A DNA stretch of 64,000 nt, taken from the NCBI GenBank assembly GCA_951406725.2, contig OX597815.1, positions 166,346,001 to 166,410,000 on the forward strand. The letters run 5' to 3'. The position numbers and the translations under genes are program-made. Source of the DNA: Octopus vulgaris. Its lineage: Eukaryota. Below, one piece after another: positions 1-64,000 of the stretch. The notes below the pieces were generated by a model that ran no database searches, was not told the origin of the DNA, and was given only the letters and a program-made list of their open reading frames with translations. Numbering within the stretch: position 1 is the first letter of the stretch; each line of letters starts with the position of its first letter.

Positions 1-510
1 TATTTATTCTTGAGTAATACCTCTTATGGAAGTGCTGAGAGCAGAAATGCACCAGCAGCCGCCAGCAAGAAGGCCGGGTGCATTTCGGCTTTTTTGGACG
101 GCTATTCGCAACACCAGTGAATGTTTTATTCGCTGCCTACTTTATCGGAGGCGACGAATTCTCCAGGTATGTGGCTGGTTATGAGCGCACGTTACTGAAA
201 AGTTTTAAAAAACGGTTAAAATGCCTCTGGCGTTATTACTGCTGGGGAGATCTTTTGTTTTCTTCCGAAATTTATACTATGTTTTTAACACAAAATGTCC
301 ACAGATTTTACTTCAGTACAATACCGCAGTAACTGGCCAGTCAACAGTGTATATACATTAAGCATGATACCTAGTTGGCTAACTTAATTTAATACTACCT
401 CTATTACGTATACCGGACAATTAGTATAAGCCAATTTTTAGGTCATGCGTGACTTGTACACCTGTATGCATACACTGTACTTTGTGTTAATAATATAGGA
501 ACAAAGCCAA

Positions 511-720
511 AGACGGCGAGCTGGCATAATTGTTAGCATGCTGAGCAAAATACTAAGCGGAATTTCGTACGTTCTGAATACAAATGCCACCGGAGTCGAC
601 TTTGCCGTTTATCCTTTCCGGGTCGATTAAATAAGTTCCAGTTGAGAACTGGGGTCGATGAAATCGACCTACTCCCTCCCCCGATCTTGGTGGCCTTGTG
701 CCAAAATCTGTAACCAATAT
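511..720 (+). mobile_element. SINE family A (tRNA head + Nin/Deu-like central domain), diverged copy; two more decayed copies on the - strand at ~735-920 and ~950-1145
   Basis: GACGGCGAGCTGGC...GTCGACTTTGCCGTTTATCCTTTCCGGGTCGATTAAATAAGT matches the ~25 other copies in the window. Confidence 0.75.
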
Positions 721-1366
721 AGGAACAAAGTCAGAAAGTTTGGAAGAGGGTGTCAGTCGATTAACTCAACCCCAATACATTATTAGTACTTTTACCGGCC
801 CCTAGAAAATGAAAGACAAATCAACCTCGCTGGGATTTGAACTCTGGACATTAAAAACATTTACCAAATAACGCATTGTAATTTCTTCGATGCCCCAACG
901 ATTCCGCGAATTCCACCGCCCTGATTCTGTTTCATAATAATTGTTTCTAACGTAAGTACAAAACAAGCAATGGGGAAAATTTATCGATTTCATCGACTTC
1001 AGTACGTGGTTGGTATTTTATCTTATGGATTCCAGAAGGTTTCAAAGACAAAGTTGATTTTCGTTGGATTTGAACTCAGGATGTAAAGATCCATAAGTTA
1101 ATACCGAAAGGTATTTTCTTCGACGCTCTCAATATTTTGTGAATCCACTCTCATGATTGTATTTTGTAATAATAAACGCATGTATAAACATATATGTAGG
1201 TTTTTATATACATTATAATGCAAACATATCTATATTTGTTTATATCCACATTTATGTATCTGTGTATGTGAGAGAAAAAGTGAAAGAGTTTTGGGATAGT
1301 GAAACATGAAGAGGAAAAGAGAGAGAGAGAGGGGGGGCAGAGAGGGAGAGAGAGGGGGGAGATAGG

Positions 1367-1399
<33 letters not shown>

Positions 1400-1534
1400 A
1401 GAGAATGCAGCTGATGCAGCCTAAGTTATTTTTGAAGAAATAGTTGAAATATTTGTAAGTTCTTGGTGTAAATATAGCGATGCGAGATAAGAATATTTTG
1501 ACGTATTCCTGCCATGTGTCTATATCTTAACATT

Positions 1535-1535
1535 C

Positions 1536-1594
<59 letters not shown>

Positions 1595-1606
1595 CCTATC
1601 TATCTG

Positions 1607-1666
<60 letters not shown>

Positions 1667-1695
1667 CCTGTCTGTCTGTCTGTCTATCTATCTAG
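1535..1695. repeat. (TCTA)n microsatellite
   Basis: Direct reading. Confidence 0.95.
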
Positions 1696-1702
1696 CAGGC
1701 TG

Positions 1703-1735
<33 letters not shown>

Positions 1736-2114
1736 CTGCAGCTAGGCGCACAAAAGTTAGGTGGTACAATTCTAATACACTATGCTCGTTCTATGATGTA
1801 TGTTCAAAACTTACTGTATTTTATTAAGTATTATAAAGTGTTAGCTTAAAAGCCGCGCACTCCGGGCGGACTTTTATGCTAGCTCCTGCGAAGGGACAAG
1901 TTGGTCCGCGGCTCAAAACTAAATTGAGGGAAATAGCATGGTTATAAAATTTGTCTATAATGACTATAAGCCCTGATGGTGTTTGATCAGAGGTTAAGGA
2001 CGGATGAGAATTAATTCTGTAATGCAATCATTCTATTGTTCCAGTCCCAATTTGAATGCCAATTGTTGGCTGATTTGTCCCTAAGTTCTTATTCTTTCTT
2101 TTCTTTTTTTTTTT

Positions 2115-2313
2115 CTTTTACTTGTTTCAGTCATTTGACTGCGGCCATGCTGGAGCACCGCCTTTAGTCGAGCAAATCGACCCCGGGACTTATTCTTTGT
2201 AAGGCCAGTACTTATTCAATCGGTCTCTTTTACCAAACCACTAAGTGACGGGGACGTAAACACACCAGCATCGGTTGTCAAGCAATGCTAGGGGGACAAA
2301 CACAGACATAGAA

Positions 2314-2360
<47 letters not shown>

Positions 2361-2524
2361 TACGACAGGCTTCTTTCAGTTTCTGTCTACCAAATCCACT
2401 CACAAGGCATTGGTCGGCCCGGGGCTATAGCAGAAGACACTTGCCCAAGATGCCACGCAGTGGGACTGACCCGGAACCATGTGGTTGGTTAGCAAGCTAC
2501 TTACCACACAGCCACTCCTACGCC
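2115..2524 (-). mobile_element. SINE family B, full length, with internal (TA)n(TG)n tract
   Basis: Reverse complement of GGCGYAGGAGTGGCTGTGTGGTAAG...GGTTCAGTCCC (A/B-box-like head) through ...AATGACTGAAACAAGTAAAAG; same element at 31003, 38460, 58328. Confidence 0.85.
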
Positions 2525-2772
2525 TTTCTCGATTAAAATTAACAAAACGAATGTAATTTATTTCCCCTTGATCTCTGGCGTCATCCGATAAACGCCAACT
2601 AAGATAGCGTGAATCAGCAAAGCTTTACCTGCTAGAAATAACAACCCAAATGCTTTTAAATCCAATGCCAGATAATCAAGAACTAAATGCCGGGCGAATT
2701 TTCAATCCCGGGATTATCCTGATTCCAAAAAGGTATAATATATATATGTAGAGCAAATGTGAACTGAGATAC

Positions 2773-2817
<45 letters not shown>

Positions 2818-2822
<5 letters not shown>

Positions 2823-2980
2823 GCTTCTTTCAGTTTCCGTCTACCAAATCCACTCATAAGGCTTTGGTCAGCCTGAGGCTATAGTAGAAGACTCTTGCCC
2901 AAGGTGTCACGTTGTGGGACTGAACCCGGAATCATGTGGTTGGAAAGCAAGCTTCTTACCATACGCCCACGGCTGCGCCT
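2818..2980 (-). mobile_element. SINE family B, 5' half
   Basis: Matches head half of 2115-2524 and stops at the internal microsatellite. Confidence 0.8.
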
Positions 2981-3271
2981 ATCCACATAATCTTATATGG
3001 ATCCTCAAGGGCTATATGAACCACTGTTGAAAACCACTGATCCGGGCGTAACAGCAGCAATCATATATCTAACTGTACACATGAGATATACTCTTTAGAT
3101 TGTTATTAAGCAAAGAAATGATCCGTATCTATGTTTTTGTACGTATCGAATAATTCAGTTCAACTAATCTATGAATTACGTGCAAAAATCATTAATTGGA
3201 GACAAAAATATCAAAAGGATTTTATATGCTAATGATACGGTACAGTTTGCGAGTGAAATGAAACCATTATG

Positions 3272-3677
3272 GGATCTTTTCGGTTTGAACGGCAATTTTT
3301 AACATAATTTCTAGGTAACTAAAAAGTTTAAAACTTCGTATACTGGTAGAATATGATTATAAAACATCTTTTCCTTTTGGCTTTATTGAGAAAATTCTAT
3401 AGTTTGTAAGATATTTGCTGGTTTTTTCTTCAATTTCTGCAATTTCAACCAATCAATGACGTCCATTGACGTAAAAAAAACACTCTGTACTGTATGAATA
3501 TGTCCCTCGTTTAAGAAACATATTGGGTTTATTTACATTTGTGAAGAAAAAAAGATACCCCCCCAACCCTAACCCTAAAACAGATTGAAATGCAATTGAT
3601 CGGTACTAGGGATAATTGTGGGTGACAATTTCATATGACACCGCTAGAAAGAACTGCCGTTCAAACCGAAAAGATCC
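3272..3677. mobile_element. Non-autonomous DNA transposon (MITE), Merlin-like
   Basis: TIR GGATCTTTTCGGTTTGAACGGCA / TGCCGTTCAAACCGAAAAGATCC; 8-bp TSD CCATTATG (3264-3271, 3678-3685); GG termini plus 8-bp TSD fit Merlin; second copy at 55815. Confidence 0.85.
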
Positions 3678-4212
3678 CCATTATGCGACCGAAAATGCCA
3701 GAAAATAGGTTCTTGCAATGAAAAATTGAATTAAGTACACATGTACTATAAGTATACTAAGTAGACCACACGTACGTGTACGTGTGTGTATGTGAACGTA
3801 TGTGAGTGTATGTGTGTATGCGCGCTTGGGTGTGTTTCCGTGTGTGTGCGCATGCGTCTGTATGTATGTTTGTGTATGTGCGTGCGTGCGTGTGTGTGTG
3901 TATGTGTGGGCGAGCGTGTGTCTAGATTTAGCTTGTTTGCCAAAATGGCCGCTGCCCTGCGTCACTTCATACTTCACTTAACACGAGTTGCCTATCTTGT
4001 GTAGCTTTACCACCTTCAGCACACACACATACGTGTGTATATATATATATATGTGTGTGTGTGTGTGAATATATGCATGTATATGTATATATATATATGC
4101 TTATGTGTACATATATCTGTATGTACATAAGTATACATACATATATATATATACATAATATATAATGTATATATATACATAAATAAATATATATATATAT
4201 ATATATACATAA

Positions 4213-4272
<60 letters not shown>

Positions 4273-4417
4273 ATCTATCTATCTATCTATCTATCTCTCT
4301 ATATATATAACTATTTTAAATTTATATATGTATCTCTCTATCTCTCACTATATTGCATGTATTTATAAATATATATACAGTCATACATACATATATGTGT
4401 GTGTGTGTCTATGTATT

Positions 4418-4461
<44 letters not shown>

Positions 4462-5052
4462 TATATATATGTGTGTGTACATACATACATATATAGATAC
4501 ATACATACATACATACATACATACATACATACATACATACATACATGCATACATAAAAGATGTGAGTGTTTAAAAATCGCGAAAGAAGACGGATGTAAGG
4601 AAAGAGAAAGAGAATGAAAAAAAGCAGCAGATAAAGGAAGGAAACTGGAAGAAAAGATAGCCGCCTCAGCAAGACGTAGAGTGAAGGAAGAGCGCAAATG
4701 AGATACTTCGTGTTACCGAGAAACAGAATAAGGGGGTGAAAGTTTATCAGAGAGGGGTGAGAGATTAACAAATTAATTGACGTCAATTCAATTTATATGT
4801 ACTTCTTCGGTTAAGGGATGCGTTCAGAATGATGCAATTTAACTCCCTTCACGGCGCATGAACGTACTCAAATGTTGTAAATTTTAAGGAAGGCTTATTT
4901 TCATGTGAGTGTTGTATAAGTGTTGAGGGCAACTTAGATGTATTGAAGTGTTGCTAAAATGATACAGTGAAATATTACAACCTGCGCGAGTTTTAATATT
5001 TAATATAAATTTCTTATATACAAGTTTTAAAAGTGTATGCGTGAGAGAGAGT

Positions 5053-5101
<49 letters not shown>

Positions 5102-5527
5102 GGGGTATTTCTGTGTGTGTATTTGTGTGTGTGTGTGTATCACTTTTCCAATGTTCTGCTTGCTTATAATCAGAATTGACTCTGAAGAAAGTAGCATTGT
5201 TTCTCTAGGGCGTTCAATTTTTCTCAGCCGGTCGATGGGCCCATTGAGTAAACCAATCAATAACGAGGATATAATGACTACTGGAAATAGCTGTAAGTCA
5301 AATTTACAATGCATTCCTTCAAGACACTAGCAGAAGATCTTTCAGAGTCACGTTCGATTTTGCTTACTGCTGCAATGATGTCTGAGACAGTGAAAGTTAT
5401 GTCGGAGGTAATACTTTGAATATTAACTTCATTGAAATAATCTTAATCAGTCTCAGTAGGATCACTGGAGACGGAGCGATAAAGTTTCTGCAGGATTTTT
5501 ACCATTACTTTAGCTCTACTGGTGGTG

Positions 5528-5615
5528 GATGCTGGTCCAATGTTTCTTGTCCAATAAATAGAACGCTTTTTTTTTTGTAATAACCCAAACATCTGGTTGC
5601 TAGTATGCCCTAAGT

Positions 5616-5702
<87 letters not shown>

Positions 5703-6069
5703 TACATATAATTCGTGTTATGCGTAGAAGCGATGCACGTTACAAGAATTTCCAACTTGAGTCGAATAGGAAAAACTCAGGCGGTGAATGCTGGTCCAAT
5801 GTTCCTTGTCCAATGAATAGGACGCTTCTGGGAGTCTGCTGGGTTTTTTTTTTTTTTTTTGTAATTGTAATAACCCAAACAACTAGTTGCTAGTACGCCT
5901 AAACAAAATCATTACACACACGCACACACAGAGAAGCACACACACATACACACACACATACACCCACACACACACATACACAAACACACATATACATATA
6001 ATTCGTGTTATGCGTAGAAGCGATGCACGTTACAAGAATTTCCGACTCGAGTCGAATAGGAAAAACTCA
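5528..6069. repeat. Local tandem duplication, two ~250-280 bp units each containing a (CA)n tract
   Basis: ATGCTGGTCCAATGTT.CTTGTCCAAT...CATATAATTCGTGTTATGCGTAGAAGCGATGCACGTTACAAGAATTTCC...GGAAAAACTCA occurs twice. Confidence 0.85.
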
Positions 6070-6342
6070 CCCGAATTCTTATCACAGTATCTATGTGAAA
6101 TGGAATTAGGATTGGTTAACAAGAAAGGAAATAGATCATATAAAGTATAACAATAAAGTAAAACCACTGCATTTAATGCGTATGCTTGCGATATCTGCGC
6201 AAAAGATATAAAATGAATTTCATCTCTTACAAGAGAGGAAATTCCGTTTTCATATATTGCGCAGTTATCTGAAATATACGCATTAAATGCATTCAAAATT
6301 TCATCACTTGGTTCCACTTCATTTTTATACTTAATATATATA

Positions 6343-7103
6343 TAGGGCCGTCGCTAAGCCCTGCAACCCCTGAGGTCGTAGGAGGCCTCCGCGGTTGAGA
6401 TGCCCCATGTTAAGATCAAAGTACGTAGATGAGTCATTTATTTACTTTGGTAATTTTTGTAAATATATCCAAAATAGAAATATATATGTATATATATAAA
6501 TATATATCCTTTTATTTTTTTTCTTTTACTTGATTCAGTCATTTGACTGCGGCTATGCTGGAGCACCGCCTTAAAGTGTTATAGTCGAAAAAATCGACCA
6601 CAGGACTTATTCTTTGTTAGCTTAATTACCAAAGACGTTGAACAAGAATTAAACTATGCTAACAGAAAATTTCAATAAATAAACTGGTAATACATTATAC
6701 CTGCAAAAGTTCATGTAAAACTATTACATTGTACCACGAACGTGTACCAGACTTTGTGGATTGTTTATAATTACTATTAGACATGAACTTATATGATCTG
6801 TTTCCTTACATTCTAACCAATCCTAAATCTCGGCTTCATTATTCTGAACTGATCGATGATTTCGCAAAGCGAAAAGAGCGCCGTGTTTGTCGTTGAAAAG
6901 CTTCATGGATTATAAAAGTGCTGGACGTTAATAGACATAAATAAATTTAACTTGTACTTTTAAATATATTCTTTAGGATAACGTGAAATATTGAACTTCA
7001 GATAGAATAAAGTAATATATAGCTATGAATAAAGGATGCGTAGATTATGAGTTATGAATTTTGATTGAAGGGATGGGTGCCTCTAAGTCACACGACGGAG
7101 CTG
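6343..7103 (+). mobile_element. Internally deleted hAT transposon relic
   Basis: Imperfect termini TAGGGCCGTCG / CGACGGAGCTG flanked by TATATATA; 6783-6896 reads MNLYDLFPYILTNPKSRLHYSELIDDFAKRKERRVCR*, resembling the hAT transposase C-terminus (IDDFAxxKxRR). Confidence 0.6.
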
Positions 7104-7120
7104 TATATATAAATATATAA

Positions 7121-7153
<33 letters not shown>

Positions 7154-7777
7154 TTATGTGTCTGTGTGTGAGTATATATATATATAAATATATATCCTTT
7201 TCTATTTTTTCTTTTACTTGTTTCAGTCATTTGACTGCAGCTATGCTGGAGCACCGCCTTAAAGTGTTATAGTCGAAGAAATCGACCACAGGACTTATTC
7301 TTTGTTAGCTTAATATGTATTCTATCGCTCTCTTCTCGAACCGCCAAATTGCGGGGACGCAAACGCACCAACACCGGTTGTTAATCCGTGGCGGGAGATA
7401 CACATACACATATATCGCCTCAGAAAAGTCTCCGTCACATCCATGCCAGTACGGAGAAACAGACGTAAGACAGAAATCAACTGTAAATATGTACCCTGGG
7501 GTAAAACAATTTAGTAATGTACGCTGTGATCAGTAAAACTGCAAAATAAACGCCAATGAGTTTAACTTGAGCGGGTACACCGTAGGGCTTCTGTTAAACT
7601 CATTATCTCAACGGTCCAATTAGTTATGTGGCTTAATATTGATGTAATGTATCTCTTTCATCCGATATGTCTATCTGTCTGTCTATCTCTCTGTCAGTCA
7701 ATCTATATCTCTGCCTGCCTCTTTGTCTGTCTGCTTGTCTGTCTGTCAGTTTATGTATGTATAGATCTATCTATCTA

Positions 7778-8310
7778 TCTAGCGAATGTTTTAAAAAAAG
7801 ATGGGTGAATGTAGCAAGGATGGCACGTATGAATGACGAAGCCACCTTGAGCATAATCCTATGAACCCAGAAATTGAAAACAGAGGGTTACCCACTTGCA
7901 AACAAATGTGGTAACATATAACAATATTGACCAAGGTTACCGTGGTCTTTTTCGTAGGCTTTTCTTCCCACGGATAAACCTTACTTGCTTTCCCCTTTAC
8001 ACCATATATCATAACACTGTGATACACGATTCCTATTGATCATTTTTTTTCCTCTTCCCCCTTTTTTCTTCTTTTTTCATTTCTCTTTCCTTTTGTTCCT
8101 TTTCCTTTTCTTTTTTTTCCTTTTATTCCTTTTATTTTATTCAAATTTTTTTTTTGTTCTTTTCTTCCCTTTTACGATCCCTCTTGATCGAAAACCTACG
8201 CCACCCCTTTTTTATTCTTTTGTTTTTTGTTCTCTTCATCCCCCAAAAGAAAAGCTCTACCTTGTAACTTGTCCCATCTGTGTGCAGCCCTGTGTGGCCA
8301 ATAAAGAAAC
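7778..8310 (+). mobile_element. Tx1/L1-clade LINE, heavily 5'-truncated copy (last ORF2 codons + 3' UTR)
   Basis: Encodes [23 protein letters not shown], as in the longer copy; T-rich 3' UTR ending CAGCCCTGTGTGGCCAATAAAGAAAC; flanked by (TCTA)n on both sides. Confidence 0.85.
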
Positions 8311-8396
<86 letters not shown>

Positions 8397-8436
8397 CTCT
8401 CTCTATCTGTCTGTCTATCCATCTGTCTGTCTATCC

Positions 8437-8495
<59 letters not shown>

Positions 8496-8604
8496 GATCT
8501 ATCCATCCACGCATCTATCCATCCGTCCATCCATCCATCCATCCATCCATCCATCCATCCATCCATCCATCAATCCATCCATCCGTCCGTCTGTACATCT
8601 ATCG

Positions 8605-8636
<32 letters not shown>
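8311..8636. repeat. (TCTA)n/(TCCA)n compound microsatellite between the two LINE copies
   Basis: Direct reading. Confidence 0.95.
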
Positions 8637-8639
<3 letters not shown>

Positions 8640-9173
8640 GGCCCGGGACCTATGGACAACTTCCAGAGATCCCTGGCCTGGCGGTGCTACCGAGAAGCGC
8701 TACCCGTTCGGGATAAGCTCTATAGGCATGGCTCGAGAAACACGGGGCCGACCTGCCCGAGATGCGGGCAGAGCGACGAAACCGCTCTGCACGCAATCGT
8801 GCAGTGTCCAGCAATTTCCGACCTGTGGGCTTATGTCGAACGACTGCTGTCACGTGTGGGACGTGTCGGTTTATCAGCCGAGTCTATCGTTAATATCGTC
8901 ACGCCTCCTTCTTTCAAACGGGAAGGAAGAGCTATTTTTATCATACTTGTGGCTATGGCGAAAGAATGTATCTGGTGGACGCGCCTGAAAGGATTAGAGA
9001 CAAACACTTTCCTCTCTGGTCAATCTCTCATCAACTTCTTCAAGTATCACTTGAAGAGGAAAGTGAGAGTAGAGAGGCAAGTTTTGTCTAGTGAATGTTT
9101 TAAAAAAAGATGGGTGAATGTAGCAAGGATGGCACGTATGAATGACGAAGCCACCTTGACTATGATTCTATGA
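8637..9173 (+). pseudogene. LINE ORF2 C-terminal fragment with RT-associated zinc-binding (zf-RVT-type) domain
   Basis: [16 protein letters not shown]...[18 protein letters not shown]...LW...AKECIWWTR: CxxC-ET-xxH-xxxC and IWxxR motifs typical of L1/Tx1 ORF2. Confidence 0.85.
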
Positions 9174-9534
9174 ACCATAAAAATTAATACAGAGAGTTGC
9201 TTATTTGCAAAAAAAAAAAAAAGAAATATAACATGTGACTTCATTGACTGAGGTTACCGTGGTCTTTTCCGTAGGCTTTTCTTTCCACGGGTAAACCTCA
9301 CCTGTCCTCCCCTTTACACTTCATATTGACATTTCTGTGATAACGATCCCTATTATTCATTTTTTTCTCTCCCCCCCTTTTTTAACCCCTCCCCTTTTTT
9401 TTGTCCTTTTTCTTTCCTTTTACGATCCCTTTTGATCGAAAACCACCACTCTCCTTTTTTTTACCCCCAAAAGAAAAGCTCTACCTTGTAATTTGTTCTA
9501 TCTGTGTGCAGCCCTGTGTGGCTAATAAAGAAAC
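8637..9534 (+). mobile_element. Tx1/L1-clade LINE, 5'-truncated, ORF2 C-terminus + 3' UTR
   Basis: Open frame to stop at 9173 and the same 3' end as 7778-8310; embedded in (TCTA)n. Confidence 0.9.
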
Positions 9535-9535
9535 A

Positions 9536-9590
<55 letters not shown>

Positions 9591-10143
9591 ATACCCGTCT
9601 GTCTGTCTGTCTGTCCATCCGCCTATTGTAATCTTGTTAAAGTTTGTTCTTCCTCTCTTCATGGAAACTCCCTATTGCATTTTGTTTGTATCTAACAAAC
9701 AACGGCGGAAATAAGCAAGAGCAGGTTGTGAAGGAGGCGGATTTTTCTTTTTATTTATTTAGGAGGTGGATAAGAGTATAACGTTTTAAATTAAGCAGAG
9801 TCTAGTGGAAATTTATCAAAATCTAGCGGTGTAAGTGAAAACAGCGATGCAACTTGTCAACATATTATTAACTAAATATTCGACCTTTAAACCCATTGGT
9901 CCATATTTAAAGGTCAGGAATCAGTTTTAATTTGATTTGGCCCATTAGCGAGTAAAACCTTAAATAATTATCCAGGAATTGTTGCTCAAAACGAGACAGA
10001 AATACGAAGCATAAACTATGAATGTCGGTAGTCTTTTTACAAACAGAACTTCATTCTCTTCTATTCATTCCCCTCAATTAAAATGTGACAATCCGTCCCC
10101 ACCACATGAATCTGCGTAAAAGTGTGCATTCGTGTGTGTATCC

Positions 10144-10209
<66 letters not shown>

Positions 10210-10330
10210 ATGTCTTTATGTGTGGGTGTGTATACAGAGAGAGAGAGAGAAAGAGAGAGAAAGAAAAAGAGAGAGAGGCCCTTGAAACTCCAAGTCGCAT
10301 GGAGCCGAATCAAGCTGTTTTAAATAATGC

Positions 10331-10383
<53 letters not shown>

Positions 10384-10574
10384 CAACAGCATTTTCGCTG
10401 TTGACAGCACCAAAATAAACTCTTATCGAATAATGGCGTGAAATTGTAATGATCTTTGGTCGATGATTGATGAGGGATAAGCGTGTCCACGGCTTTATAT
10501 ATTTTTCACGAGTTATTTTGTCGACTTTCTGTGCAACTATTTATTGTGTGTGTACACACACACATACGCGCACG

Positions 10575-10617
<43 letters not shown>

Positions 10618-10990
10618 GCATAACGAAACGGGCAAGAATCCTAAAGGACTCCCTCAACCCAGGGAACATTCTGAACTCCAGAACGGAAGTCTTCGGACTG
10701 TGCTTGCATTTCAGGAAATTCTGCTATCCTATTGGAACCCACGAGTTTGCATGGCCACCGGCGATCGATAGTCAAACGGACACAACTTCTTCTGTTGATA
10801 TTGGCGATCGATAATAAAGGGGAAGTAATCCCCTTTGTTTTCATTGAGTAACGAGCTCATTTCCTCCTCATATTCTAGAGAGGCCTTTAGCCAACAGATT
10901 TTGGGATCTGGTGATACGCCATAGAGCCAGGCCCTTTATGGATGTGAAATCTAAGGTAATCCCATAAACCGGCCTTATCTAACTTTAATA
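10618..10990 (+). mobile_element. Penelope-like element 3' fragment (GIY-YIG endonuclease C-terminus + pseudo-LTR) ending in (TA)n
   Basis: ARILKDSLNPGNILNSRTEVFGLCLHFRKF resembles the PLE LNxRxE...CxHxxKF motif and is followed by a hammerhead motif. Confidence 0.65.
10902..10964 (+). ncRNA. Type I hammerhead ribozyme motif (core variant CUGGUGA)
   Basis: Stem I TGGGAT/ATCCCA; CTGGTGA; stem II CCATAGAG/CTTTATGG; GAAA; short stem III ATC/GGT; GTA cleavage triplet at 10956-10958. Confidence 0.7.
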
Positions 10991-11009
10991 TATATATATA
11001 TATATGTAC

Positions 11010-11061
<52 letters not shown>

Positions 11062-11150
11062 CCAGCGGGGTGACCCATTTCTATCAAAACAATGCGGGGA
11101 AGAGCATTGTGACCAGCGAAGAGCAACATCTGATAGCCTGGTCGGTCACG

Positions 11151-11204
<54 letters not shown>

Positions 11205-11366
11205 TTCTTTATCGAGTGAAAAAACGGTATGGACGGTTTGTTTTGGAGTCTCAAAATACCATGTACGCCTAGGAGGATTTACTTTCCCAATGATACTCTG
11301 TTTTTCCTCAAACTTTTTCTCAAACCTGCTATAATGTGATACATGCCTTTGGTGTGGTAATTGTAC

Positions 11367-11459
11367 GCGGCCGAAGAAGGCTTTTGATCTACCTGTTATA
11401 TCAATTATGCGTTGATATAAGAATAAGTTGTTCAATAAAGCCCGAGACATGTGTACCGC
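11367..11459 (+). ncRNA. Type I hammerhead-like motif with long stem II (degenerate core), in a PLE-like fragment ~11200-11565
   Basis: Stem I GCGG/CCGC; CCGAAGA; stem II GGCTTT/AAAGCC with inner TTATATCAA/TTGATATAA; GAGA; AC-ATGT-GT; GTA. Confidence 0.6.
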
Positions 11460-11561
11460 TAAATCCTTTGCGTCCTGTTTTTCTTTTGATACATATATCC
11501 TATCATCTCTACCACTAGCTGGCATATACAGGTGCTTACATTTACCAAGAATTCACCCTGA

Positions 11562-11616
<55 letters not shown>

Positions 11617-11640
11617 TATAGAGAGAGAGAGAGAGAGAGG

Positions 11641-11694
<54 letters not shown>

Positions 11695-12196
11695 CAGATA
11701 TATGTTTTGCTTAAAAGCAATGCATAGTACCGGAATTTTCGCCTTCAGTCAAGTACAATAAACAACTCCGAATCGTTGTTAGATTAACCGCGTTCTGAGT
11801 TCAAATTCCGCTGAGATTGACTTTAACTTTCATCCTTTTGAAGTCGTTGAAATAAGTACCATTTGAGCACTGGGTTTGATGTAACCGATTTAACCGCTGC
11901 TCTGAAATTGCTGGCTTTGTGCCAAAATTTGAAGCTAATATTATTGGCTCGAGGCTCGAAGAAGAAGAACAAATGATCAAGTATAAGTTATAGAGTGAAA
12001 GTATCGTCCTGTGTCGGATACAAAATGAAAAGACGAAGGAAGAGTGAAAAGTAAGAGAGGAAAAAACACGAGAAAATGTCAGAGAAATAGGAGTGAGCCA
12101 GGGAAAAAATGTACGCGGATGACTTACATGCTCGTTCTCTGATTAACCCGGAAGTGTAATTGAGAGGTAATTGTTGTTTTAATAGCAAGAGATCAC

Positions 12197-12810
12197 AAGG
12201 CGGCGAGCTGGCAGAAACGTTAGCACGCCGGGCGAAATGCGTAGCCGTATTTCGTCTGCCGGTACGTTCTGAGTTCAAATTCCGCGCAGATCGACTTTGC
12301 CTTTCATCTTTTCGAGGTCGGTAAATTAAGTACCAGCTACACACTGGGGTCGATGTAATCGACTTAATCCGTTCGTCTGTCCTTGTTTGTCCTCTCTATG
12401 TGTAGCCCCTTGTGGGCAGTAAAGAAATAGGTATTTCGTCTACAGCTACGTTGTGAGTTCAAATTCCGCCGAGGTCGACTTTACCTTTCATCCTTTCGAG
12501 GTCGATTAAATAAGTACCAGTTACGTACTTGGGTCGATATAATCGACTTAATCCGTTTGTCTGTCCTTGTTTGTTCCCTCTGTGTGTAGCCCCTTGTGGG
12601 CAGTAAAGAAATAAGAAACGTTAGCACGGCGGGCGAAATGCTTAGCAGTATTTCGTCTGTCTTTATGTTCTGGGTTCAAATTCCGCCGAGGTCGACTTTG
12701 CCTTTCATCCTTTCAGGGTCAATAAATTAAGTTGTAGTTACGTATTGGGGTGATCTAATCGACTGGCCCCCTCCCCCAAAATTTCGGGCCTTCTGCCTAG
12801 AGAAGAAAAT
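12197..12810 (+). mobile_element. SINE family A trimeric array (two Tx1-like tails, terminal alternative tail)
   Basis: Three body repeats; array flanked by 16-bp TSD AATAG(C/T)AAGAGATCAC (12181-12196, 12811-12826). Confidence 0.9.
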
Positions 12811-13276
12811 AATAGTAAGAGATCACTCGTTTGTATGCGTGTATATGTAAATATGTGCGTGTGATTGCGCGCGTACGCGTAATTGTACGCGTGTGTATAG
12901 CGTATATGCATATATGTGTGTGTGTATTTGTGTATGTACGTGTATTTGTTGTAGGTACCGGATACTTGGCTGGTGAGATTAACAGTGTGTGTGCGCGCGC
13001 GCGTGCTTGTATCTACTGTATGTGTATGTATACGTGAGTTTGTGTGTATGTTGATGTAGGATATATATGTGTGCGTATGTGTAAGAACATGTACGTGGCC
13101 GTAGTCGAGGCGTGTTCAACCGGTACACCAGTCTGAGGTCCGAAATGCCAAAGTAGACTGATGACTGTTTGAGGAGGCCATTCCTTACGAATAAAAAAAT
13201 GTGACAAAACCCTTGAAATTTTATAGACACTCCGCTTATTTCGATTGGTACTTAAAACTCTGTCTTCTACCAAATC

Positions 13277-13482
13277 ACATACATACATACATACATACAT
13301 ACATACATACATACATACATACATACATACATACATACATACATACATACATACATACATACATACATACATACATACATACATACATACATACATACAT
13401 ACATACATACATACATACATACATACATACATACATACATACATACATACATACATACATACATACATACATACATACATAC
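13277..13482. repeat. Perfect (CATA)n microsatellite, ~200 bp
   Basis: Direct reading. Confidence 0.95.
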
Positions 13483-13483
13483 A

Positions 13484-13791
13484 TGGAGCCCTCCGTCGGT
13501 TGCGATACGATCAACGGAACAGCTTGCTCGTGAGATTAGCGTGCCAGTGGCTGAGCACTCCACAAACACGTGTACCCTTAACGTAGTTCTCGGGGAGATT
13601 CAGCGTGACACAGTGTGTGACAAGAGTGGCCCTTTGAAATACAGGTACTACTCATTTTTGCCGGCTGAGTGGACTGGAGCAATGTGAAATAAAGTGTCTT
13701 GCTCAAGGACACAACACGCCGCCGGGAATTGAAGTCTCGACCTTACGATCATGAGCCGAATGCCACTAACCACTAAGCCACGCGCCTTCAC
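13484..13791 (-). mobile_element. SINE family D (tRNA head, CORE/Meta-like middle, D tail)
   Basis: Reverse complement GTGAAGGCGCGTGGCTTAGTGGTTAG...TTGTGTCCTTGAGCAAGACACTTTATTTCAC...; homologous to 28066-28378. Confidence 0.8.
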
Positions 13792-13826
13792 ATCCATACA
13801 TACATAGTATGAAGCGTACTGAAAGG

Positions 13827-13900
13827 GCGTGCCAGAACTCAGCAGAACTCAGCGTGCCAGAACTCAGCAGAACTCAGCGTGCCAGAACTCAGCAGAACTC
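13827..13900. repeat. 3 x 25-bp tandem repeat GCGTGCCAGAACTCAGCAGAACTCA
   Basis: Direct reading. Confidence 0.9.
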
Positions 13901-13944
13901 GAGATTTTTGGCAGCACACATGCAACTGCATTCATGAAATTCGT

Positions 13945-14244
13945 CGCCCTTTTCAGGCCTAGCCATGCTCATGGGCCCGGTCTCCCGGTTTCTGTGGCGT
14001 ATGTGTTCCTCCCAGCTGGCCGGGACGCCACTCCATCGCAGCGTTACTCAAGAAACAGGAAGAGAGAGTGAGAGAAAATCGCGGCGAAGGAGTACAACAG
14101 GGGTCGCCACCACTCCCTGCAGGGGCCTTGTGGAACTTTTACGTGTTTTCGCTCTATAAACACACAACACTCGGTCTGGGAATCGAAACAGCGATCATCC
14201 GACCGCGAGTCCGCTGCCCTAACCACTGGGCCATTGCGCCTCCA
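13945..14244 (-). mobile_element. SINE family C (tRNA-Arg(UCG)-like head, octopus OR-type), V-like tail
   Basis: Head GGAGGCGCAATGGCCCAGTGGTTAGGGCAGCGGACTCGCGG with TCG anticodon-like loop; tail GCGATGGAGTGGCGTCCC...GAAACCGGG. Confidence 0.8.
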
Positions 14245-14900
14245 TGCATGAGATTACATACATAAAGCAAAACATACAAATCTGCACATGCATTGACTTC
14301 AAATACTGCACATATACAAACATACATGCAAAAATACCCTGTTGATGTTGATGAAACACTATTTGAAGGAGTCTTGGATCTAGGTTAGAAACCGGCTCTT
14401 TCTCTATTGGGAAGAAATCTTGAAATAAAACTGAATAATGACATACATACATACATACGTATCATAACGATACACGTCTGTGTGAGTGTGTGTGTATGTG
14501 TATAGACACACATACACACGCACACGCCCGCACACACACACACACACATACACACACGTACACATATATAACACAATGACAAATCACTGAATCAGCTAGA
14601 ATACACGAGAGTAAACTATGACTATGTGTAAGCCCACACTGGTTGCCTTTGCCTTGGGGGTGCGCTGATGTTGCCTCTCTTTCAGACGTATTTCATTACT
14701 ATTCTGTTTAATTTTTAGTTTATTATATGAATATACAAGGTGCAGCTGTAAATAAAAAGCTATCACTTGCAAATAAAACTTTTCTGTACTATTTTATAAC
14801 CAGAGTTTCTTTAAAGCATGCTGCACTCCGAGAGAGCGCCGTCGCTAGACATAGGATACAAGTAGGCCACTCATTAGTTCAGACACTCTAAAACTCACAT

Positions 14901-15575
<675 letters not shown>

Positions 15576-16033
15576 TATATATATATGTATATATATACTG
15601 GTGACAGTGTGGTAAGAGGTTTGCTTCCCTACCACATTGTTCCAGGTTCAGTTGCAGTACATAGTACCTTGAGCACATTGGGCACCTTGGCCACTAAGGA
15701 TGTGCAGTACGCTGAAATCACGTAATATGGCTGTTCCGTTGCCCGTGCAAGATGGTTCTCGTCTGCTGCGAATTATATCTGTGCTCTTAACAACGTATGT
15801 CTATACGAGAGGACAAGACCTCGCAAGAGGAATACCGCTGTATGCTCTGTTCCAATAATACAGCCACATATATGAATATATATATATATATATATACGCG
15901 CGCGCGCGCACAGACACACACACACACATGTATGAATATCAAAACAGACACAGTATTCTGGTGTAGTCGTCTACCTCGTCGGCTCCTGTCAAACCGTCCA
16001 ACCCATGCCAGCATAGAAGACGGACGTTGAATG

Positions 16034-16061
<28 letters not shown>

Positions 16062-16067
<6 letters not shown>

Positions 16068-16224
16068 CCTAAACCTAAGTGTGTGTGCGTGTGTGCGCGT
16101 ACGCACTCATTCATATAAATACTTATAAGCATGAAATGCTTACATTCACGCGTACATCCATGCAGGTTTACGTATGTATATATACATGTGTGTATGTATG
16201 TATGTATGTACGTATGTATGTATG

Positions 16225-16276
<52 letters not shown>

Positions 16277-16537
16277 CATACATACATACATAGATACCTA
16301 CATACATACATACATACATACATACATACATACATACATACATACATACATACATACATACATGCATACATACATACACGCATGTATATATATACATACG
16401 TAAACCTGCATGGATGTACGCGTGAATGTAAGCATTTCATGGTTATGAATATGTATATTAATGTGTGCCCACGCACACACATGCACGCACACACACACAC
16501 ATACACACACACACACACTTTGGTTTCGACCAGTATT
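16062..16537. repeat. Inverted duplication (palindrome) centred on a (TA)n tract
   Basis: CATGAAATGCTTACATTCACGCGTACATCCATGCAGGTTTACGTATG (~16130) is the exact reverse complement of ~16395-16441; outer arms diverged. Confidence 0.85.
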
Positions 16538-16872
16538 GGCCCAGGTATTATCTAACTTGATAGCACGATCTGGAGAAGACATTTACTCATGTTTCATGTA
16601 ACAGTCATATATTGGACGCCAGAGCCATTCTAGCATAAAGTTATAGTTGGCACAAATGTCTCTGGATGCTGGTAGTTTATATGGATTTGTTGGAGGGATT
16701 TGTCCAGGAATCGTTTGGACGCTTTGAAATTTTTTAGCGTTAGTGTTCTGATGTGACCTGAGTATAATTGTACAGAGGATGGATGCCACACGGATGAGGC
16801 CTTGCATGAATTTAACCATTTAGCATCCAGATTATTCTGTCAAGTGTAATGCTTTTTTTATTACCCCTGCCT

Positions 16873-17234
16873 TCATCATCATCATTGTTCGACCGTGGTC
16901 GAGAAATGAAATTTACCATGCTACGCCAGACTTCACGGTCCATCATGGTATTACGGAGGTCCTGTTGCTGGATGCCTGTATCCCTGGAGATTACATCAGG
17001 GTAGGAGAGTGTGCGCCCTCTGGTATTGCGAGTAGATGGCTTCCAGAGGAGAAGAGTAGAAATTACCTCTTTTTCAGCTCTACAACAATGTCCAGCAAAC
17101 TGGACTCTCTTACCACCGTGGTCGAGACAATGGAATTTACCATGCTACGCCAGACTTCACGGTCCATCATGGCATTACGGAGGTCCTGTTGCTGGATGCC
17201 TGCATCCCTGGAGATTACATCAGGGTAGGAGAGT
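16873..17234 (-). mobile_element. RTE-clade LINE 3' end (with a partial tandem second copy running into the gap)
   Basis: Minus frame RVQFAGHCCRAEKEVISTLLLWKPSTRNTRGRTLSYPDVISRDTG... with (TGA)n tail, typical RTE ORF C-terminus. Confidence 0.8.
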
Positions 17235-17334
17235 NNNNNNNNNNNNNNNNNNNNNNNNNNNNNNNNNNNNNNNNNNNNNNNNNNNNNNNNNNNNNNNNNN
17301 NNNNNNNNNNNNNNNNNNNNNNNNNNNNNNNNNN
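17235..17334. other. Assembly gap (100 N)
   Basis: Run of n. Confidence 1.
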
Positions 17335-17833
17335 TTCTTCGTCTTCCAATCAGGACTCACACCATATTAGCCACAAAGAATAATCTCTAATTCGAGCCTA
17401 CTCTAAGCTACTAAGAATGCGTGTGGCAACTTGAAGATCCACCCACCACACGCGATAGACTGGCGGTTGCACGGGCGCGAAAGCTACGTTGTTATCCTCA
17501 TTCCGTAAACGGTGTCTTTTTAACGGATGGAGAGCAAAACCATCCTGGGATACAGAGGATTCGCAATCTAGACTAGAGTCTGAAAGTTTACCACACCATA
17601 GTGGGTTACACCAAGGTTCCTCTGCTTTGTGGCAGAAGTAGGAAGAAAGAGTGAGAGAAAATTGTGGTGAAAAAGTACACCGGGGTTTCCCCCCCCCACC
17701 ACCACCACCAGAGCTTCGTGAAGCTTAGGTGTTTTTGCTCGATAAACACTCAAAATGTCCGGTCTGGGAATCAAAACCGCGTTCTTACGACCGCGAGTCC
17801 GCTGTCCTAATCACTGGGCTATTGCGCCTCCAC
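17335..17833 (-). mobile_element. SINE-C tRNA head continued by ~300 bp of unique sequence (possible LINE 5' UTR)
   Basis: Family C head at ~17640-17833; downstream sequence differs from the tails of the other C copies. Confidence 0.6.
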
Positions 17834-19010
17834 TCTAGTTGTTTCATCCTTAGTGCAAGTAGGTTACATATATTACAATATGATAAAATATATTTTAGAG
17901 CTAGTTTCTGTTGCAAACCATGTTTTTCGATAAAGTACACTCTTCATTCATTTTCCAGTGGTGCGTTCATGAATTAGCATTCCAAAAATGCGTTAGAATA
18001 TTTCAGTGTTATGAATATACATTCACAAGGAACTGGGTCTCTTTAGTGTTTTTATTCACGCATGCGTGTGTCGGTCGGTTTCAAAACACAAACATTATGA
18101 CATCAGAGTCCTTGTTCATAACCCCTGCACACATATTTGACTTGACAGAGGACAAAACCCAACTTTAATATCTGCATTAAAGACATTTGACTAATGCTGG
18201 CAGTAAAACACGACTCGTCAGTTGCCAATCTTAATATCATGACTATTTCTCATTTTTATCTTGGTTAAAAATCCTCCATTGTTTAGTCATCTACTTTGTA
18301 TGTATAGTGAATATATCTGTTCACTGGTCAGTTTTCTAGGAAACATTTCGACAATTGATTATTTTTCATATAAAGAAGTGTTGAGGTTAGGATCCTACAT
18401 ATAACACAAACCATTGCTCGTTTGGTGCTCTTATTTTTCTGTTGCTATTTATAGGATTTGAAATATATGCTGATATAATCTAGTCTATTTGATCTGAATT
18501 AAAGTTTTACTAATAGACTGATGAGGGAAGTATGTTTTTGTTACTCTATGGTGCACATCGTGCAGTGCTATCTTGCTATACTTCGTTATGAGGTGAAACA
18601 TTTAGATGTACTTTTGTCGAAAACCTCTGGCCAGTAAAACGTGCCGATCTTTAGCAGAGCGTCATATGAAGAACGCATTATTCACTCCTTTCTAAGCTGG
18701 GTTACAAATAAAGACGAAGAAATTTAAACCTTCTATAAATTCTGATATAGGCCACCGTATTCTGAGTTATTTCATGCATGTATCTTTCACTTCCTGTGAA
18801 ACTAGCTGGAAGAACATATAACCGACTGATTCTCTTCCGCTATCATTGCTGATTGCATCTCTTAGATAAATATATGAGTTCACACGTAATATGGTGTCTG
18901 TTATATAAAATAACCTTTCTGACTCCACCTTAGCGTCAATGTCAACAGCGAGAGTTGGTAGAATCGATTATAGCATTATTGTAAGCGAATCTGGTAAACA
19001 GAAACACTTC

Positions 19011-19124
<114 letters not shown>

Positions 19125-19785
19125 ATATGTATGTATGTATGTATGTATAAGAGACTGATATAATAAATACCAGACTTTAAAAATATGAAATGGAGTCGAT
19201 TTTTTTGACAAAACCTTTCAAGGCGGTGCCAAATGATGGCCGAAATCCGATGACTGAAGCAAATATAAAAAAAAAAACAAACAAAGTTTAATGAAGTAGT
19301 ATGCTTAACAATCCATACATGATACAGATTTATATTTCCCGGAATGTCTAAAAATTCGGGGGAACATCACATAATCTGCAAATACCACTTATCTCCCTTA
19401 ATGTTGCTTTTCCAAAGTGTTCTTACAAATATCTGCTTCGCCATGCTCCTGGTCATTCATGATCAAGTCAATTTTATTGCCGGCTGATTTATTGAATCGA
19501 CCAAGATGTGATCAATTCTATATCCGGAAGTTCACAGTAGGATCAATTTCAAGCGCATTCTTAAAATAAATTGTGTTACGGATCTTTGCCTGGAGCCGCT
19601 GTACTAAATCAAATCTGATTTGTTTCTTATAATCATGACGGTATTCTCCTGATTTGGGCATATTTCCAACAAAGAAAATTTGCAAAAATTGCAGTATCTT
19701 AATGACTTGATAAGAGAATGATCCAATGCTATATGCTAATGACTTGTAGATACGTGGTATTTCGTTATGCAATCGTAATATTCTA

Positions 19786-20350
19786 TTGGGTTGTCCGGAA
19801 AGTTCGTGCCGATTTTTAAAGAAAGGAAAAAGGTCAATAAATACTTGCCATTACATTTTTAATCAACCAAATATGAACCATTTTGTTGCACAATGCGTCT
19901 CCATCTTTCTTTTAACTTGAAAATACCCTCTTCCCAGAATTGAGGTGGTTTCATGGCAAAGAATTCATCAAGGTATCTTTCTACGTCATCCAAGGAATTG
20001 AAATTTTTACCATTAAGACTATTCTGCAGAGACCTGAATAAGTGGAAATCCAAAGGAGCAATATCTGGTAAATATGGAGGGTGAGGTAACACATCCCAGC
20101 CGTTTGTAGCAATTTTTGTCTGGTTCCCAAAGTATCAAGTGCCGAAAAGGAACTTTCTTATCTTCCATTTTGAAGGGTTACAGAATTAACACAGGTTATA
20201 GGAACATAAACCTTCTTCCATGAAAAGATAGCTTAAACTGTGCTGTAAATGGAGGTGTAGTAAAATCCTATTTTATGGACTCTACCATGTTCTAAAATAA
20301 GTCGAAATGTAAGTTACTATAAATCGGCACGAACTTTCCGGACAACCCAA
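19786..20350 (-). mobile_element. Mariner internal-deletion derivative (565 bp)
   Basis: Perfect 30-bp TIR TTGGGTTGTCCGGAAAGTTCGTGCCGATTT; TA TSD on both sides; N-terminus MEDKKVPFRHL (ATG 20168) joined to the C-terminus LPHPPYLPDIAPLDFHLFRSLQNSL...W...GI..L.ERW (mariner YSPDLAPSD motif). Confidence 0.95.
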
Positions 20351-20414
20351 TATAAAGTATATTAAATGATTTTATAAGTCAATACCGTGTTCTACTGTGT
20401 TAGCAGTGCTCTTA

Positions 20415-20795
20415 CATCACTTGTTAAGGTTATCTCTGCAGATATTCAATAGAAATTATAGCCAGTACTGAATTTTGTTACGACGTTTCGTATCCGAGAA
20501 ATCAGATGTTAACAAACAATGAGATCGAAGATGGAAAAATGTTAACGGGTGTATATGCCATATTTCGTGGGGTTTTGCAAAAATCCCACAAAACCCCCGA
20601 AATATGGCATACACGCCCATTACCCCCTTTTCATCTTCGATCTCGTTGTTTTGCAAAACACTGCCAAAACCCCAAGAATGAGGCATCTTCGATCTCATTG
20701 CTTGTTTACATCTGACGTCTCGGATACGAAATGTCGTAACAAAAATCAGTGCCGGCTATAGAATATCTCCAGAGAAAACCTCAACAAGTAATGCA
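20415..20795. mobile_element. Foldback/MITE-like palindromic element
   Basis: Arms TATAGCCAGTACTGAATTTTGTTACGACGTTTCGTATCCGAG... (20457) / ...CTCGGATACGAAATGTCGTAACAAAAATCAGTGCCGGCTATA (20760); outer IR 20420-20448 / 20761-20788; inner hairpin ~20548-20620. Confidence 0.8.
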
Positions 20796-20864
20796 GTATG
20801 CCTTCCTGTCCTTGCACCTTAACTTTGGCACGAAGACCACTTCTGCTATGTATGGTTTTTTTAT

Positions 20865-21173
20865 GCGCCCTTTTCAAGCCTAGCCAGGCTCATGGGCCCG
20901 GTTTCCCGGTTTCTGTGGCGTATTTGTTTCCACCGCCACCACCACCAGCTGGACGGGACGCCGGTCCATCGCAGCTTTACTCAAGAAACAGGAAGAAAGA
21001 GTGAGAGAAAGTTGGGGTGAAAGAGTACAATAGGGATCGCCACCACTCCCTACCGGAGCCTAGTGGAGCTTTAGGTGTTTTCGCTCAATAAACACAACGC
21101 TCGGTCTGGGAATCGAAACTGCGATCCTCCGACCGCAAGTCCGCTGCCCTAACCACTGGGCCATTGTGCCTCC
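20865..21173 (-). mobile_element. SINE family C, V-like tail
   Basis: Homologous to 13945-14244; TSD GCTATGTATG. Confidence 0.85.
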
Positions 21174-21792
21174 GCTATGTATGATACTTTCTCCAAAAGA
21201 TATCCAAAATCTGCGTCATCTTTGGTCATCTAGTAGGGTCTATGGTGTTTCAGTTTTCCACTTCTTTAAACCACAGCGTAACACACAGCAGACATGAAAG
21301 CAATCACCACTGCACTAAAATGATACTCTATGCTCTCTCTCTCTGGCGTTGAATGCAGGACTTAGCATGTTGGCTACAGTAAATGGTGCTTACCTTTGAG
21401 ATAGTGGCTTTTCTTCACAATGCTTGGAGCTTGGATTGTTTGTTTTTCTTTTTTGTTCAGCAGATTTTGATGTTTGATCATCAAATGCTAGAGAGCATCA
21501 GAAACGGGAGATACTTATTATCTATCAGTTTCTTTCTTCGTGATATTTGTTTGTAGAGAGGCCCAGACAATGAGCCGTGCACATCGTTGCTTATCTCTTT
21601 CTCGATGTCAGTTCTTAGAGTATGTGGAAGCATCAATATTGAAGCGGAACTGTTCATTCTTTTCTCTCTTGAATCGGTTGCATAGCTCGTGGGCAAGGCA
21701 AGCTGCTTTGGGAAACACTTTTATGGAGGTTGACTTTTGGGTTAGCTGTACGTATCTGTATAGGACTGAGGACCCGGGTGAGGGTGCAAACT

Positions 21793-22050
21793 CATCATCA
21801 TCATTCATCATTGTTCGACCGTAGTCGAGACAATGGAATTTACTATGTTACGCCAGACTTCACGGTCCATCATAGCATTACGGAGGTCCTGTTGTTTCGA
21901 TGCCTGTATCCCTGGAGATTACATCAGGGTAGGAGAGTGTGCGCCCTCTGGTATTGCGAGTAGATGGCTTCCAGAGGAGAAGAGTAGAAATTTAACTTCT
22001 TTTTCAGCTCTACAACAATGTCCAGCAAACTGGACTCTCATACCTTTCAA
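21793..22050 (-). mobile_element. RTE-clade LINE 3' end, 5'-truncated
   Basis: Near-identical to 16873-17110; possible TSD AACTCA. Confidence 0.8.
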
Positions 22051-22440
22051 CTCAAGGGTTGCGCCAGGCAGTAACACACTGTAGCTATACTACTGCTTCT
22101 AATCTCTACTTCCTAATATTACAGGCTTTGGAACAGTTTCTGTCTACGTCCAATCGTGAATATTTGCTTTGCTAATTTTGTAAGTGACTATCAGAGCGAC
22201 ACTTAAAGAAATACGAAATATTTAAAGGAAATGACAGATAAGATGTCGCACATATTTATACATATACTATGGATCGTATATTTACTGCGACGTGCGTTTC
22301 CTAGATTAGCCGTAGGATTCACGATATACTGAGTCGGGTACAGCTAATTCTATACGTAACCTGAATATCTTTATGCCTGTAATTCGGTACCTGCATAAGT
22401 ATTCTTCTACTTTTGTTGTGTACACATTATATCTTTCCTT

Positions 22441-22824
22441 GTGGAGGCGCAATGGCCCAGTGGTTAGGACAGCGGACTCGCGGTCATAGGATCGCGGTTT
22501 CGATTCCCAGACCGGGCGTTGTGAGTGTTTATTGAGCGAAAACACCTAAAGCTCCACGAGGCTCCGACAGGGGATGGTGGTGATCCCTGCTGTACTCTTT
22601 CACCACAACTTTCTCTCACTCTTACTTCCTGTTTCTGTTGTACCTGTATTTCAAAGGGCCGGCCTTGTCACTCTCTGTGTCACGCTGAATATCCCCGAGA
22701 ACTACGTTAAGGGTACACGTGTCTGTGGAGTGCTCAGCCACTTACACGTTAATTTCACGAGCAGGCTGTTCCGTTGATTCGGATCAACCGGAACCCTCGT
22801 CGTCGTAACCGACGGAGTGCTTCC
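22441..22824 (+). mobile_element. SINE: family C head + family D tail
   Basis: C head to ~22635, then GTACCTGTATTTCAAAGGGCC...GTAACCGACGGAGTG as in the D copies; TSD ATATCTTTCC. Confidence 0.85.
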
Positions 22825-22961
22825 ATATCTTTCCACTCGATGTGGTGTTTACCACTTATGTGTTTGTTTCAATCAAATCTTCACCTATGTTATGACCGCG
22901 TGTGTACTGTTGGCGATTTTTTTCCTACGTCTTCCCTTCCTTGGATCTTTCCTTTTCCTAT

Positions 22962-22996
22962 GTTTCTGACGATGAGCTCCCCTCGAAACGTTAAAT
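22962..22996 (+). ncRNA. Minimal (PLE-type) hammerhead ribozyme motif, within a PLE-like fragment ending at (TA)n ~23100
   Basis: GTTT-CTGACGA-T-GAG-CTCCC-CTC-GAAAC-GTT-AAAT; the downstream segment recurs at ~24980-25066. Confidence 0.6.
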
Positions 22997-23118
22997 TCCC
23001 CTTCTTTCTTTCCTTTCCCGAGCGTCCAATAACACTATACTTCTTCCACGTCCTCGCGTTGTTGTTGTTTTCTCTATGTGTTTTCATGTTTGGATTAACT
23101 TCATATATATATATATAT

Positions 23119-23182
<64 letters not shown>

Positions 23183-23246
23183 GTATATGTATGTATATGT
23201 ATATATATATACTTACACACGCACACACACATGTAAATATATGCAA

Positions 23247-23340
<94 letters not shown>

Positions 23341-23406
23341 AAGACAAAGACAGGTGTATGAATAACAAGCAGGTGTATTAGTTCGACGCTCGGTAAAGCG
23401 AAAAAG

Positions 23407-23445
23407 TCTTTTACGTTTCGAGCCTACGCTCTTCAACAGAAAAGA
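23407..23445 (-). ncRNA. Minimal (PLE-type) hammerhead ribozyme motif
   Basis: Reverse complement TCTTTT-CTGTTGA-A-GAGC-GTAG-GCTC-GAAAC-GTA-AAAGA. Confidence 0.6.
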
Positions 23446-23573
23446 ATAAGAGAAATGTATATACATATACATACACACATACATATACACGCACATATAC
23501 ATACATATACATATGCATATATATACATATATATATATATACGTATGCATACACACACACACATATATATATA

Positions 23574-23750
23574 CCGTATTTTAACGTGTATAAGGGACCC
23601 CTGTGTATAAGGAACCCCCTAATCTTGGAGGATTAAAATTTGGGAAACAGGTTTTGTAAGGGATTATAATACTATCTATGTATTAGAAACTCCTATATTT
23701 TTAAGCCTAATTTTGACAAAAAAGTGTTCCTTATACATGTTAAAATATGG
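23574..23750. mobile_element. Small MITE, Tc1/mariner (pogo-like) termini
   Basis: TIR CCGTATTTTAACGTGTATAAGG / CCTTATACATGTTAAAATATGG, inserted in a TA tract. Confidence 0.75.
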
Positions 23751-23811
23751 AATATATACATATATATATATATGTGTATATGCGTATACACATACATATA
23801 CACACACACGC

Positions 23812-23857
<46 letters not shown>

Positions 23858-23879
23858 CTCTGTGTGTGTGTGTAAATGG

Positions 23880-24058
23880 ACCGTGTGATGCGTTGTGTTC
23901 TTGAGCTAAACCCGCCATTTCATATTGCTCCAGTCCTCTCAGCTGGCAAAAATGAGTAATCCTGCAACGGATCGGTGTCCCATCCAGGTGAGAAATATAT
24001 ATGCCATGAAACCGGGAAACCAGCCCTTATGAATCTAGCATGGCTCGAGAAGGAAACA
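23880..24058 (+). mobile_element. SINE fragment: family D middle + V-like tail of family C
   Basis: TTGCTCCAGTCCTCTCAGCTGGCAAAAATGAGTA followed by CTGCAACGGATCGGTGTCCCATCCAGG...GAAACCGGGAAACC. Confidence 0.65.
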
Positions 24059-24364
24059 TTTATTTTTTATTGATACACACACACACACATACGTAGAAGA
24101 ATATTATAACCCAAGGATGGAGAATCAGAATAGGAGATCACAATATTTGTTTCTGCACTATACACCAGCTTAAGTTGCCGAGTTCATATTCATATACCAT
24201 TATACAAGATTATTCTTTATAATTATTGTATACTAGGAATATTTTCGGCAACAGGAGTTCAACATGTGTATTCAGCTCTGGAATATACCCAACTGTAGGA
24301 TAACATGTAGTAGCCAATCAAAGATATAAGAACTCTTATATACATACAGTCATACATACATACT

Positions 24365-24432
<68 letters not shown>

Positions 24433-24434
24433 TT

Positions 24435-24627
24435 ACTCTTTTATTTGTTTCTCATTTGACTGTGGCCATGCTGGAGCACCGCCTTTAGTCGAGCAAATCG
24501 ACCCCAGAACTTATTCTTTGTAAGCCTAGTACTTATTCTATCGGTCTCTTTTGCCGAACCGCTAAGTTACGGGGAAGTAAACACACCAGCATCGGTTGTC
24601 GAGCGATGTTTTGGGGACAAACACAGA
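24435..24627 (-). mobile_element. SINE family B, 3' half
   Basis: Matches family B tail. Confidence 0.8.
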
Positions 24628-25354
24628 CATATATATATATATATATATCCTTTACGTTCGTTTGCGGGAAATATTTTGGATATACATATAAAAGTCCCTA
24701 TTCTATTACGCCGAGTACAACCCAGAGATGTCAACTGACGATACCAGTTTCTTTTTGTGGGGTCGCACCGAGCTGTGCCGATATAATGTAGGATAAATAG
24801 AGCAATAATAATAATAATAATAATAATCCTTGGATGGAATTTAAGAGTGGAAACGCGCGTAGCCATGCATTAAAATATTTATATAGACCATGGTAGGATT
24901 ATTATTATTTACTATATGTGTGTGTGTGTGTGTGTGTGTGTATATACGTATATATGTAAATATATATATATATATTTTTTCTTTCCTTTCCTGAGCGTCC
25001 AATAACACTGTACTTATTCCACCTCGCGTTGTTCTTTTTTCTTGCTTGTTCATGTTTGGATTGACTATATGTATATATATATATATATATATATGTGTAT
25101 GTATGTATGTATGTATGTATATATACATATACATGTATATAATTTAGGGTAGTAATTTTAAATTTTAATAATAATTATTACCTTTGAAGGTTTTTATTCC
25201 CATGCTAGCCACTTGATAAGACTGATATTTAAATATCGATCTTATCCTTATTTATATAAATTTATATACATGACGATGATCCGGTTCTTGACTGAAGACT
25301 GAAGGCTTCGAATGTCCCGTCTTCTAAATGTTTTGCGTTCTTTTTTCCAGTTTG

Positions 25355-26372
<1,018 letters not shown>

Positions 26373-26375
26373 ATT

Positions 26376-26587
26376 AGGCGCAATGGCCTAGTGGTTAGGG
26401 CAGCGGACTCGCGGTCGCAGGATCGCGGTTTCGATTCTCAGACCGGGCTTTGTGTGTGTTTATTGAGCGAAAACACCTAAAAGCTCTACGAGGCTCCGGC
26501 AGGGGGTGGTGATCCCTGCTGTACTCTTTCACCACAATGGCGGTGCCCCAGCATGGCCACAGCTCAAGAGCTGAAACTGGAAAAAAA

Positions 26588-26604
<17 letters not shown>
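26376..26604 (+). mobile_element. SINE: family C head joined to a B-like tail and poly(A)
   Basis: C head to ...TTCACCACAA, then TGGCGGTGCCCCAGCATGGCCACAG...A-run. Confidence 0.7.
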
Positions 26605-26664
<60 letters not shown>

Positions 26665-26673
26665 GTATGTATG

Positions 26674-26704
<31 letters not shown>

Positions 26705-26709
26705 GTATG

Positions 26710-26791
<82 letters not shown>

Positions 26792-27519
26792 TACACATGC
26801 TCAGACGTATAAATATATAACATTTCATATCGGTATATCCGTACGCACGCACATATATAATTATATGTATGTACGATAACGTACGTGCATGTGTGTAGGT
26901 AATTTGGGAAGAAAACCGTGAGAGAGCGAAACAGACAGACAGACAGACAGAGCATAAGTGGGGGGAAAGAGAGTAACAACCGTGACTTAGTGAATTAAAT
27001 ACCTGGGATACCACGGGACAGATGTTTTTACATCCCTGACGTTGTTTAAAAGGGTTTGTAGTATTGGGGTCTTAATGTGAGTGAGAGCATATTTTTGTTC
27101 TCAAACTGCTCCCTCATCGCTTCATATCCATTCCCATTCAGTATCCCTGACGCCAAATATTTCTCTACCATCAATACGAATTCCACCACGACAGCGACGG
27201 CAATCACTGCCGCCGCCATCAACATCAACGCCCGTACCAGCATTTTACAAGCTCCCACTTTTACGCCCTTCCAAATTTACCGTAAAGGGAAGTGGGGGGA
27301 AATAACGATGAGTTGATTCGAAAACTTCAACGTGGTTGCTATACAACGCAAAAAAGGAAAAGAAGAAAATAGCAGCTAAATTTCTCTCATATCACCGCCT
27401 ACCGTCTTGAGATATAAGGGAGTCAGTGGATTATGTAGTTCAAGATATGTCATACAAAACTTGTGTATTTTTAATTTGGCCCTTTTAGAAAAAATTTTTA
27501 TTTTTGATTAAAATTTCTC

Positions 27520-27905
27520 AGGAGAGGCTGTGTGGTAAGTAGCTTGCTTACCAACCACATGGTTCCGGGTTCAGTCCCACTGCGTGGCACCTTGGGCAAG
27601 TGTCTTCTACTATAGCTTCGGGCCGACCAAAGCCTTGTGAGTGGGTTTGGAAAACGGAAACTGAAAGAAGCCCGTCGTATATATGTATATATATGTTTGT
27701 GTGTCTGTGTTTGCCCCCCCCCCACCAAACATCGCTTGACAACCGATGCTGGTGTGTTTAAGTTCCCGTAACTTAGCGGTTCGGCAAATGGGAACGAGAG
27801 AATAAGTACTAGGCTTACAAAGAATAAGTCCTGGGGTCGATTGCCGTAGACAGATGACTGAATCAAGTTAAAGAGTAAAATAGTAAAGTAGTAAAGAGTA
27901 AAGAG
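27520..27905 (+). mobile_element. SINE family B
   Basis: Matches the other B copies; small deletion near the 3' end; (AAAGAGT)-like tail repeats. Confidence 0.85.
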
Positions 27906-28065
27906 TGTATTCATGACCACCCCCTGCCCTCTTTTCCTTTTCGATTACGTGATCTGAAGTCGCAGTCCTCATGACACCAAATACCAACCCTTCCTATCAA
28001 TAATATGGAAACCCTTGTCTTTCCACCGCAGACTAGTCTTAACGCTTGTATTTCTTATTCCCCGG

Positions 28066-28378
28066 GTGAGGGCGCGTGACTTAGTGGTTAGGGCATTCGG
28101 CTCAGGATCGTAAGGTCGTGAGTTCAATTCCCGACGGCGCGTTGTGTGCTTTATTGCACGTCGCTCCAGTCCAGTCAGCTGGCAAATATGAATTGTTACT
28201 TGTACTTCAAAGGGCCAGCCTTGTCACATTCTGTGTAACACTGAATCTCTCAGAGAAATACGTTAACAGTACGTGTGTCTCTGGAGTTCTCAGCCATCTG
28301 CACGTTAATTTCACGGGTATGCTGTTCTGTTGATCGGGATCAACTGGAACCCTCGTCGTCGTAACCGACGGAGTGCCA
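28066..28378 (+). mobile_element. SINE family D
   Basis: tRNA head GGCGCGTGACTTAGTGGTTAGG...GAGTTCAATTCC; D tail. Confidence 0.8.
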
Positions 28379-29269
28379 GTCTTTTTTGGCATAGAACATT
28401 TATATATCGACAGGAAGCCACAACATTGCACAGATAGACATTGAGTTTCTGCACTCGTGACTCCCCGGGCATCTACTCTATGTCCACATCATGAGACAAC
28501 ACTACTGTTCTGGTTTTTATTAATGAGATGACGAAACAGGTTTTGCGCTCACATTTCTTCATTCGTCGCCTTAGAGTTGAGCAGATTTTAAATGCTTAAA
28601 ACCGTATTAATTCCATTAAACATGGCAATTGTCCACCCTCCATGCCTATCAATCTCCACAGCCCTAACTGCATTCTTGTCATTGGAAGACGATCTGATTG
28701 CTGTTTAAGCATGGTCTTGCGACAACATCAGAGCTTCATCGTTGGCTTAAGGTCAGTAGCGTAGCTGAGGATAGGACAATGGGGACAATCCACTCGTGAC
28801 GACGCTTTTACGGGGTCGGCTGTATAAGCCACTGCTGACTCCTACAGAGAGGCAGTGGCAAACACTAAGGCTACCTCGTGCGGCCCACATTCTAGGTGGG
28901 TGGTGCTAATGATGGTTGTTCTTGTTATTTTTATTAGGCTGAGGTCAGTTTGACAGATAAGACCTAAGGTGAAAGTCGTTCTAACCGTGACCATTCAGCC
29001 TCTTTATTTTTCTTCTTCTATATGTTGTATCTAAAATTACATTATCTTTCGTGTCTTTCATATTTGTTAAGAATGTAAAGTCTGACTTAAAGGTGATTTT
29101 CCTGCTATTTCTAACACAGATCAGCCACATCGCTACTCTCTCACTGGCTCGTCCTAATAATGGTTAATCTTGTTGCTATTGTTGCTAGTGGTGAGGGTTG
29201 ATGGTGCTGAGGGGTGGGATTTTGGTTGTAGTGGTAGGTGATTTTAAAGTGGTAGTTATAGTGGTGATG

Positions 29270-30250
29270 GCTTTAATCGTTAGCAGGTGGAGTAAATGCA
29301 TAGTAGAATTTGGTCCGTCTACAAATTCGAGTTCAAATTCCGCGGAGGTCAAGTTTGCTTTTCATTCTTTTAGGGTTGGTTGATAAAACAAGTACCAGTT
29401 GAACACTGGGGTTGATGTAATCGACTTACCACTGCCCCAGAAATTATTGGTCTCGTGCCAAAATTTGGAACCAATATTATGTCTTTATGTTAAAAGCGGC
29501 GAGCTGGCAGAAGCGTTAGCACGCCGGGCGAAATGTTTAGCAATATTTCGTCTGTCTTACGTTCTGAGTTCAAATTCCGCCGAGGTCGACTTCGCCTTTC
29601 ATCCTTTCGGGGTCGATTAAATAAGTACTAGTTACGCACTGGGGTCGATATAATCGACTTAATCCGTTTGTCTGTCCTTGTTTGTCCCCTCTATGTTTAG
29701 CCCCTTGTGGGTAATAAAGAAATAGGTATTTCGTCTGCGGTTACGTTCTGAGTTCAAATTCCACCGAGGTCGACTTTACCTTCCATCCTTTCGGGGTCGA
29801 TTAAATAAGTACCAGTTACGCACTGGAGTCGATGTAATCAATTTAATCCGTTTGTCTGTCCTTGTTTGTTATCTCTGTATTTAGCCCCTTGTAGGTAGTA
29901 AAGAAATAGGTATTTCGTCTGTGTTTACGTTCTGAGTTCAAATTCCGCCGAGGTCGACTTTGCTTTTCATCCTTTCGGAGTCGATAAATTAAGTACCATT
30001 TGCGTACTGGGGTCGATCTATCCGACTGACCCCCTCCCCAAAAATTGTGCCTAGAGTAGAAAAGAATCGTTAGCACGCTGAGCAAAATGCTTTACGGCAT
30101 TTTACGTCCGTCTTTATATTCTGAGTTCCAATTCCTGTGACGTCGACTTTACCTTTCATCCTTTCGGTGTTGAGCACTAGAGTTGATATTATCGACTTAT
30201 CGGTTTTCCCGGCAATTGTTGGCCTTTTGTCAAAATTGGAAACCACTACA
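29270..30250 (+). mobile_element. Cluster of SINE family A copies including a trimeric array (29495-30062) followed by a head-truncated copy
   Basis: Repeated TTCTGAGTTCAAATTCCGCCGAGGTCGACTTTGCCTTTCATCC units. Confidence 0.9.
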
Positions 30251-31002
30251 TTAGAAGAGATTCTTTGATAATGATCATAGTAGTAGTAGTAGTAGTAGCA
30301 TGGTAATTCGGTGGTAACTGGTGGCAGTAGTTATTGAATTACTGGTGAGTTCGGAGCGACAGTGGTGATTGTTCGTTGATGGATGTTATAATAGTTTCGT
30401 TGTTATATATATTTAGCCCCGGGGCATCAACGATCTAGCAAGACTGACCTATTGATCACAGACGTTCCAGCTGTGACCATCCAAAAGTTTATTCAAACAG
30501 TGTATCTTAAATCAGTGGGATTGTTTTTTGGTTGTTTTTTTTTTTTTTGCATATAAAGAGGTGGTAGGCAGTACTTAAGTAAAACTGATAAGTAGAGGGC
30601 GGGTAAGTTGCGATGTTTATAATAAGATTAAGATAGCCAGTTTCATCTCGCCATTAAGATCTTAAAAATTTTTTTTATATTTGTACAAAGAAAGAAATTA
30701 TGATTACATGTATGCAAAGTTTAATTAGTTTCCTTATTAGCAGAGTGAACTGGGGGTACAAAGCATTTTATTATTATTCCCCCTTTTTTTATAGTAAGGT
30801 GTTTATAGTTGTATATTTCTTTATACAGAAGGTGATTTGAAAATAAATGGCTGCTATTTCTTGCAGGTCGAGCAACCATGTAGAAGCCTTTACGTTGACT
30901 CGTATTTGGCTGTCGATTGTAGTTCACAATGTTGCTTTAGCCCCAGGTCAGCTTTGAAGGAGAAAACCTAAGATCAATACCTTGTTTTCACATTATGTAC
31001 AA

Positions 31003-31162
31003 GGTGCAGGAGTGGCTGTGTGGTAAGTAGCTTGCTTACGAACCACATGGTTCCGGGTTCAGTCCCACTCCGTGGCACCTTGGTCAAGTGTCTTCTACTA
31101 TAGCCTCTGGCCGACCAAAGCCTTGTGTATGGATTTAGTAGACAGAAACTGAAAGAAGCCCG

Positions 31163-31252
<90 letters not shown>

Positions 31253-31480
31253 TTATGTATGTGTGTGTATATGTTTGTGTGCCTGTGTTTGTCCCCCCCA
31301 ACATCGCTTGACAGCCGATGCTGGTGTGTTTACGTCCCCGTAACTTCGCGGTTCGTCAAAACAGACCGATAGAATAAGTACTAGGCTTACAAAGAATAAG
31401 TCCTGGGGTCGATTTGCTCGACTAAAGGCGGTGCTCCAGCATGGCCGCAATCAAATGACTGAAACAAGTAAAAGAGTAAG
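31003..31480 (+). mobile_element. SINE family B, full length
   Basis: Head, internal (TA)n(TG)n, tail ...GAAACAAGTAAAAGAGT. Confidence 0.9.
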
Positions 31481-31499
31481 ATACATTATGCAATGTATC

Positions 31500-32460
31500 C
31501 GCGCCTCCTTTAAGAACACGATAGGATGTGGTCTGAGCGACACTTAATTGCTATTTCTAGCAAAGTGATCAACAAATAAAATACTCTCTCGTTTTCTTGT
31601 TCTAGATTATTAATTATTAATTAGCTGCGATATTTGCAGCAGTTATTTAGCCCCAGGTCAGTCCAGATTGAGCTGATAAATGATGAGAGGCACTCCAACC
31701 GTGACCACGCCATATTTTTCTTAAATGTGCAAGGAAACCCAAGGTTGTATTATCCAGTATGATATTTCCTAAATGATTAGGGTGTGATTTTAAAAACATT
31801 TGGCTGCGGCTTCTAGCTGACTGATGGACCTTGTTTTCATATGCTCAAGGAAACCCAAGGACGAGATTATATAACGTGTCCGCATCTCCCTTTTAAGACC
31901 CGGTAGGGAGTGATTTGAGGGACATTTGGCTGCTGTTTCTAACAAGGCGATCAACCACATAAAATACACTTCCGTTTGCCTATATTAGATTATTAATTAC
32001 TTGTGAAATTTACTGCAGATATTTAGCCACAGGTCAGTCCTGATTGAATGGATAAATGACGAGAAGCAGTCCAACCGTGACCATCCTACCTTCTTAAATG
32101 TCCAGTATGATATATTCTTATTTTCTCAGGCGGCGAGCTGGGAGAAACGTTAGCGCGCCGGGCGAAATGCTTAGCGGTATTTCGTCTGTCGCTACGGTCT
32201 GAGTTCAAATTCCGCCGATGTCGACTTTGCCTCTCATCCTTTCGGGGTCGATAAATTAAGTACCAGTTACGCACTGGGGTCGATATAATCGACTTAATCC
32301 CTTTGTCTGTCCTTGTTTGTCCTCTCTATGTTTAGCCCCTTGTGGGTAGTAAAGAAATATATATTCTTATTTTCTAAGTAATTAGGGTGTAATTTTAGAA
32401 ACATTTGGCTGCGATTTCTAGCAGACTGAAGGACCACGTTCAGGCTCCCTCGGTGACTCG
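31500..32460 (+). repeat. Cluster of an older dispersed repeat (family E); related copies at ~28935, 30413, 30830, 36350, 45250, 48235, 55735, 61500
   Basis: Recurring TTTAGCCCCAGGTCAG...CCGTGACCATCC and GATTTGGCTGCTATTTCTAGCAG motifs. Confidence 0.6.
32127..32358 (+). mobile_element. SINE family A monomer with Tx1-like tail
   Basis: 17-bp TSD ATATATTCTTATTTTCT (32110-32126, 32359-32375). Confidence 0.9.
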
Positions 32461-33329
32461 TAGTGGCTGTCGTGGAAGTGGTCGGTAGTGGTGAGTTTGG
32501 GTGACTGTAAAAGGTGTTGGCTGCAGTGCTGGTGGTACTGGTTTCGCGGTTGTGGTTGTAGCAGTGGTTAAGTTTTGAAGTATGGCGATACTAGTCATAA
32601 TATAATATATTTTGAAACAAAAAAAAAAATTAAATAGAATTTTAAAAAAATAAAGAAAAAAAATTGACGACAAAAAATATTTGAGGAGGGGAGGCAGAAG
32701 AGAAGGATGAGGAGGAACAAGGGGCGAAAGAAGGAAGGAGGAGTATGATGTAAAGACGAAGGTGGTAGGAGAATAGGAGGAGCAAAACGAAAACAGGAAG
32801 AAGCGAGACGAAGACTTTTATACACAGAGAGAGAGAGAGAGAGGAGGTGAGAGAGAAAGAGATAGACGGTAAAAGGGAGAGGGAGAAGGGAGAAGGGAGA
32901 AAGAAAGAATGATAGAGTGAGAGAGAGGGTGGTGGTGGAGAGAGAAGTGCTGACGCAAACTACTCACACATGAATTTCTGTCGCTGGCAAGACATTTCTC
33001 ACAACCGTTGGAGCCAAATGTGTATTATATTTGTACGTGGTGTGTGTTCCTGTATGAGAGAACCGTATGTAGGTGTCTGTATGTGTGTGTGAGTATGTAA
33101 GTGTGAGTATGCGAGTGTGTGTATGTGTGTATGTGTGCTATTTTTTTTTTAGCTCCGTCACATCTTACTGCAGTTAAAGTGTGTGCGTTTTTTAGTTTCT
33201 TTTCGTCTTAATTTTTTTTCTTCTTTTAAGTTTTCTCTTTTATTTTTTGTTTTAATCCCGTCTGTTCTGTGAGTCAATGGATTTGTTATATTATTTGTGT
33301 GCTTTAAGATGACTGTCCGAATGTGATGG

Positions 33330-33372
<43 letters not shown>

Positions 33373-33489
33373 GTATGTATATATGCGTGTTAGTTAGCCA
33401 TGGTTTAAGTCGGTCTAGAGTTTTCTTAAATGTAAAAAGCAAAAAAAAAATAGGCAAGAAAGAAGAGAAAAAATTTGTGTTGCTTGTGA

Positions 33490-33526
<37 letters not shown>

Positions 33527-33752
33527 GTGAGAGAGAGAGAGTGTGTGTGTGTATATATGCGTGCGTGTGTGTGTGTGTGTGTGTGGCTTTACGTCACGTA
33601 TTTTATTTGTTTTTATTTTGTTTGTGTTTGTGTGTTTTTTTTCTTTGCTGTATGTGGGTGTCCGCGCATGATGGTATGTTTGTAAACGCCTTGTGTTGGT
33701 TTGTATCGCGGCTATTTTTGTATGTGGCCTACGTTAGTAACCAGAGGTCTGC

Positions 33753-33803
<51 letters not shown>

Positions 33804-33861
33804 ATGGTGTTTCTTGTGTGTGTATGAGTGAGTACATGCGTTGCGTGCGTGTGAGTGCGCT

Positions 33862-33937
<76 letters not shown>

Positions 33938-33954
33938 CATGCACACACACACAC

Positions 33955-34002
<48 letters not shown>

Positions 34003-34835
34003 TTATACATATATGTGTGTGTGTACATAGGAGTGTATGGGGGTATGTGAGTGAGTGAAAGAGAGAGAGAAAGAGGGAGAGAGAGAGAGGAAATAAGAAC
34101 AGTATGAAATATTGCGCACGGACTGATGGACAGAAAATATTGCATTTTTAAAGGGAAGCAAACATAAATACCAACTAACGTTTGATTTAACCTCAACTAC
34201 AACAACAACAACAACAACAATCTAATGAAGGAAAAGAAAGAAGAAAACGAAAAAGGGAAAAAGAAGGTGGACGAAAGCCATTTTTATTGATTGAGTAGAA
34301 ACAAATAACCAATTCGCTTCAGTAAGTTTTTTATTTTTGTTTTTTGTTTTGTTTATTTTTTTATCTTTATTTTAATTTGTTTTGTTTTCGTTTATCGTGT
34401 TTGCTGGTATTTATTTCTTACCCCCTTCCCCGTCCCAAGATACACACACACACGCATACACACACACATACACGAACATTCACACATTCTCCTGGTTTGT
34501 GATACTCGAGAGATGATTTATAATTTAAAGGCTCTCCAGCCGTAACCATCCCGTCCTGTTTCTGTTTTTTGGGGTTTTTTTGTTGTCCAGACAGCATATC
34601 TGGTATATTAGAAGATCTAACACACACATTTATACAAATACATACGTACATACATACATACATACATACATACAAACATACATACAAACATACATACATA
34701 CATACATACATCCATGCATGCATGCATGCATGCATGCATGCATGCATACATACATACATACATACATACATACATACATACATACATACATACATACATA
34801 CATACATACCGTTGTTAAATAACGAACTGTCGGAG

Positions 34836-35121
34836 GGCATTCCTTCGATATAGCTCGACAGGCTCAGGGTTTCGCTTCGGGTATTTCCGTGGATTGTGGA
34901 GTATAGTAGATATAACGAAATTATGCCAGCAATGTCTCATTTTAAACTTGAAGAAAAAAAGAAAAAAAAGCCTTGCATATTTGTTCTCACCTGTTTCATT
35001 TGTGTATATAAAATCCACAAATTTCCAAGCAGAAAACAGAATCGAACTGTCATTTGCTTCCACGGAAATAATACCCAAAGTGAAGTGTTTTGATTTTGTC
35101 GAGTTATATCGAAAGAACGCC
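34836..35121. mobile_element. MITE with GG termini and 8-bp TSD (Merlin-like)
   Basis: TIR GGCATTCCTTCGATATAGCTCGACA / TGTCGAGTTATATCGAAAGAACGCC; TSD TGTCGGAG / TGTCGTAG; subterminal IR TATTTCCGTGGA / TCCACGGAAATA. Confidence 0.7.
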
Positions 35122-35308
35122 TGTCGTAGAAATAACTTTGTCGAGTTATATCGAAAGAATGCCTGTCGTAGAAATAACTTTGTCGAGTTATATCGAAAGA
35201 ATGCCTGTCGTAGAAATAACTTTGTCGAATTATATCGAAAGAATGAATGCCTGTCGTAGAAATAACTTTGTCGAGTTATATCGAAAGAATGCCTGTCGTA
35301 GAAATAAC
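35095..35308. repeat. 5 x 42-bp minisatellite TTTGTCGAGTTATATCGAAAGAATGCCTGTCGTAGAAATAAC
   Basis: Direct reading; fourth copy has a 4-bp GAAT insertion. Confidence 0.95.
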
Positions 35309-35689
35309 ATAAGTTTAAGTGCAATAGTTAATTTAGTGGCCTTTTAATCTGGATTGGTTTATAAGTAAACTCTGTGTGTGCATGCTCGTGTGTTTTTGTT
35401 CATGAGTGTGTTAAAAGCAAATTTAAGTGTTTTTATTCAGCAGGTCGTGTCGCTATTTAAAATAGGCTCTGGTCTTCCAAGACCCTCGTTGGCTTGTACA
35501 ATTTTGCTCAGATAAGGACTTCAGTAGAATGCAAAAGGATTAAAAGACATTATTTAGCCCAAATCCCAAATAGTAAAAAAAACTAATTCTGACATTTCTC
35601 TGCATTTCACTCGAGAATAAATTAGTAAAATACGTACAAGTAGACGCTCTGTGATACCCAATCGACCTCACTGTTACTTGATAAAATAA

Positions 35690-35714
35690 AATAATAATAA
35701 TAATAATAATGATG

Positions 35715-35767
<53 letters not shown>

Positions 35768-35951
35768 CCTTTCTACTAAAGGCACAAGGCCTGAAATTTT
35801 GGAGGAGGGGACTAGACGATTAAATCGACTCGTGTTTTCATTGGTACTTAATTTGTCGACCCCGAAAGGATGAAATGCAAAATCGACCTTGGCGGAAATT
35901 GAACTCTGACGGGCGAAATACTGCTAAGCATTTCGTCCAGCCGTAACTGAT

Positions 35952-35996
<45 letters not shown>

Positions 35997-36222
35997 CCTT
36001 TCTACGATAGGCACAAGGCATCGGAGATTTTTTTGGGGAAAGGATTAAGTCGATTATATCGATCCCATTGTTTAACTGGTACTTGACTCATCAACCCCGA
36101 AAAGATGAAAAGCAATGTCGACCTCGGTGGAATTTGAACTCAGAATGGTTGTCGACGGACGAAATACCGCTAAGCATTTCGTTCAGCGTGCTAACGATTC
36201 TTTCTGACAGCTCGCCGCCTTA
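35690..36222 (-). mobile_element. Two SINE family A copies with (AAT)n tails
   Basis: Reverse complement of family A; (AAT)n tracts at 35690-35767 and 35953-35996. Confidence 0.8.
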
Positions 36223-37517
36223 ATAATAATAATAATAATATTAATGATCTTTGGTCCTGGTGTTCATAAGAAATTACTGCTTCGTAAAGAAATCCATGAA
36301 CATTGCACAATATTGTGCATATATTATCTTTGTTTCCGCCCAAGGGGAATAGATTCAGCAAGAAAAACTTCTACACAGTCGGTCATAGCTGCCAAATTTT
36401 CCTCAAGTCACATCCTACAGTCTTAAAAAAATTTGAAGAACACTTTCGTTAGTATAGGCTTAGATGCATTAGAATGGAGTGGGGATGGAGAAACAAACAA
36501 ACAACAAACGGGATGGTCATGATTAGATTTCCGTTGATCACACGTCTGTCTATTCGGTCAGTAGTGTAGACAATGGCTTTAAAAGCTCCGTGTGAGGTGA
36601 GCTTACGCGACATGGCTTCGATCCACGGGTGAAAAAAATTTCATTTCTTTTGAGACGCTAATGACCTATTATTTTTTCTTCCATCTTAAAATCACAGATG
36701 CACAGGCATGGCACGGCATGGTTGCGTGGTAAGAAGTTTGTTTCTAAATCGCATGGTTTTGGGTTCAGTCCCGCTACATGGCACCTTGTGCAAGTGTTTT
36801 CCTTTAGACGAGTGGTTGGTTCCCAGACGGGGTCCATATCACCCTTGGGGTAAGGGGATGCCCATGTAAGATTTTGTTGCTAAAATCTATGTGCAATAAA
36901 GTGGTTAAGTTATATACTTCTACGTTACTTAAAGTATTTTAACGTATTCAAATTAAAAAAAAACAATTCCCAGTAATACTTAACAGGATTTTGTTAAGCA
37001 TCGAATGGCTATGAAGGTTCATCCGAATAGCAAAGCCTTGTGAGTGGAATTTGGTTGACGGAAACAGAAACACAAACGTGTGTGTGTGTGTATGTGTGTG
37101 TTCGTGCGCGCGATATGTGCGTCTGTGTGTTTGTATTTGTGTCTGCTCGAACACCATTTGACATTCGGAGTTGGTTTGTTTACGCCTCCGCAACTTAGCG
37201 GTTCTACAACAAAGACCGACAGAACAATTACCAAACTGGGTACTGGGATTGATTTATTCGACTGACATCTTTCAAGACGATGCCCCAGCTTGACTGCAAT
37301 CCAGTGACTGAAACAAATAAAAGATAAATAAAATAGTGCTCTATGCCTGATGAAACTACGCCCACACATACTTCTTTGACAGTCCGAACAATTGATGGAA
37401 ATGCCTGAGCTAAGTCCCAAATTCTTGATATTTAAATTCCTTTTCCTCAGCAATGAAGTTCACAATCTACAAGAGTGTTGGTAAAATCTTATTACAGTCA
37501 AATAGAGTAGAGTTAAG

Positions 37518-37925
37518 ACGACGTACTGGCAGAAACGTTAGCACGCTGGGCGAAATGCTTAGTGGTATTTCGACTGTCTTATGTTCGGAGTTCAAATTCC
37601 GCCGAGGACGACTTTGCCTTTCACGGTCGATTAAATAAGTACCAGTTACGCAATGGATTCAATATAATCGACTTAATCCATTTGTCTGTCCTTGTTTGTC
37701 CCCTCCGTGTTTAGCCCCTTGTGGGTAGTAAAGAAATAGGTATTTCAACTGCCTTATGTTCTGAGTTCAAATTCCGCCGAGGTCGACTTTGCCTTTCATC
37801 CTTACGGGGTCGATAAATTAAGGGCAATCTGCCAAATTAAGTATCAGTTGCGTACTGGTGTCGATCTAGTCAATTGCACCCCCTCCCACCAAAAAAATTT
37901 CTGGCCTTGTGCCTAGAGTAGAAGA
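37518..37925 (+). mobile_element. SINE family A dimeric array
   Basis: Unit with Tx1-like tail joined at AAAGAAATA|GGTATTTC to a unit with the alternative tail. Confidence 0.85.
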
Positions 37926-38459
37926 AACTACAGTGGAGTTGACAGCCGATATACTGTCTGTCTTTATGAAAAGAACGTCTCATATTTAGTGAAAAATGTG
38001 TGCATATACATAAATATACTGTCACATAAAAGCTAAGGGACTTGGAAAAAATCTGAAATCTGAGAAAAAAAACCCCAAAAAAACTAGGTGATGGTTTGTG
38101 TCAGCGAACGTTTATAGTCAATAGGAAAATCTATGAAAGACAGAGTTGATTGATGTCAGTCAGACTGAAGTGTATAATGTATAAAAATTTCTGGTCCTGC
38201 CGTTCATTTGAGACTGACAAACAATAACAAATATACAGAAGGACAGACAGGTAACCCTCCGTTTACCGCACAAGATCGCAATTTTGCGCGAGAGCTGTCC
38301 TCAATATGTTTTGCCTGCATACGTGTGTGTGCGTGTGTATATGTAAGTGTGTGCGATTTCGGCATTTAACTGGCACTTTTTTTAGGGTGGATTAAAAACA
38401 CATTTTTCACCAAGTCTGACAAGTTGTATATTTAGTAAGGCGGAGTATGTGTGTATACT

Positions 38460-38682
38460 CTTTTTACTCTTTTATTAGTTTCAGTCATTTGACTGCGGCC
38501 ATGCTGGAGCACCGCCTTTAATCGAGCAACTCGACCCCGGGACTTATTCTTTTGTAAGCCCAGTACTTATTCTATCGGTCTCTTTTGCCGAACCGCTAAG
38601 TAACGGGGACATAAACACACCAGCATCGGTTGTCAAGCAATGCTAGGGGGACAAACACAGACACACAAACACACACATACAT

Positions 38683-38720
<38 letters not shown>

Positions 38721-38877
38721 GACAGGCTTCTTTCAGTTTCCGTCTACCAAATCCACTCACAAGGCATTGCTCGGCCCGGGGCTATAGCAGAAGACACTTG
38801 CCCAAGATGCCACGCAGTGGACTGAACCCGGAACCATGTTTGGTTGGTTACCACTACTTACACAGTCCACTCCTGCG

Positions 38878-38880
<3 letters not shown>
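38460..38880 (-). mobile_element. SINE family B, full length
   Basis: Highly similar to 2115-2524. Confidence 0.9.
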
Positions 38881-38943
<63 letters not shown>

Positions 38944-39151
38944 TGTACTTTTGGGTGAGTGTATGGATGATTGTATGTATGTGCGTGAGAGTGTGTGTGT
39001 GTGTGGAAGGGGGGGGCGTCTCTACGATCTTCGTGTATCTCCGGAGACGTGAGAAAATGTGAATCTATCTAATTTTTCACGGAAGCGTTGTGGTTAAACG
39101 CACGTGGTAGGGGTAAGGTGTGATTTTTATGAGAGTATAAGTGAGTGTTTG

Positions 39152-39195
<44 letters not shown>

Positions 39196-39477
39196 TGACG
39201 GAGATAAATTGAAGATGTTCAATGTCAATAATAGTATTTGTTGACGCTCATATGTGAGAGTATTTATTTGTATTAGATGAACGCGCGTATATAATATGTT
39301 TATAAATTTTTGGCTGAGATGTTAATGAAAATGTATGAAACGTTTTTATTATTGTGAAGTTACCTCCCAAAACAAACAAGAGTAGGAAATGGACCTTCAC
39401 GTATTCATTATGTTGTTTACACCCCCTCTCCCCCTCTCTCTCTATATATGTATATACATACATTTATATATATATAT

Positions 39478-39542
<65 letters not shown>

Positions 39543-39664
39543 CAATATATATATATACAAATATATATATACATATATATATGTATATACATATATATAT
39601 ATATACATACATATATATATATACATACATATATATATATACATACATATATATATATATATAC

Positions 39665-39695
<31 letters not shown>

Positions 39696-40424
39696 CTTAA
39701 TATATATATGTATATATATATATATATATAAATATATATATACACACATACATACATACATACACAACTTAGCGGTTCGACAGAATAAGTTACAAGCATA
39801 CAAAGAATAAATCCAGGGATCGATTTCTTCGACTAAAAGGCGATGCTCCAGCATGTCCCCAATCAAATGACTGAAGCAAGTAGAAGAATAAAAGAATACA
39901 CACACGCACACACACTCACATACACCCTCTATCTCTACCCCTCTCTCTCTCTCTCTCTCTCTCTCCCTCATACACTCACACACACACACATACACACACA
40001 TATATACAAGGAGATGGGGGTAGATTCTGGTGATATTGGTAGTTAATGAGAAAATTCTCTTTGAGTCGGGGCAGAGGAATGTCGGATAAGTTACACAAGT
40101 CGATTTTGTTTCATTCTAACATTTTTTTTTTTTTTTTTTTTTGCAAATGAAAATTTCTAGAAATAGTTTTCTGATAGTGTAAATTACAATTATATTAGAA
40201 TTTAATGTGGACAATGAATTCATGGGCGCGCACACACATACGAACCGAAGTTTATTTTTAGACAATTTTATTATAAAATATCCTTTTCCCCGAAAGTTTG
40301 GAAATAAAAGGGCACCTGTGGTTTGGAAACAAACGTCCTAATCAATGATTCGGATTACGTATAGGGCAATGACATTTCTCTACTGCACTACAAAGAAGGA
40401 GAGAGGAAAGAGGAAGAAAATAGA

Positions 40425-40460
<36 letters not shown>

Positions 40461-40484
40461 ATGATGATATATATATGTACACAT

Positions 40485-40696
40485 TCTTTTATTTGTTTCA
40501 GTCATTTGACTGCGGCCATGCTGGAGCATTGCCTTTAGTCGAACAAATCGACATCACGACTTATTCATTGTAAGACTAGTACTTATTCTCTCGTTCTGTT
40601 TTGCCGAACTGCTAAGTTGCGGGAACGTTAACACACCAACATCGGTTGTCAAGCGATGGTGGGGATAGACAGACACACACACGCACACACACACAC

Positions 40697-40731
<35 letters not shown>

Positions 40732-40865
40732 TATATACGACGGGCTTCTTTAAGTTTCCGTCTACCAAATCACTCACAAGGTTTTGGTTGGCCCGAGGCT
40801 ATAGTAGAAGACACTTGCCCAAAGTGCCACGCCGTGAGACAGAACTCGGAACCATGTGGTTGGTA
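40485..40865 (-). mobile_element. SINE family B
   Basis: Matches the other B copies. Confidence 0.85.
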
Positions 40866-41226
40866 AAAATATAATGAAATAGAGTGTACACACACACACA
40901 CACACACACACACAACACACACACACACACGTATTATATAATGTCAAAGTATTATATAATATATCAATTTATACACATGAACTTGTATGCATAGGCGTAT
41001 GGCACACAGTCTTCCAATATATCCTTGTACATATCTATATGTTATCTTACAACTTTGTTTCACATTTTGAGAAAAATATTATGGGTGTGGAGTGTTCCTT
41101 AACAGGTTAGAAAACTTCACTTAAAAAGTTTTTTGTCTTCCAACTTGAGAGATTTTATATGAACTCGCGACACCAACACCACGTACATTTTCTTTTCTTC
41201 TATTTTTCAGTTTCATTATTATTATT

Positions 41227-41261
<35 letters not shown>

Positions 41262-41267
41262 TATATA

Positions 41268-41700
41268 AGGCGGGCGAGCTGGCAGAATCGTTAAGCACGC
41301 TGGACGAAATGCTTAGCGGTATTTTGCTAGTTGCTACGTTCTGAGTTCAGATTCCGCCGAAGTCGACTTTGCCTTTCATCCTTTTAGGGGTCGATAAATT
41401 AAGTACCACTTGCGTACTGGGATCGATCTAATCGATTGACCCGAACCCCCACCAAATTTCAGGCCTTGTGCCTATAGCATTACTATATAAGGCGGCGAGC
41501 TGACAGAGTTGTTAGCACGCCGGGCAAAATGCGTAGCAGCGTTTCGTCCGTTCCTACGTCCTTAGTTCAAATTCCACCGGGGTCGACTTTACCTTTCCTC
41601 CTTTTGGGTCCGATGAAATAAGTACCAGTTGCGTGCTGGGTCGATGTACTTGACTTGTCCCCTCCCCCAAATTTCAGGTCTTGTGCTCGTAGCAGAGTAA

Positions 41701-41730
<30 letters not shown>
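41268..41730 (+). mobile_element. Two adjacent SINE family A copies
   Basis: Heads at 41268 and 41488; (ATT)n tail. Confidence 0.85.
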
Positions 41731-41733
<3 letters not shown>

Positions 41734-42412
41734 TTTAAAAATATTTGTTAGCTGGCGTGGCTGTCTCGTTTAAGAAGCTTGCTTCTCAACCCTTTGGCCT
41801 AGGGTTCAATATCACCCTCTGATATGTCATCCACTGTAGCCACAGGTTTGTGAGTGGATTTTGTGGACGGAAACTAAAAGAAGCCATCCCCCCCATCATT
41901 TGACAACAGATGTTGGTTTGTCTACGTCCCTCGTAACCTAACCTTTTGCAGATCTGATGTTCCACCCAGACCTTGAAGATGGTAACCAAGCTTGGTCGCA
42001 CTCCAGTGAGTGAATCAAGTAAACTTTGAAATATTATCTTTCTTTTACTCTCCCCACCACCAACAACAACAAACGGTAGTATGGTGGTTATGAGATGGTG
42101 AATCTATGGTTCCATAGAAATCAAATCCCTCTCAATAAACTTCCCACTGCCTTAAATGAGGGGCCAATAAAGGGCACGATATTAGCATCTTGAAAGCCAG
42201 TCATGCCACGATATATACATAGATACATACATACATACATACATACATACACACACACATACATACATACATACATACATACATACGTACAAACATACAT
42301 ACATACATAGAGAGAAAGAGCGAGAGAGATATACTCATATATGTATGGATATTCATATATATACACTAAAAAAAATGTGTTTTTATGTCAAGTTATATAT
42401 AGAAGCAATATA

Positions 42413-42476
42413 ATATTAAACTGAAAGTTCAGAAAGAATTTAACTTTCAGAAGGAGAAGATTGACTGCGAGTTTGA

Positions 42477-42523
<47 letters not shown>

Positions 42524-42539
42524 ATATATATATATATAT

Positions 42540-42576
<37 letters not shown>

Positions 42577-42640
42577 TCAAACTCGCAGTCAATCTTCTCC
42601 TTCTGAAAGTTAAATTCTTTCTGAACTTTCAGTTTAATAT
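42413..42640. repeat. Near-perfect palindrome centred on (AT)n
   Basis: ATATTAAACTGAAAGTTCAGAAAGAATTTAACTTTCAGAAGGAGAAGATTGACTGCGAGTTTGAATA + (CA)n mirrored on the right. Confidence 0.9.
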
Positions 42641-42813
42641 ATATATATATATATATGCATATATGGGTACAGGACGTCACCAACAGTAAACAACATGAAA
42701 TACGAAAACAAATTAATTCAATATGCAAAGAGAGAAATGAAGGGAAGACAGGACAAGTAACATAAAGAACGGACCTTCATCAGTTGTCGGCTGTCTATCT
42801 ACTCATTTCGAGC

Positions 42814-42877
<64 letters not shown>

Positions 42878-43267
42878 AAGTGTCGAAATTGTGATGATTT
42901 TCGGTCAATAATTGATGAAGAATGAACGTGTACACGTCGTTTGTGTTTATCTTTACTTGTTTTCTGTATGCTCATTCCTTCGTCGTCCTCTTGTACCACT
43001 CTTTACTATTGTGTGTGTACACACTTTGAAACTACATGTATCCAATAACAACCACATACATTTAAGTTTTCAACTAATAGAGTTAGTTCTGCTATAAAAC
43101 TGTTACGTACATAGCTACTTTCGAAAATCAATATTCTCTCTTTCATTTTTATTTTAGTTGGAGTAATCAACACTATATTCAATGTTATATTCTCTTCTCA
43201 AAGAGAAGCAAATTCAAATACGTCAATCGCCTTCTAATATGTGGATGTGCGCACGCGCGTGTATGTG

Positions 43268-43314
<47 letters not shown>

Positions 43315-43383
43315 CATGCATATATCTGTCTATATATATTTCATACATATAGATAGGTATAGACACACACACACATACAGACG

Positions 43384-43416
<33 letters not shown>

Positions 43417-43435
43417 TCAATGGAAAGAGAAAGTG

Positions 43436-43470
43436 GTTTGACTTTTCGGGTGTGAGGCCTTCATCAGAAG
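43436..43470 (-). ncRNA. Degenerate minimal hammerhead motif of a PLE pseudo-LTR
   Basis: Reverse complement CTGATGA-AGG-CCTCACA-CCC-GAAA-A-GTC, next to a microsatellite. Confidence 0.45.
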
Positions 43471-45042
43471 AAAGGGAAACGCGGGAAATGTGAGCAAGAA
43501 AAATAGTCTGTGACGGAAAAGATTCTAGTGATGGTTTAAAAACTATGTAGGAATGTTGTACTACGAGGAGGGAAGTTAATAAGGTTGGAAAGGGCATGCG
43601 CGTCGATGCAAGTATCTGAATGTATCTGTGTCTCCATGCTGGCAGAAGCAAGAGTGGTGATTTGTTTTTTTAAATTCTAGTGTGTATGTGCGTATAGGTG
43701 TACAAGTGTGAGGGAAACTGGTGAAGCAAATGAGATGGCAAGAGCAATATATTACACGAATACACACTCACACACACTCATGCCTAGAAGATTTGTATGG
43801 ATAGAATGTAATTCGTTTGCACTGTTTATTTAGTTGCTGTTTTTGTTTTAGCGAATACAGAATAGCTCAGGAGTGCATAAGTTACCAGGTTAGGTGATTT
43901 AGGACGATTTATATTTGACAGGGTAAAAAAAAAAAATATCTATGTAAAAGTTACTTGTAAATTTTATCTTATCAATAATATCATTGATAATATTGACTCG
44001 TATATTATTGATAAAGCACTTAATTCGTAAAGCATTTGCGAAGCTACAATAAATGTGCGTATTGAGAATCTATAATTTACCGAATTATTCTCACTTATGT
44101 TTTTCGACTATATCTTAAACAGCTGGTAAACAAGACCTTGTAATCAACAATATCGGTACTTTCGTACTACTGAACACTTATATAATTTGGGCTAATTTCA
44201 AACGTTTGTCGATACAGAAAATATAGGCCTGTTAATCTGCCACTGACAATACGTGTGTGTGTGTGTGTGCATCGCTGTGTCTTGCTCTAAGTCAGCCATG
44301 AATGAACAGACATATAATTAAACACAACCCAATAGTAATTTGTATTGGTGTATTTAAGACTTAAGACAATTTTATGTATTTTGTCATTCCATTTTATAAG
44401 ACTGGTGTAATTAAGTGTTGTTTTTTAGTCCTAATTTAGACCTTATCGAATTAGACACATTTATTGACCAAAAAGTGACATTCGGGAAGGTGGGGACGCT
44501 GTGATTTTGGTCAGTTATATAACATGGAAATCGGAAAACCGGCCTTATGAGTCCTAGGGCTCAACAATGTGTCTGAAGACAAACACACACACACACATAT
44601 ACATACACATAGATATAACGTACATGATTTAAATACGATATATGATCTACGTATACCTACTACAGAGACGTACACACACACAATTTATTATGTATGATTT
44701 ATATAGCATATATATATTGCTCCTAGCTTCAGTCTGCGCGCTCTTCGCCATTAGAAGTCCGCACGTCAAAATTCCTGCTGGGTAAAACAGACATCTACCG
44801 GGAGCTACGAAGCTACGAACGTGATTCAGTTTGGAACCTGTCGTATGTGAAGCGATACTCTTTCTAAACGATTAAACGGGGTTATCTAGGGTTTAAACAC
44901 TATGGAATTTTCTGACTTGATTGTTTAAAATTGCTTAAAATCTATGCAGATATTTGCTAAATCAATTACTCCCAGAATTTGCATTTCAGTGGAAAAATTC
45001 TGTTCACATTTTTATACATATATGAATGTGTATGTATCTGAA

Positions 45043-45091
<49 letters not shown>

Positions 45092-45631
45092 TCACACATA
45101 CATGTGTATGTATGCACTGATGTAGCTTCGCTTGCTGTTGACAAAATAGCATTCATTTTTACCATTTTTTTTTCTAGAAATTCATAATTTTAGTCGTCAG
45201 CATGTAAAATTTACTTCAAAACTATGTATGTGTCATCAACTCATCGTAGTTACTCCAGCTATAAGAGCCAACAGCCAATTCCTCCCCCAAATCACCTCTT
45301 TCCTGTCTTAAAAATAGAGCAGTACGGATTACATAACGATGTCCTAAATATTAAAATATAATATAAGCACTGTTAAAAGAGAAGCCGACCTAGGGTTAAA
45401 ATAATAACTGCAACTGCAACAACAGCGTAACTACCACAACTTTACCTATACTGACAATAAATCTCCAAGGAAACAAGAAGTCTAAGTACCTTGTTTCCTG
45501 AGAACCAAGAGAAACGATGTATATATATATATACACTGCCAAATGATATTTGTTCACCCATACACAAACAACTAGCTATGTTGTGCTTTCTCACTTTTTC
45601 TTACTGTATCTTTTATTTTACCTTAATTTTG

Positions 45632-45668
<37 letters not shown>

Positions 45669-47295
45669 CTTCATTTTATTTTATTCGTATATTAACATTT
45701 TTCAAAAGTTTTCAAATCCATTCCGAATCTTGTTGAATTTCTTCCAACTACTCCAAGTATTTCAAAAAGTTTCACCTGATTATTTTCAGAAATATGTAGC
45801 TTTCATGTAAATTTTTACTTGCTGATAACTAAAAATTATTATGAATTTCCAGAAAAGATAAGAAAAAAAAGAGTGAAAAAAATGAAGAAATGAATGCTAT
45901 TTTAGTCATCAGCATGCGAAGCTACATCAGTGCAGGAAATTTGAAATACTTCAAATGGTTGGAAAAAGATTTAACAAGATCCTCCATTCCTCTTAATTTT
46001 CTTAAACAATTTTCGCCCATTTTACATCTAGTTTTCAACATTTCTTTTTCCTTTTCCTTCCCGCAATCTCTAGTCTCGTTCCACTCTTTCTACATTTCTC
46101 TTCAGACTCTCTTTTAATATGTATATATATATATATATATGTATATGTATATATGTATCTTTTTTGTGTCGTCTGATTTTCCTCCCTCTTCTATTTCAAT
46201 GTATTGTTACTACTCTCCCCAATACACGGCAACTTCTTCCTTTCTCTTACCCTCCCTCGTCCACTACCTCTCTCTTACGTGCACGTAATTTTAGTGTCGT
46301 CTGGATTTTTAACCTTTCTTATTCTCATTTCCTTTCTGTCTTTTTTCTCACCACAACTCATTTACTCTCTGTTACTCTCTGGCACATAAAAGACACTCTT
46401 TCGCTTTCTGTTGCTTCTTCCCCCTCTCTCTCTCTCGTTCTCTTACCCTCTCTTCACCTTTCCTCCTCCAAGCCGCCATAACATTCCAACCCCACCACCA
46501 CCACCACCACCACCTCTCATTGCTTCCATCTCTGCCATCGTCGTCACCAATTTGGTCTGAGACTAGGACGACATACACAGAGACTCGCGCGCGCACGCGT
46601 ACGTGGACCACACGTAAACGCATTTATATTTTTACACACACACGCATACACGCATACATGCTCTGTGAAACACATGTACACAACGACATACACAAACATT
46701 CACAGACATTCTCCCAATACCACCACCACCACCACCACTCTCCTCGACTGCACATTCCTCCTCTTGCTGCTCCTCCTCGCCCTCCTCCTCTCCCCTCCTC
46801 ACGCAAACTCATGAATACGTCACCACTAGTAGCATCACACTGTGTTGGATAGCTGTCATAGTGGTTGCGAATGTGTACATACGTCTACGTACGTCTGAAC
46901 GTATATCTGTATATGCGTGTATGTATGCGTGTGCGTATGTGTATGTATGTGTGCGTGCGTGTGAGTGTGTGTGTGTGTGCATACGCAATGCTCAGTATAT
47001 GTTTATAAGTGACTTTATCTTTGTGCGTGCGTGTGTTTGTGTTACATGAGAGACAGACAGACAGAGAGAGACACAGAGAAGCAAAGAGAGAGAGAGAGAG
47101 CTAGAGACTGGCTTTGCTCTCCTTTCTTTTTTCGTTCGATGCTCTAACATTTAACCATGGGAAAGTTCAAATTTTGCCTGCCTACAGGAAATGCCATCCT
47201 AGTTTTTTTTAATTTTTATTTTTCATTCTTATTATTTTTCTCTTCTATTTTTTTTTAAAAATATATATTTTGTGTGTTACTTAGCTGGGCTTCTT

Positions 47296-47339
<44 letters not shown>

Positions 47340-47780
47340 TCCCTTTTTTTGTCTGTTTTCATTTTGCTTCTTTCACCCCTTCTCATTCTCCCTCTCTTTA
47401 TCCCCCTCTCTCTCTCTCTCTCTCTCTCTTTCCCATCTCTATACATACCTTTCTGCGTACCATTTCTTTTTTCAAACACTTCTTGTTGATATATTTCTGT
47501 GTTTTCCTCCCACAACCTCTTTCTTATTTTCTCTTATGAACGAATCTGTTCCTTTTCTTCTGTCCCTTATTTCGTATCACTCTATCCCCTATCTTACCTT
47601 TCACTTAGTTCCTTTTCATCTCCTTTTATATTTTTTCTCACAATATTTCTTCAATATTCCCATTGCTTGTCTTATTTTTTCCCGTGCTTCTCTTCCTAGC
47701 TACATAAATACGCGCGCGAATACACACACATACACACTCGGTGTGTATGGATATACATTCATGTGTGTGTGTGTGTGTAT

Positions 47781-47825
<45 letters not shown>

Positions 47826-47852
47826 CATATATATATACATATATATATATAC

Positions 47853-47903
<51 letters not shown>

Positions 47904-48077
47904 CATATATATATATACATACATATATATATATATATATGCATACATATATATGTGCATGTATATGCGTGTATATATATATATATATATATATGCATAC
48001 ATACATACATACAAAATTCGACTAACCGTCCTTCTATCTATCTCTACCACCATATGTATATATATATATATATATAT

Positions 48078-48123
<46 letters not shown>

Positions 48124-48351
48124 TTAGCTTTCTATGTACCATTTTGTCAGTCTACCTCTATATATATTATGCTGTTTCACACACACACACGCACGCACAC
48201 ACAAAACAATAACAACGCCGTAAGTGCGTCTCATGTGGTCACTAGATCTGCTAGAAATTGTAGCCAAATCTTCAACTCACACTAAAATCATATTTAGAAA
48301 TGGAAAACATGAATTGAATCACTTTAGTCTTAGATACGCCTAAAAAGAGGT

Positions 48352-49092
48352 ATACCTACATATGCGCACCATCACCGGATTTCGTTTCCTGATAACTTTC
48401 AGAAAAATGTATGTTTTTTAATGAAATTTCCAGCAAATAAACTTCAGATGGTCTAGATTCCTATTATGTAGGAATTTGTTGTGAAAGAAAAAAAAAAAAA
48501 TTCCGAGTGTGGGAAGAGGAGTTTTAGAAAATTCACACGAGTAAACTTTGTTTCCTCATAACTTTCAGCAAAATGTGGGGGTTTTTTTAATGAAATTTTT
48601 TTCTGATACATTTCAGAGTGTTAAGAATACGATTCTAATTTAATATGGAAAAGAAAAAGAAAGAAAAAACAGTTGGTGGGTTCACGCACATACATACTGC
48701 TATACATTACATACATCAACAGAGTGAAACTTGAAATTTTGATAAAATTGTGATATGTGTCAGTCTGTATGTGTGTGTACTCACCATTTTTTTTTTTTTT
48801 TTTACATCAAATTCCGATAGGATCGTAATCTACACTGGAACGTATTCGTAGTAAATGTCATAGAAAAATACCCATTTTTGTGAAAGTTATGAGGAAACAA
48901 AGTCGACACGTGTGAATTTACCAGACTCTTCTCCCTACCTCCCGGAATGGTTTTTTTTTTTTTTTTCAGAACAAATTATGATATAATTGAAATCTACACC
49001 ATCTGAAGCGTATTTGTAGAAAACTTCATTAAAAAATATCCATTTTTCTGAAAGTCATGAGGAAACAAAGTCAACGTGGCGGGGACACACTT
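48352..49092. mobile_element. Foldback-like element with repeated subterminal motif TTTCCTCATAACTTTCAG
   Basis: Motif twice forward on the left arm and twice inverted on the right; related copy at 56756-57350; interrupts a family E repeat. Confidence 0.65.
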
Positions 49093-49409
49093 TAGTAAGA
49101 AGCATGCCTAAAATGATGGTATGGCCACGATTGTAACGCTTTTGATCCTAGTCCGGTCAGTGCTGGTCAGAGGCTAACTAACCAACAGGAACAATGATTT
49201 TCAACATTCGCTAAGTTGTTTCATGATACAAAAATCTAGCACACACCGTGGGGCCGCTTGGGCTTTTAATAAAACTTTTGTTTTTATCGTCTGAAATATG
49301 TAAAACAACATTCAAACGATTTTTTAGCGAAGATCCTTATACGTATCTAAACATTTATCTGTACAGAAATGTGAATACTATCATAGAATACACACACACA
49401 AATGTTTAA

Positions 49410-50461
<1,052 letters not shown>

Positions 50462-50934
50462 CGCATACTCTCTCTCTCACAAACACACACGTATAATACT
50501 AAATTATCTTCCATTTTGGAAATTTCGAATGAAAAACTTCTTTCATTTAAATCTAAAAAAGCATGGTCCAGATGGTGTTTTGTGAGTTGCAAACTTGTTT
50601 ATATATTTAATAATTGTTGTTTTGACATTTTTCAGTGAGTGCGTGTGTGTTTTTTTTTTTTTTTTTAGTTATCTTTATTTCACAACAAGTAACTTAGTCT
50701 AAGAAGAATACAATAACACTAAAACAATAATAATAACGTAAAAGACAAGACGTTAATGTAGTTCCAGAATTTGTGCTTGTTTTCTCGTATGTGTGTGTGC
50801 GTGTGCGTGCGTGTGTGTGTGCTGGCAGATGAAACATGTTGTAAAATATTTTTTTAAAGAAAATGATATAAGTAAAACGTTTGATTCCATTTTTCTGATT
50901 GTCTGGATTTACGTTGTTAATTAAGAACGAAAGA

Positions 50935-50981
<47 letters not shown>

Positions 50982-51201
50982 GGTCTGTTTGTCTCCTCTC
51001 AGACCTAGTTGCGTTTTTAATTCTATGTACGTAATTCTGTCTCTATAACCCATAATAAACTGCGCATATATATATATATACATATACATATATATATATG
51101 TGTGTGTGTGTGTGTGTATGGGTGGGTGTGTGTGTATGCAAATATTTATATATGTATGCATATATATATCTATATGCACGTATATGTGTATGCATGTATA
51201 T

Positions 51202-51232
<31 letters not shown>

Positions 51233-51318
51233 CATACATACATGTATATCTATATATTTATGCATGTATATGCATATATATATGTTTATATATATATATA
51301 TATGTATGTATGTATGTT

Positions 51319-51349
<31 letters not shown>

Positions 51350-51516
51350 GTATGTATGTTTGTACATATACATGTATGTATGTATATATATATATGTGTG
51401 TGTGTGCGTGTATGCATGTATAGATGCATGTATGTATATATATATATGTACATGAATGAATGTATATATTTAGGTATATGTATTGGTATGTGTATATTTA
51501 TGTATAAGTATGTATG

Positions 51517-51563
<47 letters not shown>

Positions 51564-51941
51564 GTATGTATACATACGTATGCATATGGGAGAGAGAGAG
51601 GGGGGGTGGGGAAAATGGGGCTGGAGGGAAATGGGGCTGGTGGGAAATATATGAAGAGGGTTGAAGTTAACGAAAGAGGTCCAGCATATGAATTCCTGCA
51701 AAGTAACATGAAAATGGCAGCACTTTTCGTAGAAGTAATCAAATTTATGATATTTTCATTTGAAACCTTGTGAAATCAATTTTCCAGCTAAGATAGCAAT
51801 TACGTCGTGTGCAATAATGTTTACGAATTATAATCCTGTCTAATATTTATCATTTGCTTGCTGCTAAATGAGTTCCTACGTCAACTTATGTTTGGAATTG
51901 GTTTTCGTATATATACATACATATATACACATACACACATA

Positions 51942-51983
<42 letters not shown>

Positions 51984-52240
51984 CATACATACATACATAC
52001 ATACATACACACACACACATATATATATATATATACACACACACACATATATATATATACACACACATATATATATATATATACACACACACATATATAT
52101 ATATACACACACACACACATATATATACACACACATACACATACACACACACACACATATACACACATATATATACACACACACACACACATATATATAC
52201 ACACACACACACATATATATATACACACACACACATATAT

Positions 52241-52382
<142 letters not shown>

Positions 52383-53654
52383 CTTAAAATGTCTGCAAAT
52401 GTTGAAAATTTTCATTATAATACTTATCAAAAAGCAAACAAAAAGGAAGAAGGGTTGTTGGGAGAAGGGTGTGGCACCCGTCTCACTCTTCCCAATATAG
52501 GCGAATATTTCTGATCAACCTTCTTAATTAAGAACAAGTAACGAGAGGGAAAATTAGGGATTGCATCCTGCTTCGTCGCAGCGCTAGGCAAGTTCGAAAA
52601 AGTTTTTTCAACCATCTCAATTTTTTTTTTTTTTTATTAAACATGGCGATTTGTCCACCCATTTTCAATCGTCACAGTCACCCCACCCTCATTTTAATTT
52701 TACTTAGTATGACAGTTTGTCTGCCCCTCTTTTTTTTTTTTTTTTTTCAAGCTTCCTCTTCACCACAATGAGAAACATTGCATTATATAAATAAAATACA
52801 AGTCAACCTCAGCACTGTATTTTTTTTCAACTCCGGAAGGATGAACAGTAAAGCTGATCTCAGAGGGATTTGAACTCATAATATGAAGAACTTTGATTTA
52901 AACGCCGTAAAGTATTTTCTTTGATGTTTTAAAACTTTTGTCAGTTCAACGCCAATAGCTAATTCCGACATCTTGAGTTCAAATCTTGCTGAGGGCAAAC
53001 TTCATTTTTCGTAATCTTTCTAGCTGGATAAAATAAAGTGCCAACCACTTGTCAAGTATTGACGTTGATATAATGATATTAATATTAATAAACTACATTT
53101 GCGGATCATAAATTGATATTTTTCAAAGCAATCTTAACATTAATTCATTAGCATTATAAATGATATTCATATAAAAAACAATAGCAATTGAACTCTTGTT
53201 TTATTATTCAAAACAAAATGCTTAATAAAAGAGATTTGTTTATAGGCTGTCTCCTAGGATGGTCTTAGCCGCGTTGTCTTGTCTGAAGTAAAATCTTACG
53301 TATTGTAACAGTGGAAGGAGTTCCAAATTCATTCTATCCCAGAGAACTAGCAGAAATTTGTTTTTGTTGTTGTTGTCTATTAACTACAGGTTACTTCTGA
53401 TAGAACCCTAATGGAAAAGTATTTCATTCAAATTATCCCATTTAAAAAAAATATATATTTTCTGATGTTACTTTCTCTCATTTTGTAAGGCGTGATTTTA
53501 CGAACACCTCATCTTCATACCTCTCCCTCCGTCTCTGTATACACATTTATTTATATACATACATACATACATTCCTGAATATACGTATTCCTTTATGTAT
53601 ATCTATGTATTGTCTCATTTGTTCATAATTTTACGAGTATAGAAATATATATGC

Positions 53655-53740
<86 letters not shown>

Positions 53741-54774
53741 ACGTAATAATATTTACATACTGCGTATGATGGGCTTTGAGTGCGCTTACGTAAGTACGTG
53801 TCCATGGATGCGCGCGCAGTGCACAAACTTTCCTGTAAATCGTATGTTCTGCCTGTATACGTAGAAGACGACGTCGCAAGCGAACTCTCTAATTTTAAAA
53901 AAATGACCGTCAATTTCAACAAACGTATATTGCTTTTTGTACACTTGAGATTTTTGCCTTGCTTACTTACATACGGCTAGTTTTCACTTATCACCGCCCA
54001 GCCTCCAGCGAAACGTCTTTCTTGTTTTTCTCTGCCTCGCCAAGCGTGGTGGTCATATCCGTCCTGTACGTTCATTCATACATACAGTGTCGTACGTATT
54101 ATCCATGGAAATATGGATACATATATTCATATATCTGCATATTCATTTAGGTATATAGTCATGAGATAAATACCACTCGAGATATGTATAGATAGACTAC
54201 AGTTGTTCGGAATGGGGGATTCATTCTGTCTCTAAACCAAATATCTTGTCTGCGCGCATACGCATATATGGTGATTGATAACAACATATAAAGAAAAATA
54301 GAGAAAACAGGAAAATATAGGGTTAACTAGGATAAGTAATAATTAAAAAGCATGAATTTATAAGTCTATGTGAGCTTGCATTTGTGTGTGTGTATATGTA
54401 TATATATATATATACTCTTTTTTTTTTTACTCTTTTACTTGTTTCAGTCATTTGACTGCGGCCATGCCTTTAATCGAGCAACTCGACCCCGAGACTTATT
54501 CTTTTGTAAGCCCAGTACTTATTCTATCGGTCTCTTTTGCCGAACCGCTATGTAACGGTTATATATATATATATATATATACATACACGTGTATAGTTGC
54601 TACTAAAGGTATGGAGGGTGCGAATAGCCACCTTGATAATATATATATCAGTTATTCATTTGCTATATTGTACCCTCTACGTACATAGATACATACACAT
54701 GTATATTCATTCATGCATTCGACTGGACCCTTGAAGGCGGTGATCCAGCATGGCCACAGTCCAAAGAAACAAGA

Positions 54775-55035
<261 letters not shown>

Positions 55036-55814
55036 CACACACACACGAATGTATGCAATACCGTCTGTGTGTACGTGTGCGAAAGGAAGAAAAGGAGAAA
55101 ATAATGACTAAGAATATGTAGGTTAAATTGAAATATTTAGTGATAGTCTTCTTAGATGCCCAACTTGCAAGGCATCCGTAAATTGAGACACAAGGTTCTT
55201 CTTCGTAAGAACCGCCCAATTATAAATACAGGAAGTCATCAATATAGAACCGCGATACATGAATCTTCACGCATGTATGCAAATCCCCTCCTCGCTCCCC
55301 CTTCCACACAGACAGCTAGACAGACACTCACACACTTCCAACAATTCGCTCTATGTGTGAGAAAAGAAACAAGCGAAAAGATATTGTAATAGGCGAGAGA
55401 CAGCATCACACGTGTGCCATTTGTATAAACAGTGAACTGCACAAGCCAATGGGAGAGACAGAGAGAGAGAGAGAAAGAGATAGCTTCTACGCGTTGGTTC
55501 GTTTGCCTGGTTACAAATAGCAGCCAAATATTCCTGAACAAGCATCCGACAATTTTAGGTGTGGAAAGGACACTATAGATAAAAATGTAGTTGTTTCTCA
55601 GTACATAGCTCTAAAAAAAAAGGACTGTATTTACGCATAGCTGTAGCCATGCAACTCCGAACCAACAGCGGTAACCACAACGACAGACAGTACCAGATGA
55701 ACGAGTCAACTTTGAGGAGCCTCTAACGGTGTTCTTCAGCCTGCTGGAAATAGCAACCAAATTTCTTGTACATCACGTATGAAAGAAAAAAATGGAAGAC
55801 CATATCGGATATTT

Positions 55815-56225
55815 GGATCTTTTCGGTTTGAACGGCAGTTTTAACATAATTTCTAGGTAACTAAAAAATTTTAAACTTCGTATAGTGGTAGAATGTGTTT
55901 ATAAAACATTTTTCTCTTGGCTTTATTGAGAAAATTCTATAGTTTGTAAGATATTTGTTTGTTTTTTTCTTCAATTTCTGCAATTTCAACCAATCAGTAA
56001 CGTCCATTGAGGTAAAAAAAAAAAAAACCTTCTGTGCCGTATGAATATGTCCCTCGTTTAAGAAACAGATTGGGTTTATTTACATTTGTGAAGAAAAAAA
56101 AGATACCCTTCTCCCTAACCCTAACACAGATTGAAATGCAATATATCGATACTAGGGTCATAATTATGAGTGACAATTTCATATGACACCGCTAGAAAAA
56201 ACTGCCGTTCAAACCGAAAAGATCC
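55815..56225. mobile_element. Merlin-like MITE, second copy
   Basis: Same TIRs as 3272-3677; 8-bp TSD GGATATTT (55807-55814, 56226-56233). Confidence 0.88.
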
Positions 56226-56755
56226 GGATATTTTAGTTTTAAATACATAATGAAAAAAAAAAAGGAAAACTGGAAAAGGTGACGTGTTGGTCATGTCTCG
56301 AACGCTATTGATAATACATCAAATAGATTACGGTTGACCTGGTGATCACCCAAAAAAACAAAACAAAAGAATATGAACGATAAGATCGTCGGTTCGAATC
56401 AAGAGTAAACAGCGATAATCTTATTACCATAAACATTGAGCTATTTGTGATAAATTAAGCTAGAATATGATATAAACTGCCATTAACCCTGCATTTCTTC
56501 CCTTGTTATTCATATTCTTACCTCAAACAATTATTCTGTCGTTTCCGTTATCCCTGTCCCGACCCCTCTCCTTATGCTTCTTTCCTTCGCTTTATCAGTA
56601 TATATCTATTTCCATCATCATCATCTCTATTATCTATCTTTCTCTCTAGCTAGCATCCTCCCACTTCCGGTTGGTTTATGTGTTGGGTTGGGTTCCTTTC
56701 TGTTGGCATCGCATATTGTTTATTCTTTACAACAAACATTATTAGGCACCTTTAG

Positions 56756-57350
56756 AAGTGTGTGGCCCACCTGGATTTTGTTTCCTCATAACTTTCAGAA
56801 AAATAAGTATTTTTTTCAATGAATTTTCTTACAAATGCCTTTCGGATGATGTAGATTATGTTTATATCGGAATTAGTCTTGAAGAAGAAAAAGGAAAAAA
56901 AATTGACAGGCGCGCGCACATACATTCTGATACACATCACGTACAATTTATCAAGAAAATGAAACTTGAAATATAAAAAAAAATTACGTATTGTATAACA
57001 GTATGTGTGTGTGTGCATGCTAACCATTTTTTTTTCTTCTTTTTACCTCATTAAATTCCGATATAATCGTTATCCACTTCATCTGAGTGGTATTGATAGA
57101 AAAATGTCATTAAAAAAAAAAAAAAAATACCCATTTTCTGAATTTTATGAGGAAAATGATATCGACTCGTGTGAATTATCCGAAACTCCTCTTCTGTATC
57201 CGAAAAAAATGCTTCACAATAAATTCTGATATAATCGGAATATACATAACCTGAAAGGTAACTGAAGAAATTTTCATTAAAAATTATCCATTTTTCTGGA
57301 AATTATGAGGAAAGAAAATCGAGTGGTGTGCGCATTTGTATGTAGGTATA
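56756..57350. mobile_element. Foldback-like element, second copy
   Basis: Homologous to 48352-49092. Confidence 0.65.
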
Positions 57351-57580
57351 TGCCATATTTATTCTTTATAACAAACATTATTATATCATAATATCATGAT
57401 AATCATTATAAAAATGTGATGGTTTCCTTGTACTTACAAGGAAACGAAATAACCAATAGGACAAATTACATTAAACACAAATAGAAAATATAATTTTTTA
57501 AAATTCATAATGTTATTTATATAACAACGAGAAAACATTTTATGTTTCGAAGTGATAGATCAATACTATATAACTCTGCA

Positions 57581-57617
<37 letters not shown>

Positions 57618-58327
57618 TTAATAAGTCTATAATTGAAAGGGTGGGACTCCACCATAAGTGCCGCTCTCTGCAGGTTAACTTATAAATAATAACGGGTTAG
57701 AGAATATGAACACGTACTATATATCAAATACGGAGCGCAGCAATTTCAGGAAAGTGGAATTAACTTTACCTACACGGATATATGGATCAAACAATCAAGT
57801 AAGAATATTTTCTAAATATCTTTCATCCTTTACTAAAATATCCTTTATTGATGTGTTGTTTCATTAGTGACTAAAAATCTGTTTAAATATTATATCTTAC
57901 TATTAAAATGTTTTATTTTTGTCATCATTTTAATGCCCACTTTTCAATGCTCACATGCGTCAGAGGACGAAATTTGTTGAAGCGGATTTCTTTCCTTAGC
58001 TGGGTGCTCTCACGTCGTCAACCCATACCTGTTTCTAAGTGATGTACTATTTTTCCCCTGACAATATGTTTTCGCGGAAGATTGGAAACAAAGGACGCTG
58101 TTTGCATGATGACACTTGTTTACAAATATCACATGTGATCTTTCGGTGTAGGCACATAAATTGGATCTACTCTTTAGCGAAAGAAGGCTTTTGAAAGAAA
58201 ATGGTAATCGTTTAGAACATGATAGGCGAACAGTACTTAATTTACCTACATCTCTAAAGTCTCAATAATTCTAAGTGTAAAAATCCAGAAGTTGAAAGAA
58301 AATAATCATATGATAATGTATAATAGT

Positions 58328-58745
58328 CTTTTACTTGTTTCAGTCATTTGACTGTGGCCATGCTGGAGCACCGCCTTTTAGTCGAGCAAATCGACCCCAG
58401 GACTTATTCTTTGGAAGCCTAGTACTTATTCTATCGGTCTCTTTTTACCGAACCGCTAAGTTACGGGGACGTACACACACCAGCATCGGTTGTCAAGCGG
58501 TGGTGGGGGGACACACACACACACACACACAAACATATACACACACATACATACATATATATATATATATACATATATACGACGGGCTTCTTTCAGTTTC
58601 CGTTTACCAAATCCACTCACAAGGCTTTGGTCGGTCCGAGCCTATAGTAGAAGACACTTTGCCCAAGGTGCCACGCAGTGGGAATGAACCCGGAACCATA
58701 TGGTTGGTAAGCAAGCTACTGACCACACAGCCACTCCTGCGCCTA
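58328..58745 (-). mobile_element. SINE family B, full length
   Basis: Matches the other B copies. Confidence 0.9.
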
Positions 58746-59324
58746 TTGTTTATTAATGATGGTTATTTTTAGATTTTGTTACTATCAAAATTCCTTAAGT
58801 GAGACCAAATGATACTAATCCTTAAAGTATTCTTTGAATGGTATGAAGATGTGTTTGTGAAAATGACGCCATGTAAGAATAAATTTTTGTTAGTTGAGAA
58901 GAGACTATCATTCACTTTCTCTCACTTTGCAATAGGTCATTTTATGTGCCTATTTCGAAAGATCGCCATTAATTGCCTTTACGATTATTGACAAAACGTA
59001 GTTCCAGTAATGGAATACAAACCATTGACATATCAGCCAGATATACTTTAATAGACTTGTCGTACTCTTAGTTCGATACGAGATGTAAAAGCTTGGTTAG
59101 AGATATTTGAAACCAGATGATTTCTAAGATATACTCAGTACCTCAAATATTAGGAGGTGGTGGCATAGTTCTTTGTATCGAACCATCATCGGTATTTCAC
59201 GCGTGCATACATTATCAGCCTGGAAAGATAAAAGGCGAGGTTAACCAAGACAAGATTCATACACGGAGTATCAAAAAAGAAAGTTCTGGCACAAATCCAA
59301 TAATTTCGAGGGAGGGATAAATCA

Positions 59325-61160
59325 AATACATCGACCCCAGTGCTCGACTGGTACTTATTTTATCGACCTCGAAAGATTGAAAGGCAAAGACGTCTCTGTG
59401 AAATTTGAACTCGAAATGCAAAGACGGACGAAATGCCGCTAAACATTTTGCCCGGCGTGCTAACGATTCTGCCAGCTCACCACCTTAAGATATTTTGAAA
59501 TATCTACCACCCTTACACTGTACACCATAATCAAACAGCTTTGCGATGTCTACGGGCAATACAATCTCGCCAGTTAAAACTAGTGGCATCAGAGACTATA
59601 CTAAAGTTATGAAATGATGAAACAAAAATACTCCACTGGGAATTTCTGGGATTAAAAAAAAATTTTTTTTAATTTTCAAAAGTTTAGTTTTATTTGTTTT
59701 TTTTTAATTTCTGCTTTAGGCACTTGGCTGGGAATCTTTTGGGAAGAGCGTAGACGATTACATCGACCCCAATGCTACTGATACTTATTTTGACCCCGAA
59801 AGGGTGACCTCAAATGCCACTGAGATCGACATTGCCTTTGACTTTGCCTTTCATTCTTTCGGGTCCGATAAGTACCAGTTAAGCACAGGGATCGACTTAC
59901 CCCGTCTCCCGAAATTGCTGGCCTTGTGCTAAAATGTGGCACCGTTATTATCATCTTTATTTTGTTTGTCTTATGACATCATTCATCGGCAAGACCAGCG
60001 GTCATATATCTTGATCATTGGTCTTCTTGATAAAGTATGTCCTAAACGATGGTTCCTACAGTGACCAGCAATTCTATATCCGATACGTGATGATATAGTG
60101 ACTGAAGGGATAAATGGTTGTTGCTTCTCTCAAGTAGAACGGCTTCGTTGGGATTCTCTTTTCAGTACGATGAGAATTCCTTTGGAAGAGTTAAGTATTT
60201 TTCTGTTTGGATATCATCTAAGTTTTCTCCGAAATATTAAATTTTACTATTTCTATTAGAGGAAAGATAAATATATGGAAGAGATCTGAGTGTTCTCTCT
60301 TATTTTGTTATTATTGTTAAAAACAAGGGGCATAATTATTAGAGCCGCAGAGAAAATGCTTTGCAGTGTTTCTCCCGGCTCATTTACTCCCGAGTTCAAA
60401 TTCCGTCGAAGTGAGCCTTGCCGATCATTCGTCTTTAGAGTTAATAAAATAGAGTAGTATTCAGGTACTAAAATAGATGTAATCAGCTAACGTCCTTCCC
60501 CTAGATTGCTGTTTTTGTGCCGGAAATTAGAAAGAATAATTGTTAGAAACAAGAGGTGAATTGTTAGACAGCCGAGGAAGATTATTTACGCTGTCTTCCG
60601 GTTTTTTACCTCCTCCGTTCAAATTCCGCCGAGATCTACTTTGGCTGTCATCTTTTCGGGCTTGATGAAATAAGTACCAGTTGAACACTGGGGTCGATGT
60701 AGTCGACAAGTCCCCTCGTCCCAAAATTTCAGGATTTCTACATAAAGTAGAAGCAATTCATAAAACAAGAAAAGGACGACGAGCTGATGGAAAATATGCT
60801 TTGCGATATTTGTTCCGGCTCGCTACGTTTTGAGTTCAAATCCTGCCGAACTTAAACTTTGACTTTTGTGTTTTTCGTCTGGAGACGATGGAATAAAGTA
60901 CCAATTAAGAAATAGGGTCGATGGTATTGACTTACCCATCCTGAGGTGGCAAGCTGGTGGAATCGTTAGCTCGTCGGACAAAATTCTTTGCGACATTTAT
61001 TCGGTTTTACGTTCTGAGTCCATATGCCACCAAACTCGACTTTTATCCTTTCGGGATCAATAAGTACCGGTCGACTACTCTTCACCAAAATTTCAGGCCT
61101 TGTGCCTTTAGTAGAAAGGATTAACCTACTGCTTCCCCCCAAAACTGCGGGCTCTGTGCT
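59325..61160. mobile_element. Cluster of diverged SINE family A copies (- at 59325-59487; mixed ~59720-59945; + at ~60340, 60550, 60775, 60943)
   Basis: Recurring family A motifs. Confidence 0.7.
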
Positions 61161-61786
61161 TAAATTAGAGATTATTATTAGAGACAGAAAATTAAGAAAT
61201 TGAAGAACATATGCTGAAAAGTTTAAGGTAAACAAAAACCTTATTCGTGTGTGTAGGTACGCGCGCAATCGGTTTTTGCAGCGGCGGTGACCTTCATTTA
61301 GTGTACCACTAGAGTGTTTTAAAAATGAAACCTGGTTTCATTAGACACGCACACTGATTGAGCTTTGTTATTTATGTTAAAGAAGTATCAAGTGTGGAGA
61401 ACTAGTTAATGCAAACTGATTTAGAACATAATTGATTAAATGCGAAGAGATAAGGTGGCGTAAAATGACATTACAATTAAGATGGGACATCACAAAATCA
61501 TGGCTGTTATTCTAGATTCTTATGTAGCCCCAGGTCAGACGTGACCGATCAGATCATTAAAAAACAAAAAGGACGTTTTAGCAATAACTATTCCCACAAT
61601 TATCGCAGATATAGTATAACTCGGAGCACATTGTCCAACATGTGCTTCGTCCGTTCAGCTCTTCTAGCAGGTCAAACGACTAAATAAAAGCTCTCTCTTT
61701 GGTTCGACATCACCAAATATTAAATCCACGTCTATGAGAATCTGATGATTAGGAATGGATTAGCTTGTAACATTTTAAATATATCA

Positions 61787-62155
61787 AGCGTAGGCGTGGC
61801 TCTGTCGTTGAGAAGCTTGCTTCCCAAACATGTGGTCTTGGGTTCAATCCCACATCGCGGCACCATGGATGTCTTCTACTCTAGCCCTGAGCCGACCAAA
61901 GACTTTTAAGACTATCTGGTAGGTAGGCGGAAACTGAAAGAAGACCATCGTATATAAATGCATGTGTGTGTTGCATTTGTCCTAACCGCCGTTTGACAAC
62001 CGCTGTTGGTCTGTTTACTAAGCGGTCCAGCAAAAAGATCCGACAGAACATGTACCAGGCTTTAAAAGTACTGGGAGTCGATTGGTTCGACTAAAACCTT
62101 TTAAGGCGGTGCCTCAGCATGGTCGCAGTCCAATGACTGAAGTGAGTAAAATATA
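61787..62155 (+). mobile_element. Older SINE family B copy
   Basis: Diverged but collinear with the other B copies. Confidence 0.75.
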
Positions 62156-62574
62156 TAAAATAAGGAAATATATGGAATGTAGATAAGGCAATGGAATTCA
62201 GAACAAATATTGTGTCCCAGTTTGCTGGACAACCACTCTTACTCTCTCAAGGCACCCTCTCTCTTTCCTTCTCTCGTTTTCTCTCTCTACCTCTCCCCCC
62301 TCTCTCTCTTGTAACTTCCACTTGAGTGAATGTATGAAAACTCATGAACTCGTAGGTTTAACCATTATTAGGATCTGTTATATGTGCAGTAGAAATTACA
62401 CAGCTATTTTATATATATAAATAACCAAATTAGCAGTAAGATATATTCAATGCAGGAAGTTGTTAGAAGCTAATTAGATATGATTATAATGTTAGGAAAA
62501 ACAACATTAGTGAAAGACTAATATTAAATGCCATTATAATTACATCGGCATGTAAGGGAGTCAATTCCGCGCTT

Positions 62575-62601
62575 GTTTCGATCTCTAATGACCTCATCAG
62601 C
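62575..62601 (-). ncRNA. Hammerhead ribozyme core (stems I/III not resolved)
   Basis: Reverse complement CTGATGA-GGTC-ATTAGA-GATC-GAAAC. Confidence 0.45.
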
Positions 62602-63169
62602 AAACTGGATTGCGTCTCAGGGTATTTTTGCATGGAATCTTACTCTGGTCTGGCAATGCGTCAAATATTTACACCAACCCAGACATCTTAGCTTGCTAAC
62701 TTTCCTCATTCGTATTTAATTCGTCTCCAGTGGTGGTCATGACTGAACGCCTTAGATAGTATGTAGTTCACAGCTTGATCAGGGTTGAACTGAATCTAAG
62801 CAAACCCATAAAGCAGAAACTCGCAAAATATTCCTGTACAGACACGTTAGCACATACATATGAATTACACACACAAACATGCTCGCACATCGCTGTTAGT
62901 AGTGCAAACTTCTATTAATAAACCCCAAACCACTTAGACATTCCATTGCCAAACGGTATCTATTGTTGTGATCTACACCTCACACACACAGATTTCGAAT
63001 TTCAGAATATGAATGAGGTGAATGCTGAAGTATGAGTCTCGTATAATTTTACTTGCTGTACGTCTGTTACGTCTGCTGTACTAAACACTTGTTTATTTAA
63101 CATAGATGCTCGGGCGTGCGCGTGCGTTCACTCTTTCAATTTATCTGAAGGAGATAATGTAATATATTC

Positions 63170-64000
63170 TCCCTTCTGCTATCATAAGCACAAAGCCTGA
63201 AATTCGGCAGAGTGGTGTCTTGTCGATTATGTCGACCCAATGCTCAACTGGCACTTATTTCATCGATCCCAAGTGGATGAAGGGCAAAGTCAATCTCAGC
63301 GAAACTTGAATAATAACAATAATAATAATAATAATAGTAATTATGATAATAATAATAATGATGGTTTCAAGTTTTGCCACAAGGGCTGCAATTTTGGGAG
63401 AGGGGATGGGTCGATTGCATCGATCTCATTGTTCAACTGGTGCTTATTTTATCGACTCCGAAAGGACAAGTCGACTTCGGCAGAATTTGAACTCAGAAAG
63501 TAGCGACAGACGAAATGCCGCTAAGCATTTCGTCCAGCGCGCAAAAGATTCTGCCAGCTCACCGCCTTAATAACAACAATAATAATAATAATTCTTTCTG
63601 CTATAGGCACAAAGTCTGATATTTTGGAAGAGGGGACTAGTCGATTACATCAATTCCAGTGCTTAACTGGTATTTATTTCAATGACCTCGATAAAAGGTA
63701 AAGTCGACATTGACAGAATTTGAACTCAGAACATAAAACCGGAAGAAATGCCCATAAGCACTTTGTCTGACGCGGTAACGAATCTGTCAGCTCAGCACCT
63801 TGACCTTTTCAAGAGAAAAATGAAAACGTTTTTGATTATAATATAAAGGTAGCGAGCTGGCAGAATCGTTAGCACGTTGTGGGGAAACTGCTTAGCGGTA
63901 TTTCGTCCGTCTTTACATTCTGAGTTCAAATTCTGCCGAGGTCAACTTTGCCTTTCATCCTTTCGGTGTCGATAAAATAAGTACCAGTCGACTACTGGTA
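63170..64000. mobile_element. Four SINE family A copies (three -, last + and cut by the window edge)
   Basis: Family A motifs with (AAT)n tails. Confidence 0.8.

Follow-up and report, generated by a model that had tools for sequence, protein, structure and literature searches.

The window, that is, the whole 64,000-nucleotide stretch of octopus DNA analysed here from a genome of 2.8 Gb, carries three arrays and a free copy of a short interspersed element (SINE), in which a single head and body are common to a young subfamily, tail-1, and two older ones, tail-2 and tail-3. When tested for the features of a SINE, the element proved to be short (a monomer of 232 bp), high-copy (68,216 exact tail-1 ends genome-wide) and flanked by target-site duplications (24 of 44 monomers). 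In its numbering, position 1 is the first A of AGGCGG, which in the monomer lies at 32128, and tail-1 occurs in two variants at position 220, T220 and C220. ARAGORN found zero tRNAs in the window, the SINE head included, and the monomer had no tRNA match in Rfam; A- and B-box-like motifs were spotted in the head by eye only, against a consensus. The family resembles octopus SINEs and may, we presume, be among OK, OR1 and OR2, which were reportedly described by Ohshima and Okada in 1994 as tRNA-derived. Full-length tail-2 and tail-3 copies are also clustered in (ATT)n or AT-rich tracts of the window (35686–36252, 41207–41745 and 63187–63998), and these three clusters contain no head junctions. 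The features are as follows.

8637–9536, + strand: L1/Tx1-type LINE, 3′ part (zf-RVT), ending like tail-1, then (ATCT)n
12180–12196, + strand: left outer target-site duplication, 17 bp, one mismatch to 12810–12826
12197–12429, + strand: 12.2-kb array, unit 1, full head, body and tail-1 (C220 variant)
12430–12613, + strand: 12.2-kb array, unit 2, head position 49 to tail-1 (C220 variant)
12614–12809, + strand: 12.2-kb array, unit 3, head position 16 to tail-2
12810–12826, + strand: right outer target-site duplication
29493–29724, + strand: 29.5-kb array, unit 1, full head, body and tail-1
29725–29908, + strand: 29.5-kb array, unit 2, position 49 to tail-1
29909–30062, + strand: 29.5-kb array, unit 3, position 49 to tail-2
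30063–30245, + strand: 29.5-kb array, unit 4, position 16 to tail-3, oldest subfamily, 11.1% diverged
32110–32375, + strand: free tail-1 monomer (32127–32358) with its 17-bp duplication
37515–37738, + strand: 37.5-kb array, unit 1, head, body and tail-1
37739–37925, + strand: 37.5-kb array, unit 2, position 49 to tail-2

An earlier note on this DNA had described three arrays with six junctions, all of which are present. Four of the junctions lead from tail-1 to position 49 (12429/12430, 29724/29725, 29908/29909 and 37738/37739) and one from tail-1 to position 16 (12613/12614). The sixth, 30062/30063, breaks the layout of a head, repeated body and tail-1, and a final body and tail-2 that had been assigned to every array, because here tail-2, not tail-1, enters position 16 of an older tail-3 copy. 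The monomer does possess its own 17-bp duplication, as had been claimed (32110–32126 and 32359–32375, the first A being common to the duplication and the tail), and the outer duplication of the 12.2-kb array exists, at 17 bp with one mismatch instead of the 16 bp reported. Divergence rises unit by unit in the 29.5-kb array (2.7, 4.0, 6.7 and 11.1%), is flat across the 12.2-kb array (6.7, 5.3 and 6.7%) and is reversed in the 37.5-kb array (9.0% in the first unit vs 1.9% in the last, which is partial). Judged by the genome sample presented below, unit 3 of the 12.2-kb array is likely the remainder of a host SINE. Part of the stretch is contained in 20 of 24 listed sequencing runs; four runs, swamped by other SINE copies, gave no contig across the array and no empty orthologous site, only the left flank-to-head joint of the array, which is present under two other organism labels.

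The preference for one base of the head extends far beyond the window. In a genome-wide pattern search, 23,743 of the 68,216 exact tail-1 ends run into GGTATTTC, which is head position 49, and 657 continue as AGAAWCGT, which is head position 16, with 0 matches to the reversed control patterns. Both of the fixed head sites proposed from the window are thus used, albeit unequally, position 49 being the main site and position 16 a minor one; tail-2 enters position 16 in 110 of 19,533 cases, which we treat as a minor by-product. When the first 100 exact tail-1 ends were aligned, 54 led to position 49, 2 to other positions and 0 to position 16, and 44 failed the alignment rule. Of 36 tail matches in 59 random 10-kb stretches (590 kb), 12 lead to position 49, 2 to position 16 and 3 to other positions, and 19 have no SINE after them. 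We also counted per element. Most loci of this sample were picked around exact tail-1 matches towards the start of one chromosome, a choice that favours elements of several units; 20 random stretches and the window complete it. Of its 130 tail-1 elements, 29 have their end at position 49 of a unit other than tail-1 and 2 at position 16, 4 end otherwise and 95 end in non-SINE DNA (58 single, 37 multiple). Position-49 sites amount to 6e-5 of strand positions (71 in 1.18 million strand-bases) and to at most 7.8% of GGTAT sites (71/906), so that 29/130 exceeds even the expectation from the motif alone (p = 2e-7). The bases past tail-1, a tally of which had been put forward as a check, are therefore non-random, yet most elements of the sample end outside SINEs.

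Comparison of ages on 75 shared non-CpG columns indicates that the units on the two sides of such junctions differ in origin. The last units of tail-2 arrays (6.1% diverged, n = 36) and of tail-3 arrays (12.8%, n = 6) are close to free monomers of the same subfamilies (7.3%, n = 25, and 13.7%, n = 30, respectively), whereas the tail-1 units preceding these old end units are 2.0%–3.6% diverged. Of the 36 tail-2 arrays, 23 have a last unit older than their first and 6 show the reverse (p = 3e-4); among tail-3 arrays, 6/6 have the older unit last. Mutations common to end units are no more frequent than among unrelated monomers (108/2058 vs 61/1022 and 9/115 vs 288/3638), which implies that the end units are independent hosts. 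By contrast, in the 42 arrays that end in tail-1, first and last units do not differ in age (18 vs 15, p = 0.39). The age gradient anticipated between inner and outer units accordingly exists in the genome sample and in the 29.5-kb array and is missing from the other two arrays of the window.

Insertion can be observed directly where the target is followed at once by the 5′ end of a new copy. A search for such visible joints returned 33 exact matches genome-wide, and 17 of the 30 loci examined have a host head or an earlier junction, a duplication, a full-length new copy, the duplication again and the rest of the host; of these 17 clear loci at position 49, 11 involve a host head and 6 an earlier junction. 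The other 13 comprise 9 without tail-1 at the expected place and 4 without a duplication. The duplications measure about 15–17 bp by eye, or 11–21 bp under the loose rule of the script. For position 16, there are 4 exact matches, 3 of which were examined: two have a clear duplication, one of them (L336) with a dimer between the duplications, and the third is weaker. Together with the age gap and the independent hosts, these duplications bear out the proposal that new SINE copies inserted into older heads.

Visible joints are rare, 33 exact matches against 23,743 exact junctions, and the first units of the arrays suggest where the rest have gone. Across the 7 arrays whose hosts are oldest, first units differ at only 2 of 202 sites at positions 16–64, compared with 65 of 522 in free tail-3 copies; in addition, an outer duplication frames 24 of 36 tail-2 arrays (shuffled pairs: 3 of 300) and is above threshold in 1 of 6 tail-3 arrays. 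Young-looking first units within a duplication that encloses the whole array imply that the host head has been replaced by a young one. Most insertions thus likely conceal their 5′ joint through homologous replacement of the host head, and the earlier suggestion that 5′ ends join by homology is mostly right. At three loci (L212, L231 and L232), the 65-bp head-plus-duplication repeat that a visible insertion leaves occurs in tandem copies, an indication that this repeat is unstable.

The same base is occupied by a LINE. At one locus (L305), a LINE related to that of the window sits at position 49 with a duplication. A pattern search with the LINE tail gave 104 matches; among the 100 listed, 81 end in AAATT (LINE-type), 17 in AAATA and 2 otherwise, and 78 of the 81 LINE-type tails run into the SINE site when counted by eye. 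At 10 loci checked, 7/7 AAATT ends belonged to the LINE and 3/3 AAATA ends to the SINE. All four 5′ ends of the site-sharing LINE follow SINE head positions up to 64. With 78/81 listed tails and 4/4 5′ ends, the LINE exceeds the threshold for specificity of over 20% of flanks at one target given in the part of PMC4494074 drawn on here. The SINE shares this target at 22% (29/130, insertions into tail-1 hosts left out), and its insertion uses the base of the LINE with a similar duplication length. None of the LINE copies looked at was seen at position 16, so that of the two head positions at which a Tx1 LINE had been expected, only the main one is occupied in these copies. ORF2 is open over 1134 aa in a full-length copy; it encodes Exo_endo_phos, RVT_1 and zf-RVT domains and is 56% identical to the ORF2 of a family associated with (ATCT)n, for which the best PDB matches are human L1 ORF2. 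Their domain layout suggests that these LINEs are of the Tx1 type.

The LINE tail matches tail-1 in 37 of 48 columns. Intact copies of the site-sharing LINE are 98%–100% alike and hence younger than the tail-1 burst; to judge from sequence likeness, only older LINE subfamilies (82%–88%) could have been contemporaries of that burst. The heads that house the young copies have C at position 49, a minority SINE variant (4/4 5′ ends, L316–L319), and C at this position is also found in about 50 of the 81 listed 3′ ends, by eye.

Two other L1/Tx1-type families have tails similar to tail-1. The closest tail (82%–92% over 34–47 nt) is that of a sister family, none of whose 15 3′ ends lies at the SINE (16 copies were fetched, 1 without a tail). 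On several contigs (L320–L335), 8 of these 15 ends precede one repeated sequence and 3 another, and some copies seem to be stacked at a spacing of about 5.25 kb. The window LINE at 8637–9536 belongs to the (ATCT)n family, not to the family found at the SINE head; its family tail is 76%–90% like tail-1 over 42 nt, and we rejected this family as the site-specific enzyme, since 0 of 30 young loci are at the SINE. Many of its genome copies have an open ORF2 of 1152 aa, and at 7775–9536 the window shows two 3′ ends of a very young LINE, stacked one behind the other, with ATCT repeats after them. A pattern search for a carrier LINE with the exact tail gave 4 matches, all of the (ATCT)n family, and no LINE lay upstream of 284 tail-1 ends. 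With three LINE families of similar tails, the LINE at position 49 is a putative carrier of the SINE. For tail-2, a young R4/Dong-like LINE was considered as carrier and is not supported, its tail being different and followed by (TAA)n, on the strand opposite to the (ATT)n of the SINE. At L284:4912-7280 lies a very young RT-encoding LINE, presumably of the R4/Dong type, with (TAA)n after it; its 150 scored matches are all 100% identical over 200 aa.

A fixed site, a consistent order of ages in tail-2- and tail-3-ending arrays, duplications of 15–17 bp at visible 5′ joints and a LINE at the very base of position 49 are joined in one reading, to which we assign a probability of about 75%: young tail-1 SINEs inserted at position 49 of older SINEs of their own family, likely by target-primed reverse transcription with an endonuclease of an L1/Tx1-type LINE lineage that uses this base. 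The endonuclease would nick the SINE head between positions 48 and 49, and target-primed reverse transcription would insert a new tail-1 copy at the nick. The new cDNA would usually pair with the near-identical host head and replace it; alternatively, the 65-bp head-plus-duplication repeat may collapse later. Either course would leave a clean layout framed by the old duplication of the host. Transcripts running past tail-1 into GGUAUUUC could aid priming, and such read-through priming may also account for the minor site at position 16. From two units on, local unequal exchange adds or removes units, as shared private mutations and one paralogous pair show, and further insertions reuse the junction. 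The proposal that a Tx1-type enzyme cuts SINE heads thus gains from the LINE at the position-49 base and is tempered by the tail-1 elements in non-SINE DNA: the SINE is far less site-specific than the LINE (95/130 outside SINEs, against 78/81 listed LINE tails at the site). In the same way, the SINE does act as both passenger and target at position 49, but as a leaky passenger whose long arrays grow by recombination.

The contribution of recombination is considerable. Private mutations common to adjacent tail-1 units amount to 62 of 176 (35%), compared with 203 of 7095 (2.9%) for random pairs, and the sharing is greater in arrays of three or more units (55/134, 41%) than in dimers (17%); moreover, L162 and L168, which are paralogues, are one unit apart in length. 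It follows that long arrays have grown, for the most part, by local duplication of a junction that insertion had made first. A few loci, such as L157 (11 units), L151 (7) and L129 (6), reach the four or more homogenised middle units by which SINE-derived satellites are defined; the three window arrays do not. Unequal crossing-over, named in the earlier note as a process that might explain the junctions, accounts for much of how arrays lengthen past two units, and one may ask whether it, or ectopic gene conversion, alone spread a rare founder junction into old SINEs without targeted insertion. We consider this very improbable: neither process can yield a host head followed by a duplication and a full-length new copy, as at 17 of 30 visible-joint loci, a LINE at the identical base, or duplications that start with GGTAT in non-SINE DNA. 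As the origin of first junctions this explanation is refuted; for later growth it stands. A further alternative is that multimeric masters were copied whole, the junctions having arisen once or a few times. Multimers make up 37 of the 95 elements that end in tail-1 in non-SINE DNA, 28 of the 42 tail-1-ending arrays have fresh duplications, these arrays lack the first/last age gap, and the L336 dimer lies between duplications at position 16, so that whole-multimer copying likely contributes to tail-1-ending arrays. As the general source of the junctions it is improbable, given that old end units are mutually independent and older than the units preceding them, and that single full-length copies with duplications exist at the site. 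Tail-2- and tail-3-ending arrays have neither the equal unit ages nor the derived mutations common to end units that define a complex SINE from one master, and for these arrays the single-master origin raised in the earlier note is ruled out as the main source.

The flanks outside SINEs bear on how the site is chosen. At these 3′ flanks, TAT occupies positions 3–5 in 52 of 103 cases, against a background of 5%, and GG often precedes TAT in both copies of the duplication. Flanks that start with G follow 41 of 64 T220 tails and 5 of 34 C220 tails (p = 2e-6), and position-16 junctions are mostly C220 (25/29); T220 thus goes with G-start flanks and position 49, and C220 with A/T-start flanks and position 16. 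It is possible, if doubtful, that targeting is led by RNA, with a loosely specific endonuclease (preference NN-TAT) nicking widely and read-through SINE RNA selecting the sites with which it can pair; the junction would then be inherited from master to daughter, and for the LINE at position 49, read-through RNA of its own would do the steering. Besides the TAT motif and the co-variation of tail variant and flank, this explanation can draw on a tail-1 consensus without any run of four T and on the proposal of such an RNA influence for RTE retroposons in the part of PMC6007223 drawn on here. Against it, the likeness of non-SINE sites to the read-through sequence fades after 5–6 bases, and mismatches between duplication copies, a directional test of RNA templating, have no clear bias towards the RNA (6 vs 3). 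Furthermore, C220 copies are older than T220 copies (3.9 vs 2.7%, p = 0.001), so that a change of carriers over time may equally explain the co-variation.

Among the known systems, as far as the parts of the cited papers drawn on here describe them, the closest is that of Tx1-Mar LINEs and SINEU in crocodilians, which have a common insertion site in the abundant repeat Mariner-N4_AMi (Kojima 2015, PMC4494074). As in that system, a Tx1-type LINE and a SINE have a common site, there are two hot regions, and tandem SINE insertions occur around the duplication; unlike it, where the target is a third element, the octopus SINE targets its own family, and the common head of insert and target hides most of the 5′ joints. 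Sequence-specific insertion by the Tx1 clade into a multicopy target also characterizes Tx1L in Tx1D of Xenopus, Keno in U2 genes and Kibi and Koshi in microsatellites, the last two being paralleled by the octopus family associated with (ATCT)n; for these four, the same part of PMC4494074 describes no passenger that doubles as the target. Cotranscription with the target is said there to strengthen targeting. As in RTE-related SINEs (Nishiyama and Ohshima 2018, PMC6007223), the 3′ end of the RNA is correlated with the bases that open the duplication; unlike in those SINEs, 39 octopus sites have no T stretch about 10 bases upstream, nor any other upstream motif, and the tail resembles those of L1/Tx1-type LINEs. 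In squamate SINE-derived satellites (PMC10702118) and bivalve tandem SINEs (PMC11481361), the arrays are ascribed to unequal recombination; these likewise consist of head-to-tail units and are more uniform when long, whereas in octopus the first junction comes from targeted insertion at a fixed base and recombination is second. The consulted portion of an octopus repeat annotation (PMC13282606) lists active L1-Tx1 families and does not describe SINE self-targeting, of which the portions of PMC3531059, PMC4824008, PMC4758252 and PMC5786205 covered here contain no account either. Our literature search found no description of this SINE/LINE system; Repbase, subscription papers or supplements might contain one.

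The octopus system is well supported as a target-specific LINE–SINE system aimed at the SINE's own family, with the SINE as passenger and target at the scale of tens of thousands of junctions. It shows how insertion can seed SINE arrays and satellites before recombination takes over. The sister LINE families, whose ORF2 are 56% identical and whose targets differ, offer a natural series for separating the shares of endonuclease and RNA pairing in target choice, which bears on tools for site-specific gene insertion. The ages and subfamilies of these SINEs are mosaics, which calls for caution in the dating of repeats in these genomes. More speculatively, and in our estimate somewhat unlikely, the two elements may form a closed selfish loop, in which the SINE passenger would multiply the only landing site of the LINE, self-insertions would renew decayed heads (and with them the promoter), and read-through RNA would pass on the choice of target, the preference being partly inherited with the flank instead of residing in the enzyme alone.

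Two minor observations concern the sequence around the junction. A 13-bp hairpin is predicted at 32159–32188 of the window (SINE positions 32–61), with an unremarkable fold stability (z = −1.69) and with position 49 as the first base past the loop. The end of tail-1, GAAATA, is complementary to TATTTC directly past the junction.

Follow-up and report, generated by a model that had tools for sequence, protein, structure and literature searches.

The window, i.e., the whole stretch of 64,000 nucleotides of Octopus vulgaris DNA analyzed in this work (contig OX597815.1, positions 166,346,001 to 166,410,000), harbors two 5'-truncated LINE copies and a number of SINE units, several of which end in the same 3' sequence, referred to here as tail-1. 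The features that are relevant to the following analysis, all of them located on the + strand, are listed below.

7778-8311 (+): older copy of a (TATC)n-targeting LINE lineage, 5'-truncated
8637-9535 (+): young copy of the (TATC)n-targeting family, 5'-truncated, with the ORF2 C-terminus including zf-RVT (8637-9173), the 3' UTR and the shared tail
12197-12613 (+): two more tail-1 units, with the SINE head site AGAAACGTTAGC (12614) right after the second tail; LINE subfamily B-AGAA also hits this site
29493-29724 (+): first array unit, with SINE head, body and tail-1 and a B-box-like motif at 29566-29578
29666-29724 (+): tail-1 of the first unit, an apparently LINE-derived 3' tail; core homology at 29677-29724, extended 5' part matched by LINE family L130
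29700-29712 (+): predicted terminal stem-loop, 4-bp stem GCCC/GGGT and 5-nt loop
29713-29720 (+): motif AATAAAGA, common to the LINE ends, with no poly(A) after it
29725-29737 (+): SINE-internal landing site GGTATTTCGTCTG, elsewhere in the genome the site of LINE family S
29725-29908 (+): second array unit, body and tail-1, 90% identical to the first unit
29909-30062 (+): third array unit, body with a different tail (tail-2)
32128-32359 (+): full-length tail-1 SINE, standing alone between the two copies of a 16-nt target-site duplication (32111-32126 / 32360-32375)
37526-37738 (+): tail-1 SINE, followed by a SINE body at a GGTATTTC site

The tail-1 element has the properties of a SINE: it is short (232 nt in its full form), non-coding, present in a high number of copies and flanked by target-site duplications, which measure about 12-19 nt in stand-alone copies. 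A B-box-like motif is present in every unit and an A-box-like motif can be recognized by eye; neither ARAGORN nor Rfam called a tRNA in the SINE head. An exact 28-nt tail pattern, whose one-letter filter removed some of the tails, matched the genome 79,865 times. The same tail-1 is also borne by a second, related SINE body variant with a different 3' body (e.g., C2:113794343 and C5:35227885), and is thus common to more than one SINE lineage. At window positions 12180-12820, a single duplication of about 17 nt, recognized by eye, flanks an entire array of three units, so that the tail-1 units are nested within the tail-2 SINE, which represents the outer element. Tail-2 and tail-3 occur in the window at 681, 37892, 41451, 59909, and 61085 (+) and at 35802 and 36031 (-); they show the same CTTGT loop in another stem (GGC/GCC) and frequently terminate in (ATT)n. 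No LINE partner matched tails 2 and 3 among 30 RVT_1 loci; a similar loop was observed in an (ATT)n-targeting family of the Tx1-like clade (L148).

According to the original prediction, tail-1 is homologous to the 3' end of the LINE harbored by the same window, whose ends lie at 8261-8310 and about 9485-9534. The SINE tail string on which this idea was based was placed at 29677-29724, at most 2 nt away from the predicted 29675-29723. Local alignments, each with one 3-nt gap, revealed that 39 of 50 columns are identical between the SINE tail and the 8.3-kb LINE end (score 45) and 38 of 50 between the SINE tail and the 9.5-kb one (score 40). Dinucleotide shuffling of either partner, repeated 3000 times, never equalled these scores (maximum 34), and the same result (0/3000) was obtained with the 8.3-kb end after the removal of the last 12 nt. 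Moreover, when 4126 windows of 62 nt belonging to the 64-kb stretch were scanned, scores higher than 23 were obtained only from SINE tails and the two LINE ends. As also noted at the outset, poly(A) is absent from all three ends, the LINE ends running into (TATC)n and the SINE tail into another SINE body. One might argue that the similarity is due to chance or to the convergence of pyrimidine-rich, AATAAA-containing ends, as the tail is short and of low complexity and the match with the 9.5-kb end becomes weak once the last 12 nt are removed (23/3000 shuffles, and 441/3000 versus its whole 3' UTR). The shuffling results, the 43-44 identical columns out of 48 found in related families (see below), the same terminal position and the shared landing sites make this explanation extremely improbable and, given the closer families, it can be regarded as refuted. 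On the basis of the alignments, the SINE tail is homologous to the 3' end of a LINE clade belonging to the L1/Tx1 group.

The assignment to this group relies on the (TATC)n family, whose best 30 DNA matches are 98-100% identical and in all cases (30/30) are followed by TATCT repeats. The longer copies of this family span about 6.2 kb and contain two ORFs, the first with a CCHC knuckle and the second with the domains Exo_endo_phos, RVT_1, and zf-RVT, all three of which score above the Pfam cut-offs in the ORF2 of L071. The closest named homologue comes from Argonauta hians. The CCHC motif is shared by the ORF1 of family S and of L230; a separate ORF1 with a CCHC zinc knuckle is a feature of Tx1-clade elements. 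The RT region scored 198 bits versus a coral protein automatically named 'Transposon TX1 uncharacterized 149 kDa protein', 190-218 bits versus unnamed turtle and fish proteins, 112 bits versus the human L1 ORF2p, and 63-79 bits versus R2. Domains and scores place the window LINE in the L1/Tx1 group with certainty; the narrower claim that it belongs to Tx1 proper is favored, as an assignment drawn from similarity scores, anatomy and targeting rather than from a tree with reference elements. Target preference is found in different members of the clade, which land in (TATC)n (30/30), in the SINE site (69/72, see below), at the 5' end of U1 snRNA (one copy), and in (ATT)n (five loci).

A zf-RVT search scored 150 of 25,802 candidates, and about 90 of the 150 were examined. 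The LINE families have a common end plan, in which a TGT/TGTCC-rich stretch, TCTATGT, a short stem-loop, and AATAAAGA follow each other without any poly(A). Some of these ends resemble tail-1 more closely than the window LINE does: families B and C score 63-73 (58-73 in the overall comparison of B) and L130 scores 64, versus 40-45 for the (TATC)n family. In the B and C ends, the columns identical to tail-1 are as many as 44 out of 48. L130 matches the 5' half of the SINE tail almost exactly; B and C match the 3' half. Family S exhibits a moderate match (score 48), and the best tail matches (C and most of B) do not share the main landing site of the SINE. Hence, the comparison of tail-1 with LINE ends, proposed in order to find the closest Tx1 family, returned closer ends of the L1/Tx1 group (B, C, and L130), none of which is identical to it. 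Exact-tail genome patterns, which could miss a family, retrieved no LINE with a tail identical to that of the SINE; their matches (63, 54, 376, 22, and 158) corresponded to SINE variants and 5'-truncated SINEs only, 100 being listed for each of the 376-match and 158-match patterns and the filter of the former passing a given family at about 20% chance. A tail lying beside LINE coding sequence (L189) was discarded, since it lies on the opposite strand from that LINE and comes with a 12-nt duplication of its own. The possibility that a LINE outside the L1/Tx1 group might match the tail better found no confirmation among 30 RVT_1 loci (five groups, 24-28% identical to the ORF2), a small sample in which some loci may stop short of the 3' end: their best score was 28, near the background of 23.

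A quick tree was constructed using the 330 C-terminal residues of ORF2 from 13 outside homologues and from 26 sequences chosen to represent 131 segments; its support is given by SH-aLRT values rather than by bootstrap, and three of its row labels picked up a wrong tail. In this tree, B and S are sisters (SH-aLRT 92) and are joined by C and D in a wider clade (99) that leaves out the (TATC)n family; this position would make the partner of the SINE only a distant relative of the window LINE. The ORF2 of family S is about 58% identical to that of the (TATC)n family, and the identity is about 55-60% for the best candidates in general. Family B also includes an internally deleted element (L230:1516-3076, - strand) in which ORF1 with the zinc knuckle is followed by the initial ~20 and the final ~60 codons of ORF2; this protein-poor passenger sits in a SINE head, and L337 looks like a similar derivative of family S.

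The analysis of the ends also revealed a terminal stem-loop. A perfect stem of at least 4 bp, ending no more than 3 nt from AATAAA, is present in 24 of 28 ends, versus 1-4 of 28 at nine upstream offsets. The 28 ends (27 from LINEs and one from the SINE) derive from an initial set of 36, from which eight were dropped, mostly near-repeats, one of the eight (L228) being an end that does not fold. Since the stems are out of register in the MAFFT alignment of the ends, a permutation test was used in place of pair counting: swapping the 3' halves among families gave a mean of 10 stems and a maximum of 18, and 24 was reached in 0 out of 5000 permutations. The stem is therefore kept with a changed sequence, in agreement with the compensatory changes for which a test had been suggested; indeed, it reads GCCC/GGGC, GTCC/GGAC, AACC/GGTT, GATC/GATC, or AATC/GATT in different families. 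The LINE families are related and, for this reason, the 24 stems do not represent independent events. The signal is confined to the terminal stem: whole-tail folding energies are unremarkable (z from -1.35 to +0.72) and, when single ends are compared with their own shuffles, only 11 of 36 pass by energy and 4 of 36 by stem length. The stem-loop of the (TATC)n family has a longer loop. In all of the five ends that were folded, the upstream TCTATGT is predicted to pair with AATAAAGA, lengthening the hairpin, and both sides are nearly invariant.

As regards the landing sites, the first 100 of the 79,865 tails were inspected by eye: 49 of them are followed by a SINE body at GTATTTCG (four more being unclear), 12 by TATA, and none by (TATC)n. 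In the whole genome, TATCTA follows 131 of about 80,000 SINE tails (0.16%). The rarity of SINE tails at (TATC)n implies that the window LINE family does not explain where the SINE lands. In a set of 149 ends, picked by earlier patterns and including a few LINE ends that slipped in, the bases after the SINE tail mostly read N-R-T-A-T.

These data bear directly on the idea that the (TATC)n-targeting family of the window might itself be the main partner of the SINE. The family is young (98.6% pairwise identity), its tail homology is significant, it lands like the SINE at TA-rich sites, 131 SINE tails do precede TATCTA, and a SINE variant with 3,374 matches ends, as this family does, in AAAGAAACA. 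Nevertheless, the LINE copies lie in (TATC)n in 30 cases out of 30, versus the 131 SINE tails mentioned above and none of the first 100; that AAACA variant of the SINE precedes TATA, GATA, or GGTA, and a (TATC)n array is absent from the 100 matches listed out of 3,374; and the family shows the lower tail score, the longer loop, and a position outside the B/S/C/D clade. We consider it very improbable that this family is the main partner, an idea that can be regarded as largely refuted.

A different picture emerges from family S. A pattern designed for a LINE-type end at the SINE GTATTTCG site retrieved family S in 47 of 48 matches and, when the target was omitted from the pattern, 69 of 72 S ends were still found (by eye) at this site, two of the remaining three being followed by ATAT or GTAT in the same register. 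The register of family S at GTATTTCG is that of about half of the SINE's own tails: S ends in AAAGAAATT and the SINE in AAAGAAATA, and N-GTATTTCG follows in both. The idea that the first G of GGTA derives from the SINE RNA was dropped, this base being also present in the 5' copy of most duplications. Eight of ten fetched S loci contain a full-length insert of 5.3-5.4 kb that interrupts a SINE head and shows a duplication of about 15 nt; one copy (L367) has an open ORF2 of 1134 residues. The full-length S copies (L366-L373) all lie in SINEs with the CGTAGCCGTATTTC head variant; full-length SINE self-insertions are found mostly in the CTTAGCGGTATTTC variant. This contrast might reflect either a finer target preference or a piece of the head carried by the LINE.

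A second landing class can be connected to family B. Of the 10 nearest copies of the subfamily B-AGAA whose end can be seen, 8 continue into AGAA (8/29 overall), and two copies sit in a SINE head, at the same site that follows the window tail at 12614. The GGGCAAT variant of the SINE tail is over-represented at AGA sites, both in the set of 149 ends (14/27 vs 0/89) and among the first 100 genome matches (4/13 vs 1/87). A strict link between tail variant and target was rejected, as GGGCAAT tails at GTATTTCG are 0/27 in the selected set but 3/13 in the unbiased list. No LINE partner was found for the TATA landing class (12 of the first 100 tails). The sharing of landing sites, through which a partner LINE would supply the target specificity of the SINE, is seen for S at GTATTTCG and for B-AGAA at AGAA and does not extend to the (TATC)n family.

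On the whole, we consider it quite probable that the last 50-60 bases of the SINE, homologous to the poly(A)-less 3' end of a target-specific LINE clade of the L1/Tx1 group, allow it to be reverse-transcribed in trans by the ORF2 proteins of this clade, chiefly those of the sister lineages S and B and not those of the (TATC)n family of the window. The mobilization of the SINE by LINEs of this clade is likely, as is the existence of more than one partner family. What is new with respect to the original prediction is that the (TATC)n family is largely excluded as the main partner and that several partners are likely; the proposal that a relative of the window LINE moves the SINE holds insofar as such relatives share its tail and landing sites, and fails for the window family, which is a poorer match placed outside the best clade. 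The tail might have been acquired from an older or extinct LINE family and might now be served by several relatives of it. ORF2 would bind the SINE RNA at the stem-loop and at AATAAAGA, in a stringent-type recognition like that of L2-clade LINEs, as far as this is described in the consulted part of PMC4176376, and the bound RNA would be inserted by target-primed reverse transcription where the endonuclease of the partner cuts. This endonuclease would set the landing site of the SINE, the S lineage leading it to GTAT/ATAT-type sites, including the SINE itself, and the B lineage to AGAA sites.

It might also be imagined that a single extinct or unsampled family, with a nearly identical tail and a loose N-R-T-A-T preference, made nearly all the copies, S and B being bystanders. 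The SINE tail does look blended, its 5' half being close to L130 and its 3' half to B and C, and the zf-RVT search scored a mere 150 of the 25,802 candidates. Against this, AGAA sites fit one living lineage and GTATTTCG sites another, the sites of enrichment differ among tail variants, and no such family emerged from five patterns of limited power. We regard this scenario as unlikely; as far as the origin of the tail is concerned, it is compatible with the service by several partners that we favor.

A further issue concerns the way in which the nested arrays were assembled. Nearly all the SINE units at the self-site lack a separate 5' junction; the insertions into SINEs would be mostly seamless at the 5' end, owing to the homology between an incoming copy and the SINE that it enters. 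A full SINE head joined to the target half at GTATTTCG was found in 88 exact junctions, and 13 of 20 loci examined contain a full SINE between duplicated GTATTTCGTCTG, i.e., an S-type duplication. These 88 junctions, compared with roughly 39,000 tails at GTATTTCG, imply that most of the self-site units could be copied multimers or DNA-level duplications. Hence, the tail might have been taken once from a Tx1-like LINE, the arrays having grown mainly by tandem duplication of DNA or by multimer copying, with S merely exploiting an abundant SINE and the shared site being largely a matter of history. Such a scenario would account for the seamless units and for the paucity of exact non-seamless junctions, for the fact that S is younger than most SINE units and for the slightly higher similarity of adjacent units, which average 92.6% identity versus 90.8% for random pairs, with 5 of 50 adjacent pairs reaching at least 98%. 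However, 45 of the 50 adjacent pairs are less than 98% alike (the two units of the window share 90%), true insertions with an S-type duplication were recognized at the 13 loci mentioned above, and stand-alone SINEs with duplications also occur at GGTA, GGTT, and TATA sites outside SINEs. The identities of adjacent units suggest that tandem duplication contributes to the arrays but does not dominate, and we judge it quite unlikely that duplication is the main explanation. In addition to the arrays of whole units, minisatellites made up of the first ~65-69 nt of the SINE head, up to the landing site, were observed in tandem, with eight and four units, at the following loci of G000.

C10:17996024-17996506: SINE-head tandem array
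C13:69036075-69036320: SINE-head tandem array

The ages of the elements place a constraint on the partnership between the SINE and the S and B lineages. In small and selected samples, the mean pairwise identity is 97.7% for S, 95.4% for B-AGAA, and 98.6% for the (TATC)n family; SINE classes, again in small and selected samples, differ by 4-8% from their majority sequence, and the units at the S site by about 5.7%. The ages of LINEs and SINEs overlap for the youngest SINEs only and, since the S copies are young with respect to the SINE units at the S site, an ancestor of S must be invoked.

The system described here can be compared with a few others. The movement of the crocodilian SINEU by the Tx1 clade was inferred from a shared target repeat, and no LINE sharing its 3' end was found, as reported in the consulted part of Kojima 2015 (PMC4494074). 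That system and the present one have in common the landing in the same repeat, tandem insertions sandwiching a duplication, and different LINE families for different SINE families; on the other hand, SINEU elements possess snRNA heads and poly(A) tails and target a Mariner transposon (SINEU/Tx1-Mar), whereas the octopus SINE has a LINE-shared tail without poly(A) and its main target is the SINE itself (comparison limited to the consulted part of PMC4494074). SINE/LINE tail pairs involving the L1 clade are three among 58 pairs in the portions consulted of Ohshima 2012 (PMC3472496) and Ohshima 2013 (PMC3747384), namely, maize/sorghum ZmSINE2 and ZmSINE3 with LINE1-1_ZM and Chlamydomonas SINEX-3_CR with L1-1_CR. 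As in the octopus, those pairs exhibit a conserved end of ~45 nt, a hairpin and compensatory changes; their hosts are plants and an alga, with no target specificity described in those portions, whereas the LINEs analyzed here are target-specific, Tx1-like and belong to an animal. A likely model for the recognition is represented by UnaL2/UnaSINE, ZfL2-1, and ZfL2-2, where the LINE protein recognizes a 3' stem-loop shared with the SINE (PMC4176376, in the part consulted); these are L2-clade elements and their recognition was revealed by assay, whereas the octopus system belongs to the L1/Tx1 group and its recognition is predicted from the sequence. Mollusc SINEs with exchangeable LINE-derived tails (35-61 bp, 72-95% identity) are represented by the bivalve HCD tRNA-SINEs, whose partners are CR1-Zenon, Nimb, CR1, and L2, with no L1/Tx1 partner reported in the part consulted of PMC11481361.

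Target-specific Tx1 families include Tx1L in Tx1D, Keno (U2), and the microsatellite-targeting Kibi and Koshi (consulted part of PMC4494074). The octopus clade resembles them in aiming at (TATC)n, (ATT)n, a U1 snRNA gene, and a SINE; unlike the targets described in the part of that work consulted, the SINE bears the clade's own tail. In the consulted part of the octopus repeat annotation (PMC13282606), L1-Tx1 families and unclassified SINEs are reported without pairing. Our literature search found no description of this SINE/LINE pair; entries in Repbase, Dfam, and SINEBase, as well as subscription papers, may already hold it.

The sharing of tails with SINEs is rare among L1-clade LINEs, and the sole Tx1-moved SINE group found in the consulted literature was inferred from targets alone; here, both the tail and the target are shared, in a LINE group related to human L1 whose natural copies include young, intact ORFs. 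This makes it possible to test whether proteins of the L1 group can select RNA by a folded tail rather than by poly(A) and how the target choice of an endonuclease passes to a passenger SINE, and it offers an account of the building of nested arrays by a very abundant octopus repeat. More broadly, we can speculate, with about even chances of being right or wrong, that one conserved hairpin tail lets a whole radiation of Tx1-like LINEs, target-specific and devoid of poly(A), serve a SINE with about 10^5 copies, that SINE subfamilies inherit their landing sites from different partners, and that one partner lineage evolved to land in the SINE, so that the passenger builds the target sites of its carrier and piles into them.

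Other members of the clade also appear to have targets of their own. Downstream of at least five other LINE families lies a recurring sequence, specific to each family and unmatched by Rfam in the loci scanned, pointing to a large set of uncharacterized LINE target specificities. Their loci are the following.

L133, L139, L199, L205: LINE family with a recurring downstream sequence
L141, L142, L191, L192, L197: LINE family with a recurring downstream sequence
L131, L190, L193, L200, L202: LINE family with a recurring downstream sequence
L134, L144, L145, L147: LINE family with a recurring downstream sequence
L130, L216, L220: LINE family with a recurring downstream sequence

Finally, at L207:896-1059 (and at L332) a LINE of the clade stops exactly where it meets the 5' end of a complete U1 snRNA gene (RF00003 in Rfam, 125 bits), and represents a candidate U1-targeting family seen at one locus.
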